NCBI RefSeq assembly: GCF_001194135.2
Contig: NC_068985.1
Coordinates: forward strand, 70,803,601-70,867,600
Direction of reading: 5' to 3'
Length of the DNA stretch: 64,000 bases
Source of the DNA: Octopus bimaculoides
Lineage: Eukaryota
Position numbers and translations under genes: made by a program
Shown here: in pieces, positions 1 through 64,000 of the stretch
How the letters are laid out: each line of letters begins with the position of its first letter
Numbering within the stretch: position 1 is the first letter of the stretch
Notes under the pieces: model-generated
Databases searched by the model: none
Seen by the model: the letters and a program-made list of their open reading frames with translations, nothing else
What the model was told of the DNA's origin: nothing

Positions 1-476
1 CTCACAAATGCATACGTTACACGAACAGAAATTGACATGCACACGTGAAAATGCAAATAATATGCTAACCAATTTTATATTTGATACCCATGATTTTCAT
101 ATTGTGTCATACAATGATAAGGATATGGGTAAACAGATATTAGTTATACAGAGTAGGTAGTTGTAAGTTTGGTTTTATTACTGAATATTACCAAATGTTT
201 GAATATGCAATTCTATTACTATTCGAAGTTACTAGAATGTGAAAAGAAATTTTAGGAAAATTCCGCAAACTAAATCTAGAAATATATGAATATAGCACTG
301 TTTGCAAAATGAATACGAAACTCGAGTAGTTTTATACATTATACATACATACATACATACATACATACATACCTCGAAATGAGGAGTAGATGGACAGCTG
401 ACAACGGATGAAGGGTCGTTCTTTATGTTACTTGTGTTGTATGTATGTATATATGCATAATAATATATATATAATT

Positions 477-665
477 CGACCACGGCAGAATTTGAATTCA
501 GAATGTATAACAATGTAATACTGATTTGAAAGGTTGGCACATGGACAAGTGAGAGAGATAAATCGATCACATCGACTCCAGTACTCAACTGGTATTATTT
601 TTTCGACCCCGTAATGATGAAAGTGCAAAGCTGACCTCGGTGGAAGTTGAATTCAGAACGTATAG
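477..665 (-). mobile_element. tRNA-derived SINE, family M (Meta-domain-like), degenerate copy plus adjacent head fragment
   Basis: Reverse complement matches the many other copies in the window: B-box-like GAATTCAACTTCC, then GCACTTTCATCATTACGGGGTCGAAAAAATAATACCAG, resembling GCCTTTCATCCTTTCGGGGTCGATAAAATAAGTACCAG. Confidence 0.75.
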
Positions 666-1170
666 CAACTTATTAATTTAGACACGCATTTTCTTTCCTG
701 CGAAGAGGGCTTTCAATTTTAAAAAATTACATATTGCTTGATTTCATTCCCAGTTTCATGAAATGGCTTTACATGTCACTCTTAATGGCGCTTGATATGT
801 TTTACATTTCCTATTTATATTCTATTCAGTTTTAAGATGGTTTATAAAAATATTGAAATATTAAATCGCCTCCAGCAACTCTTAAAGTTTGAAAGACAAA
901 GATGAATTCGGTGTGATTTGAACTTTGAATCAAAAGGACTGGAATCAAATACTATGGTCATTGTATTCTACAACTGAAGTCTTCTACCAGTCCGCATTAT
1001 TGAACAGGTAGTGCAATTAGAATGTGGAGCCATTCGAAATATTTTCTGTTGAGAGTGAGAAATGGTTTTGCAATAATTTTACATCAATAAACATTAATGC
1101 GAAACTCTTGTTGTAAAACATATTTTAAAACTTCGTGTTTCATGATTATATCCTTTCCTTGGGCGTAAGG

Positions 1171-1171
<1 letters not shown>

Positions 1172-1238
<67 letters not shown>
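1172..1238. repeat. (GT)n microsatellite
   Basis: Direct reading. Confidence 0.98.
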
Positions 1239-1241
<3 letters not shown>

Positions 1242-1589
1242 CGCAAATTTCCGTATATATGAGCGAATGTGGTCTGTATACGCACGTGTGTGTTTGTGTG
1301 TTTTTATTCATGTGATCTGCAATAAGCTAAGAATATCTTGAAATATATTCAATATACACCTTATATATGTAAATAAATTTATTCCCTTGAGGTAAGGAAA
1401 TGATTGATGTAAGAAAGAATATTGAGCCATATCACACATGCTGTAAATAAATGTAACATATTTCAATCACTGCGTACTATCAATACTTATAGTCCATAAC
1501 TATATATCTAAACTCCAAATACATCGTTCTATCACAGTATCAGTCTATCTGCTAATACATAGCCTCTCCTTCATACACATACACTCTCT

Positions 1590-1834
1590 CTCTCTTTTAC
1601 TCTCCCTAACACTTTTTCTCTCTTTCACTCTCTCTCATTCTCTTTCGATCTCTCTCTCTCTCTCTCTTCACCTCTCTCTCTTTCCCTCTTTCATTCCATG
1701 TATGAATATGTATATCTGTGTTCGTGTAGGCATGTGCGTGTATGCATGCGAGCACGCGTTTGTGAATGTGTGTCCTCGCGCGTATGTGTGCTTGCTTGCT
1801 TGCGTGTGTGTGTATTTGTGTGTGTGTGTGTGTA

Positions 1835-1865
<31 letters not shown>

Positions 1866-2035
1866 GTGTGTGTATGTGTGTATATGCGTATGAAGCAGTT
1901 GTATACCAGAGATAATATTAGAGCAACTGAAAACGATTTATTACGAGCTTGTAATAAATACACATGTATATACATATATAAATATATGTATGTGGAGAGA
2001 AAGAGAGAGAGAGAGAGAACGAGAGAAACAGAAAG

Positions 2036-2100
<65 letters not shown>
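1590..2100. repeat. Compound (CT)n / (GT)n-like / (AG)n simple-repeat block
   Basis: Direct reading; it explains the SLSL/VCVC/RERE ORFs. Confidence 0.9.
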
Positions 2101-2104
<4 letters not shown>

Positions 2105-2623
2105 AATTACTAGACAGACAGGCAGACAGATGCACGTAAGCGTGAGCAATTAGAAGAATAGTAAGTACTCGGTGGCAAAAGTAGATTGACATAATTATAT
2201 TCAGATTAAATACAAAATTTATATTTATTCAGCGAAGCCAACATGAATATTGAGTAGTTGTATTTATATAAACGTTTTTATTATACATTCAGCAAGCTTT
2301 TTTTAATAATGCAAGCTCTAATTTATACTATTATTCGTGAAGTACTGCAAACATCTTCGTTTACTTTGAATATATCTTGAATTCATTTTTCACTAAATAA
2401 TCTCTTATAAATGGTCTATAGGCTTTTTGGCTGGAATCTGTCCAGGACAAGACAATGTATTAATTTCATATTATTGGAGATTATTGTTGACTAATTTGGT
2501 AGAATGATCAGAAGAATTATTTAGCTGGCATTTTGCACAGTTGGGTTCAACAAACTGTTGTATACAGGCAGGATTTTCCTTAGTGAATTTACCTCGTTCA
2601 ATATTATGCAGCGGTTCATTCAT

Positions 2624-2658
<35 letters not shown>

Positions 2659-2695
2659 TGAGAGAGAGAGAGAGAGTGAGTGAGAGGGAGTGAGA

Positions 2696-2726
<31 letters not shown>

Positions 2727-2816
2727 TGTGTGTGTGTGTGTGTGTGTGTTGTATGTAATAGCGTCCCTGTTAGAGGAATAGACTTGTACATCACCTCAAA
2801 ATAATTTTCACGTAAC

Positions 2817-3149
2817 AAATAGAAACTGGCACTCCGTCGGTTACGATGAGGAACGTTCCATTTGATCCGAAGTACAGAACAGCCTGCTCGTGAAATTAAC
2901 GTGCAAGTGGCTGAGCACTCCACAGACACTCGTACATTTAACGTAGTTCTCAGGGAGATTCAGCGTGACGCAGAATGTGACAACGCCGGCCCTTTGAAAT
3001 ACAGGTACTACTCATTTTTGTCATCTGAGCTGACTGGAGCAACGTGAAATAAAGTGTCTTGCTCAAGGACACAACGAGTCACCGAGAATCGAAGGCGTGA
3101 CCTTAGATCGTGAACCGTTTACCATTACTATTAAGACGCGCGCCTTCAC
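2817..3149 (-). mobile_element. tRNA-derived SINE, family B
   Basis: On the minus strand, a tRNA-like head ending GTTGTGTCCTTGAGCAAGACACTTTATTTCACGTTGCTCCAGT; collinear with a second copy at ~10409-10733. Confidence 0.75.
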
Positions 3150-3299
3150 GTGGCAAATAGAAGGTAAATACTTTCAAAATGCTTTTTTTCTACTTTCGGC
3201 AATAGTTATGATCTTTATCAGTAATAGACGGAAACATTTCCTAACCGAAAAGGGTAAATATTAACTCCTTTTGATAAGCAAATATGGCGCTTTCTAATA

Positions 3300-4320
3300 A
3301 AGGAATCATCAAGATTATACAGACCTTGTGTTATCAGAAAGATTATACTGAAAAGGAATTGTTCACACAAATGTTTCCTCTTGCATTCTTCTTCCTATAC
3401 ATTAATTACCTGCTTCTGTTGCCCAACAAAACAGTCTCTGCTAGGTTGATGAGACCACCTTTCATTAAGTTCCATCAGGTAACATCCAACTCCATTATGC
3501 TAATTTTGTTTCTTTGACGAATAAAAAGCGTAGAAATTCTGTACAGGGGAACATTATCACATCCCACTCTTAAATATATATCGCAAGCAACCAATACTGT
3601 TCCGACACCTTCTATTGCCACATCTTAAAATCAGTGAAGATCTGTCTGGTCAAAACGCACAATCTGAATATAGCAATGACTGCTAAACCAAGACAGGCTA
3701 CTTCTCTTCACAGCCAAAACATGTTTATACCTAGAATTACTAACTCACAATAAAAATTAAGAACACCTACAAAATAATCCTATCCTCTTCTCTGGGGTGC
3801 TGCTCCTTCTACACATAGAGGCATATTTTAAACTCCAGCTGAATAAATGACCATCGATATATTGGTATGAAGCCACCGCTCACACACAGATGTACTCTCT
3901 GTGGTTTCTGCCTTTTCTTTTGTTACCGTGGTAGGCGGCCTTTCCTCACCAGAGATGACTGGTATCCTATCACCTTCCCGCTTTACTCGTTCCTTTTCTC
4001 CATGTCCACCATATCGTGTGTGCATTCTAGGCCCGGTAAAGACAACTAACTGCAGTATTTACTCCGCAGAACAACAACCATCTGGAATTACCTCTATGCA
4101 CGAGTTTTCACTGCAGATGTCGACTTGCAACTTCTCAAGAGAAAAATTGACATTAAATTGTTGGTCACGTATGACATGTGAAAATTTGATATCATTCAGT
4201 TTCCTAACAGCAAATCAATAAAATAAGAAAATAGATCTGAAAGGAAATAATACAATTTCGGATGATTCCTGGAGTCCGATACTTTGCCTTCAAGAGTCAG
4301 GAAAATGTGTTTTATCATTA
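3300..4320 (+). mobile_element. Highly decayed Penelope-like element (thumb to GIY-YIG region)
   Basis: Broken frames give HRCTLCGFC...YPITF..., resembling the Cys linker and YPIT..FTC segment before a GIY-YIG domain. An eroded CUGAUGA/GAAA-like motif follows at ~4259-4304. Very degenerate. Confidence 0.4.
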
Positions 4321-4469
4321 GAAATACATAATTAAACAATTATGTGCATGTCTGTTTGTGTGCGTGTGGTTGTACGTGTGTATGTGTCTATCTGTTTACA
4401 CATATTACTTCCTATCTCTCCACATACATACACACACACATGCGCACGCACACATATATGCATGTATTA

Positions 4470-4503
<34 letters not shown>

Positions 4504-5129
4504 NNNNNNNNNNNNNNNNNNNNNNNNNNNNNNNNNNNNNNNNNNNNNNNNNNNNNNNNNNNNNNNNNNNNNNNNNNNNNNNNNNNNNNNNNNNNNNNNN
4601 NNNNNNNNNNNNNNNNNNNNNNNNNNNNNNNNNNNNNNNNNNNNNNNNNNNNNNNNNNNNNNNNNNNNNNNNNNNNNNNNNNNNNNNNNNNNNNNNNNNN
4701 NNNNNNNNNNNNNNNNNNNNNNNNNNNNNNNNNNNNNNNNNNNNNNNNNNNNNNNNNNNNNNNNNNNNNNNNNNNNNNNNNNNNNNNNNNNNNNNNNNNN
4801 NNNNNNNNNNNNNNNNNNNNNNNNNNNNNNNNNNNNNNNNNNNNNNNNNNNNNNNNNNNNNNNNNNNNNNNNNNNNNNNNNNNNNNNNNNNNNNNNNNNN
4901 NNNNNNNNNNNNNNNNNNNNNNNNNNNNNNNNNNNNNNNNNNNNNNNNNNNNNNNNNNNNNNNNNNNNNNNNNNNNNNNNNNNNNNNNNNNNNNNNNNNN
5001 NNNNNNNNNNNNNNNNNNNNNNNNNNNNNNNNNNNNNNNNNNNNNNNNNNNNNNNNNNNNNNNNNNNNNNNNNNNNNNNNNNNNNNNNNNNNNNNNNNNN
5101 NNNNNNNNNNNNNNNNNNNNNNNNNNNNN

Positions 5130-5216
<87 letters not shown>

Positions 5217-5705
5217 ATATATATGTATGTATGTATGTGTGTATGGATGTATATATATATATGCATATATGTATGTAAGCATATGGATTTGAAAGTAAAC
5301 AGATCAAAATACAGACGGATAGCCACATAGGTTATATGAACAGACAATCACACATACGCAAATGAAAACTGAAACATATCACCATATATACACACACACA
5401 CTTTACTTCAAACAAGGACACGTATACGGACACACGTCCACACATATGGAGATGCACATCCATGCATACAAACACTGTACATAGTTGCAAAACACACACA
5501 CATACACTCAGACATGCACACACATGGAGATAGATATACACACACACATGTACAAACACATACACATATGCACACACATACATAAAAACACACAAACACG
5601 GACATGCAAACACATGAATATTCAGAATACATACATACAAATGTACACACATAAATAGATACATATGCACACTCATACATGCATACACACACATACATAC
5701 ATACA

Positions 5706-5738
<33 letters not shown>

Positions 5739-6137
5739 GCATGTNNNNNNNNNNNNNNNNNNNNNNNNNNNNNNNNNNNNNNNNNNNNNNNNNNNNNNNN
5801 NNNNNNNNNNNNNNNNNNNNNNNNNNNNNNNNNNNNNNNNNNNNNNNNNNNNNNNNNNNNNNNNNNNNNNNNNNNNNNNNNNNNNNNNNNNNNNNNNNNN
5901 NNNNNNNNNNNNNNNNNNNNNNNNNNNNNNNNNNNNNNNNNNNNNNNNNNNNNNNNNNNNNNNNNNNNNNNNNNNNNNNNNNNNNNNNNNNNNNNNNNNN
6001 NNNNNNNNNNNNNNNNNNNNNNNNNNNNNNNNNNNNNNNNNNNNNNNNNNNNNNNNNNNNNNNNNNNNNNNNNNNNNNNNNNNNNNNNNNNNNNNNNNNN
6101 NNNNNNNNNNNNNNNNNNNNNNNNNNNNNNNNNNNNN

Positions 6138-6176
<39 letters not shown>

Positions 6177-6239
6177 AACACACACATAAGTATATACGTA
6201 TGGATGGGTGAATGGATGGATGGATGGATGGATATTTAA

Positions 6240-7260
6240 TATTGTATTGCCTCTTATACAAGTATTTAACCATATTTTCTGTGGCAATGAAAAACAAATC
6301 TTCAGTCTGGTTATGACAAAATTCTACGAGCATACAGTACAAAGCTCAGAAACAGTATATTTCCTACATGTGATATAAACTGATGACACGGTAGATGATA
6401 GCCGAATTAAACCACTTATCTGGGTAGAAATAATAAACATTGTCTCACAAAAAAAATATGTTTAGTACTAAGTCTGTAAATCTTTGGTACTTATTTGTGC
6501 GCTATGGAGGATTGAGACAGCGGAGACAAGGTAAGATCTTAACTCTGAATATAGAAAGACATTGCTAAATTTATTCAAAATGTATTTAAAATGATGATCC
6601 CAAATTTCTGCCTATTTCTTGCATTTACGATTATATAATAATAATAATAACACAAAATATAAATCTTCCTTATTTCAAAGAAAATTAATTATATCATTAC
6701 ATTTGAGCAACCATAAATTCACAACACAGTCAAATCTTCAACAAGAGGATACATTTTTCTTTATAGAACAAGGAATTACATTAGCTATGATCAGCTGCTG
6801 ATCCAATCTCATTCTCACATTTGATACACGATAGAGTAGCTTTTCCATGCCCTTCAATTTCTAACTATATTCAGTGATAACTATCTGGTTGATTTGAAAT
6901 TTTGATTGAATTTGACCACTTACAAGATTCAATCTTCTCTCCACTGACAGGTCGTATATTCTTTTAATATCTCCTACTCTTACTATAATAGCATCTGGTT
7001 CTGAAAACTTACTTATCTCAAACCTACTTCATTCAGAATATCTTACAGCAGCTTCATATTCACGCCATTCTACTCCTGTCGGATTAACTTCCAAAGCCTC
7101 ACATTTAACAAGACATCTTTCCCTCCCCAACTCTAAAATTTGCTTTTCTATGCAAGCTCTCTGCAGATGTCTCTTCCAATAGTTATTAACTACATCACAA
7201 TTTGAAAATCCCGACACACGTTTTTAATAATTTTTATCTTAAATGATTAACAAAGGAAAA
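6240..7260 (-). mobile_element. Decayed Penelope-like element, N-terminal domain to early RT
   Basis: The minus frame is nearly open for ~160 codons with two stops (RHLQRACIEKQILEL...YDLSVERRL...GMEKLLYRV). Further down EDLFFIATENMVKYLYKRQY resembles the PLE RT segment L.LAT.N.F.FN..YY.Q. Confidence 0.4.
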
Positions 7261-7341
7261 GAAATATAAGCTATTACAGTTTCATTAACCGCATTCGTAA
7301 ACTTACCACTTCACAAAGACTCACTTCTGCAATTTTTATTA

Positions 7342-7368
7342 TCGTCGTCATTATAATTATTATTATTA

Positions 7369-7432
<64 letters not shown>

Positions 7433-7478
7433 CATCATCATCATCATTATCATCATCATCGTTGTTGTTGTTGTTGTT
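7342..7478. repeat. Compound (ATT)n-(ATC)n-(GTT)n microsatellite
   Basis: Direct reading. Confidence 0.95.
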
Positions 7479-7944
7479 TATGCAGGTGTTCAAGAGAATA
7501 TATTGTCATCATTTTGCAACTGCATGAGAATTCAAAAGTAACACAATCTGTGATACTGTAACATTTTCTTATATTATTTAGCAAGTTCCGCCAACAGTAT
7601 CAATGATACTATTACCAGGACCGACAAAGATTTAAAGAAATCGTTTGTTTGATACCAATAACAGCAGTATGCAAATTTTGTTAACTCAAGAGCATTTTAT
7701 CAAAGAATATCCTTAACCAAAAACCCGATTCTAGAATATCAGCAACATTTTTTATTTTTATTTTTTTATGAAAAGAAAAAAAAAGGAAAAATGAAGACTA
7801 AGGGAAGAAAGAGTTAAGGAAATAAAATCCAATACATATCTCTGAGAGATGAATGTTTTGATGGGAAATCTTTATGATGCAACTACATTCTTCAAAGAAC
7901 TACGCTGACAAGTAATCTGATATCAACAACATCAGAAAACGACT

Positions 7945-8121
7945 CATCACATTATCGTCACCACCACCACCACCACCACCACCATCATCATCATCATCCT
8001 CATCCTCCTCATCTTCATCCTCCTCATCGTCGTCCTCATCATTATCATCATTATCTACAACACTAACGTCAACACCTACACCAACAGCAATAACAAGGAC
8101 GACTACAGATACTACTACTAC

Positions 8122-8169
<48 letters not shown>

Positions 8170-8200
8170 TATTGCTACTACTACCACTATTACTACTAGT
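7945..8200. repeat. Compound (ACC)/(ATC)/(CTC)/(ACT) trinucleotide low-complexity block
   Basis: Direct reading. Confidence 0.9.
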
Positions 8201-8431
8201 ACTGTAATTACTATTCAGTGTCGCCAAGACCTGGAGGTTTTGTGGTTTGATGCCAATAACAGCATCACAAATTTGGTCAACTCAGCAAAACCTCATCATA
8301 AGATCTCTTCAAAACAAGATGGCGTCGGAAAATCGAACAAAAATAAATGAACAATTCTATCACACGCACACACTCATATCCTCACATATACGTGTATGCG
8401 TATATGTGTATACATGTTTATATTCATATAC

Positions 8432-8492
<61 letters not shown>

Positions 8493-9080
8493 NNNNNNNN
8501 NNNNNNNNNNNNNNNNNNNNNNNNNNNNNNNNNNNNNNNNNNNNNNNNNNNNNNNNNNNNNNNNNNNNNNNNNNNNNNNNNNNNNNNNNNNNNNNNNNNN
8601 NNNNNNNNNNNNNNNNNNNNNNNNNNNNNNNNNNNNNNNNNNNNNNNNNNNNNNNNNNNNNNNNNNNNNNNNNNNNNNNNNNNNNNNNNNNNNNNNNNNN
8701 NNNNNNNNNNNNNNNNNNNNNNNNNNNNNNNNNNNNNNNNNNNNNNNNNNNNNNNNNNNNNNNNNNNNNNNNNNNNNNNNNNNNNNNNNNNNNNNNNNNN
8801 NNNNNNNNNNNNNNNNNNNNNNNNNNNNNNNNNNNNNNNNNNNNNNNNNNNNNNNNNNNNNNNNNNNNNNNNNNNNNNNNNNNNNNNNNNNNNNNNNNNN
8901 NNNNNNNNNNNNNNNNNNNNNNNNNNNNNNNNNNNNNNNNNNNNNNNNNNNNNNNNNNNNNNNNNNNNNNNNNNNNNNNNNNNNNNNNNNNNNNNNNNNN
9001 NNNNNNNNNNNNNNNNNNNNNNNNNNNNNNNNNNNNNNNNNNNNNNNNNNNNNNNNNNNNNNNNNNNNNNNNNNNNNNNN

Positions 9081-9123
<43 letters not shown>

Positions 9124-9547
9124 CATGTGTGTGTGCGTATGTGTATATATAAAGATATGTATGTATATATGCATATATGTAACATGGTCTATATTTTCTA
9201 TTGGCTGAGCATTTGAGTGAAAGACACAGATGTAGCACAAAAGAATTTCTGCAATCTTTAATCGAACTGTAACAATAATAGCAATTCCGTCCCCCACCCT
9301 CCACCACCATCACCATCAACATCAAAAGAGTAGGAAGAACAGCAACAAAGAAAACACTATAACATGTAAAAGTAAGTCCTCACTGCGCTACTATAAGTTT
9401 ATAGCATAAATCATATAAACAATATGAAATTTATGTCTTCACATATTGGTCAACTCGTTCTTGTTGTTTTAAATATGGAAATAAATAAATAGCTTTATGA
9501 GTAGACGTTCTTATATTGGAATCATTGCTGCCCATTTTTGTATATCA

Positions 9548-9595
<48 letters not shown>

Positions 9596-10408
9596 GTGTG
9601 TATTGTGTGTGCCTATGTCTCTGTATGCGTGTTATTGACGTACGTATAAGTGAAAAACTTCAAAACAGTACTAAATGCCGAAGGGGTGGGAACTGCTTAT
9701 TGTTATTGCAACTGACAAGTCAGATTTACTTGTTTGAATGTGACATTCGAATAACTGTATCTGGGGATGCGACAACTGCAATAACGACATAAATGTGCGT
9801 GTACGTATATGAACTTATATGTGTGTGTTTGTGTATGTGTGTCCGTATCTTGGTCTGTCTGTATGTGTTTTTGCGTATAGGAAACTGCAGAACCAGTGAC
9901 CCTTTCGCGATGCCTCCGAATCTAAGAAGAATACATCAAAAATGAAGTAAACACTACGTATGAATCATCACCAGATTTAAAGCCTGGCTAAAATATTTAC
10001 CACAAAATAGATTTCACTGAAGGAGTTGACTAAGGACCAAGAGGTATTGTTTGATAGTGGGGGGAATAGCTTTAGATAGATTTACGAGCGCAAATGCTTT
10101 ACTGCATGAAAGAAGCATCTTGGGGAACTTGTGGCTATCTGCTATCACTTAGTATCAAGTCATAACTGATGCATGAATCCTATGATCAGAACTGCTGTCA
10201 TCGTGGTCATCACGAATGTCTCTTTAGAGGAATTACATTAGCCAACAGATCTTTGGGGTTTTGTTCTTACTGTTTTACTTTTTATAATTGTGGTTGGGTT
10301 TGATTCGTTGGAGATTTAGATGCTGTTTTTAGCTGATCAATCAACAGAACATCTTTTGTCAAACTGAAGATGTTTGCGCGCCCACACCGAGGTTTGCGCA
10401 CACACATA

Positions 10409-10733
10409 ACCGGCACTCCATCGATTACGAAGACGAAGATTCCAGTTCATCCGATCAACGGAACAGCCTGCTCGTAAAATTAACGTGCATCTGGTTGAGC
10501 ACTCTATAGACACGCGTATCCTTAATGTAGTTCTTTGGGAGAATGAGTGCGACACAGCGTGTGACATGGCTGGCCCTTTAAAGTACACGTGCTACTTATT
10601 TTTGCCAGCCGAGTGGACTGAAGCAACGTGAAATAAAGTATCTTGCTCAAGGACATAATGCACCACCAAGAAACGAGCTCACGACCTTACGAACGTGAAC
10701 CGAATACACTAACCACTAAGCCGCGCGCGTTCA
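10409..10733 (-). mobile_element. tRNA-derived SINE, family B
   Basis: Collinear with 2817-3149 (e.g. ACAGCCTGCTCGT.AAATTAACGTGCA and GCAACGTGAAATAAAGT.TCTTGCTCAAGGACA). Confidence 0.75.
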
Positions 10734-11810
10734 CTGCACACAGACAAGCATATACACATATACATACACACACATACAAAAGTATGTCTGTTGATATGGC
10801 TGTTTAACTACGTATCGGCCCTGACTGAGCTGTATTTTTTAACCAAGCATCATCTTATCACTTAAATACAGACAGGTTTGCCATACTTACTTGAGTATTA
10901 AGAACATAAAGAGGGCAGAAACGGATACTGCAAAGTATACATACCTTCATCGACCTCAACAGTTGAGCTTAACGAAATTGGAACTCAGGATGTAAAAAGC
11001 GGGAATAATTACTGAGAAACATTTTCTGCGAGGTTACAAGTTTTGGCTATTCAACGTCTTCACAAAAAGAATGTGAGAGACAAAAGACATAAAAAGTCAG
11101 TCACGTGAAGAAAAATTAGCTTAAAAGTGCAAATGTCTGCAGTAGATATCGATGGAAGAGAAAATACTTTGAAACTGCACGTCAAGTGTTATATGTAACG
11201 AAAGCAAAATCTTCTCGGCATGAGCACTCCATCTTTTATTTAGATATTGCATCTCTCAAACAGCAGTGCAAAATAGAGTACATTTCATCTTCATCCTTCT
11301 GGTATTATCTGGTATTATGTGGCTGGTAGTTCTCTCATGTCAAACCTCTACGAAGACTGTCAAACATTAGCTCGTGATCTGCGACATCGTGTATATAGCA
11401 GTAGCCAGATATTACATATAAAATCTGTGCTATATTGTAGTTTCTTCATAACATCTGCACAATGCCACAAACTGCTTACAGCTGAAGTATTTTCTGTGCA
11501 TGAAGAGAAACCATGGTCTTTCGGATGAAGTTTTAACTGTATTATGTTTGTGAGATTACTTTGGAAGATAGCCAGGCAGTTAAAAATGTGTGAGGTAGCA
11601 ATAAATTGCAGACAATAGAAAATAGAGGCAATTAATTGACAAATATACATTTCTGTGTGAACTGTAATAACAACATATAATATACACTTATAATTATCAA
11701 ATCTATGCAAATGAGATTCATTCACGCAAATATTTAGGAATATTTTGTGCATATGCATGTATAAACGTAATATAAATAAATATATATTTTCCCGAGTGAA
11801 TATAAATATA

Positions 11811-11812
<2 letters not shown>

Positions 11813-11905
<93 letters not shown>

Positions 11906-12115
11906 GTGTTTGCTTGTAGCATTTGTATATGTGTGCGTATGTCAACATATGCACATTTGCCATGTAAATATACTTTGTATGTGATTATACACACACATAT
12001 ATATGCATATGTAACATATACATACATATTTTCATGTGTGCGTATATGTGTGTGTGATTGTGCGTGCGAGTGTGTGTTGTGTATGCGTGTGTGTATGTGT
12101 GTGTGTGTGTTTGTG

Positions 12116-12162
<47 letters not shown>

Positions 12163-12447
12163 GTGTGTGTACACATACAGGAACTGAGTTAATATTACAT
12201 ATTTCTTCTGAAATCCCCACACATAAAAATACACATGTGTATATAATTATCTGCACATAAACTATTACACAAACGCAAAAGTAAATCCGATTTTCGTATA
12301 CATCTATGCATACATACATTCATACTCACATACAACATACATGCATAGATACATATATACATATATCTAAACATATGTATATATATACATATATATATAT
12401 GTGTGTGTATATATTTATACATATATACATATATATATGTGGGTGTG

Positions 12448-12479
<32 letters not shown>

Positions 12480-12593
12480 ATATACACACACATAAATGCA
12501 CACATAGATGGATTACAAAAGGCTTACATATCTTCCTATATAAATATTTTACATATATATATAGAGAGAGAGAGACATATTATATGTGTGTGC

Positions 12594-12637
<44 letters not shown>

Positions 12638-12700
12638 GTGTATGCATATATATTTATGCATCAATATAAGAATGTCTGGAATGAAATATGTTTGCTACAA
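11813..12700. repeat. (GT)n/(AT)n/(CATA)n simple-repeat region
   Basis: Direct reading. Confidence 0.9.
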
Positions 12701-13025
12701 GTAAATATAATTTATATAGAAGAATTAAGACAAAATTACATTCATACATTTTCCATATAACTCCACAGTAAAACTTATGTACACACGCAGATGCCGAACC
12801 ACAAACACCTTCCATACATACAGACACTTGCAGATGTATTGATGTTTATATCTATGGTATTATAATCAACACAGTTACTCTATAAGTACTCATTTCCATG
12901 CGTATCATGTTTTAAACATCGACTTTCACCAGCTAATCTCCTGTTGTCAGGAAATATAATGTTTGAAAGAAACAGAATATATATTCATCAATCTCTACAT
13001 ACATGCATAATGTATATACACAGAT

Positions 13026-13079
<54 letters not shown>

Positions 13080-13412
13080 AGATGCATAAATATATAGCCA
13101 TAGAAAGGGAGACAATGTATACAAACATATATACAGGCATAAACACACATATATATATATACACTAAGTCACATACACGCATACGCGCACCTACATACAC
13201 ATATATATTATATAAGTGTTTATATACACACACACATGATAAACAAGAAAAGAATGAGACAAGTAGTGCAGTTCATCGAAAAGATTTGATTTGTATTTTT
13301 CGGAAGAATCGACAGAAAAGTACTCGGTAATTTCATACTACTTTTTCTGTCGCTTTATGAATATATGTGTGTAGATATTACATACATACATATATACATA
13401 TATATATATACT

Positions 13413-13748
13413 CTTTTACTCTTTTACTTGTTTCAGTCATTTGACTGCGGCCATGCTGGAGCACCAGGAGGAGTGAAGGTTCGTGGCCCAGTGGTTAGTG
13501 AGTTGCACTCGTGGCTTCAATTCCCTCTCCGGGTGGCGCATTGTGTTCTTGAGCAAAACACTTCATTTCACATTGCTCTGCGATCATTGACGAATGACAG
13601 CCTCATGCACCTCAACAATGTCGATTTGACGGGGGGGCGGGGTCAGCTACTGGACAGCACATACATTTGATCACTATAAACAAATCACGCCTATACACAT
13701 AGAGGGGCGGCTGTGTCTAAACAGTTTGCTTCCTAACCACATGGTTGC
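13413..13748. mobile_element. Cluster of SINE fragments: family A 3' end (minus), a B-like head (plus) and a family A head (plus, cut by the gap)
   Basis: TTACTTGTTTCAGTCATTTTGACTGCGGCCATGCTGGAGCACC; GTGGCCCAGTGGTTAG...TTGTGTTCTTGAGCAAAACACT; GCTGTGTCTAAACAGTTTGCTTCCTAACCACATGGTT. Confidence 0.65.
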
Positions 13749-14140
13749 NNNNNNNNNNNNNNNNNNNNNNNNNNNNNNNNNNNNNNNNNNNNNNNNNNNN
13801 NNNNNNNNNNNNNNNNNNNNNNNNNNNNNNNNNNNNNNNNNNNNNNNNNNNNNNNNNNNNNNNNNNNNNNNNNNNNNNNNNNNNNNNNNNNNNNNNNNNN
13901 NNNNNNNNNNNNNNNNNNNNNNNNNNNNNNNNNNNNNNNNNNNNNNNNNNNNNNNNNNNNNNNNNNNNNNNNNNNNNNNNNNNNNNNNNNNNNNNNNNNN
14001 NNNNNNNNNNNNNNNNNNNNNNNNNNNNNNNNNNNNNNNNNNNNNNNNNNNNNNNNNNNNNNNNNNNNNNNNNNNNNNNNNNNNNNNNNNNNNNNNNNNN
14101 NNNNNNNNNNNNNNNNNNNNNNNNNNNNNNNNNNNNNNNN

Positions 14141-15044
14141 GAAAATTGTACATACCTCGATTATCTGCAGACTATAGTTTCAAAATCAATACTTCCAAAT
14201 TAAAGTATCTATTTATCATCAGTACAGATTGCCGATATTCCTATAATCGAACAGAATCTCGTGCTAGTTGTCTTCAACCAGTGAAAACGTGCATGTGATT
14301 CTATCCATTATAAAGATTAAAATTCAAAAGTCTTAGTTTTGGCGCGCTGAATCCGGAAAATATCTCTGCAGAAAATAATTTCTGCTTTGAATTTACCAAC
14401 TTTGAGAAATTAACATAATATGGTAAAAATTCGATATTAATTAATATCAATTTAATACCAGGAAAACTAGCACATTAAAAGAATATTAATTAATATCGAA
14501 TTTTTACCATAAAATGTTAATTAACCATAATCACATTTCTCAAAGTTGGTAAATTCAAAGCAGAAATTATTTTCTGCAGAGATATTTTCCGGATTCAGCG
14601 CGCCAAAACTAAGACTTTAGAATTTTAATCTTTATAATGGATAGAATCACGTGCACGTTTTCACTGGTTAAAGACAACTAGCACGAGATTCTGTTCGATT
14701 ATAGGAATATCGGCAATCTGTACTGATGATAAATAGATACTTTAATTTGGAAGTATTGATTTTGAAACTATAGTCTGCAGATAATCGAGGTATGTACAAT
14801 TTTCACTGGTCTAGCCTGCCTGTTTTTGCTCCGCTGAATCCGTATTTGAGAATTTTTTAAGTGAGCTTCCTCTAGCATATTGACAGACCGGTCACTGGTC
14901 AATCTTATATACACAAGTACTATAATCCTTTTAGGATCTCGAAAACAAATTTTTCCTGAACCTTCTGATTCTTTTAATGTGCTAGTTTTCCTGGTATTAA
15001 ATTGATATTAATTAATATCGAATTTTTACAATATTATGTTAATT
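14141..15044. repeat. Fold-back inverted duplication (arms 14141-14447 and 14483-14804) with a further inverted copy of the apex at 14968-15044
   Basis: The arms are near-perfect reverse complements (GAAAATTGTACATACCTCG... versus ...CGAGGTATGTACAATTTTC), with a 12-nt bulge at 14523-14534 and a 35-nt loop. Confidence 0.95.
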
Positions 15045-15189
15045 ATATATATATATATATAGGTATATATATATACATATGTGTGTGTGCGTGTGTGTAT
15101 ACACACACGTGTGTGTATGTGTGTGCAAATGCATGCGTGTGCCTGTGTATTTGCTTGTGCTTGTTCTACACCATTGCTTGACAACCACT

Positions 15190-15525
15190 TTTGCCTAAGA
15201 TACACTCAAATATTCACTGAAGTGCTTTGAGACCAACCCCAACAATTGGGAAATATTAACACAGGAGTGCCATGCCAGGCGAAATTGCGCCAACAGAAGA
15301 GTCACCTCCTACTAACAGAACAGGATTGCAGGAGCACAAAGATAATGTGAACTGCGCTAGTCCAGAGCCAATTCCTTGCCTTTAGTCCCAGCAGACCACC
15401 TTTGCGCCACCTGCTGCTTAGCCTCCGAAGCACACATTGGACTGATCGGCTACGGCCTGATACAGTGTGACCCTTCTTCTCCCATGTAATGCTTCTGGTC
15501 ATGGTCGACAACAATGGGTAAACAT
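15190..15525 (+). mobile_element. RTE-clade LINE 3' fragment
   Basis: Decayed translation .KDTLKYSLKCFETNPNNWE... and ...SEAHIGLIG. matches the RTE C-terminus (YKDTLK.SL....I....WE..A.DR; F.A.IGL.SH). Confidence 0.6.
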
Positions 15526-15807
15526 TACCATTATTAATTTCATTGACACTTTTGCTCTGGCACTATACGAAAAAGGTGAACCATATCAAATGACCAAAAG
15601 TCCTTTGGGTCATTCTTTCATCAACTTTTTAACACCCCTTTTACAATCCTTGCTGTTCCCAACAAGACTGTTTTCTGCTCAGCGCCTTTTCTGATGATAA
15701 TTCCTAGTTTCTCAAGCCATGCATCCAACTTTTTACTAACTGCCCCCAAGATATACGCCGTTCTTTCGTTCACAAACTTGCTTCTAAGATAACACTCCAT
15801 TACAGCT

Positions 15808-16192
15808 TTACTCTTTTACTAGTTTCAGTCATTTGACTGTGATCATGCTGGAGCACCATCTTCAGTCGAATAAATTGACCCAGGATTTATTCTTTGTAAG
15901 CCTCGTACTTATTCTATCGGCCTCTTTTGCCGAACCGCTAATTTGCGGGGGACATAAACACACTAACATCGACTGTCAAGCGATGGAGGGGGTACAAACA
16001 CAGACATACAAACATATGCATACTTATATATACGACGGGCTTCTTTCAGTTTCCGTGTACAAAATCTACTCACAAGCCTTTGATCAGCCAGAGGCTATAG
16101 CAGAAGATACTTGCCCAAGGTGCCTCGCAGTGGGCCTGAACCCGGAACCATGTGATTGGAAAGCAAGCTTCTTATCACACAGCCACGCCTGC
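15808..16192 (-). mobile_element. tRNA-derived SINE, family A (CORE-like), near full length
   Basis: On the minus strand: head GGCTGTGTGATAAG, B-box GGTTCAGGCCC, CORE-like GCACCTTGGGCAAGT, an internal (GT/TA) tract and a 3' tail ending GACTGAAACTAGTAAAAGAGTAA. Confidence 0.8.
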
Positions 16193-16610
16193 TTTGTTTA
16201 CTTCCATTTCATTCTAGCAGTATCACGGTGATGACCAGGCCTGCACTGCTCCCCCACAGTACATCTACCGGATGAGGTATCGTCACTAGAAGCTCCAGCA
16301 TTATTCACGTCTTTTTCAGAAACTATTTCTAGAGGGTGACATAAACGACTTTAAGCGACCCTCAATCTTAAAGTTTAAGTGAACTATCTTGCGCTGGTGA
16401 CCATTCCGGTAATTTATATTCTGCAGCTGCAAATTCTACACGATTTTTAGATAACCGTTGGCTCTTCTGAGTTCCTCCGCCCTTTCACAGGCCTTGCTTT
16501 TTCATCCCGCAGGGTGCCATACTATTTGCCCATCTTTTATACCAAGACAAAACAATGTACATGATAACACTTCAGATCAGTTAAGATGAGAAGACATGAG
16601 TGCCGCTATC

Positions 16611-16642
<32 letters not shown>

Positions 16643-16701
16643 GTAGTAGTAGTAGTAGTAGTAGTATTATCATCATCATCATCATCATCATTATTATTAT
16701 T

Positions 16702-16898
16702 GAAGCGTCGAGATGGCAGAATGTTTAGCACGCAATGCGAAATACTTAGCGGTATTTCGCCCGTCGCTACGTTCAAATTCCGCCGAGGTCGACTTTACCG
16801 TTCATCCATCCGGGGTCGATTAATTGATTACCAGTTGAATACTGGGGGAGATATAATCGACTATCCTCCTCTCCCAAATTTCAGGTCTTGTGCCTATA
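16702..16898 (+). mobile_element. SINE family M
   Basis: A-box-like TGGCAGAATGTTTAG, B-box GTTCAAATTCC, Meta-like core; flanked by (ATT)n. Confidence 0.85.
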
Positions 16899-16956
16899 AT
16901 AAACAATTATTATTATTATTATTATTGCTATTATTATTATTATTATTATTATCATT

Positions 16957-17172
16957 AAGGCAGTGAGCTCGCAGGATGCTTAGCACGTAGGACGAAATGC
17001 TTAGCGGTATTTCGCCTGTCTTTACGCTCTGAGTTCAAATTCTGCAGATGTCGATTTTGCCTTCCATCCTTCGGGGTCGATGAAATAAGTGCCAGTTGGA
17101 CATCGGTGTCGATGCAAGCGACTCATTCTCTCCCCCAAAATTGTTGCCCTTGAGACAAAATTCTAAACTATT
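16957..17172 (+). mobile_element. SINE family M, tandem with the previous copy
   Basis: GAGTTCAAATTCTGC...GCCTTCCATCCTTCGGGGTCGATGAAATAAGTGCCAG. Confidence 0.85.
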
Positions 17173-17589
17173 ATTAATGTTGTTGTTGTCGTCGTCGTTG
17201 TCGCCGTTGTTGCTGTTGTTGTTGTTGTTGTTGTTGTTGTACCTTTATTAAGAGTGTGGTCTTCTTTTTCTCAGTACTGCTCTCTCTCTATATATATATA
17301 TATTTAAACAAATGAAAGTCTTCTGATTACTGTAACACAACATTCCAGATGGTTTGGATATTCATAGTTTTTCAATTAATACAAATTTAAACCTAATTAT
17401 GCATCATCATTGAATATTTATGCATTTCGTGGAATATACTTTAATGCAACGGCTGAAGAGCACAATTAATGTATAAGATTTTATGTGAAATTTATGCTTT
17501 TCTGCTTTGATACAAAATATGTTGCTGTTAAAGTTGAGTTTGGCTGGTTATGTATATACATGTAACTCAATCCCACTTGGATTTACTCG

Positions 17590-18094
17590 TATGCGTGACA
17601 CCTTGGGCAAGTGTCTTCTGCTATAGCCTCTGGCCGACCAAAGCCTTGTGAGTGGATTTGGTAGACGGAAACTGAAAGAAGCCCGTCGTATTTGAGTTCT
17701 TAATTACTGTGGATCTATTCTTTGGTGTCTATATACCGATTCTCTATGTAAATACAAACATACGTATATATNNNNNNNNNNNNNNNNNNNNNNNNNNNNN
17801 NNNNNNNNNNNNNNNNNNNNNNNNNNNNNNNNNNNNNNNNNNNNNNNNNNNNNNNNNNNNNNNNNNNNNNNNNNNNNNNNNNNNNNNNNNNNNNNNNNNN
17901 NNNNNNNNNNNNNNNNNNNNNNNNNNNNNNNNNNNNNNNNNNNNNNNNNNNNNNNNNNNNNNNNNNNNNNNNNNNNNNNNNNNNNNNNNNNNNNNNNNNN
18001 NNNNNNNNNNNNNNNNNNNNNNNNNNNNNNNNNNNNNNNNNNNNNNNNNNNNNNNNNNNNNNNNNNNNNNNNNNNNNNNNNNNNNNNNNNNNNN

Positions 18095-18158
<64 letters not shown>

Positions 18159-18310
18159 CCACCAAAATGACAACCGGTGTTGGTGTGTCTGCGTCCTCGT
18201 AACCTAGCGTTTCTGTAAAATAGCCCAAGTTGGGGTCCATTCACTCGACTAAAATTCCGTCAAGATGGTATCCCAGTATGACCGCAGTCTCATGACTGAA
18301 ACAAATAGAA
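17590..18310 (+). mobile_element. SINE family A spanning a gap
   Basis: 5' part ACCTTGGGCAAGTGTCTTCTGCTATAGCC...GAAAGAAGCCCGTCGTAT (17595-17691); 3' part ...CCCAGTATGACCGCAGTCTCATGACTGAAACAA after the gap. Confidence 0.7.
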
Positions 18311-18849
18311 AATAAAAGATAGACTCAAATAGACATACATTTAGATAACATCATGCATACATTCAGACAGACAGATGGATAGACAGACTTGTAGTTAGAT
18401 AGATTGATAGGGAGATAGAAAATTATAATTTCGAAAGATAAAAACACAAGGTACATTCTGAAATGAGATTTCACATCTAGTTAATAAAGTTATCATGCAG
18501 TTTCAAATTGAATTCTTCTCTCTTTTTTTCGTAGCATAGAAAATCGGTGATACGTTATAGCGGTAGAAGCTATATTGCTGTTGATGATAGAGTTAGTGGT
18601 TTGTTTTACCAGTGAATTAGGTGAGGGGAACTTATATGGATCTGTATGATTGTGATAGTGAGTTAATAATTTATGTTAGGATGGTGATAACGACGATTAA
18701 AAGAGCTCTGGTCATGTTAGTGGTATTGGTATTGATACGAATAATCAGAGGAGGAACGTGTGTGTGTGTATGCGTGTGCGTGGAGCGAATCATATCTGCA
18801 TTGGAAGTAGAAATGGAATATAAGAAAAGGAGAGAAAAGCGAGTTAGAG

Positions 18850-18897
18850 AAGAAAGAGAGGGTAAATGAGAGAGAGAGGGAGAGAGAGAGAGAGGGA

Positions 18898-18961
<64 letters not shown>

Positions 18962-19099
18962 GAGTGAGAGGTAGAGACAGAGAGGGCGAGAAAGATAAAG
19001 AGGGCGACAGAGCAGCAGAATCAGGTAGCCTAAGAATATCAGAAGTTAATATATGGAGACAATTAGAGAGATAAAGAAGAGTTATATCGCTGGTTGGTT

Positions 19100-19139
<40 letters not shown>

Positions 19140-19366
19140 TATATATATATATATATACGCATATATAACATACACATATATAACATCCACATATGTATGC
19201 ATTTGTGTAAATATGTGAGTTCTTGTGTATGTGCATGTGCGAAAGCGTATAAGTGTATATTTATATATAAATATACACACACACATATTTATATATATAT
19301 ATATTTATATATGTATGCCTGTGTGTGTGTACATATATATGTATATATATATACATATATATGTAC

Positions 19367-19448
<82 letters not shown>

Positions 19449-19620
19449 AAATAGTTATTTATATATATACATATGCATATATATATATATGTATATATAT
19501 GTACATATGTATATACGTAAATATATATATATATATTTATATATGTATGTACATGTATACACACGCACACACATTTATATATCAATACACACATACATAC
19601 ACGCACACATTCATAATACT
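18850..19620. repeat. (AG)n, (AAAG)n and long (AT)n-rich block
   Basis: Direct reading. Confidence 0.92.
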
Positions 19621-21549
19621 TCCATGTCTATGTCTGTGCTTTTACATTCATAGACTCACGCACACTTTCATGGTCTCTCACTGTACATTTCTCCACTGCC
19701 TTCCCCCATCTCTTTTCCGTCTTACTTTTTCCCCATCTATCTCTCTGTCTCTCCCTCGCTCTATGTTTCTCTCTTTATCTATCTCTCTATCGCTCTCGGT
19801 ATCTCTCACTCTCTCTCTATATATATAAATTTTTTTCACCTTTTTTTGTCAATACTGTAATAAATGTACATAAAGAAAAAAAAAGAAAAAAGTATGAAAT
19901 TAAAGAGTTGTATTCAAAAGCGACAGCCAACAAAACACAGAAAATATAAGCAGAATATAAAAGAAAAAAGGAAAAAGCAATAAATAATGTTTTAATTAAA
20001 TGAAGAATATAAAAAAGAGAAAGCTGAAGAGACAGAAATATCCACATAGGCTCGGAAAAAAATATAGGGCTGCATTGAAGGATTCAGATGGGTAATTTCC
20101 TTTTGTTGAGTTTGGCGACGAAAGGGGAAAGATAAAATAGAATAAGACGACGAAAGGCGATAACATACACATATATAAGTATGTGCCTGTGTATGCATAT
20201 ATATAGATACATACATACATACATACATACATACATACGCATTTAGTGAAAGTCAATTTATGAGTNNNNNNNNNNNNNNNNNNNNNNNNNNNNNNNNNNN
20301 NNNNNNNNNNNNNNNNNNNNNNNNNNNNNNNNNNNNNNNNNNNNNNNNNNNNNNNNNNNNNNNNNNNNNNNNNNNNNNNNNNNNNNNNNNNNNNNNNNNN
20401 NNNNNNNNNNNNNNNNNNNNNNNNNNNNNNNNNNNNNNNNNNNNNNNNNNNNNNNNNNNNNNNNNNNNNNNNNNNNNNNNNNNNNNNNNNNNNNNNNNNN
20501 NNNNNNNNNNNNNNNNNNNNNNNNNNNNNNNNNNNNNNNNNNNNNNNNNNNNNNNNNNNNNNNNNNNNNNNNNNNNNNNNNNNNNNNNNNNNNNNNNNNN
20601 NNNNNNNNNNNNNNNNNNNNNNNNNNNNNNNNNNNNNNNNNNNNNNNNNNNNNNNNNNNNNNNNNNNNNNNNNNNNNNNNNNNNNNNNNNNNNNNNNNNN
20701 NNNNNNNNNNNNNNNNNNNNNNNNNNNNNNNNNNNNNNNNNNNNNNNNNNNNNNNNNNNNNNNNNNNNNNNNNNNNNNNNNNNNNNNNNNNNNNNNNNNN
20801 NNNNNNNNNNNNNNNNNNNNNNNNNNNNNNNNNNNNNNNNNNNNNNNNNNNNNNNNNNNNNNNNNNNNNNNNNNNNNNNNNNNNNNNNNNNNNNNNNNNN
20901 NNNNNNNNNNNNNNNNNNNNTATATATATATATATATATATATACGACATGTGTGTGTGTTTGTATGTACATATATAAGTATGTATATATACATATATAG
21001 ACCTGGAGAGGAAGAAAGAAAATAGGGAGGGACAAAGAGTGAGATTTATAAATAAGCACACATACATGCTGACTGATATTTATATATATATATATATATA
21101 CACATACATATATATATGCATATATATGTATGCATATAGATATATATGTGTGTATAATTAAATATGCATACATATGTATATACATGCAATCATACATATA
21201 CATACAAGCATACACATATACATGCATGCATACATACATACATGATGTACATACGAAAGCGACTGTGAGATATGACAAGCGCATGTTGTGTGCGGTGTAG
21301 TGAGTGAGCGTGGAGCATGGGTTTGGGGAGGTGTAGAGGTGTTGGTGGTGAGGTTAGGCGTAGGAATCAATAGCGAATCTGCACACGTTCCTTATCTACA
21401 TTTGCCAGGACAAAAGTCTTGGGAGTCATCGTCGTCGTAGTCATCGTCGTTATCATCATCATCATTGCCGTCACTATTGCATTACATCTTGTTTATTGCT
21501 TCTCTTGTTCATTACATCATCTGCCGTCTGGGGCCAGCATCGGTACCAG

Positions 21550-21576
21550 CGTATTATTATTATCATTATTATTATT

Positions 21577-21659
<83 letters not shown>

Positions 21660-21662
21660 CTT
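21550..21662. repeat. (ATT)n microsatellite
   Basis: Direct reading. Confidence 0.97.
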
Positions 21663-22279
21663 ATTGCTTCTGACAGCTTTACGGTGAAGGATGTAAATAC
21701 GTAAGGTGTAAGATATGACGCAACGCAACTTTATATTTTTATTTCAGCGTTTTTTTCTACTATTGCTGTTGTTGTTGCTGATGTTGTCTTGTTGTTGTTG
21801 ATGATGATGAGGAGGATGATATTGCTGTGGTTGTTGCTGATGTTGTGTTGCTGTTGATTTTTCAAACTTTGAAACATTACTTTACAGCAATAGTTCTCAA
21901 TACTTCTCACACTGGAAATCAAATAAAGTAATTACTAGCACATCTCGTATGGTAAAATATAGAATGTCTATATTTTAAAGTTAATGATTTAAAAAAAAAA
22001 TAATAGAAATCTGTTACTTTGTTGTTATTTATCGTACATAACTCGTAAAACAAAATTATGAATAACATGTTTTTCAAGCGGGGTTAGCCAATAGTCTGGA
22101 ATTTCTGAAGCCTTAAATTAATATTTTTAAAATCCGTGACGCATTTAGACACCCTTTGTGGTACGCTATGTTTTATAGCAATCATAGTAAGATCAATAGA
22201 AAAAATATTTATGAAATAACCAGTTTAACTCAGCGATTTAAAAAATAACCACTTAATATAATTTTTCATATTTTAGCAA

Positions 22280-22778
22280 AAGCTAGTAATTTGAGAGGGT
22301 GCGTTAGACAATCATATCGATCCAGTACATGACTAGTACTTTATGGTTTTGTGTGATTTTGAGTGATGAAAGGCAAGATTTGAACACAGAGCGTAAATAT
22401 CTGGAAGAAATATCGCTAGACATTTTTTCCGACGTAGTAATAACTCTGACAGCTCATTGCCTTAAGTCAGTTTAAAAACATTTTCAGAACAACTTCCACT
22501 ACAGCACTGTTGCTACTATCACAAATCATAATATTGCTGATGCTTTTAATAATGATAATCCTTTCCACTAAAAGCACAGGAACAAGGCCTGAAATGTTGA
22601 TGTGGGTAGAGCTAGTCGATTACATCGACACCAGTGTTTCACTGGTATTTAATTTATCGACCCCAAAAGGAGGAAAAGCAAAGCCGACCTCGGTGGAATT
22701 TAAAATCAGACCGTAAACACCCACGAAATGTAGCTAAATATTTTGCCGTCGTGCTAACGATTCTGCCAGCTCGCCACC
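22280..22778 (-). mobile_element. Two SINE family M copies (~22280-22450 degenerate; ~22570-22778)
   Basis: Reverse-complement signature GTCGATTACATCGAC.CCAGT...CTGGTA.TT.A.TT.ATCGAC...GAAAGGCAAAG.CGACCTCGG.GGAATTT. Confidence 0.8.
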
Positions 22779-22787
22779 TTAATAATG

Positions 22788-23114
<327 letters not shown>

Positions 23115-23119
23115 ATAAT

Positions 23120-23177
<58 letters not shown>

Positions 23178-23214
23178 CTGATGAGGATTATGATGATGAT
23201 AATAATAATCCCTT

Positions 23215-23842
23215 CTATTATAGAGGCACAAGGCTTGAAATTTAGGGGCACTGGGTACTCAATTACATTGACCTCAGTGCTGAACTGGTACTTATTTCAT
23301 CGATCCCAAATTAATGAAAGGCATCGATGAAATTTGAACTCAGAACATAAAGAGAGATTAGAATGCCTCTAAGCATTTTGCTCGGTGGGCTAAGCGTTCT
23401 ACCAGCTTCCCGCCTTTTTTCTAATAATAATATTGTTTTCAAATTTTGGCATAATGCCATCAATTTCGGGGGAGAGGCTATGTCGATTAAATCGACCCCA
23501 ATTCGCAACTGGTACTTATCTAATCAATCCTGAAAGGATGAAAGGCAAAGTTGTCCTCGGTGAAATTTGTACTCAGAACGTAAAGACGGACGAAATACCG
23601 TTAAGCATTTTGTTCGACGGGCTAACCGTTCTATCAGCTCCCCGCCTTTTTTCTAATAATAATATTGGTTTCAAATTTGTACACAAGTCCAGCAATTTCG
23701 GGGATTACATCGATCGCAGAGCTCAATGGGTACTTATTTTATTGAAAGGCTATGCAGACCTCGGCGGAATTTGAATTCAAAACGTAAGGAATGGGAATAA
23801 ATATTCTAAGGCGTATTTGTTCCGGCGTTCTAACGTTTCTAC
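23215..23842 (-). mobile_element. Three head-to-tail SINE family M copies (~23215-23415, 23430-23650, 23660-23842)
   Basis: The repeated signature above, separated by short AAT spacers. Confidence 0.85.
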
Positions 23843-24589
23843 TCTATTTCTTTTTTGAAGAAAGGAAACGTTTAATATATCTCTAAAGCCATGATCAATA
23901 ACAGACAATAATGATAGTAATAATGGTGGCGGTGGCCGTGGTGGCCGTGGTGGTGGCGGCGGGGTAGCAGCGGTGGCGAAGGTGGTGGTAGCAGCAACGG
24001 TGGCGTCAACGGCATCGGCAGCAGTAGCAGTAGCAGTAGTGGTAGTAGTTATCTTTTATTATTGTCAGCATGCCCCATTCATTTATACAATAAAACTGCA
24101 TGCAAAGATGTTACGAAATACGAAGAGATAAACGAAACAAAATTATGTAAAAACGAGGGGAGAGGAGGGTCAAGGGCGTTATGCCATGTATTAAGACATG
24201 CTAAAAAATGTTAAAGTTGCACTAAATAATTACAGAAAATAAATAGATGATTATAAAAAAGAAAAACAAGAAAACACGGATATAATTTTGAAAATGATAT
24301 AATTTATGGAAACAAGAAAAACAAACAATTTAACCCCACCCATACTCACTTGGGAGAAACCCCGACTAGGTTGAGTCAGAGCACCTCATGACACTGCCCG
24401 CCTGCCACACGTCGATTTGGAACAACAATGGCGGCGGAGGCGGTGACGGCAGCGGCAGCGATGGTGATAATGTTTAATACTGCAATAACTTCGCCCATTT
24501 TGTTTTGCATGGAGTCTGGCTGATATAATGTTATTGAATGGGTTTCTTCATGTCTGACTGACTGATTTTTGTTGTTGTTGTTGTTGTTC

Positions 24590-24609
<20 letters not shown>

Positions 24610-24621
<12 letters not shown>

Positions 24622-25320
24622 GTTCAGCTCTAATTCAACCTTCATCGAGCAGACCTGAGATCAAAGTCGTTCAATCCACGATCTAATGGTCTTTTTGTAT
24701 ATCTAGGACTTCATTGTAAACTTCGTTTTCCATTAAAAAAAAAAAAAGAGAGTGAATAAAAATGGTGCAGTCTGATTTGAGGGACATTCAGTTGCTCTTT
24801 CGTTCGTCTGAGTGGCGGATCGACAATCGTTATGGTTCGGTGCTTCTTTGAGGCTTGCTTAATAAGTATTTCGGTCACATTGACTTTCTCCTCGCATTTT
24901 TTTTTTTTTCATTCCAACCTATTCTCCTTTCTGCATTTTACTGCCTTTTCTTCTTGTCAATATCATTCCATGCATATAGCCAACCTTCATACTTTTCCAC
25001 ACAATATGGCGTATTCTATGTGTCATTTCTTAATATTTCCAAACAAGAAGGAAAATATCTAAATGTACAATACAAGAGGTACTCATGGTTTGGATTGACA
25101 TAAAGTCACAAAAACATTTCTTGTTAGTTTGCTCTCACTCAGCTTGGATATAACAAACTGTGTTCAAGTGCATTCCATCTTTGACCATTCTACCTTTCAT
25201 TATTAGTATACAGAACTGCATTATGGCCTGTCCTCTTTTTATGAAGAAAAGGCTTTGGTTTGAGAGAATTTTACTGCTATTTCTATCATTTTGGGCGATC
25301 ACGTTGAAGGATCCATGTGA
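24610..25320 (+). mobile_element. Degenerate interspersed repeat family D fragments (~24610-24830, ~25140-25320)
   Basis: Shared motif GTG.GATTTGAGGG.GATTT.GCTGCTATTTCTAGCAGG, also seen at 27165-27660 (minus), 31270-31460 (plus) and 59340-59400 (minus). Class not determined. Confidence 0.45.
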
Positions 25321-26219
25321 GACCGTACCCGAGAATGGGAAGTTAACTTTGGTGCTTCCAACATGGTGTCATTGCTCATATTCAATTTTGTTGGAATATT
25401 GACAATCAATCTTTCCTTTCAAACTATGCAAATAGACTCTATGGAAACAGGTACAATAAATTTAGGTATTATGCATTTTTCGTATTTTTCTATCTGAATT
25501 TTAATCTCTGTATTTCTGATATCCTCATAACAGATGTTCGTATACGGCTGAATGGGTGACATGGCAATACTAGAGGTTTAATGACCCTTCAAAACGTGTT
25601 AAGTTTATGCTTGAGTCAAACAGATCTTCCTCGTATTTGTTGACATTTGAGTCTTTTACGTTCCATACTCTGCACGCCTTACCCGCTTTCGTCTGTATGA
25701 TGACAAAAGGTTACTGTTTTTGAAAATATCTATATATCTATCTTCTCTTACATTTCTAATTTATATATNNNNNNNNNNNNNNNNNNNNNNNNNNNNNNNN
25801 NNNNNNNNNNNNNNNNNNNNNNNNNNNNNNNNNNNNNNNNNNNNNNNNNNNNNNNNNNNNNNNNNNNNNNNNNNNNNNNNNNNNNNNNNNNNNNNNNNNN
25901 NNNNNNNNNNNNNNNNNNNNNNNNNNNNNNNNNNNNNNNNNNNNNNNNNNNNNNNNNNNNNNNNNNNNNNNNNNNNNNNNNNNNNNNNNNNNNNNNNNNN
26001 NNNNNNNNNNNNNNNNNNNNNNNNNNNNNNNNNNNNNNNNNNNNNNNNNNNNNNNNNNNNNNNNNNNNNNNNNNNNNNNNNNNNNNNNNNNNNNNNNNNN
26101 NNNNNNNNNNNACACACACACACACACAAACGCGCGAGCGCAACATACATCTAAGCATATAAACAAACAGGTACGTATGTGTGTCTGACGAAACAACTAA
26201 GACTCCTTGATATTCTTAT

Positions 26220-26445
26220 ACAGCTAAAACAGGGCGGTGTGCTGGCAGATTTGCTAATAGACTTGGCAAAATGCTTAGCAGCGTTTCGTCCATCTTTTCG
26301 TTCTGAAATCAAATTCCGCCGAGGTTGCTTTGCCTTTTATCCTTTCCGAGTCGATAAAATAAGCACCAGCTGAGTGTTGGGGGTCAATGTAATCGACCTA
26401 CCCCACTTATCTGAGCTGGCCTTCTACCAAAAATTTGAAACCAAT
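26220..26445 (+). mobile_element. SINE family M
   Basis: GCTGGCAGA...AAATGCTTAGCAGCGTTTCGTCC...GAAATCAAATTCCGCCGAGG...GTCGATAAAATAAGCACCAG. Confidence 0.8.
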
Positions 26446-26964
26446 ATATAGACATGACATAATTAGGCATTATACCATTTCAGACCATTTTTTAACTTTG
26501 ATCTATTCAACTGCTCTGACGTTACACTACTATATGCGACTAAGTTAATCAATTAGTTAAATCATTTCTATTAGCTAATCTTTATTAATGTTTCTTTAAA
26601 TCACTGTACTGTCGTGCTGCACATCTTGTCTTCTTCAGGCGATTCCATCATACAGCCTGTGAGAATGAAAGCAAAATTTGGCCTTATTGAGATTTGAACT
26701 CGGAGTGCAGAGGGCAGGAAGATATGCCATCCCACCACTCTAATAACGTTGTCAGTTCAGTCTTTCTATTACGTATGTTAATGTAGACTTACTATGTAAT
26801 CTATGGTGATACAGTCTTACTATGTTACTTATCGCATAGATAAATAAATATCTATGAAGAAGTGTATTTAGCAGTTGAAGTAGCGAGGATTGGAGTAACT
26901 GTATACACTATATACTTCACGTAAAATTATATTTCTTTCAATCAATCTTAATATTATTTTCAGC

Positions 26965-27105
26965 AATGTTATTTCGCCGAAGTCGACTTTACCCTTCGTC
27001 CTCGGGGCCGATAAAATAAATACCAGTTGAGTACTGGGATTGATGAACTCGACTTACCCCCCACCCCCGAAATTGCCCGCGTCGTGCCAAAATTTGAAAT
27101 TATTA
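26965..27105 (+). mobile_element. SINE family M, 5'-truncated
   Basis: CGCCGAAGTCGACTTTACCCTTCGTCCTCGGGGCCGATAAAATAAATACCAGTTGAGTACTGGG. Confidence 0.75.
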
Positions 27106-29177
27106 TCAGCAATGTCACTCTCATGACTGTCAGCAAGACAGCTAAGATTCAACATGACAATCTCGACATTATATCTCTACCTGCTAGAAATAGGAGCTAA
27201 AACTCCTTGATATTAATATGCACTGACAACTAAAGTGCTGAACTTGCTCATTAGATAATGCACAACTTGAAGTCTTTAATGCTAGATGGAATTCATTTGA
27301 GCAGAAAACTACTCACTCAAGGTTGACCTAGGTTTGGAGCAACCATAACAATAACTGCTTGTTTTTTTCATTTCATAATGATTAAAATCAGTTTTACACA
27401 GGGCTAAACGGTCGCCTGACTTGCTAGAAGTAGAAACCTAAACACCTTGAAGTTTGATTATACCATACTGCAAGGAAAAATCTGTGTGGTCAGTAGAGCT
27501 ACTAGAAATAGCAACCGAATCTTCCTTAAAAACATCTTACAGTTTTTTTAAAAGATTACACTCTATAATGTTATCCTAGATATCCTACATTCGATACAAT
27601 GTCTGACTAAAGACGCGACGTACAAAAATTGGAACGCCATTGACCTAGGATTGAGCAGCAACGCCATCACCACCAACAACAACATGAGTTTTGCTAAAGT
27701 ATATCCATTCCAAATTATTCTGGAATAAATGTTTCTATAAATCGTATTACATAATAACTCAGTGATGTTATTATTTTACACAGTAGTATACAGACTGCAG
27801 ACAGTGTCGGATTGGCAATGTAAGCACAGTAATATATAGTAAACATAATTAAATTGAATAAACATGACGGTACATTGTACACAGAGAAGACGAGAAGTGT
27901 ATAGTCGTCAAAAATAAAATATTTACACATAGTTATACTGTATAAACATATCTTAGCGTGATTAAAAATATAAGAGAGAGAAAGAGAGGGAAAGAGAGAT
28001 AATATGTGGGAGTGGAAGTGTGTATGTGATTGTGTGCGCGTGTGTATGCGTGCGTGTGTGTGTGTGTGTGTGTGTGTTAGTGTGTGTGTGTTTGTATTTG
28101 CAAGAACGTATTTGAGAGTGAAGAACAAGTCCTCATCAAGTAGTAAGATAAAACAATCACTGCCTGATTTTAGTGGGTTTCAGTTTCCCATAGCATAGTA
28201 CGGTGGTAACGTGGGTGACGGTAACGGTTAAAAGAACATTACGATGGTCCCAATGACAACCCTAACATTCCCTGATAGCATAAATAGAGAAAGTGATACT
28301 GTCGAAAAGTCTCCGAAACCGTTATGATCTCCAGTCACCAGGCAGAGAAGGGAATATTCAAGATGTATGTTTATTATAGTACACATGGAAAACGAGCCTT
28401 GGCTATAATCTCCATGGTTATTTCAATGGCTTGATCTAGTGAAGTACCTGCTTACCGAAACAGCAGTTCAGTATTTCTAAAGCAGGAATTTTTCAACGTA
28501 ATCCTCCTGTTGAGTCACTGTAATACTATGCATGACAATGCTGGACATTTTATTTACAGGTAGAATTTATTTTTAATGCACAAGGCTTGTACTGATTGTG
28601 GACTAGTACAGAAGTTTTAGATATTTGTCTCATTTGCCACGCAGTATAACCCAACCCATATGGACCAAACAAGATTAAACTGTAAACTAGAAAATTTAAC
28701 AGTATTTCTTTACATTGACTCAATGTAAACATCATAACGTGGAACCAGTTATATCTAGTCGACCTTTGTAGAAGCCTGGTACTGTTTTATGAAGCATGAG
28801 CGATGAAAAACGAAATCATGATATGAAATTGGAATACAAGTAGAATGGATTAAGATTATTTTTCCAACCTTCCTTAATCCTAAAATCACCTAAGGTAAAA
28901 ACACGAATGCTTGTAAACAAAATATCCAATCTGTACGAACTCAGATGTGTCAGTCATATCAGTCAACAAACGTAGTAATGGTGAAGTCCTCGCTACTGGA
29001 AATAGCGGACGAATTTCTATCAAATCACAACCTTCTACCTTATATAATGTAATCCTTCATGTGCAGAAAAGCTGTATTGCTATAACTGGAACATCTTCGT
29101 TAATAGTTTTGTTCGATCAAGGCTTGCTTGAGGACGAACAACACCAACGAGTGATTGTATTCATTATTATATTATTG

Positions 29178-29395
29178 TAAAGGCGATGGGCTGGCAAAAT
29201 CGTTACAATGTCGGAGAAAATGTTTTCCAGTATTTGTTTCGGATATTTTTGTTCCGGGTTCAAATCTTCTGCGGTCAATTTTAACTTTCATCCCTTTGGC
29301 CTCTATACATTAAAGTTTCATAACTAGTGTCATTGGTATCGATTAAACCTCTTTCCACAAAATTGCAATGCCTGTGACTAATTTTAAAACAATTA
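29178..29395 (+). mobile_element. SINE family M, degenerate
   Basis: AAGGCGATGGGCTGGCAAAATCGTTAC...GGGTTCAAAT... preceded by ATT repeats. Confidence 0.65.
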
Positions 29396-29639
29396 TTAAG
29401 CTACTCCACACACACAGACACACACACATTTATAAATATATATATATAAATAATTTTATAAAAAACATTTCAGTATCGGTTTCGGTCATTGAGACGTTTT
29501 AAACTGTAAGTATGGCAAACAATTAAGTTCTGGAAATGAAAAGTATTTAAAAGTATATTTGTATAGTATTCAAATACAAGGGGCATTTTTCTTGTTTCTG
29601 TCTGTCTCTGTCTCCTTTGGTTACTCTTGTGGCTTCGAG

Positions 29640-29792
29640 ATTGTTGTGAATTCTTGGCAGAGAAGAAGAAGAAGAAGAAGAAGAAGAAGAAGAAGAAGAA
29701 GAAGAAATAATGTGGGAGTGCTATGATATTAGTAGGATGTTAAATGGTCAAGTGCCGTTGAAGTGACTTGTTGTGGATGGTAGTAATATATA
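29640..29792 (-). mobile_element. Fragment of the pseudo-LTR of the 43.9-46.1 kb Penelope family, including the (GAA)n tract
   Basis: (GAA)n followed by ...TAGTAGGAT.T...ATGGTCAAGTG......GTGAC.TGTTGTG, as at 43987-44200. Confidence 0.55.
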
Positions 29793-30000
29793 NNNNNNNN
29801 NNNNNNNNNNNNNNNNNNNNNNNNNNNNNNNNNNNNNNNNNNNNNNNNNNNNNNNNNNNNNNNNNNNNNNNNNNNNNNNNNNNNNNNNNNNNNNNNNNNN
29901 NNNNNNNNNNNNNNNNNNNNNNNNNNTATATATATATATATATACTTAGCAGTGCTCAAAAGACTGAAACTTACTGGGGATCATTACACAGGGTAAAGAC

Positions 30001-30082
30001 GCAACTGTGAGGATAAGCAAATTAGGTAATCAAATATATTAAATATATTTGATGTGTCTAATTTTCTTATCCACACAATTGC
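30001..30082. repeat. Imperfect ~40-bp-arm palindrome (hairpin)
   Basis: GCAACTGTGAGGATAAGCAAATTAGGTAATCAAATATAT versus the reverse complement of ATATATTTGATGTGTCTAATTTTCTTATCCACACAATTGC. Confidence 0.85.
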
Positions 30083-30119
30083 ATGTATACATACATACAT
30101 ACATACATACATGTTAAAT

Positions 30120-30760
30120 AAAATGAAATAACAAAGACAAGGCTGTGCGGAATGTTCAGGACATTTATAAAGAGAAAGTTAGTCTTACAGCTGTTTCTGG
30201 GATATTAGGGATGTCACTTCATCAGAGACAATGTGAGATGGTTAAATATCAGGAAATATTAGAGTTCAAATACGAGGAGTTATTTTAGAAAGGAAGCAAA
30301 TAAGGAGTATATAGGGAATAGGAGAATAAATGTAGAAATAAAAGGAAATTGTACAAAGATGTTATAGTTGCAGTTCCATTATCCAAGGAAAGTGGTGTGT
30401 GGAAGTGGTAGAAATTCTTCCTGTCCGTGGTATGTAAATTCCAATAGAAATTCATATTTTGTCATCCCAAATGGAAAGTGTGGAGACGTATATTCTATGT
30501 GCTGTTCATATGAATAAAAATTTGAGTATTTATTGGTAGTCTGGTAGTATATATAGTATGGTAGTATATATAATATGGTAGTATAGAGAATGTATTGGTA
30601 GTATGGTAGTATATATAGTATAGTAGTATATATAGTAGTATATATATATACAGCGAATGTGGTAGACAGTCTGGCGAAAGCTTGTATGGAGAGTGAACAA
30701 TCGCAGCGTGTCGGTTTCGATTTTCTTGAGTAGCCATTCCATTTCACTCAAAACGGCGGT
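30120..30760 (-). mobile_element. Decayed Penelope-like 3' region
   Basis: Contains a hammerhead-like motif (30182-30229). Upstream on the minus strand, TVYHIRC resembles NLIYCIRC of GIY-YIG domains. Interrupted by a TAGTA-rich low-complexity insert. Confidence 0.45.
30182..30229 (-). ncRNA. Degenerate minimal type I hammerhead ribozyme
   Basis: Minus strand reads gtct CTGATGA a gtgacat ccct aatatccc a GAAA cagctGTA agac. Stem I is GUCU/AGAC, stem III is the palindrome ACAGCUGU and the cleavage triplet is GUA; stem II has two mismatches. Confidence 0.6.
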
Positions 30761-32519
30761 GCATCAGCATGGCCGCAGCTCTGAGCTGAAACTACAGATA
30801 AATATATATATATATATATATATATAGTAATAGCAGTAACAATAAGACAAGTGAAAGATAGGAGATAAATACGGGTTATCTAAATTAAGATACACCATTA
30901 GTTACGAGGTACAAAAGCTGCTAAATTAGTTAGAGCGACGGGGAGAAGCACGAATGGAAGCAAGTTGACACAGCGTATTGCCGAACGCGTCTCTACAAAT
31001 CAATCAAATAATTTTTGTTTAAGTGCAGTCACGGATATTTGTATAAAGCAGTAGCATCATCCTACTTATAGGAACGCCACTTCATTATTGGTCTTGTTCG
31101 AATTTATTGATGAAGTTATCGATGATCAATATATGATAAGAACTGAAGAATAAGCTCACCTTAAATTGTCAACATTTCGAGATGAAATGTTGACAATTAT
31201 ATATATTTGAAGTCACAAGGGAATCGTTAACATTTTCCATTGAAATCATTCAACTATCTGAGATAACATTTTCTTTTCGCCACAGGTCAACTCTAATATA
31301 ACAGATATGATTAAAGGCATTCCAGCCGTGGCCATCGCGTCTTTTTAAGCATAAGTACGACTGCTTTACCTAATATGCCCTTTACTTATCGAAGACAGTA
31401 AGGTGTGATTTGAGAAAGATGCATCTTCTATTTGTTCGAGGTTGAGAGATCATATAGAAAGTCATTTCTTTGCTTCCAGTCTTCAGGATTGTTGTCGCTA
31501 CTTTACTCCATGGCACTCCCGATCGATTTTATCTATAAGAGCATTAAGTCATGACCATCGTGCTTTTATTTTTAACTTAAACCCTGGGATATACCGAAGG
31601 ATTTCATTTTTAAGGCAATAGGTTTTTGTTATGATGGAGAGTTGATTACTATTTCCATCTGGCCTAGCGACTACGTAAAGGTCGCTATACCACACTTTGG
31701 AAATGCACACTAGTCTGTATCTGAAGTTTGAGGTATCGATTGCTAACTACATGCATTTGTCAAACTATAAATTACACTTGTTTTCCAGCATTAAAGAATT
31801 GTTATTGCTGCTTCTAAGACTCACACTATATCTGGTCAAACGTTCCAGTTATGACCATCCTGCATTTTTATATTCAACGCTATATGGTCTAATGTGTCCT
31901 TCCATAAGATAACATTGAGTGGTTTGAAGAAGACTTGGATGCTAATTCTTTGAGATCGAATTAGTTTTTAGTTTTAAAGCGTAATACTCAAATACAGGCA
32001 GCTACGTTTATTAGCATTCATTATCTTCCTTAATGTGCAGAATGTTATTTTAAGAATTATGGTTTATATTTGAGGAGGCTACACTTTCTACATCCCTTTG
32101 ATCGGAGCGATTCATATGATAAGAAAATATGACAGACAAAATATCTGTCTAAAGTAATTGACTCAAAAGTTACCGGATGCGCCCTCTGTAAATTGAGGTT
32201 GCTTTCACTGCTGTTGCTGTTGTTGTTGCGACTGTAGTTGTTGCTTTCGAATTAAATTCCATTCCAGTCTTTATGCGATATCTTGGCAATTCCGGATTTA
32301 ATCTTACCTATAATGAAATAGATAACCGTAACCATTACACTCTTAATGTGAGACTGTATGTCTGGGGACGGAATGGACCCCGAGTTATTTCTTATTAACA
32401 GAATCGGTGATCAGGTTTTATAGAAGCTGATTTCATAGAACTGACCGTTGCATCTTTAATTATAGGATGCTGATTAATGTTGAGTAGGCAAGCATTGTAG
32501 TAAGAATTGAAGGTGTAAC

Positions 32520-32960
32520 CAATAGGGAGAAGGGGGAGGGGGAGGAAGGTGGTGGTGATAATGATGGTGGTAATTATGATGATGATGAAGGAGAAAAAAA
32601 GATGAAGTAAAGGAAGATGAGAAAGAACAAGTGCAAGGAAAGCTGGTTATGATGTCCGTGTCGACGAAAACGGCAATTGATGATAAGCTTAATAACAGTG
32701 TTAACGATATAAATAATGACGATGATAACCAGGATGGCGATGACAACGACGATGATGGTGATGATGTCGATGATAATGATGAAGAGGATGATGACGGTCA
32801 CGCCAAATGATGATGATGATGATGATGATGACGACGACGATGAGGATGGTGATGATGATCATCATCACAAGAATAATATTAATAATAATAACAATAATAA
32901 TATTAACGATGATTATGGTGATGATGAGGACATAGTAGAGGATGAAGATGGGTGAGGGGG
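32520..32960. repeat. (GAT)/(GAC)/(AAT) cryptic trinucleotide low-complexity block
   Basis: Direct reading. Confidence 0.85.
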
Positions 32961-33459
32961 TGTAGGTACATTATGTTACATTTGATCTCAACAGTTTTCC
33001 TTTGTGGAAATCCGGCAACATTATTCTGATGAAGGTCCATTCTTAAGATTGATGGGTGCTATTTTCTGTCTTCAGAAGTCTAATAATTAATTCCCACCAC
33101 ACGCACGCCCGCATACGCCTGCACACACACACACACACGTATCCTCTCTCCCCATTCTCTCGCATCTACCCCCACCACCACCACCGCCAGTAACAACAAT
33201 AACAATAACAACAATCAGTTCGGAACATTAATTCAAAAGCGAAGATACACCAGCCGATATGTGTCTCCAAGTTTATATAACAGCCAAGCATGAATGCTAG
33301 CCATTTACATCTTACAGATGGACTGATGCACATGGCTTCCTCGGCAATCAACATTTGCAAAAGTATAGAGTCTAATTCTCTTCGAAACTATTCCAGCTGT
33401 ATGATGATGGGAAAGCAGCTAAACCGGCAATGAATCTAAATCTTGATAAGAAGTAAAAG

Positions 33460-33840
33460 CAGAACAAAAACAACAATAACAGCAACAACAATAACAGCAA
33501 CAACAACAACAGCAGCAACCTCGGCAGTAGCTCTCCTCGCAGTAGTGATATCAGACAACAACTAACGCATCATCGACAATCATAGTTACAACAACAACGA
33601 CGACAACATCATTAACAACAACAACAACAGTGGCAACCTCCGCAGCAGCATTATTCACGGCAGTGATATCAGACAACTAACACATCATTGACAACCATAA
33701 TAACAACAACAACAACAATGATGACAATAACCACAACCAGAATGACAATGGCAATAAAGACGATGACAACAACAATGTTACTATCAATAGTAGCATCGAA
33801 ACAGCAACAACAACAATAACGCTAGCAACAACAGTAACGG
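33460..33840. repeat. (CAA)-rich block with an internal ~118-bp tandem duplication
   Basis: GCAACCTC.GCAG.AG...GCAGTGATATCAGACAAC(AAC)TAAC.CATCAT.GACAA at ~33515 and ~33633. Confidence 0.8.
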
Positions 33841-34107
33841 GAATGGGCAGAAAAGAGGACAGCTATCTTTCTTAATGCTTTGTAACTTGGTTGTTCATTA
33901 AACATGTCCGAGCGACGCTACAAGATATTCTCTGACAGACAATGGATATTAGCCATAAAATGTAATTGAATAACATAACATTATGACTGGCTTGTTAGAG
34001 CGTCTTAATGTATGGACGTCATTACACAATGAAACACTTCTTGATGTTGTGCCACAAGTCGGAAGTTGTCACAACCTTATTCGAGGAAGATTTCCCCAGC
34101 TGCAAAA

Positions 34108-34820
34108 TGTCTTCTTCTTCTTCTTCTTCTTCTTCTTCTTCTTCTTCTTCTTCTTCTTCTTCTTCTTCTTCTTCTTCTTCTTCGTAACACAGTGTATGTA
34201 AAAATTGAAGTTTGGTGACAAGTTTCCTCAAATCTCAAGGATCTTTTTTCAATATTCTTGCAGAATATATAGGATGGTGCTATTCTGCAGGTCGACAAAG
34301 CGAGTTTCAATTCCAATCGCTTTCAGTCTTTTTGGCAACTACTTCACCAATTCCTGCAAGAATAATTGCTGCATTGGATTTCCACAACCTCCTCAGTTCT
34401 CTGGCTAGATCCTGGTATTTCTCAAGTTTGTTTTCAATTTCTTTGGTATCGATTCTTTTACAGAATTGCAACGTCAATAATCTTACGTTGATTATTTTGT
34501 TCTCTATAATCATATCTGGTCTTCTTCCTTCAGTAGTACACTAAGTCTTTATGGCGAAATAATTTTCAAGTTTCTATCACAGCCTCTGTTTCGTGTTCAT
34601 ACCTCTTTTCTGTTGTTTTGAGACCACACATTCTTTTGCCTATACAATCATGACTGTTCTTATACTCATTTTGTGCTTGTATACTGCACTCACTCAGAAT
34701 GTAAACTCAGACTGAATTTTGATGATCTTTGCCTTTATCAGATTTTTTTTCCTAATGACTTGGTCCTGAACGGCTAATAGTTTATTGCTAGAATTGGCCA
34801 TGCAATTCCATTTCTTTCTG
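34108..34820 (-). mobile_element. R4/Dong-like RLE LINE 3' portion (second family) ending in (GAA)n
   Basis: Minus strand: LAVQDQVIR, then HDCIGKR...KRYEHETEAVIE, R.D motif region, KEIENKLEKYQDLARELRRLWK and ...LYSARILKKILEI*. This is the RLE (PD..D/E.K) domain layout. Confidence 0.85.
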
Positions 34821-34904
34821 TTTCTTTGTTTTGTTCTTTTTACTCTCTCTCAGTTCTCCCACTATCTCAGTCATTATTGGATATAGATATTTTATAATTG
34901 TTAT

Positions 34905-34973
34905 TATTGTTTTTTGTTGATGTTGTTGTTATTGTTGTTGTTGTTGTTCTTCTTCTTCTTCTTCTTCTTCTTC

Positions 34974-35021
<48 letters not shown>

Positions 35022-35024
35022 GTT

Positions 35025-35080
<56 letters not shown>
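34905..35080. repeat. Compound (GTT)n-(CTT)n-(ATT)n-(AGT)n microsatellite
   Basis: Direct reading. Confidence 0.97.
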
Positions 35081-35081
<1 letters not shown>

Positions 35082-35270
35082 AAACGGTGAGTTGGCAGAA
35101 TCGTTAGCCTACCGTACAAAACAAGACTTAGCGGTATTTAGTCTGTCTTTATGTTCAAACTCCGTCGATGTTTGTGCCTTTCATCCTTTTGGGATCCATA
35201 AAATAATAACAAGTTAGGCACTTGAGACGATATAGTCGAATAGCCTCCCAACATTTCAGGGATTGTGCCA
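35080..35270 (+). mobile_element. SINE family M
   Basis: GGTGAGTTGGCAGAATCGTTAGC...GTTCAAACTCCG...GCCTTTCATCCTTTTGGGATCCATAAAATAA. Confidence 0.8.
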
Positions 35271-35964
35271 GAGAGAGAGAGGGAGAGAGAGAGAGAGAGA
35301 GAGAGNNNNNNNNNNNNNNNNNNNNNNNNNNNNNNNNNNNNNNNNNNNNNNNNNNNNNNNNNNNNNNNNNNNNNNNNNNNNNNNNNNNNNNNNNNNNNNN
35401 NNNNNNNNNNNNNNNNNNNNNNNNNNNNNNNNNNNNNNNNNNNNNNNNNNNNNNNNNNNNNNNNNNNNNNNNNNNNNNNNNNNNNNNNNNNNNNNNNNNN
35501 NNNNNNNNNNNNNNNNNNNNNNNNNNNNNNNNNNNNNNNNNNNNNNNNNNNNNNNAGAGGGAAATTTTAAACATCATATATTATTGTGACTGACCAAAAA
35601 GTAACATCATAATATTCGATTTTTATATCTTCTATCTGTCAATCTTTTTATCAATCTGTCTATCCGTATTGACAAATATATCAACGAGTAGACGGCAGAA
35701 AGAAAAGTTATACTAGATAGGATAATAAACTTTTCATAGATAGGAAGATAGTTTTTTCAATGAAAGCAATATATATGTAGATGTCTCTTTTTTTTTTATT
35801 TTAGCGTGTGGTATCTAAACTTTGTATTGTCAGAGTAGATCGATACATGAACAACAAGAAGAGTAGATATGAAACAAACAACTGAACTGAAATGAAATTG
35901 AAATATTCTTGATTAGCAAACAGCTTAGATTGGGCTTTGTTTCTGAAAATTATAATAGTGGTGT

Positions 35965-36018
<54 letters not shown>

Positions 36019-36366
36019 CGGCGATTATGATGATTGTGGTAGAAGCAAATTAACACCAAATATACAGTGCGTGTGTTTTTATTGGCTAAACTAGCAATAT
36101 GACCATCCCCCAGTACAACAACAAGATACATAAATACATATACACATATTAATATCAAAAGAGAGAAGAGGGTCACAAAGGAAGTGAAAGAGAAAGAGAG
36201 ATTGAGAGAGACAGTAGATAGACACAGCAAATATTGGATGTCAATTCACTTTTGAAGACAACTAAAACAATTCCAGTCAGTGGCAAAGCAACAGGTAGGA
36301 AGAGAGACAGAGAGAGAGTGGGAGAGAGANNNNNNNNNNAGGTAGGAAGAGAGACAGAGAGAGAGT

Positions 36367-36399
<33 letters not shown>

Positions 36400-36600
36400 G
36401 GAGAGAGAGAGGGGTGAAAACTTTGTTGTGGACTATCTGATATTTACTGTCTGTCTGTATGCCTCTCTCTGTAGGTATGTGTTTGTGTATGTGTGTGCAT
36501 GTGTGTGTATGTCTGTATGCATATAATTGTGTGCTGGATCTCTCTCGGCATACCAGCAAACCAAAAAATGGCACCATCCACCATCACCACTACCTCCAAG

Positions 36601-38120
36601 TCCCTTCACGTCTGGCTGTACAGCCTTTTTGTTTGTTTATTTCACCGTTTCGTTTTCCTGTCTTGTTTTCTGTCCGCCACTACCCTCCACGAAAACAATT
36701 TAATTTGTGTTTGTGGGAAGAACCATTTTAACGATGCGTACTGCCTTAATTTCTTCGAAACGCCTGAGTTTTAATGGTGGCAGCTGATGAAGGGGATGTT
36801 TCTATGTGGCCTGCTTGTTTGTTGCACCTTGTTTACCATTTTGTCCTTGTTCTTTTGCCACGTCATGTACCCAGTTATGTATCTATATGTACATGTAGAT
36901 GAACGTATATACATACATGTACATATATATGCATATACTCATATATTGTTTGTATCACGACAGAACGCACGCGTTACCTTTATACAGTANNNNNNNNNNN
37001 NNNNNNNNNNNNNNNNNNNNNNNNNNNNNNNNNNNNNNNNNNNNNNNNNNNNNNNNNNNNNNNNNNNNNNNNNNNNNNNNNNNNNNNNNNNNNNNNNNNN
37101 NNNNNNNNNNNNNNNNNNNNNNNNNNNNNNNNNNNNNNNNNNNNNNNNNNNNNNNNNNNNNNNNNNNNNNNNNNNNNNNNNNNNNNNNNNNNNNNNNNNN
37201 NNNNNNNNNNNNNNNNNNNNNNNNNNNNNNNNNNNNNNNNNNNNNNNNNNNNNNNNNNNNNNNNNNNNNNNNNNNNNNNNNNNNNNNNNNNNNNNNNNNN
37301 NNNNNNNNNNNNNNNNNNNNNNNNNNNNNNNNNNNNNNNNNNNNNNNNNNNNNNNNNNNNNNNNNNNNNNNNNNNNNNNNNNNNNNNNNNNNNNNNNNNN
37401 NNNNNNNNNNNNNNNNNNNNNNNNNNNNNNNNNNNNNNNNNNNNNNNNNNNNNNNNNNNNNNNNNNNNNNNNNNNNNNNNNNNNNNNNNNNNNNNNNNNN
37501 NNNNNNNNNNNNNNNNNNNNNNNNNNNNNNNNNNNNNNNNNNNNNNNNNNNNNNNNNNNNNNNNNNNNNNNNNNNNNNNNNNNNNNNNNNNNNNNNNNNN
37601 NNNNNNNNNNNNNNNNNNNNNNNNNNNNNNNNNNNNNNNNNNNNNNNNNNNNNNNNNNNNNNNNNNNNNNNNNNNNNNNNNNNNNNNNNNNNNNNNNNNN
37701 NNNNNNNNNNNNNNNNNNNNNNNNNNNNNNNNNNNNNNNNNNNNNNNNNNNNNNNNNNNNNNNNNTCCCTTCACGTCTGGCTGTACAGCCTTTTTGTTTG
37801 TTTATTTCACCGTTTCGTTTTCCTGTCTTGTTTTCTGTCCGCCACTACCCTCCACGAAAACAATTTAATTTGTGTTTGTGGGAAGAACCATTTTAACGAT
37901 GCGTTCTGCCCTACTCTTCGAAACGCCTGTGTTAGAATGGGGGTAGCTGATGAAGGAAAATGTTCTCTATGTGGCCTATGTGTGTTCTGTACTCTGGTTA
38001 TTTTTTTTTTGTCTACGTTTTGTTTGTAATGTCCTCTACCCAGATATGTGCCTATATATACAGGTAGACGTAGGTATGCATATATCTGGATGTGTATATG
38101 CATATACTCATTTATTATTT

Positions 38121-38125
<5 letters not shown>
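36601..38125 (+). repeat. Direct duplication across a gap (36601-36989 and 37766-38125), probably a PLE pseudo-LTR-derived repeat
   Basis: The first 139 bp are identical (36601-36739 = 37766-37904); the rest is only roughly 75% similar. Confidence 0.85.
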
Positions 38126-38160
<35 letters not shown>

Positions 38161-38179
38161 NNNNNNNNNNNNNNNNNNN

Positions 38180-38234
<55 letters not shown>

Positions 38235-38239
38235 ACGTA

Positions 38240-38462
38240 TGTATATATGTGTGTATGTGTGTGTTTGTCCCACCACCACCATTGTTTCCCAGCAATGTTA
38301 GTGCGTTTGTGTTTCTGTAATTTAGCTGTTCAGCAGAAGAGACTGATAGAATAAGCACCAGGCTTACAGGCAATAAGTCCAGAGGTCAATTTCTTCAACT
38401 AAAAGGTGGTGCTCTAGTATGGCCACCGTCAAATGACTGAAACAAGTAAAAGAAAAAAAGAA
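38240..38462 (+). mobile_element. SINE family A 3' half
   Basis: GTGTTTGTCCC...GATAGAATAAGCACCAGGCTTAC...GGTGGTGCTCTAGTATGGCCACCGTCAAATGACTGAAACAAGTAAAAG. Confidence 0.75.
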
Positions 38463-38634
38463 TACCAGAAAAACCTTCCGTACCACTAAACCAAGGTCCT
38501 TTGAATATGTATGATGTATTTTATGGTTAAATATTAATTCTGTTTACGTTTGTGTAACTGAGATATTTTGGTTGGATTATATAGTCATTGGTGCTACTTT
38601 ACTTTTTATATTCTGTAACTGTCACAATATACTT

Positions 38635-38778
38635 TTCTAGGCCTGAAATTTTTGTGGTGAGGGGGCCAGTTGATTACATCGACTGTACACAACTGGTACT
38701 TAATTTATCGAGCTTCAAAGGACGAAAGGCAAAGTCGACCTCGGCAGAATTTGAACTCAGAACGTAAAGACAGACGGT
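38635..38778 (-). mobile_element. SINE family M
   Basis: GAAAGGCAAAGTCGACCTCGGCAGAATTTGAACTCAGAACGTAAAGAC. Confidence 0.8.
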
Positions 38779-38845
38779 CATAAAATACGAACATTTCTCA
38801 TGGCACCAGTACACTGTTTACAGATACCTACATTTTTAATGTTTT

Positions 38846-38873
38846 CCGTGAATTTTTCACGGGTCCAGCTAGT
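38846..38873 (+). mobile_element. Helitron-type 3' terminus (hairpin plus CTAG|T)
   Basis: CCGTGAA TTT TTCACGG gtccag CTAG t: a 7-bp GC-containing stem a few nt upstream of CTAG, followed by T. Confidence 0.55.
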
Positions 38874-39341
38874 AAAATATGGATGGTAGACGACTTATGC
38901 TAACAAGAGACAGAATAAGAGGGCAGCATAGGCAACGACTTAAAGAGAAGCAGAGGATTGAATCACTAGAAATGCACAGCAGCAGTAAAGAAGAGTAAAG
39001 AGAATACATTTGTTTTAAATAGATAAGATACTGTGTTCAAGATAAGACAGGATATGAAAATGAGAGAGAACGCCAAAAGACGGTAAGCATATAGTTGAAA
39101 GTTGCAACATTGGTGACATGAGTATTCTCTATAATCATTGTGAAACTCTTGGATTTATGAATGGACCTCTGAATTGCTGAGAGAATGGAAAAGTCATGCT
39201 TCCTCAACTGTAACCTTATCCAGAAGCAATGAAATGATTTTCTTCAATGAAAATCATGCACATAAACAATTTCTAAAGAAACATTAATTTTTATGGTCCT
39301 ATATAAACTTTCAACCATCTAAGAAGTTAGCAGGGGCACTA

Positions 39342-39403
<62 letters not shown>

Positions 39404-39404
<1 letters not shown>

Positions 39405-39737
39405 TAGTAGTTTTATTTTTATAACGTGCTTTCCCTTCACTACCGAGCGCAGTGCTGTGTGCCTTGGGTATGTGCTGTGGTTTGCTGTGATGCTCTTATG
39501 GTTACTGTATTGAAAGTGTTTTGCGTAGGATGTGTGCAGTGCCCAGTAGTGCAATTTTCTGTATGTTATATATATTTGTAAGTCCCTGTGTTTTTGTTAT
39601 GTATTTGTCTGAATATTTTTTTATTATACCTAAGGCACCTACTATAATAGGAATTGTTTCTGCTTTTAGATTCCACATTCGAGTTACCTCTATTTCCAGG
39701 TCTTTGTATTTTGAAAGTTTTTCTATTTCTATTTCCT
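39404..39737 (-). mobile_element. R4/Dong-like RLE LINE 3' end inside (ATT)n
   Basis: Minus strand: EIEKLSKYKDLEIEVTRMWNLKAETIPIIVGALGIIKKYSDKYITKTQGLTNIYNIQKIALLGTAHILRKTLSIQ*; (ATT)n at 39343-39403 and 39738-39852. Confidence 0.9.
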
Positions 39738-39765
39738 ATTATTATTATTATTATTATGATTATTA

Positions 39766-39817
<52 letters not shown>

Positions 39818-39818
39818 G

Positions 39819-39852
<34 letters not shown>

Positions 39853-40129
39853 GACTCCTTTTTCCTCTTGTAAGTGATTTTTAAATGAATATGCCTCAAG
39901 TTAAAACCCTAAATGTGTCATACACACATACGCGCGCGCGCGCATACACACCACAGATGAAATATTCACCTCGGAATGAGAGTGATTAATTATCATTGTT
40001 GATATAACATTGGCAAAAGCCGTCTATATTGAATATGTGGTATGGTGAGTGTTTTTGGTAATCGATTTAATCATCTTCAAATAATTGGCTTGGAATATTT
40101 CATCAATTTCAAGTAGACGTGTAATGCAA

Positions 40130-41045
40130 GAAAAGCAGTAAAATGTGACAACCGATACAGACTTGGTGGGGTTAACACAGAAAATATCACCCAGATCATA
40201 AGCAGTTGTCCGAAAATGTCACCACGGTATTACTTACCGATGAGACGTGATGTAGCTAGGACACTCTATAATGTAATGCGTTGGAAGGATAACCCAGAAC
40301 ACAAAGAAATAAGAACCCACAGTAGGGTAGAAACCATAGCCACTCATAATAAAAAGGCGTACTGGTGGAATGTCCCAGTGAATACCTCAATAAAATCTAA
40401 GCACAACAGATTTGATACAATGATTTGGGATAGAGAAGAGAAACTGTGTACAGTTGTGAAAATTAGCTGCCCAGTGGATGTTAACATAAAGCTGAAGTTC
40501 AGTGAAAAAGAGAACGCCTATGCTGAACTATTGAAAAATCTGCAGTTACTCTATCCAGATTACAAGTTCAGGTTATACCTGTAATTATTGGGGCCCTGGG
40601 ATATGTAACACATAGCCTAAATACCAATCTTGAGAGTATTAAGCTTCTCAAAACCAGAAATGAGACATCTAATTCAAAGTCGACTGATCCTATCCATCAC
40701 TAGAACTGTAAAAATCTGTAAAACTTTCCAGAATTTTATCATTTAAATATATTTTTAGCATGTCTAGATATGCAAGGATATGCATGAGAATACATACATA
40801 AAATAAGATATACAAATCTGCACACATACATACATGCATACATACATACATACATACATACATACATACATACATACAAACAAGCAAACAAACAAACAAA
40901 AATACCCTGTTGTTGATGTTGAAATTCCAATGAAGGAGCCTTGGATCAAGATTAGAAACCGGCTCTTTTTCTATAGGCAAGAAATCTTGAAGTAAAACTG
41001 AATAATGACATACATACATACATACATACATACATACATACATAC
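40130..41045 (+). mobile_element. RLE-type (R4/NeSL-like) LINE 3' portion, third family, with (CATA)n-rich 3' UTR and tail
   Basis: Eroded CCHC knuckle (.RLGGVNTENITQIISSCPKMSPRYYLPMRRDV, cf. CRLC...E...HI.S.C...Y..RHD.V); NRFDTMIWDRE.K.C.VV.ISCP.D.N...K..EK...Y; after a frameshift IPVIIGALGYV. Confidence 0.8.
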
Positions 41046-41983
41046 ATGCATGCATAGGAAAATACTTGTTCACTATCATATAGTGAATCAGACGGCAATT
41101 TATTTCTGCATCTTCGAAGACGACTTAAGTGTTGCTAATACTTCAATTATATCCTCTTATTTTTTATTTTATTTATTTCTTTATTCATTTATTGGATAGG
41201 AAAAGCAATTCACAATCTATACTATCTAAACATAAGTTAAAATATAACCAGATCGCAACATTAAGTTGGTTTACGAACTTTGCATATAATTATTGAACCA
41301 ATCTAAAACGTATTGCTAAGACAGTATCAGTATAGGAAACTTAATTATGTATGCGTATAAGAAAGTTATGAAAGCTAACAAAACAATACTGAACGTTGAG
41401 AAAAATTAGTTTATTCATTATTTCAGCTCTATCAAGCTCTAATTGAGAATTGAAACATTCAAAATGTAATGTTAATGTTAATATTGAACAACAGAAAATA
41501 ATGTTACGATATGTGCAGAAAATTTCAGCCTGGTGGAGAGATGAGATAATTGTGCTATTTGAATCAGACAATGAATTTCCGCCAATTTAGAAACCCATTA
41601 CAATTGCAGAGTTGCGTTTCTAAGCGCCTAACGTGGCTAGCTTCGTTAATATACAAGTTATTGATGTTCATATCAAAGACCATGATTAATAAAAACAATG
41701 CAATTCTGTATTCTAGTAGATCTCTAAATGTTGTTTTTAACAGATAAGGCTGGCTATTGAATCTGTATATGGAACAGCCTGATAGTAATGCGTGAACAAA
41801 ATTTGATACGTCAGGCATTTATTTGTATGAGTGTGTGTATGTGTGTGTGTGNNNNNNNNNNNGGGGGGGGGGGTTGTGTGTGTGTGTGTGTGTGCGTGCT
41901 TGTGTTTGTGTGAGCATGTGTGTACATTCGTATTTTCATACGTCGTCAACCGATCAATAGAATTTACATATATTTATACACAC

Positions 41984-42047
<64 letters not shown>

Positions 42048-43026
42048 ACATATAAAAATATATTTGCATTTATGCATACATACACACAGACAAACACACA
42101 TATATATACATACACGCACACAGACTCAAAGAAATAGATTCATCTACGTGTCTCTGTCTATGTATATATATATACTACTGATTACGTATACATATATATG
42201 TATGTATATATATGTGTGTGTGTGTGTGTATACATATATACATAAATACATACATACATACATACACACATACATACATACATTTATAGCCTTGATAGTA
42301 TGCATCTCAGTTTCCAATTGTGTACATAGTCTATCAGAATCAGAAAGCTCTTTCACAAATAAGTGGCGAAATGAGTGAGTTATATATGTTCAACCTTTCT
42401 CTCTTTATTGCCGAACTAATCCCATAAGTGACATGGTTTCTTAAGCGTGGGATCCTCTAGTATCAGGTGCTCTGGACTTTACTTAATACATTTGCTCTTT
42501 TTTTATTTTTTTTTATTTTCCTCATGTTTCCGTCTTATTCCAGTAAATGTGTCCAGGTATCCATTTAATCTCGGGACATACAGATCGTATTCTCTACATG
42601 GTTGCATTTACTTTCAATACAATTAATCACGTTAATGCAAGAAGTTTTAGCGCTATCGGGTGAGGCCAATTTGAAGTGGAGAAGCAAATCTTTATCAGGA
42701 GACTTTCTATACAAGTAGGAGTAATTGCTACATTTGTCCGATACTTTCAACTGGAAAATGAGCAAGGAAAGAACTCCCTATGCAATTCGGTGTTCGATGT
42801 CAAATTTAATGTAAGTATCTGTGCTAGGTCTTGGAGAAAATACATGCCCCATGAGAACATCGATATCAGTTCTTTAATAACACAGATAAATATCTACTTA
42901 TCCAACCATCCATCCATCTATCGTTCCATCTATATATCTATCTATATACATCTTTATCTATTTATTTATCGATGTATATATATATACATATATAGTTCTA
43001 TATTTAAATAATAATGTAAATAATGT

Positions 43027-43063
<37 letters not shown>

Positions 43064-43064
43064 A

Positions 43065-43095
<31 letters not shown>

Positions 43096-43881
43096 NNNNN
43101 NNNNNNNNNNNNNNNNNNNNNNNNNNNNNNNNNNNNNNNNNNNNNNNNNNNNNNNNNNNNNNNNNNNNNNNNNNNNNNNNNNNNNNNNNNNNNNNNNNNN
43201 NNNNNNNNNNNNNNNNNNNNNNNNNNNNNNNNNNNNNNNNNNNNNNNNNNNNNNNNNNNNNNNNNNNNNNNNNNNNNNNNNNNNNNNNNNNNNNNNNNNN
43301 NNNNNNNNNNNNNNNNNNNNNNNNNNNNNNNNNNNNNNNNNNNNNNNNNNNNNNNNNNNNNNNNNNNNNNNNNNNNNNNNNNNNNNNNNNNNNNNNNNNN
43401 NNNNNNNNNNNNNNNNNNNNNNNNNNNNNNNNNNNNNNNNNNNNNNNNNNNNNNNNNNNNNNNNNNNNNNNNNNNNNNNNNNNNNNNNNNNNNNNNNNNN
43501 NNNNNNNNNNNNNNNNNNNNNNNNNNNNNNNNNNNNNNNNNNNNNNNNNNNNNNNNNNNNNNNNNNNNNNNNNNNNNNNNNNNNNNNNNNNNNNNNNNNN
43601 NNNNNNNNNNNNNNNNNNNNNNNNNNNNNNNNNNNNNNNNNNNNNNNNNNNNNNNNNNNNNNNNNNNNNNNNNNNNNNNNNNNNNNNNNNNNNNNNNNNN
43701 NNNNNNNNNNNNNNNNNNNNNNNNNNNNNNNNNNNNNNNNNNNNNNNNNNNNNNNNNNNNNNNNNNNNNNNNNNNNNNNNNNNNNNNNNNNNNNNNNNNN
43801 NNNNNNNNNNNNNNNNNNNNNNNNNNNNNNNNNNNNNNNNNNNNNNNNNNNNNNNNNNNNNNNNNNNNNNNNNNNNNNNNN

Positions 43882-44056
43882 NTCTTGTGAAGGCTTGGTA
43901 GTAGGTAGCAGGTAGCAGTCCCAAAAAATATTTGATGTGAGCTCTTCGTTTTGATTGTTTAAGTGGCAGTAGCCGAGGAAGGATCCGAAGAAGAAGAAGA
44001 AGAAGAAGAAGAAGAAGAAGAAGAAGAAGAAGAAGAAGAAGAAGAAGAAGAAGAAG

Positions 44057-44111
<55 letters not shown>

Positions 44112-46110
44112 TCAACACGGGAATGGTAGGACAATAGTAGGATCTTGGTGGAATCCTCTTATATGGTCAAGTGACCTAAAATGACCTGTTGTGTTTGTAA
44201 TAGTAGTGAATGAAATTGTTCTTAATAAATTCATGAGTATTAACTGTTCTGAATCTATCATTTTTAATATTTGCGTGGGTATCATTCTAAGGACCTTGTA
44301 GTAGTTTCATTTGTGGTGGAACGCATTCAAAAGGGGTTTATATTTTGTAATAAAATATGACTCTTTGCTAATGCGCTGATTATAGGTTGCATCGTCCCTG
44401 AATTTATAGAAGGGGAAAAATTCTGAAGCTGGGTTTTTCGTTTGTGGCGCAAATGTCCATTTGTCCGCTGAATGCAATTTTTCTGTATTCTCAAATTTTG
44501 ATCTGGGATCTATGTAGAGCCATCCTTTGATGTAGACTGTTTTTAGTTTGGCCTATGTATTGCTCTCGACACCCAGAGCAAGTTAATACATATATTAGGT
44601 TTTCCGAAGTACGTGTTAAGTTGTTTTTCGCTGTAAAACGTTCACCCCGTTTAAAAGAGAACTCCGATCCCTCAATTAGGTTGACGCATATACTACAGTT
44701 AGGTCTTCCGCATCGTTTTACTGACGGCTTCAGTGTTGTTGTCGAATGTACTTGGGCTTGTGTTAGGAGACTTTTCATAGATTTGAGTTGTCTTTTACTC
44801 TTTATAATGGTAGGCGTTTGGAGGATTAAATTCATTTTGTGATCCATTTTATGTAGGAGAATGTTCTGGAGGATGGTGTCGATGGCTTCATTGTTAGGGA
44901 GTTTGTGTGTGGCGATGTATGGTAGGCTTTTGGTTGTAAATCCTTCTTTCGTTTGGGATGTCTGAGTCCGTGGATGTTGAGTTGTATGGCACGTTGAAAG
45001 CATATGTCAATTAGTGATAGTGGGTAATTCCTGGTAATGACTGCATGTTTTAGTTCCTGTAGTCGTGTGTCCCTAGTGTCTGTATTAGAAATTATAGTAC
45101 AAATCCTTTTTTGCTAGGTTGAAGGAGATATTCTTTCTAGTGTGTCTCGTGTGGCATGCGTTGAGCGGTAGATATTGCTTGGAGTCTGTGGGCTTATAGA
45201 TTATATCTGTTTCTATTTTGTTGTTGGATTTCTTAATGAGGATGTCGAGAAATGGAAGTTGTTGACAGGTGTATGCGACATTTGCGCCACTAACGAAAAA
45301 CCCAGCTTCAGAATTTTTCCCCTCTATAAATTCAGGGACGATGCAACCTATAATTTATGCATTAACAAAGAGTCATATTTTATCACAAAATATAAACCCT
45401 TTTTGAATGCGTCCACCACAAATGAAACTATTATAAGGGCTTTAGAATAATACCCACGCAAATATTAAAAATGATAGATTCAGAACGGTCACTACCTATG
45501 AATTTATTCAGAACAATTCCATTCACTACTATTACAACTACAACAGGTCACTTTTAGGTCACTTGACCATATAAGAGGATTCCACCAACATCCTGCTATT
45601 GTCCTACCATTCCTGTGTTGTTGTTGTTGTTGTTCTTGTTCTTCTTCTTCTTCTTCTTCTTCTTCTTCTTCTTCTTCTTCTTCTTCTTCTTCTTCTTCTT
45701 CTTCTTCTTCTTCTTCTTCTTCTTCTTCTTCTTCTTCTTCCTCGGCTACTGCTGCTTACACCATCAAAACAAAAAGCTCATATCAAATATACTTTTGGGT
45801 CTGCTACTACCTACTGCCTACTACCAAGCCTTCAGACAGACAGAAAATATTGCTTCCTCTATGGAGGCACACAAAGAAACCTGCCGGTAATGGGACCAAA
45901 ACATAACAAAACAAGATGGGCTCGAGACGAGACCGTTAGTGGATGGACGAATGACAAAACAATAAACAGAATAAAGGCTTAGGGCCACAAGAATACAACA
46001 AATAATAATGATAATAGATATACAGCAAAAAGCCTTGGGACTACAAGACAAGACAAAAGTGGCAACGCGAAGGAGAAATGAAAACTGTCCTAAAGAACTA
46101 TGGACACGGG
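43882..46110 (-). mobile_element. Penelope-like element (Neptune-like Cys linker), 5'-truncated, with an inverted pseudo-LTR copy on the plus strand (45277-~46110)
   Basis: Minus strand: LPFLDILIKK..TDIIYKPTDSKQYL..CH.RHT.KNI.FNLAK (RT thumb), then CGRPNCSIC...NLIYVLTCSGCREQYIGQTKNSLHQRMALHRS (GIY-YIG). Inverted arms are 43887-44457 and 45277-45834. Confidence 0.9.
44491..45003 (-). pseudogene. GIY-YIG endonuclease portion of the Penelope ORF (frameshifted on both sides)
   Basis: ORF track 170 aa containing LIYVLTCSGC..QYIGQT..L.QRM..H. Confidence 0.85.
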
Positions 46111-46819
46111 AGGGGTAGAGCGAGGAGCTCAGAAAATCGTCTCCAGTGCGGTCGAAGGCAACACGAAAAAGAATGACACCTTCTTAGGCTGTCACGGGTC
46201 AGGTGATAGTGGGGGGGGGGTAACAAAGATAGACAGAGAGAGAGAGAGAGGGGGGGAATAGAAAGAGAGAGAGAGAAAGAAAGGAAATTAAGAGAAGCAA
46301 AGGAAAGGAAGGAGACAGAGTGGCACAAAAATATTCCAAGAATATTTCTACAAATGGGTAAAAGATTAATGAGTGTGTGCGTCACATGAGTAATATTTTC
46401 AAGATCAAATGAAAAGACATCAAACGGAAAATATGCAATACCTATAAAAAAAAATTTTTTTAACGTATACAAAATAAACAAACGAACATATACTAAATAC
46501 ACTGTTATGTTTTGCGCCCATTTCCAGCAAGTTTCTTGTTGGTACCTCCAGAGTGGAATCAGTATTATCGATAATGCCTGAAATTGCTTTTGACCCTCTG
46601 GTCGTTAACTGATGAAGAATTGGTGACCTTCTGTGTTTTCTGTTCGCCTGTGTATTTAGTATATGTTTGTTTGTTTATTCATTAAACATTTTTTTATTAT
46701 ATATATAGGTATGTTATATTTTCCGTTTTGTTGTCTTTTTATTAAATCCTGAAAATATCATTTATGTAACGCACGCACTCACTAATTAATTTTTTTACCT
46801 ATATATATATTTATATGTA

Positions 46820-46935
<116 letters not shown>

Positions 46936-48765
46936 TAGCTATGATAAATGTTTTGTCCTGACAACTACTTTATTTAAGAACCAAAGCAATAAGAAAAAGC
47001 ATTAAATGCTTATATCTACATAGCGATATTAATTATTTATAGATATACACTATCTTTAATTTGCGAAATATGAACTCCTTGAAACATTATTCTCAAATCA
47101 GAACCTTTTAAAAAGAAGTGCGATACACTGCATAATATAGTTCAAAATAACTCATATTTCAATACAAGTTTTATAGTTACACAAAGTTATAATCATATCT
47201 GAAACTGAATGACTATCGAGCAGCAGAAACTAAGCACCACTGGAAGAATGAAAATATGATCAGAATTTCTTAGGTAATAGATTTTAGGGAACAAAACAAA
47301 AATTTTGAAATATGTAATATATGAAAATTCACAGAATATTTTACATATACAGCCCAATGAAAATGCTTGACAAAGACAAAATATTTTAAATTACTTGTAA
47401 AATACAAACAAATAATAATAAAATTATTAGATAATTGAAAGCAGATGTAAGCAATGATATCACCAGAATATTGAAATATAGAAAATACTGTTAATTCTGA
47501 AATGAGANNNNNNNNNNNNNNNNNNNNNNNNNNNNNNNNNNNNNNNNNNNNNNNNNNNNNNNNNNNNNNNNNNNNNNNNNNNNNNNNNNNNNNNNNNNNN
47601 NNNNNNNNNNNNNNNNNNNNNNNNNNNNNNNNNNNNNNNNNNNNNNNNNNNNNNNNNNNNNNNNNNNNNNNNNNNNNNNNNNNNNNNNNNNNNNNNNNNN
47701 NNNNNNNNNNNNNNNNNNNNNNNNNNNNNNNNNNNNNNNNNNNNNNNNNNNNNNNNNNNNNNNNNNNNNNNNNNNNNNNNNNNNNNNNNNNNNNNNNNNN
47801 NNNNNNNNNNNNNNNNNNNNNNNNNNNNNNNNNNNNNNNNNNNNNNNNNNNNNNNNNNNNNNNNNNNNNNNNNNNNNNNNNNNNNNNNNNNNNNNNNNNN
47901 NNNNNNNNNNNNNNNNNNNNNNNNNNNNNNNNNNNNNNNNNNNNNNNNNNNNNNNNNNNNNNNNNNNNNNNNNNNNNNNNNNNNNNNNNNNNNNNNNNNN
48001 NNNNNNNNNNNNNNNNNNNNNNNNNNNNNNNNNNNNNNNNNNNNNNNNNNNNNNNNNNNNNNNNNNNNNNNNNNNNNNNNNNNNNNNNNNNNNNNNNNNN
48101 NNNNNNNNNNNNNNNNNNNNNNNNNNNNNNNNNNNNNNNNNNNNNNNNNNNNNNNNNNNNNNNNNNNNNNNNNNNNNNNNNNNNNNNNNNNNNNNNNNNN
48201 NNNNNNNNNNNNNNNNNNNNNNNNNNNNNNNNNNNNNNNNNNNNNNNNNNNNNNNNNNNNNNNNNNNNNNNNNNNNNNNNNNNNNNNNNNNNNNNNNNNN
48301 NNNNNNNNNNNNNNNNNNNNNNNNNNNNNNNNNNNNNNNNNNNNNNNNNNNNNNNNNNNNNNNNNNNNNNNNNNNNNNNNNNNNNNNNNNNNNNNNNNNN
48401 NNNNNNNNNNNNNNNNNNNNNNNNNNNNNNNNNNNNNNNNNNNNNNNNNNNNNNNNNNNNNNNNNNNNNNNNNNNNNNNNNNNNNGATACGCTTGCCTCA
48501 ATCCTTCAGGGGTAGTCTGAAGCATCCAAGCAACCACGGGATGTTTAAATCCGGAGGCACTCCTGGGAATCACCTGTGCGGGTACCGTCTTGGTTAGAGG
48601 GCATCCAGAGGCAGGTAATTTATTGTTTAAACCGTAGTTTATAATTATATTTATGTGGAGAAGGGAGCAAAAAATACGAGAAGAAGCAATTCTGTTGGGC
48701 TAGTTAGCCGTTGTTTTATTATGTGGAGGTTATGTAATGAGTCATTGTGGATGTTATGTAATAGT

Positions 48766-48817
48766 CATTTACGCACGTTTCAATCTGGCCAATGGTTTGG
48801 CAGATCTCTTCAGAATG
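48766..48817 (-). ncRNA. Minimal type I hammerhead ribozyme in the pseudo-LTR
   Basis: Minus strand: CATT CTGAAGA GATCTG cc aaaccatt ggc CAGATT GAAA CGTGCG TA AATG. Stem I is CAUU/AAUG, the core is CUGAAGA/GAAA, stem II is GAUCUG/CAGAUU, stem III is ACG-UG-CGU, and the cleavage triplet is GUA. Confidence 0.8.
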
Positions 48818-49216
48818 TTGAGGAGTATGTTAAGAGTTCATGGTGTGAGAGATGTAGGAGAAGTGATTAGTGGATATATTAATGTATATGGTGGTATAAT
48901 AATAGCGATAGGTAAAGAAAGCCTTACGTTTTAGTTGAAGTTGTGTTGATCTTCCTGTAAAGGGATGTAGGATGGGTGGTATTTAAGCTCATCATTCCGA
49001 TTTTAATCAAATGCATCTCCACGTGATTTTATGATTGAGGGATGCGTCGTATATTTATAGCACCGGCGGTGTTAGTACAGGGAAGCAACCCTAAATTTAG
49101 GTGAAAAGGGGGCTAACTCTGGTCTTATTCGTATCTAATTATAATTAATTATACTTAGAAGGAAAATTATTTTATGCATATTTAGTTTTACTTAGGAAGT
49201 GTAATGTATTATATAT

Positions 49217-50881
49217 TTAATTATACTTAGAGAATGAGTATTTAGTAGCGTGAAGACAGATTAGGGTAGATTCATATCTCCTGTTTAATAGGTCATTCTT
49301 AGCCGTTAGGATCTCGAGGCGTTCACTTAAACAGAGGTGACAGCGTTAGGAATTAGCTACTTTTAGTATGTGCCACTTTAGTTTATATTCTATCTTATTG
49401 TCGTTTAGTTCCCAGATATACCTACTAAGCCCTGTTGAATTTGCTTATTTCTGTTTTTAAAACTGGATAGGTGCTCATTATATCTGAGGCGTATTTGGTT
49501 TTTCGTCGCACTTATGTAAGATCCAGTGTGGGTGTTTGTTTGTACGTCACATTGGTAAACTATATTATCAGTCTTGCATCTATTGGAGAAATTACATTTA
49601 TTCCTATCTCTACAGCCACATAGGTTGTAAGGGGTGTCTATGTCTGTGTGTTGTTGTGTGGCCCTATTGTTTTTTTTGGTGTGCGTCCTTCCTAGTAAGG
49701 GGTGTTGGATTAGGGTTGGAGTTAGTTCTATTATTTGGTGGATTGTTGATTTGGTTGTTCGTGGTGTTTCTAGCTGTATAGAATGCGTCTAATTTCTTAT
49801 TATCAATAGATGCTATTATGGTAGCTAAGTTACATGTCAGGCTGTGGCCTATTCTTATTTTGTTCTTAAATATTTCTGCGTATTTATTGTTTACATTGAG
49901 GTGTTTATCTATTATGTTCATTAGTGAGCGGACTATGTTAGATTTGAGGTTCATGTTATAGGGAATGATCAGCCAGATCGTATCCTTATTGTTCTTGTTG
50001 CTATTACGGCCATATCTAGTATAGAACCTGCCATCGTAACTGGGAAGGCTGGTGAATTTTTCTTTACGGCTATCTAATTTGTTTCTATAGTTACGTTTAT
50101 TTTTTATGTGTCTTTTCATTTTTTCCTTGTTAGTATTGTTAGGTATTTGTGGGCTCGATATATGGTTTCTTTTAGTCTGCTGGGTCTCCCTGTAATTTAT
50201 GCTAAACTTATCGTTGTATTGCTTAATATTGGTTTTGTTCAGGTGGCTATTGCATTTCTGCTTCGTCTTGTTATTAGCCTTAATCGTCCTATTAATATTG
50301 TTGGTATTGGTGTTTACACTGTTGTTGGTATTTTTGGTGTTATGTGGTTTGGCTTTGGGACATTTTGTATTTTTATTACATGTGTTATGTTTATCTGTGT
50401 CATTCATATCGTTAGTGTGGTTTCCAGCGGTGTTTGGTGTGTTAATAGTGTGTGATTTTCTAGCGTTTGGATTCCGTATAGTTGGGTCTTTTTTATGGGT
50501 ATTGGATTCTATGAATTTAATTTTATGGTTAAATCCTGCCCTGTGTAGTGCGATGTTGTAGGTTTCCTTATGCTGATTAAAAATAACTTGGTTAGAGGAG
50601 AGGCGTGATATCCTATTGCTTATACTATGTGCTAAGCCTCTCTTGAGGAATAGTGGGTGGTTGCTGGATGCGTTTATGTATTTTAGGTTAGTATTAGGCT
50701 TTATGTATGGTTCATGTAGTCCTGTGGCTAGGTTGCAATTGGCGTCTAAATAGTTTATGGATGTGTGTTCGTTTTCTATAGAAATGGCTAGTCCAAATCT
50801 TTTGAAGAGTTTATGTAAGTTTTTCTTAATGAGTTCTAGTTTCCTATTCGAGGGATTTTTAATTATTTCTTCTAAGTGTAA
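49217..50881 (-). pseudogene. PLE ORF remnant: RT C-terminus/thumb, Asn/Thr/Lys-rich linker, GIY-YIG
   Basis: ~405 open codons (50881-49664, checked codon by codon upstream of the tracked ATG). A one-base loss in an A8 run (~49670) and further small indels break the endonuclease; stop near 49217. Confidence 0.85.
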
Positions 50882-51212
50882 TTAATTATAATTAGATACG
50901 AATAACACCAGAGTTGGTCCCCTTTTCACCTAAATTTAGGGTTGCTTCCCTGTACTAACACCGCCGGTGCTATAAATATACGACGCATCCCTCAATCATA
51001 AAATCACGTGGAGATGCATTTGATTAAAATCGGAATAATGAGCTTAAATAGCACCCATCCTACATCCCCTTACAGGAAGACCAACACAACTTCAACTAAA
51101 ACGTAAGGCTTTCTTTACCTATCGCTATTATTATACCACCATATACATTAATATATCCACTAATCACTTCTCCTACATCTCTCACACCATGAACTCTTAA
51201 CATACTCCTCAA

Positions 51213-51263
51213 CATTCTGAAGAGATCTGCCAAACCATTGGCCAGATTGAAACGTGCGTAAAT
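51213..51263 (+). ncRNA. Second copy of the hammerhead ribozyme (right arm; last stem I base falls in the gap)
   Basis: Identical sequence CATTCTGAAGAGATCTGCCAAACCATTGGCCAGATTGAAACGTGCGTAAAT. Confidence 0.75.
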
Positions 51264-51615
51264 NNNNNNNNNNNNNNNNNNNNNNNNNNNNNNNNNNNNN
51301 NNNNNNNNNNNNNNNNNNNNNNNNNNNNNNNNNNNNNNNNNNNNNNNNNNNNNNNNNNNNNNNNNNNNNNNNNNNNNNNNNNNNNNNNNNNNNNNNNNNN
51401 NNNNNNNNNNNNNNNNNNNNNNNNNNNNNNNNNNNNNNNNNNNNNNNNNNNNNNNNNNNNNNNNNNNNNNNNNNNNNNNNNNNNNNNNNNNNNNNNNNNN
51501 NNNNNNNNNNNNNNNNNNNNNNNNNNNNNNNNNNNNNNNNNNNNNNNNNNNNNNNNNNNNNNNNNNNNNNNNNNNNNNNATACACATATATATATATATA
51601 TATACGTATATATAC

Positions 51616-51646
<31 letters not shown>

Positions 51647-51931
51647 CATAAATATATGCATATATATATACATATATATATGTGTGTGTATGTGTGTGTG
51701 TATGTATGTATGTATGTATGTAGGTATGTATGTATGTATGTATGAGGATATCTTGTTTATAATAATATCAGTGGCTTAAAAAAACCCAACGGCAAAAATT
51801 ATCAATTAATAAGTAAGGGTACTAGCAAGTAGTAGCGGCATGCTAAATATAGCAGTCAAATGGAAATTTGCGGTTTGGTCATTTTGACTTCTATATTTAG
51901 ATGCGGGTACAGCTTGTTAATACCATTAATG

Positions 51932-51968
<37 letters not shown>

Positions 51969-51969
<1 letters not shown>

Positions 51970-52800
51970 TAGCTGACGTACCCATCTTATCCCTTGGTTC
52001 CGTTCTCATAATTGCTTCGCTAATCTAATAACAACAATACAAAGTATGTAACCCTTAAAACGGTTTTCGTGCATTTACAGAGAATACCGAACTGTCTTAC
52101 ATAGGATCTTGTTTTTAGGAATTCCCAATAAGTTATGAATGCCCAAATTATGAAGTCAGTTATGTAATAACATGAAATTAGTTACCCGATAGTAAGAATT
52201 CAAATAAAGTAGCCTCGAAAAGGGCCTTAATGCGTTCCCAGAGTATATAGAACATAGGCAGACATACTAATAAGGTATGTATACTAAAATCGAGAAGCTT
52301 GTTATGTAATATCTGGCTAATCAGATATGATATAATAACAATTCAAAGTAAATAACTCTGAAAAGGACTTTTGTGTGTTCCCAGAGAATATTACCCCCAG
52401 GAGCGCTAGTGTTGGTATATTCGTGAATAAATCACTAACAGAAATAAGCAGATCTATTGTTTAGGAAAATACTATTTACTTGTTTTTAAGGTTGTACTGC
52501 ATAAATTGCGAAAATAACTCTAACGGTTCAAATACCAAGAAATAAGCATACTCAATTTCATTTACACCAAATAACTTAGGAAAATAAATGGGTTATTTCC
52601 CTTGGCTTATGAAATAAAATATATTAGATATAAATATGGATCCCTTCCAGAGGCCCTATTATCTATCTTTTCAACAATCTGAGTATGCTATGAGGTTTCC
52701 AGACATGAGTTCTTCTCACGTGTCAAGTTTCATCAAAATCGATAAAACGATGTAGAAGGAGTTAACTAGCAATTCCCCAAACACAGCCTATATATAAATA
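51969..52800 (-). mobile_element. Putative non-autonomous Helitron (~830 bp), degenerate
   Basis: The plus strand begins (TA)n-A|CTAG (the minus-strand 3' CTAG|T) with an eroded hairpin. The far end carries TGTCAAGTTTCATCAAAATCG...GTAGAAGGAGTT...AAACAC...TATATATA, a motif I associate with non-autonomous Helitron 5' ends. Confidence 0.5.
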
Positions 52801-52840
52801 TATGTGTGTGTGTATATATATATGTGTGTGTGTGTGCGTG

Positions 52841-52872
<32 letters not shown>

Positions 52873-52879
52873 CATATTT

Positions 52880-53105
52880 ATATGTGAGTGTGTCTATGTT
52901 TGTCCTCCCACCATCGCTTGGCAACAGATGTTGGTATGTTTATGCCTCCGTAACCTCGCAGTTCGGCAAGATAGATTGATGGAATAAGAAATAGACTTAT
53001 AAAGAATAAGTTCTGGGGGCGATTTCTTCGACTAAAACCCATTAAGTCGGTGCTCCAGCTTGGCCGCAGTCAAATGGCTAGAACAAGTAAAAGAATAAAA
53101 GAAAA
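52880..53105 (+). mobile_element. SINE family A 3' half
   Basis: GTTTGTCCTCCCACCATCGCTTGGCAAC...GGTGCTCCAGCTTGGCCGCAGTCAAATG..GAACAAGTAAAAGAATAAAAG. Confidence 0.8.
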
Positions 53106-53232
53106 CAACCTGGGCAGGTGCAAATATTGCCCTCTGATTGAGAAATTAGCTTCTCAAGCATACGATTTCATGTTCCGGTTTTGTAAATATGTGTATGTAT
53201 GCGTGCGTGTTTGTTTTTGAGTATGTGTATGT

Positions 53233-53272
<40 letters not shown>

Positions 53273-53959
53273 CTGTGTACTTGTGTATGTTTGAGTGTGC
53301 CAGTGTGTGTGTGTCCGTGTGTGTGTGCGCGTGTATGTGTGAGTGCATGTGTGTGTATGCGCTTTTGTAAGTGCGTATGTGTGTATGCAAGTCCGTCGTT
53401 GGGTTTAACTCTCACCACTTGACATCCGATGTTGGTTTTTATATTCCATGGTACCCTGGCGATTCGTTAATAGAAGGCCAATATGATAACTACTGAAGTA
53501 CTTTTGTCGCGTTTTAACCCGTCATGGCGGTACCCAGCCATGGGCGCAGTCCACTTACTGGAACCAATAAAATAGAGTCCTAACCGGAAAAATACTCCCT
53601 GAAGAACATGAATTCTCTTATGTTTCATATAAATGTAAAGATCACAAACGGGTAAATAATTTCCGACATAGAAAAAAAAATGGATTAATAGTACCAGAAT
53701 ATCCTTACTGATGAATCATACAAACATTAACCATAACAAATGTAGCAGCAGCAGAACGAAGCTTGTTTAAGACAACAATAGATAAAAGACGGCAGAAACG
53801 AGAGTTGCAAGTAAAGAAGCCCATCTTTACCAAAATTGGATTCAATCAAAGTACCGAAGTAGTTGTCTATTTCCATTTCTCTTCTGATTGCTCTAAGGCT
53901 TTTAACAAGAAAACACATGTGAATAGAAGTTACCCATGTAGTGTAAATGGATGGGAATC

Positions 53960-55040
53960 TTGTTATATATGTTACGCAGATTAAATTGGGAAATTGTGAA
54001 TAAAAATCTAATAAAATCCTAGAAAAATTAATTAAGAATACATTAAAGATATGGAAATCTATAAATAACCAGTATTATTATATAAAGAATCAGATAAACC
54101 AAAATTACACAAATCTGGTAATTAAAGAATTTGATAGAATATCACGTACAAAAGAATTATGCTAGTCGTATGGATTAACAAAAGGGAAGATGTATTACAA
54201 AGGTATAAATCACGACATGCCTACACATAAAAACATTAAGAATAAGATAAATCTTTCAGGTATTAGTATCAAATATCATCAGGTAAATATATGTCACCTT
54301 CCAAAAAATGGTTGCTTTAGAATCTATAGAAACCGTGGCCTTGGAAACAAGAAAAGTCGATGCAAACAAGTAAAAAACGAAATCACAACATAAAAACACA
54401 TACGAAACCGACTGAATATAGGACTACGATTAGATACGACACACATATTCCATATTGCAATCTCAATAAATTGCAAAGAAAAGATTATACGTAAATACAC
54501 ACAAAAGAAAGCAATTAGAATTTTTGTCGTAGCTACTTCTATGCCTAGTTCTGACTCTTAAAGAAATTTGCTGGAGAAAACTTGGAATGGTTATAAATGC
54601 TATTTTCGAATTATAAACTATTTCCTGTAGATCGTTGATTTAAAACTATTTACATGGCACAATACCCAGCTGACGAACCTTCTAAAATTGCGCACGAACT
54701 CAGCGAAGATATAGAAATCAGTATAGAACTAGACAAATGTGTCAATGCTAATATATAAGGAGGCAAATGAACTAAAACTAAGAACGTTAAATTGGATCCA
54801 AACACTGAAATCTGAGAATTTGAATAGAGTCACCAATACAAACACTTGGGAAATGAAGGAGAAAATTAGAAATGTTTGCTACAAAAGAAATCAGACTAAT
54901 ATTAAAAACAGAATGCAGTGCTATAAATAAGATAATACACAGAAATACACTAGCCATCCCAATTAGAAACTACAAATTCAGCGTAATAAATTGAAAGTTG
55001 AGTTGATGAGTGTTGACAGGAAAACTAGAAAACTACTAAT
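53960..55040 (+). mobile_element. Decayed R4/Dong-like reverse transcriptase region
   Basis: INYFL*IVDLKLF at ~54613-54651 (cf. INHLLYMDDLKLY), then IELDKC, YKHLG, MKEKIR..CY.R, NTLAIP and .DRKTRKLL. This is the collinear R4 RT order, with many stops. Confidence 0.75.
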
Positions 55041-55155
55041 AGCCTTTCGAGCCACAAACCTGGAAATGAAAGAGAAAGAAGATCACTGCACTGCACAGAC
55101 AGAACTGGCTACATGAAACATATCTAAGAGTGTGTGTCTCATTAGACACAGACAT

Positions 55156-55208
<53 letters not shown>

Positions 55209-55442
55209 NNNNNNNNNNNNNNNNNNNNNNNNNNNNNNNNNNNNNNNNNNNNNNNNNNNNNNNNNNNNNNNNNNNNNNNNNNNNNNNNNNNNNNNNNNNN
55301 NNNNNNNNNNNNNNNNNNNNNNNNNNNNNNNNNNNNNNNNNNNNNNNNNNNNNNNNNNNNNNNNNNNNNNNNNNNNNNNNNNNNNNNNNNNNNNNNNNNN
55401 NNNNNNNNNNNNNNNNNNNNNNNNNNNNNNNNNNNNNNNNNN

Positions 55443-55476
<34 letters not shown>

Positions 55477-55519
55477 GTGCGTGTGTGTGTGCGTGCGTGT
55501 ACATACGAAGGGATGCTGA

Positions 55520-56700
55520 AAAATTACTGGCTTGAAGTGTATTGCGAAAGTCCTGCTTGATAATGGAGAAGTTAAATTTAGAGGACAGGACTGAACCCTA
55601 TCTCCCTAGAACTCCTAGAATCAACGTGAAAGACTCTAAGCCAAACTTCACCATTAATCCATTCGGCAGACAGACATGCCCCTCCAAATCAGACTTAGGC
55701 AGAATTGGTAAGAATATCATTGATAAATATTCACCCAAACTAAGGGATACAATTAAACTGAACTTGTGGAGCTGTTCTTACGAAGTAATATATTGGTTAA
55801 CTGACATTAGAGATAAAAAATATAACAAATTCTTACAATGAAACATTTCAAACTATCATGCTTCTATTAACACCGCTTTTCTCAACAAATCTCTAACATT
55901 TGCATTGAGAAAATCTTATTTATGCAAATAAGAAGTAGACATCGTATTTAAGGGCTAAACAATCTCTTATTTAATTCAAGGGGAAATATTGGGTAAGAAA
56001 AGCCAGTTCTGATCAGTGCAACATTACCATGGGGTCCAGTTATTCCGCACAGGTAACGGACGTAGTAGGTATTTATACACTAACATGTATAAATGATGAA
56101 TTTCTGCTAAAGGTGAGGGGGATTATAAGGGGATGACGCTCTATTTGCAATATATAAATCTATCAATGTTAATTTGGAAAAATATAGGAAAAAGCTATTC
56201 AAATTTTTCAAAGGTCTAAACTTCCTCCATTGAGGAGGAACATAGTAAATAAACATCGTTACCTAGAATTTGAATACGAGTGAATATCAACCATACCACA
56301 AGTCCAATGATAACCTCAAATATATTAGCTTTTCCGCATGTCTTAACTATCTGCGAATGAGGATATCTTTAGAAGAAATGAAAATTATTATGATAATGCT
56401 CTGAAAGAAATAGGATATAAGGATAGGTTAGTATATATCCCAAAGAATGAAATAAAAGAAAATGTGAATATGAACAGGATCCAGAACCTATCAGTTACCG
56501 ATAACATGAATAATGCAGCAACGCTTGGAATCGCTACAGTAAAAATAGTTGCATAATAGATGGGGATACTAATATAGACAATACTAATATAGGCAAACGC
56601 GATAACAAAAGTGCAGTTAATGCCCCTATCATAACTAATAATCTATACAAAACTGACATGCACCAAAAATAAGAGCAAACCCCACTTCATCCCACTAATG
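55520..56700 (+). mobile_element. Decayed Naiad-like Penelope RT core
   Basis: KLNLEDRTE...INVKDSKPNF..NP..RQTCPSKSDLGRIGKNIID...NLW....VIYW...I.DK (cf. LKDHK.NF..P.CRLINP.KSELG); ITMGSSYSAQV.DVVGIY; GL*GDDAL at ~56120-56143 (cf. GLYRDDGL). Confidence 0.8.
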
Positions 56701-56724
56701 GAAAAATATAATAACTGTTTCTTA

Positions 56725-57240
56725 TTTTAGTAGTGGTAGGCAAATCAAGTACATCGACCCTGTACTTGACAGGTACTTAGTTTTATCAGCCCCAAAAGGA
56801 AGAAAGTTGGATGGGTGGCATTTGTACACGCAGCGTAAAGAATCAGAAGAAATGCTAAATATTTTGTCTTATAATCAGCAATTTTAGAGAAGGAAATAAG
56901 CCGACTACATCGGCTCAAGTGCTCGACTGGCTTTTTTTATTTTATCGAGTTAGAAAGGAAGAAAGGTAAAGTCGATCTCAGCATGATTTGAACACAGAAC
57001 ATAATGAGCCGAAAGAAATGTCGCTAATCATATTGTCCGACGTGCTAATGATTCTGCCAATTCTCCGCCATACGCCATCTTCATGAAAGGGATAATTCTT
57101 CATAATTTTAGCCCAATTTTAATGGAAGCTGGAGGACAAGTCGATTACAACGAGTGCAGCACTTGACTTTATTTGACAAACATAGCACAGCATTTGAACT
57201 CAGGGCTTGAACTCAGAATGTAAAACGTCAGAAGCTATGC
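56725..57240 (-). mobile_element. Three degenerate SINE family M copies
   Basis: ATCGAC.C.GTACTTGAC.GGTACTT...GAAAGG.AAAGTCGATCTCAGC..GATTTGAAC.CAGAAC. Confidence 0.7.
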
Positions 57241-57489
57241 CTCTGAGCAGGTCTCTGCGAAAATCATGACAAACTTGCAAAGTACAAAAATGTGGGAAAC
57301 GAGATTAGCAGAATTAGTAAGTGAAAACATAAACATGTTACTATCGATGGTGATCGGAAACAGTATTTTCTGAGACATATTGTTGTTAGCAATGACTCCT
57401 AGTTTTGATCAGTCTTTAATTCCTACACGTATAGAACTAAAAGTACTTTTGTGCATTCTACGTTTATCTCAAGCAGATAGTTTCACTGT

Positions 57490-58120
57490 TCCCCTACCAG
57501 GCTAGACGTTTATGGAAGTTATCCATACTCTCCGGCTTCAACTATCCACTGGAACACACTAACCAGAAAGATTCTCGTCGAAGCCCAGAGTTTCATGAAG
57601 ACCGCCGACACTTTTGTACATGACAAGTCCAAGTCTTTATAGAACGCAAGAGTAAATGTTCGACAGGCCATATTATCCGAGTGGTAGATATTTGCGAGCG
57701 CCTGGAAACATGTCAACCGTTAGATCCCTAGCCTTGGTCATGAGATGGAGGAAGTTTTAAGTGACAAATATATCCGCGTTTAACTCAACGTTCAGCAGTC
57801 ACTGAAGATGGTTCTATCTGAACTTTCAGAAGGTATTGGTAGCAAAGAAGCATGAAGAGTTGCTCCTATCCGGTCTAATGAAAACCAGGGCAAGCCAGGA
57901 TAGTTAGATGCTAATGTATTGATATAAGGGTGGTCAGGTACCCGTTTACTATCCTGGCCCAACATTTCGAGGAAAGTTCCTTCTCAGCCTATTTCTGCGT
58001 GAAAAGGATCACCCTATTCATAACCTTGTCGACTTTGCCGTCCTCTTGGAATACCGTTTTGAAGCAGTTCGCATGCAATTTAACAAAGTCAACTGGCGAC
58101 CAGTGCCAAAGCACTACAAA
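57490..58120 (+). mobile_element. Possible decayed CR1/L2-type LINE endonuclease (APE) region
   Basis: GC-elevated segment; one frame gives PTFRGKFLLSLFL...HNLVDF...FEAVRMQFNKVNW, loosely like PTR..NILDLFL...DHNLV.F...DFEA.R..L..VNW. Weak. Confidence 0.3.
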
Positions 58121-58299
58121 GAGGGATATGTATATAATAATATACGAATGTGTGCGTACGTGTGTATGTCTGTGTGTGCGCGTGTGTATGTTAGCGTTTA
58201 TATGTATGTGTGTGCGTGTGGTAAAACCTTTGATACAATATTAAATATTTGAAAAATGAATATAATAAACATTAGAAAAGAAATTCATTTCCTTTTTTC

Positions 58300-58634
58300 A
58301 TATATATGTGTGTGGTTGTCTGTGTATGTGTGTGTATGTGTACGTGTGTTTGTAAGGGTGGCTGTCTGTGTATGTATGTGTACGTGTGTTTGTCTGTGAG
58401 TGTGTGGTTGTCTGTGTCGGCGTATGTGTGTGCACGTGTATTTGCCTCTCTGTGTGTGTGTGTGTGTGTGTGTGATCGTCTGTGTATGTGTGCGTTTGTG
58501 TACGTGTGTGTGTAAGTGAGTGCGTATGTGTGATTGTATGCATGCATGAATGTATGTATGGAAGTATGTGCAAATGTATACAAGTATTGATGTAATGTAC
58601 ACGAAAAACGGATAAAGATGAAGAGAAAGGGATT

Positions 58635-58697
<63 letters not shown>

Positions 58698-58740
58698 GAA
58701 GGAAGAAAGAAAGGAAGAAAGAAAGAAAGAAAGACAGAGA
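58300..58740. repeat. Cryptic (GT)n block followed by (AAAG)n
   Basis: Direct reading. Confidence 0.9.
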
Positions 58741-59409
58741 ACACCTGCGTATGAATCAGTAATCGTTTTTCATCAGATTTTTCAGTCCAGCAAATGTTAG
58801 TCAGTACGAAGTTCAAGTGAATTTACTGCTACGTCTATTGNNNNNNNNNNNNNNNNNNNNNNNNNNNNNNNNNNNNNNNNNNNNNNNNNNNNNNNNNNNN
58901 NNNNNNNNNNNNNNNNNNNNNNNNNNNNNNNNNNNNNNNNNNNNNNNNNNNNNNNNTGGTGGTGGTGGTGGTGGTGGTGGAGGTGGTGCTGGTGCTGGTG
59001 ATGATGATTTGTATAAAAAAAGCTAATGTTACTCTCGCAGATTAATGTATGTAAATTAATAGCGATTCAACAAATGTATTCTCCTGAGAATCACCTTACA
59101 GACTTAGTAATACGGCCAATCACGTTTGACCTGATAGCAGCACTCATCTTTCAAACATGACCTTAAAAACCTATGTAATATCGCAACTGTATGCCGCGTA
59201 AGATATCTGTAGTGAAAAGTATACAGACGAAATATTTCGTCTAGAAATATACGTTGCTAGAATATTAAGTGTGTTTATGTGTTCAAGGAACTGCAATGTT
59301 TTTCTCTTTCCGTTGTTTTTGTTGGCTCTACATTGTTGGTAGGCCCGATAAAAATAATGACCAAATCTCCCTCAAATCAAGCACAGTACCATCAATATAT
59401 AGATATACT

Positions 59410-59822
59410 AAGGCGGCGAGCTAGCAGAAACGTTAGCAGGTCGGGCGAAATGCTGATCGGCATTTCGTCTGCCGTTACGTTCTGAGTTCAAATTCCGCCG
59501 AGGTCGACTTTGCCTTTCATTCTTTCGGAGGCGATAAATTAAGTACCAGTTAGGCACTGGAGTCGATGTGATCGACTTAATCCCTTTGTCTGTCCTTGTT
59601 TGTCCCCTCTGTGTTTAGCCCTTTGTGGGCAATAAAGAAATAAGAAACGTTAGCACGCTGGGCGAAATGCTCTACGTTCTGAGTTCAAATTCCACAGAGG
59701 TCGACTTTACCTTTCATACTTTCGGGGACGATGAATTAAGTACCAGTTGCGAACTGGGGTCGATCTAATCGACTGGCCGCCTCGCCCGAAATTTCGGGCT
59801 TTGTGCCTAGAGTAAAAAAGAA
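59410..59822 (+). mobile_element. Head-to-tail dimer of SINE family M (59410-59643 near consensus; 59643-59822)
   Basis: GGCGGCGAGCTAGCAGAAACGTTAGC...GAGTTCAAATTCCGCCGAGGTCGACTTTGCCTTTCATTCTTTCGG...GCAATAAAGAAATA, directly followed by AGAAACGTTAGCACG. Confidence 0.9.
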
Positions 59823-61994
59823 TTTATAGATATACAGTAACATGAAAATATATGCATATTGACAAATGCACACGTTTACACAAACAAACACACTGATTTT
59901 TATGAATATATTTTGGAGTATACAAATGTCAACCACTTAGGTAGTGGCTTAAAATACTATAGATAGCAAGAAGAATTCTCTCTTGAATTGCTCGCTCGAC
60001 AGACAGGACATCATCATCGTCAGCAGCAGCAGCAGCATCTATATTGTCATTATCATCACCTAATTCACAACTGGAGCACCTTTAATCATAGGTATGCATC
60101 AGAAACAGAACCTTTTCGCAACAATTAATGGCCCAACGTCACGCACTCAGGAAATCTTATAAAAACACAGATTACTCATGATTGAAACAGCTTCTATCAT
60201 GTTTAATATTGCTATGTAATCTCGAAGTAAATAACAGTAACAACAAGAATACATTGCACATATCATAGGCGAATGCAAGACTGTGTGGTAAGAAGCTTGC
60301 GTCCCAATCATATGGTTCCGGGTTCAGTCCTTAGTGGGGAGAGGGAAGTTGGGGGACCTGGCAGCAAAACGAAAGCGAAAAGAACAATATCATAACCAGC
60401 GTTTACTCCGGTATACAATTGTCTAAAATCTGATGTTAATAGGGTATGTAAAGGATAGAGAAGGAATGTGGAAAAATAGGAAAAAAATGAAATGGGAATA
60501 AAACACAGAGAGGATATACCACGTCCATCGATATTTTCTATCTTTTTTTACATATTTGTCGAAGTCCCTTCGCGGAAGTTAAGACGAAATAACCATCGTG
60601 TTGATGATGCCTACTGAGGTGGAAACATGCTTTCACGACTGTCCTCTTCTCTTCGGACAATAATCCTGTCACTTTCTTTACAGGGGTGTAATTTTGACAT
60701 ATTTTTGCGTTTTGAGATTGTCTCACCTTCTCACATGGACTAATCCCAATCACAATTTGGTAATTATGATGTCGCTCTGGAAGCAGACATAATTCTAATA
60801 AATTACGGATTATGTTGTATGGTATTTGATGTACAAGTATTTGCTAAGTTGTTGAAATTGATGCCACTAGCATTTTCATGACATTTAATACTGACTGGTG
60901 GTGCCCCTGCATGGCCGCAGCCTCAAGGCTGATATATATAAAAAAATAAAGGAATATGTGTGTGTGTGTGCATAAACGCATACAAACATATACATACAGA
61001 CAGACACATTTTTTCACAGAGAGAGAAAGAGAGAGAGACAGAATGAGTGAGAGATGAAGATATTATATTCAAAGCCCAATGCCAGATACGCTATCTTTAA
61101 GATAACGTGTCCGTGCTAATATAGATGGACGTGTGTGTGTTTATTAACACCTATATACACGTATACACATACTGACATATACGTGCATATACACAGTGAA
61201 TGAACAAAAGTGTAAACCTCGTGATGAAGTGAATCATCAACTTTGAACGAATATGTCTATACACCACTATTAAGTGATTACTTTTTCTGCCAAATGTATA
61301 TATTACATATATATAACCACATATGTATAAAATATATGTACATTTTTGTAAATACGTGAGCCTCTGTTTGCATGTTTGTATGTATACACGTATGTATGCA
61401 TGTATGTATTACTATGAGTGTATGGTAGGGATATATATACAAAATAAGAGGCAATGTTATTGCATGTTATTGAAGAAAGGCGGGAAGGAAATATGATGAT
61501 GCATAAATACGTTGTATGAATAACAGATAAATAAATATAGAAAAAGAAATAGAAGTTTGAAGAATATGTTCCTTTGATCGCGTTATCGTGTGTCTCTGTC
61601 ACCTGGCTATCTACATTGATGTGAAAAGAAACATACAGGCAATGGGTAATTAAACTAAGAACATAGCAGCATGGAATACGAAGTCTGAGTTAATTATTCA
61701 CAAGAATTCTTATGAATAGTGATAGGGAATTACATGAATGTGAAACAAAAACAGACGGAAAAAAGAAAATAATAATAATCCAACCTGTTAATGATACTTG
61801 TAGGAAAACAGCTAAAAATATAGAAATATAGAAATGATTAGATGAATAAATGTGGAAATATATAAATAAATAGAAGTAAATATAAATAAAGGGGGAAAAA
61901 CGGAATCTGACTAAGACGTGTGTAGGCTAATGGGGGATGAGAGAAAGATGAGTAGAGACGAAGCGTTCCTTACCATTATAAACGTTCGAAGAAC

Positions 61995-62205
61995 TGGGCT
62001 GATGATGCTGATGATGATGATGAGGATGAGGAGGAGGAGGAGGAGGAGGAGGAGGAAGAGGAAAAGGAGTGGAAGAAAAGGAGGAGGAAGGAGAGGCGAA
62101 GGAGGAAGAGAAGGTGGAGGAGTGAAAGGAGGGGTGAACTTGATGATGAAAATGATGACTATGGTGAGGATGATGTATGTTGTTGTTGTTCTGGTTGTCC
62201 TTGTC

Positions 62206-62237
<32 letters not shown>

Positions 62238-62560
62238 CATCATCATAATCATCATAAATGCGCTAATTGGAATAATGATGATGATTAATGTGGATATGAT
62301 TACGCTGAGGAGGTGGAAGAGGAGAAAGGACTGGAGGAGGAGATGGATGACAGTAAGGACGATGATGATGACAGTAAAGAAGACGATGGGGAGATGGAGT
62401 GGGGGAGAGGAGGGGAAGAGGAGGAGGAGGAGGAGGAGGGGAGGAGTGGGAAGGTGGAATGGAGAAAAGGAGGAGGATAATGCTAAAGGTGATACTAAGG
62501 ATGCTGCTGGTGATGCTAACGATTAGAATTATTATGATGATAGAGGATGATAAAGGAGTT
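61995..62560. repeat. (GAT)/(GAG)/(ATT) low-complexity block
   Basis: Direct reading; source of the 202-aa low-complexity ORF. Confidence 0.9.
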
Positions 62561-62649
62561 CACAATCACAAAACTAATGATGATCAAAAAAATAGTAATA
62601 ATAAATTCTAACTTAGAAACAAAGAAACACATTTGGAAGATTTAATTTA

Positions 62650-63450
62650 AATCAGTCTCGGTATTTGATGGGTTTATTACTTCCTCGGCCTTAGGAAAAT
62701 GAAAGCTGAAGATGACAGCAGTGGATTTTGAACTCAGAATGTAAAAACGCCAGGAAAATATACCATAGCGTATTTTGTTCGACATTTTACAATTCTGTCT
62801 GCCCATTGCAATTCACTAATAATAATAATCTTTTCTAGTAAGGGCACAAGGCCTGAATTTTGAGAGGAGGGGCTAGTTGATCGCAGTGACCCCAGTGCGT
62901 AACTGGTACATATTTTATCGACTTCCGACAGATGAAAGACAAAGTCGAGATCGCTGGAATTTGAACTCACAGCATAAAGACGGACGAAATGCTGATAAGC
63001 ATTTTGTCTGGCGTGCTAACGATTTGGCCAGCCCACCGCTATAATAATAGCAATAATAATGGCTTTTCGGTGGAGGGGGGAAATCGATTACATCGGCGCC
63101 AGTACTTGTCTGGTACTTCTTTAATCCGAAAGGATGAAAGACAAACTCGACCTCAGCGGAATTTGAACGCAGAACGTAAAGATGGACGAAATGCCGCGAA
63201 ATAGTTTCTCCTGCGCGCTGACAAATCTGCTTGCTCACCGCATTAATAATTATGATAATCCTTTCTGTAGTAGTAGGAGGGTATTAGTTAATTACGTCGA
63301 TCCCAGTGATTAACTGTTACTTATTTTATCAAAATCGAAGGATGAAAAGGCTAAGTCAACCTCGGCAGAATTTGAACCCAGATTGTAAAGACAGACGAAA
63401 TGCTGCCAAGCATGCCATCCGGTGTACAGAAGTTTCTACCAACTCACCAC
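62650..63450 (-). mobile_element. Array of four same-orientation SINE family M copies separated by short AAT spacers
   Basis: Copies at ~62650-62815, 62825-63040, 63060-63240 and 63255-63450, followed by (AAT)n at 63453-63508. Confidence 0.85.
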
Positions 63451-63451
63451 C

Positions 63452-63510
<59 letters not shown>

Positions 63511-64000
63511 CTTCTAAGGGGAAAACGTTTGCTTGTTATGGGAACAGTATGTGAAATATCTCTGTCATAATTAGTTAACAGATAGGTCTTTTCCCACGAA
63601 GAAACGTTATTCGTGTGTCTATTAAAAACGGTAGATATACTGCTCACAGATCTTTTCTGTCCATATTTAAACACCAATAAGAAGAAAAAAAATGCCTCAT
63701 CATTTACGGTATTATTTGAAATACTTCTCGTATAGAATCTTGTTCCCTTTCTATTCTAGTTATTTCTAATATTATTACTCTGTTTCTCTCTCTTTACCTA
63801 TCTATCTGTCTATCTATTAATTTATCCGTCCCTCTATGTATGCACTCTAGCTATACACTCTACCAGCCTCACATTGCATTTATCTATCCTACCCTGTTTC
63901 TCCCCTCATCGTTTAATGCATATATACAGTATGCGCGTGCCAGAAAGAGATAGAATGGGGAGTAGTGTAAGTGTCTAATCGTGTGTTTGTTTGTGTGTGT

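What the first reader, a model, noticed from the sequence alone, without database searches (positions are those of the whole stretch)
14141..15044. Fold-back of a circularly permuted ~520-bp unit, switching strand at a perfect 16-bp palindrome
Seen: 14141-14447 pairs almost perfectly with 14483-14804 (12-nt bulge, 35-nt loop). The 77-bp apex X (14408-14484) reappears inverted at 14968-15044 with one mismatch. Read on the minus strand, 15044->14483 runs X-B-A-X(partial), so the unit is terminally redundant or head-to-tail. The strand switch (~14483) begins inside the palindrome GATATTAATTAATATC, which also occurs at 14433-14448 and 15004-15019. The left arm runs straight into the gap, so the hairpin may be longer. 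Inference: this looks like template switching at a palindrome during rolling-circle or rolling-hairpin copying of a non-coding element (Helentron/Helitron-like, or viral-terminus-like). The alternative is a MITE with 77-bp TIRs that suffered an inversion. No feature above explains it.
Basis: partly seen in the sequence, partly recalled or inferred. Interest (0 to 1): 0.7.

Follow-up and report, generated by a model that had tools for sequence, protein, structure and literature searches.

The report
Inverted and tandem non-coding repeat cluster
Beside an assembly gap in a draft animal genome, about 2.8 copies of a 0.5-kb non-coding repeat lie head-to-head and head-to-tail, and their junctions look like ordinary fold-back (snap-back) repair or replication scars rather than a new kind of element.

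Summary
14141-14804 is a 664-nt near-perfect hairpin (DNA fold -362 kcal/mol, z = -37). The 77-nt segment X recurs inverted at 14968-15044 with one mismatch. Small corrections: the bulge is 15 nt, not 12, and the palindrome at the switch point is 14 nt perfect (15 of 16).

The layout is A'(14141-14407)-X'(14408-14484) | x(14483-14522)-15-nt filler-A(14538-14804)-B(14805-14967)-X(14968-15044)-(TA)n. This gives a 507-bp unit, A-B-X, with a discrete 3' end (GTTAATT) reached by all three X copies. The three X copies all differ, and the A arms differ by 3 substitutions, so this is not one sequence assembled twice.

Both odd junctions fit fold-back priming. The main junction has a 2-nt overlap backed by a 6-bp stem. 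The 15-nt filler reads as a short inverted copy of the X end.

Rolling-circle origin is not shown. The unit has a 5' TC and a palindrome near its 3' end, but no CTRR end and no subterminal inverted repeats. No protein-family match turned up in the 17 larger frames scanned. No other copy could be found in the window or in any reachable collection.

An assembly artefact is not excluded, because the left arm starts at a contig edge. Low interest.

The parts
13749..14140 (.). Assembly gap (392 N) directly abutting the left arm. It may hide the mirrored B' and X' segments.
   Evidence: (gap list). Unlike several other gaps in the window (4504, 5745, 8493, 55209), this one is not flanked by (TA)n.
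14141..14407 (-). A', the inverted copy of segment A (267 nt), truncated by the contig edge.
   Evidence: Reverse complement of 14538-14804 with 3 substitutions (14326, 14294, 14275). Exact runs are 81, 31, 18 and 134 nt.
14408..14484 (-). X_L, a full inverted copy of the 77-nt segment X, joined directly to A' with no filler.
   Evidence: 76/77 identical to the reverse complement of 14968-15044. It contains the palindrome GATATTAATTAATATC at 14433-14448.
14483..14484 (.). Head-to-head junction with a 2-nt 'AT' overlap shared by the end of the inverted copy and the start of the forward copy.
   Evidence: Homology limits. The snap-back pairs 14483-84 with 14446-47 and 14474-79 with 14451-56, leaving a 17-nt loop (third fold).
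14483..14522 (+). x_Ri, the forward partial copy of X (positions 38-77). It starts at the second base of the palindrome.
   Evidence: 2/40 mismatches to X_L and 3/40 to X_t. The 14-nt perfect palindrome is at 14483-14496.
14523..14537 (.). 15-nt filler AACCATAATCACATT between X and A in the forward copy only. Read together with the preceding AATT, it is a short inverted copy of the X end.
   Evidence: Indel in the alignment. AATTAACCATAAT against the reverse complement of ATTATGTTAATT gives 12 matches and a 1-nt indel (read). The 10-nt palindrome GTTAATTAAC is at 14516-14525.
14538..14804 (+). A, the forward copy (267 nt). It starts TCTCAAAG and holds an internal imperfect 72-nt palindrome at about 14632-14703.
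   Evidence: The internal palindrome scores z = 7.8; the fold of 14630-14705 is -13 kcal/mol, z = -4.7.
14805..14967 (+). B, 163 nt, present once in the assembled sequence and unrelated to A or X.
   Evidence: Local alignments of B against A, X and their reverse complements score no better than shuffles.
14968..15044 (+). X_t, the forward full copy of X that ends the cluster. Its palindrome lies at 15004-15019, 25 nt from the end, and (TA)n follows.

Best explanation
This is a small cluster of at least 2.8 copies of a roughly 507-bp, AT-rich, non-coding repeat unit (A-B-X). Its family cannot be assigned.

Shown:
- The unit has a discrete 3' end (...ATGTTAATT).
- Copies abut head-to-tail (X|A).
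- One copy is inverted against the next, producing a 664-nt or longer hairpin-capable palindrome.

Inferred:
- The head-to-head junction arose by fold-back (snap-back) priming or microhomology-mediated template switching, during break repair or replication. A 3' end at 14484 folded back on the quasi-palindromic X sequence, pairing 2 terminal nt plus a 6-bp stem across a 17-nt loop, and was extended along its own strand.
- The 15-nt filler at the X end is a second, very short templated inverted insertion of the same kind.
- The arms have since diverged by about 1-1.5%.
- The element has no evident function. Its practical effects are a local palindrome that short reads cannot span, hence the gap, and a potential hairpin RNA or DNA.
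For: - Geometry and statistics of the repeats.
- The three X copies are pairwise different and the A arms differ by 3 substitutions plus a 15-nt indel, so these are distinct copies.
- All three X copies lose homology at the same base, after GTTAATT. The only indel between the arms also sits there, within 3 nt. An indel placed at random along the ~330 aligned nt would fall that close only about 2% of the time (my own rough estimate from the coordinates).
- The junction sequence 14485 onward is exactly the reverse complement of 14445 downward, with AT overlap and the adjacent 6-bp stem.
- The filler is an inverted copy of the X end.
- Published work shows that fold-back priming at breaks near short inverted repeats produces inverted duplications (PMC10622511, PMC3907307), and produces very short (5-34 bp) templated inverted insertions using microhomology (PMC11724301).
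- The inverted duplication does not extend into the unique right flank: 13200-13748 has no match to 15110-15810. The event is therefore local and confined to the repeat.
Against: - No second locus could be examined, so the claim that this is a 'repeat unit' rests on this cluster alone.
- The left arm begins at a contig edge in a gap-rich short-read-style scaffold, so part of the structure could be a mis-join.
- Two nucleotides of terminal pairing is weak priming. Simple end-joining of two breaks would leave the same sequence.
- A discrete terminus with head-to-tail copies is also what a rolling-circle concatemer, or adjacent transposon insertions, would give.
Confidence: 0.45

Rival explanations
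1. Rolling-circle concatemer. The unit is a non-autonomous Helitron/Helentron-like element, the X|A joins are circle or tandem junctions from failed termination, and the strand switch happened at the 3' palindrome during rolling-circle copying.
For: - The unit begins TC(TCAAAG) at both X|A junctions.
- A 16-nt perfect palindrome lies 25 nt from the 3' end. That is within the 8-35 bp reported for HINEs (PMC4067079) and near the Helitron pattern.
- The unit ends share no TIR.
- Whole copies abut head-to-tail with 0 or 15 nt between them. Tandem whole-element arrays are reported for Helitrons (PMC7492417, introduction).
- All ends can be drawn flanked by T.
- Helitrons make up about 1% of an octopus genome (PMC13282606, supplement). 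This matters only if the window is octopod, which is untested.
Against: - The 3' end is GTTAATT, not CTRR.
- There are no 12-15-bp subterminal inverted repeats (A against the reverse complement of X, z = -0.4).
- The unit holds no central tandem repeat or microsatellite.
- The 17 larger frames scanned gave no Pfam match other than one weak GIY-YIG hit, so no Rep or helicase domain was seen.
- The T flanks are trivial in 65% A+T DNA, and the boundaries are ambiguous by 3 nt.
- The switch lies at the base of the palindrome, 37 nt from the other breakpoint, and not at a known Rep cleavage position.
Confidence: 0.12
2. Assembly artefact. The inversion, or the whole left arm, is a mis-join, a hairpin mis-traversal or a mis-oriented small contig at a repeat. 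The real locus would be a plain tandem or a single copy.
For: - The left arm starts at the first base after a 392-N gap.
- The window has 18 gaps.
- The outermost 134 nt of the left arm are an exact inverse of 14671-14804 and carry no private variant.
- Palindromes are known trouble spots for assemblers (general knowledge).
- Two other inverted repeats in the window also end at gaps: 43888-44460 and 50860-51263.
Against: - The arms are not identical: 3 substitutions, a 15-nt indel and 2 differences in X.
- X occurs in three different versions, more than two haplotypes of one copy can supply.
- The junction word ...AAAAGAATATTAATTAATATCG... belongs to neither orientation of a plain tandem, so it must have come from reads (inference).
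- No other short-loop fold-back occurs at any of the other 35 contig ends in the window.
Confidence: 0.2
3. A transposon pair. Two or three copies of a TIR-type MITE, for example a TTAA-targeting one, inserted next to or into each other in opposite orientation, with later small deletions.
For: - The forward copy 14525-15038 is flanked by TTAA on both sides (14521-14524 and 15039-15042).
- Its ends share a short inverted motif, (C)CATAAT ... ATTATG; with the flanks this reads AATTAAC(C)ATAAT / ATTATGTTAATT.
- The region is AT-rich, about 0.5 kb and non-coding, which is typical of MITEs.
Against: - The TTAA and AATT motifs are parts of a palindrome that belongs to X itself, so the apparent 'TSD' is not independent evidence.
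- The inverted copy lacks the 5' motif altogether.
- Homology among the three X ends runs 2 nt past TTAA.
- The order A'-X' cannot come from a single inverted copy of A-B-X. It needs a head-to-tail pair anyway.
- The inverted terminal motif is only 6-12 nt long.
Confidence: 0.13
4. An ordinary satellite-like tandem array with an internal inversion. Most of the array would be collapsed or hidden in the gap.
For: - The 522-nt direct periodicity.
- Satellites are about 3% of an octopus genome (PMC13282606, supplement), if the organism guess is right.
- The gap is adjacent.
Against: - Only about 1.1 forward and at least 0.7 inverted units are assembled.
- The array ends exactly at the same base where the inter-unit indel sits, which argues for a unit with real termini rather than an arbitrary monomer phase.
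- The estimated gap of 392 nt is less than one unit.
Confidence: 0.1

Closest known systems
Fold-back (snap-back) inverted duplications and short templated inverted insertions at DNA breaks (yeast and human; PMC10622511, PMC11724301, PMC3907307)
   Same: - Two inverted arms are separated by a short single-copy spacer.
- There is junction microhomology (2 nt plus a nearby 6-bp stem).
- The junction lies next to a natural short inverted repeat.
- A second 9-13-nt inverted insertion lies close by.
   Different: - Here the arms are only 0.3 kb or more and lie inside a repeat cluster, not at chromosome scale.
- The event is old (about 1-1.5% arm divergence) and germline-fixed, if it is real.
- The mechanism is inferred from one sequence, not observed.
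Helentron-associated interspersed elements (HINE / DINE-1; PMC4067079, PMC7492417) and Helitron tandem arrays
   Same: - Non-coding and AT-rich.
- A short palindrome lies within 8-35 bp of the 3' end.
- T-rich flanks.
- Whole units joined head-to-tail.
- Such elements are known in molluscs.
   Different: - No 12-15-bp subterminal inverted repeats.
- No central tandem repeats or microsatellite inside the unit.
- No CTRR end.
- No autonomous partner was seen.
- A head-to-head junction is not a described feature of these elements.
MITEs and Foldback-type elements with long inverted arms
   Same: A long near-perfect inverted repeat with a short loop, non-coding and about 0.5-1 kb.
   Different: - The arms are copies of a unit that also occurs head-to-tail.
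- The right arm continues into B-X, which is not mirrored in the assembled sequence.
- No unambiguous target-site duplication.

Membership tests
Canonical Helitron | 5' terminus TC | tested here: inconclusive
   Both X|A junctions are followed by TCTCAAAG. However, the boundary is ambiguous by 3 nt (ATT repeat) and is defined from only two junctions.
Canonical Helitron | 3' terminus CTRR | tested here: not met
   All three X copies end ...ATGTTAATT.
Canonical Helitron | 16-20-nt palindrome about 11 bp from the 3' end | tested here: inconclusive
   A 16-nt perfect palindrome at 15004-15019 lies 25 nt from the end at 15044. The length is right, but the distance is larger than the canonical one (criterion from PMC4067079).
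Canonical Helitron | Insertion between A and T without a target-site duplication | not testable with these tools
   Only one outer end is visible (AATT|ATATAT). The left end is in the gap, and no empty site or other copy is available.
Canonical Helitron / Helentron | An autonomous Rep/helicase partner sharing the termini | not testable with these tools
In the window, 17 of the larger open frames gave no Pfam match except a weak GIY-YIG hit.
Helentron non-autonomous element (HINE/DINE-1) | 12-15-bp subterminal inverted repeats, 2-4 nt from the 5' end and 38-60 nt from the 3' end | tested here: not met
   The best local alignment of A against the reverse complement of X scores 10, against a shuffle mean of 10.6 (z = -0.4). 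Criterion from PMC4067079.
Helentron non-autonomous element (HINE/DINE-1) | A short palindrome 8-35 bp from the 3' terminus | tested here: met
   GATATTAATTAATATC ends 25 nt before the 3' end in X_t and in X_L.
Helentron non-autonomous element (HINE/DINE-1) | T-rich / TT target, with ends flanked by T | tested here: inconclusive
   All ends can be drawn with a flanking T if the 3' end is set at GTTAAT. The DNA is 65% A+T, and the boundaries were chosen after the fact.
Helentron non-autonomous element (HINE/DINE-1) | Central tandem repeats or a microsatellite inside the element | tested here: not met
   TRF finds nothing inside 14485-14994. The (TA)n starts after the unit's end.
TIR transposon / MITE | Terminal inverted repeats at the two ends of one unit | tested here: inconclusive
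   - The 77-nt X'/X pair exists, but X' continues colinearly into A', so it belongs to an inverted copy.
- The unit's own ends share only (C)CATAAT/ATTATG, 12-13 nt with the flanks, and only in the forward copy.
TIR transposon / MITE | Target-site duplication | tested here: inconclusive
   TTAA lies on both sides of 14525-15038, but it is part of the palindrome GTTAATTAAC and of X itself.
Satellite DNA | A long head-to-tail array of monomers | tested here: not met
   The assembled sequence holds 1.08 forward units and at least 0.68 inverted units. The gap is estimated at 392 nt, less than one unit. The real array length is unknown.
Fold-back inverted duplication (mechanistic class) | Inverted arms, a short single-copy spacer and junction microhomology next to a short inverted repeat | tested here: met
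   - Arms are 316 and 331 nt.
- The spacer is 17 nt by pairing or 35 nt by homology.
- There is an AT overlap and a 6-bp stem.
- The quasi-palindrome AAATT-GATATTAATTAATATC-GAATTT is intrinsic to X.
Rolling-hairpin viral terminus (parvovirus-like) | Terminal hairpins flanking viral genes, or similarity to viral sequence | tested here: not met
   There is no coding capacity. Three exact-word scans of viral contigs gave 0 matches. The element sits between SINE-like and microsatellite host DNA.

The most novel reading that the evidence does not exclude
The unit is a non-autonomous rolling-circle (Helitron/Helentron-like) element of a cephalopod, preserved as a head-to-tail concatemer whose replication switched strands at its own 3' palindrome. 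That would be a natural record of hairpin-mediated template switching during eukaryotic rolling-circle transposition.
Probability: 0.07. Interest if true: 0.55.

Novelty: new member of a known kind. Interest (0 to 1): 0.2.

Why it matters
The practical value is for the assembly. The gap at 13749-14140 is probably caused by this palindrome, and the locus should be treated as unresolved until long reads span it.

Biologically it is a tidy example of short palindromes inside repeats seeding fold-back rearrangements, with two nested strand switches within 40 nt of each other. That phenomenon is already known.

It would become interesting only if the same junction recurs at many loci, or if a Rep/helicase partner shares the termini. 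It would then bear on how rolling-circle elements make tandem and inverted arrays, and satellite DNA, in molluscs.

Tried and rejected
1. Other copies in the window. blastn with word sizes 11 and 9 found none, not even diverged ones.
2. Copies elsewhere. Exact-word scans returned 0 hits in metagenome contigs, viral contigs and GTDB genome contigs.
3. A trick to reach eukaryotic read assemblies through proteins. I joined the seven longest stop-free frames of the element into one composite query; none of the 1074 word-sharing candidates scored. A transposon ORF from the window (44491-45003, minus strand) found a single 56%-identical metagenome protein. The source genome is therefore not in that collection, and sampling it for copies is impossible.
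4. Rfam and tRNA scans of the window gave nothing.
5. Pfam on 17 of the larger frames gave only a weak GIY-YIG hit far from the locus.
6. I searched the literature for the SINE-like flank to fix the organism: 0 papers. 'Octopod cephalopod' therefore remains a recollection, not a result.
7. Is B a degenerate copy of A? No.
8. Does the mirror extend into the unique flank? No.
9. Is the palindrome an unusually stable hairpin? Only modestly. The two X copies fold at -4.8 and -7.9 kcal/mol, z = -1.6 and -4.1.

Full report
**Context.** The window is a draft eukaryotic scaffold. It has 18 runs of N, 35% G+C and abundant TA/TG/CA microsatellites. SINE-like segments are repeated through the window, for example 13409-13466, 15807-15858, 38407-38464 and 53049-53102. 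From memory these flanks resemble the abundant SINE of octopuses. I could not verify that (one search found no paper), so the organism is a lead only. Rfam and tRNA scans are empty.

- The repeat finder and blastn give an inverted repeat 14141-14410 / 14535-14804 (270 nt, 99%).
- X 14408-14484 / 14968-15044 is 77 nt at 99%.
- A direct repeat 14474-14523 / 14996-15045 is spaced 522 nt apart.
- As single-stranded DNA the region folds into one long hairpin of -361.8 kcal/mol. Shuffles average -76, so z = -37.
- Three details need correcting. The indel between the arms is 15 nt, not 12. The palindrome copy at the switch point is 15/16, with a 14-nt perfect core at 14483-14496. The unit is 507 bp, or 522 bp with the filler.

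**Anatomy.** Reading the + strand:
- gap
- A' 14141-14407
- X_L' 14408-14484
- a 2-nt AT overlap at 14483-84
- x_Ri 14483-14522, which is X positions 38-77
- 15-nt filler 14523-14537
- A 14538-14804 (267 nt)
- B 14805-14967 (163 nt)
- X_t 14968-15044
- (TA)n(TG)n

X is followed by A twice, once directly in the inverted copy and once after the filler. B is followed by X once.

**Are these distinct copies?**
- The A arms differ at three positions, with exact runs of 81, 31, 18 and 134 nt.
- The three X copies are pairwise different: X_L against X_t 1/77, x_Ri against X_L 2/40, x_Ri against X_t 3/40.
- Three versions cannot come from one sequence assembled twice, or from two haplotypes of one copy.

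**A discrete terminus.** All three X copies stop being alike after the same base (...ATGTTAATT). They are then followed by TCTCAAAG, by the filler, and by (TA)n respectively. The only indel between the arms lies at that same point, within the 3-nt ATT ambiguity. An indel placed at random along ~330 aligned nt would fall within 3 nt of that point only about 2% of the time (my own rough estimate). I read this as a real element end, which argues against an arbitrary satellite monomer phase.

**The junctions.** X is itself a quasi-palindrome, AAATT-GATATTAATTAATATC-GAATTT (z = 4.9).
- Main junction. The inverted copy runs to 14484, and the sequence from 14485 onward is exactly the reverse complement of 14445 downward.
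- The predicted local fold pairs 14483-84 with 14446-47. After a 3-nt mismatch it pairs 14474-79 with 14451-56, around a 17-nt loop.
- That is the geometry of a 3' end snapping back on its own strand and being extended.
- Second junction. At the other end of the 40-nt x_Ri piece, AATT plus the filler reads AATTAACCATAAT. This is the reverse complement of the X end ATTATGTTAATT with one extra C, and it creates the 10-nt palindrome GTTAATTAAC.
- There are thus two strand switches 40 nt apart.
- Published yeast and human work describes both products. One is inverted duplications primed by fold-back at breaks near short inverted repeats (PMC10622511, PMC3907307). The other is 5-34-bp templated inverted insertions using microhomology (PMC11724301).
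- This mechanistic reading is an inference. End-joining of two breaks would leave the same letters.

**Extent.** The mirror cannot extend into the unique right flank, because 13200-13748 has no similarity to 15110-15810. The palindrome therefore ends inside the 392-N gap. There is room in the gap for a mirrored B' (163 nt) and X' (77 nt). Unlike several other gaps in the window, this one is not flanked by (TA)n, which fits a gap caused by the inverted repeat itself.

**What kind of unit is it?** It is non-coding. The longest stop-free frame is 79 codons, and nothing in the 5.8-billion-protein collection resembles any of its frames. B is unrelated to A or X. A carries its own imperfect 72-nt palindrome.

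I tested it against the hallmarks in PMC4067079 and PMC7492417:
- In favour of a rolling-circle element: a 5' TC, a 16-nt palindrome 25 nt from the 3' end, no TIRs between the unit's ends, and whole units abutting head-to-tail.
- Against: no CTRR end, no 12-15-bp subterminal inverted repeats (z = -0.4), and no internal tandem repeat or microsatellite. None of the 17 larger frames of the window scanned matched a Rep or helicase family.
- A TTAA-flanked MITE reading is possible for the forward copy (TTAA at 14521-24 and 15039-42; ends (C)CATAAT/ATTATG). These motifs are parts of X's own palindrome, and the inverted copy lacks the 5' motif.

I therefore do not file the unit under any family.

For priors, and only if the organism guess holds: in Octopus vulgaris, Helitrons are about 1% of the genome, satellites about 3%, and unclassified repeats about 15% (PMC13282606 and its supplement).

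**Related sequences.** None could be obtained.
- There is no other copy in the 64 kb.
- Exact-word scans gave zero matches in metagenome, viral and prokaryote genome collections.
- A transposon ORF from the window has only one distant relative in the protein collection, so the source genome is not held there.

**Artefact?**
- Points for an artefact: the left arm starts at a contig edge, and its outer 134 nt carry no private variant.
- Points against: the arms and the three X copies differ; the junction word belongs to neither orientation of a simple tandem, so it must have come from reads; and no other contig end in the window shows a short-loop fold-back.
- I put the artefact reading at about 0.2.

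**Verdict.** The feature is real in the sequence. It is best read as a head-to-tail plus head-to-head cluster of an unclassified 0.5-kb non-coding repeat, with junctions that are fold-back or template-switch scars at its own AT-rich quasi-palindrome. The rolling-circle or viral framing is not supported by anything tested. This is a new instance of a known kind, and of low interest unless genome-wide copies show that the junction recurs.

Noticed in passing
window 43888-44460 and 45273-45834; ORF 44491-45003 (-): A 570-bp inverted repeat (88% identical) flanks a 170-aa ORF with a weak GIY-YIG match (E = 0.0023, below Pfam's cut-off). Its only relative is a 56%-identical metagenome protein annotated PF01541. 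It looks like a Penelope-like retroelement remnant. The left arm starts 5 nt after a gap.
   Followed up: partly
window 48767-49169 and 50860-51263; frame 49667-50881 (-): A 404-bp inverted repeat (97.5% identical) encloses a 405-codon stop-free, N/K-rich frame with no Pfam match. The right arm ends exactly at the gap at 51264. It may be a young long-TIR element of unknown family.
   Followed up: partly
window 13409-13466, 15807-15858, 38407-38464, 53049-53102 (and weaker copies): A SINE-like module (…TTTCAGTCATTTGACTG.GGCCATGCTGGAGCACC…) recurs next to TA/TG microsatellites. From memory it resembles the abundant octopus SINE. A literature search for the sequence found nothing.
   Followed up: partly
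window gaps at 4504, 5745, 8493, 55209 and probably others: Several of the 18 gaps are flanked on both sides by (TA)n runs, so many gaps here probably come from microsatellites. The gap at 13749-14140 is an exception.
   Followed up: no
window 36601-36953 and 37766-38122: A 355-bp direct repeat (84% identical) straddles the gap 36990-37765. It could be a tandem duplication or a terminal direct repeat of an element whose interior is unassembled.
   Followed up: no
window 22890-23175 and 39343-39627: A 286-bp inverted pair, 94.8% identical and 16 kb apart. These look like two copies of a young interspersed repeat.
   Followed up: no
window 14590-14608 and 14824-14842: Inside the unit, CGGATTCAGCGCGCCAAAA in A is inverted as TTTTGCTCCGCTGAATCCG in B (16/19 matches, 215 nt apart). 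It is not significant against shuffles (z = 2.0), so it may be chance or an eroded internal inverted repeat.
   Followed up: partly
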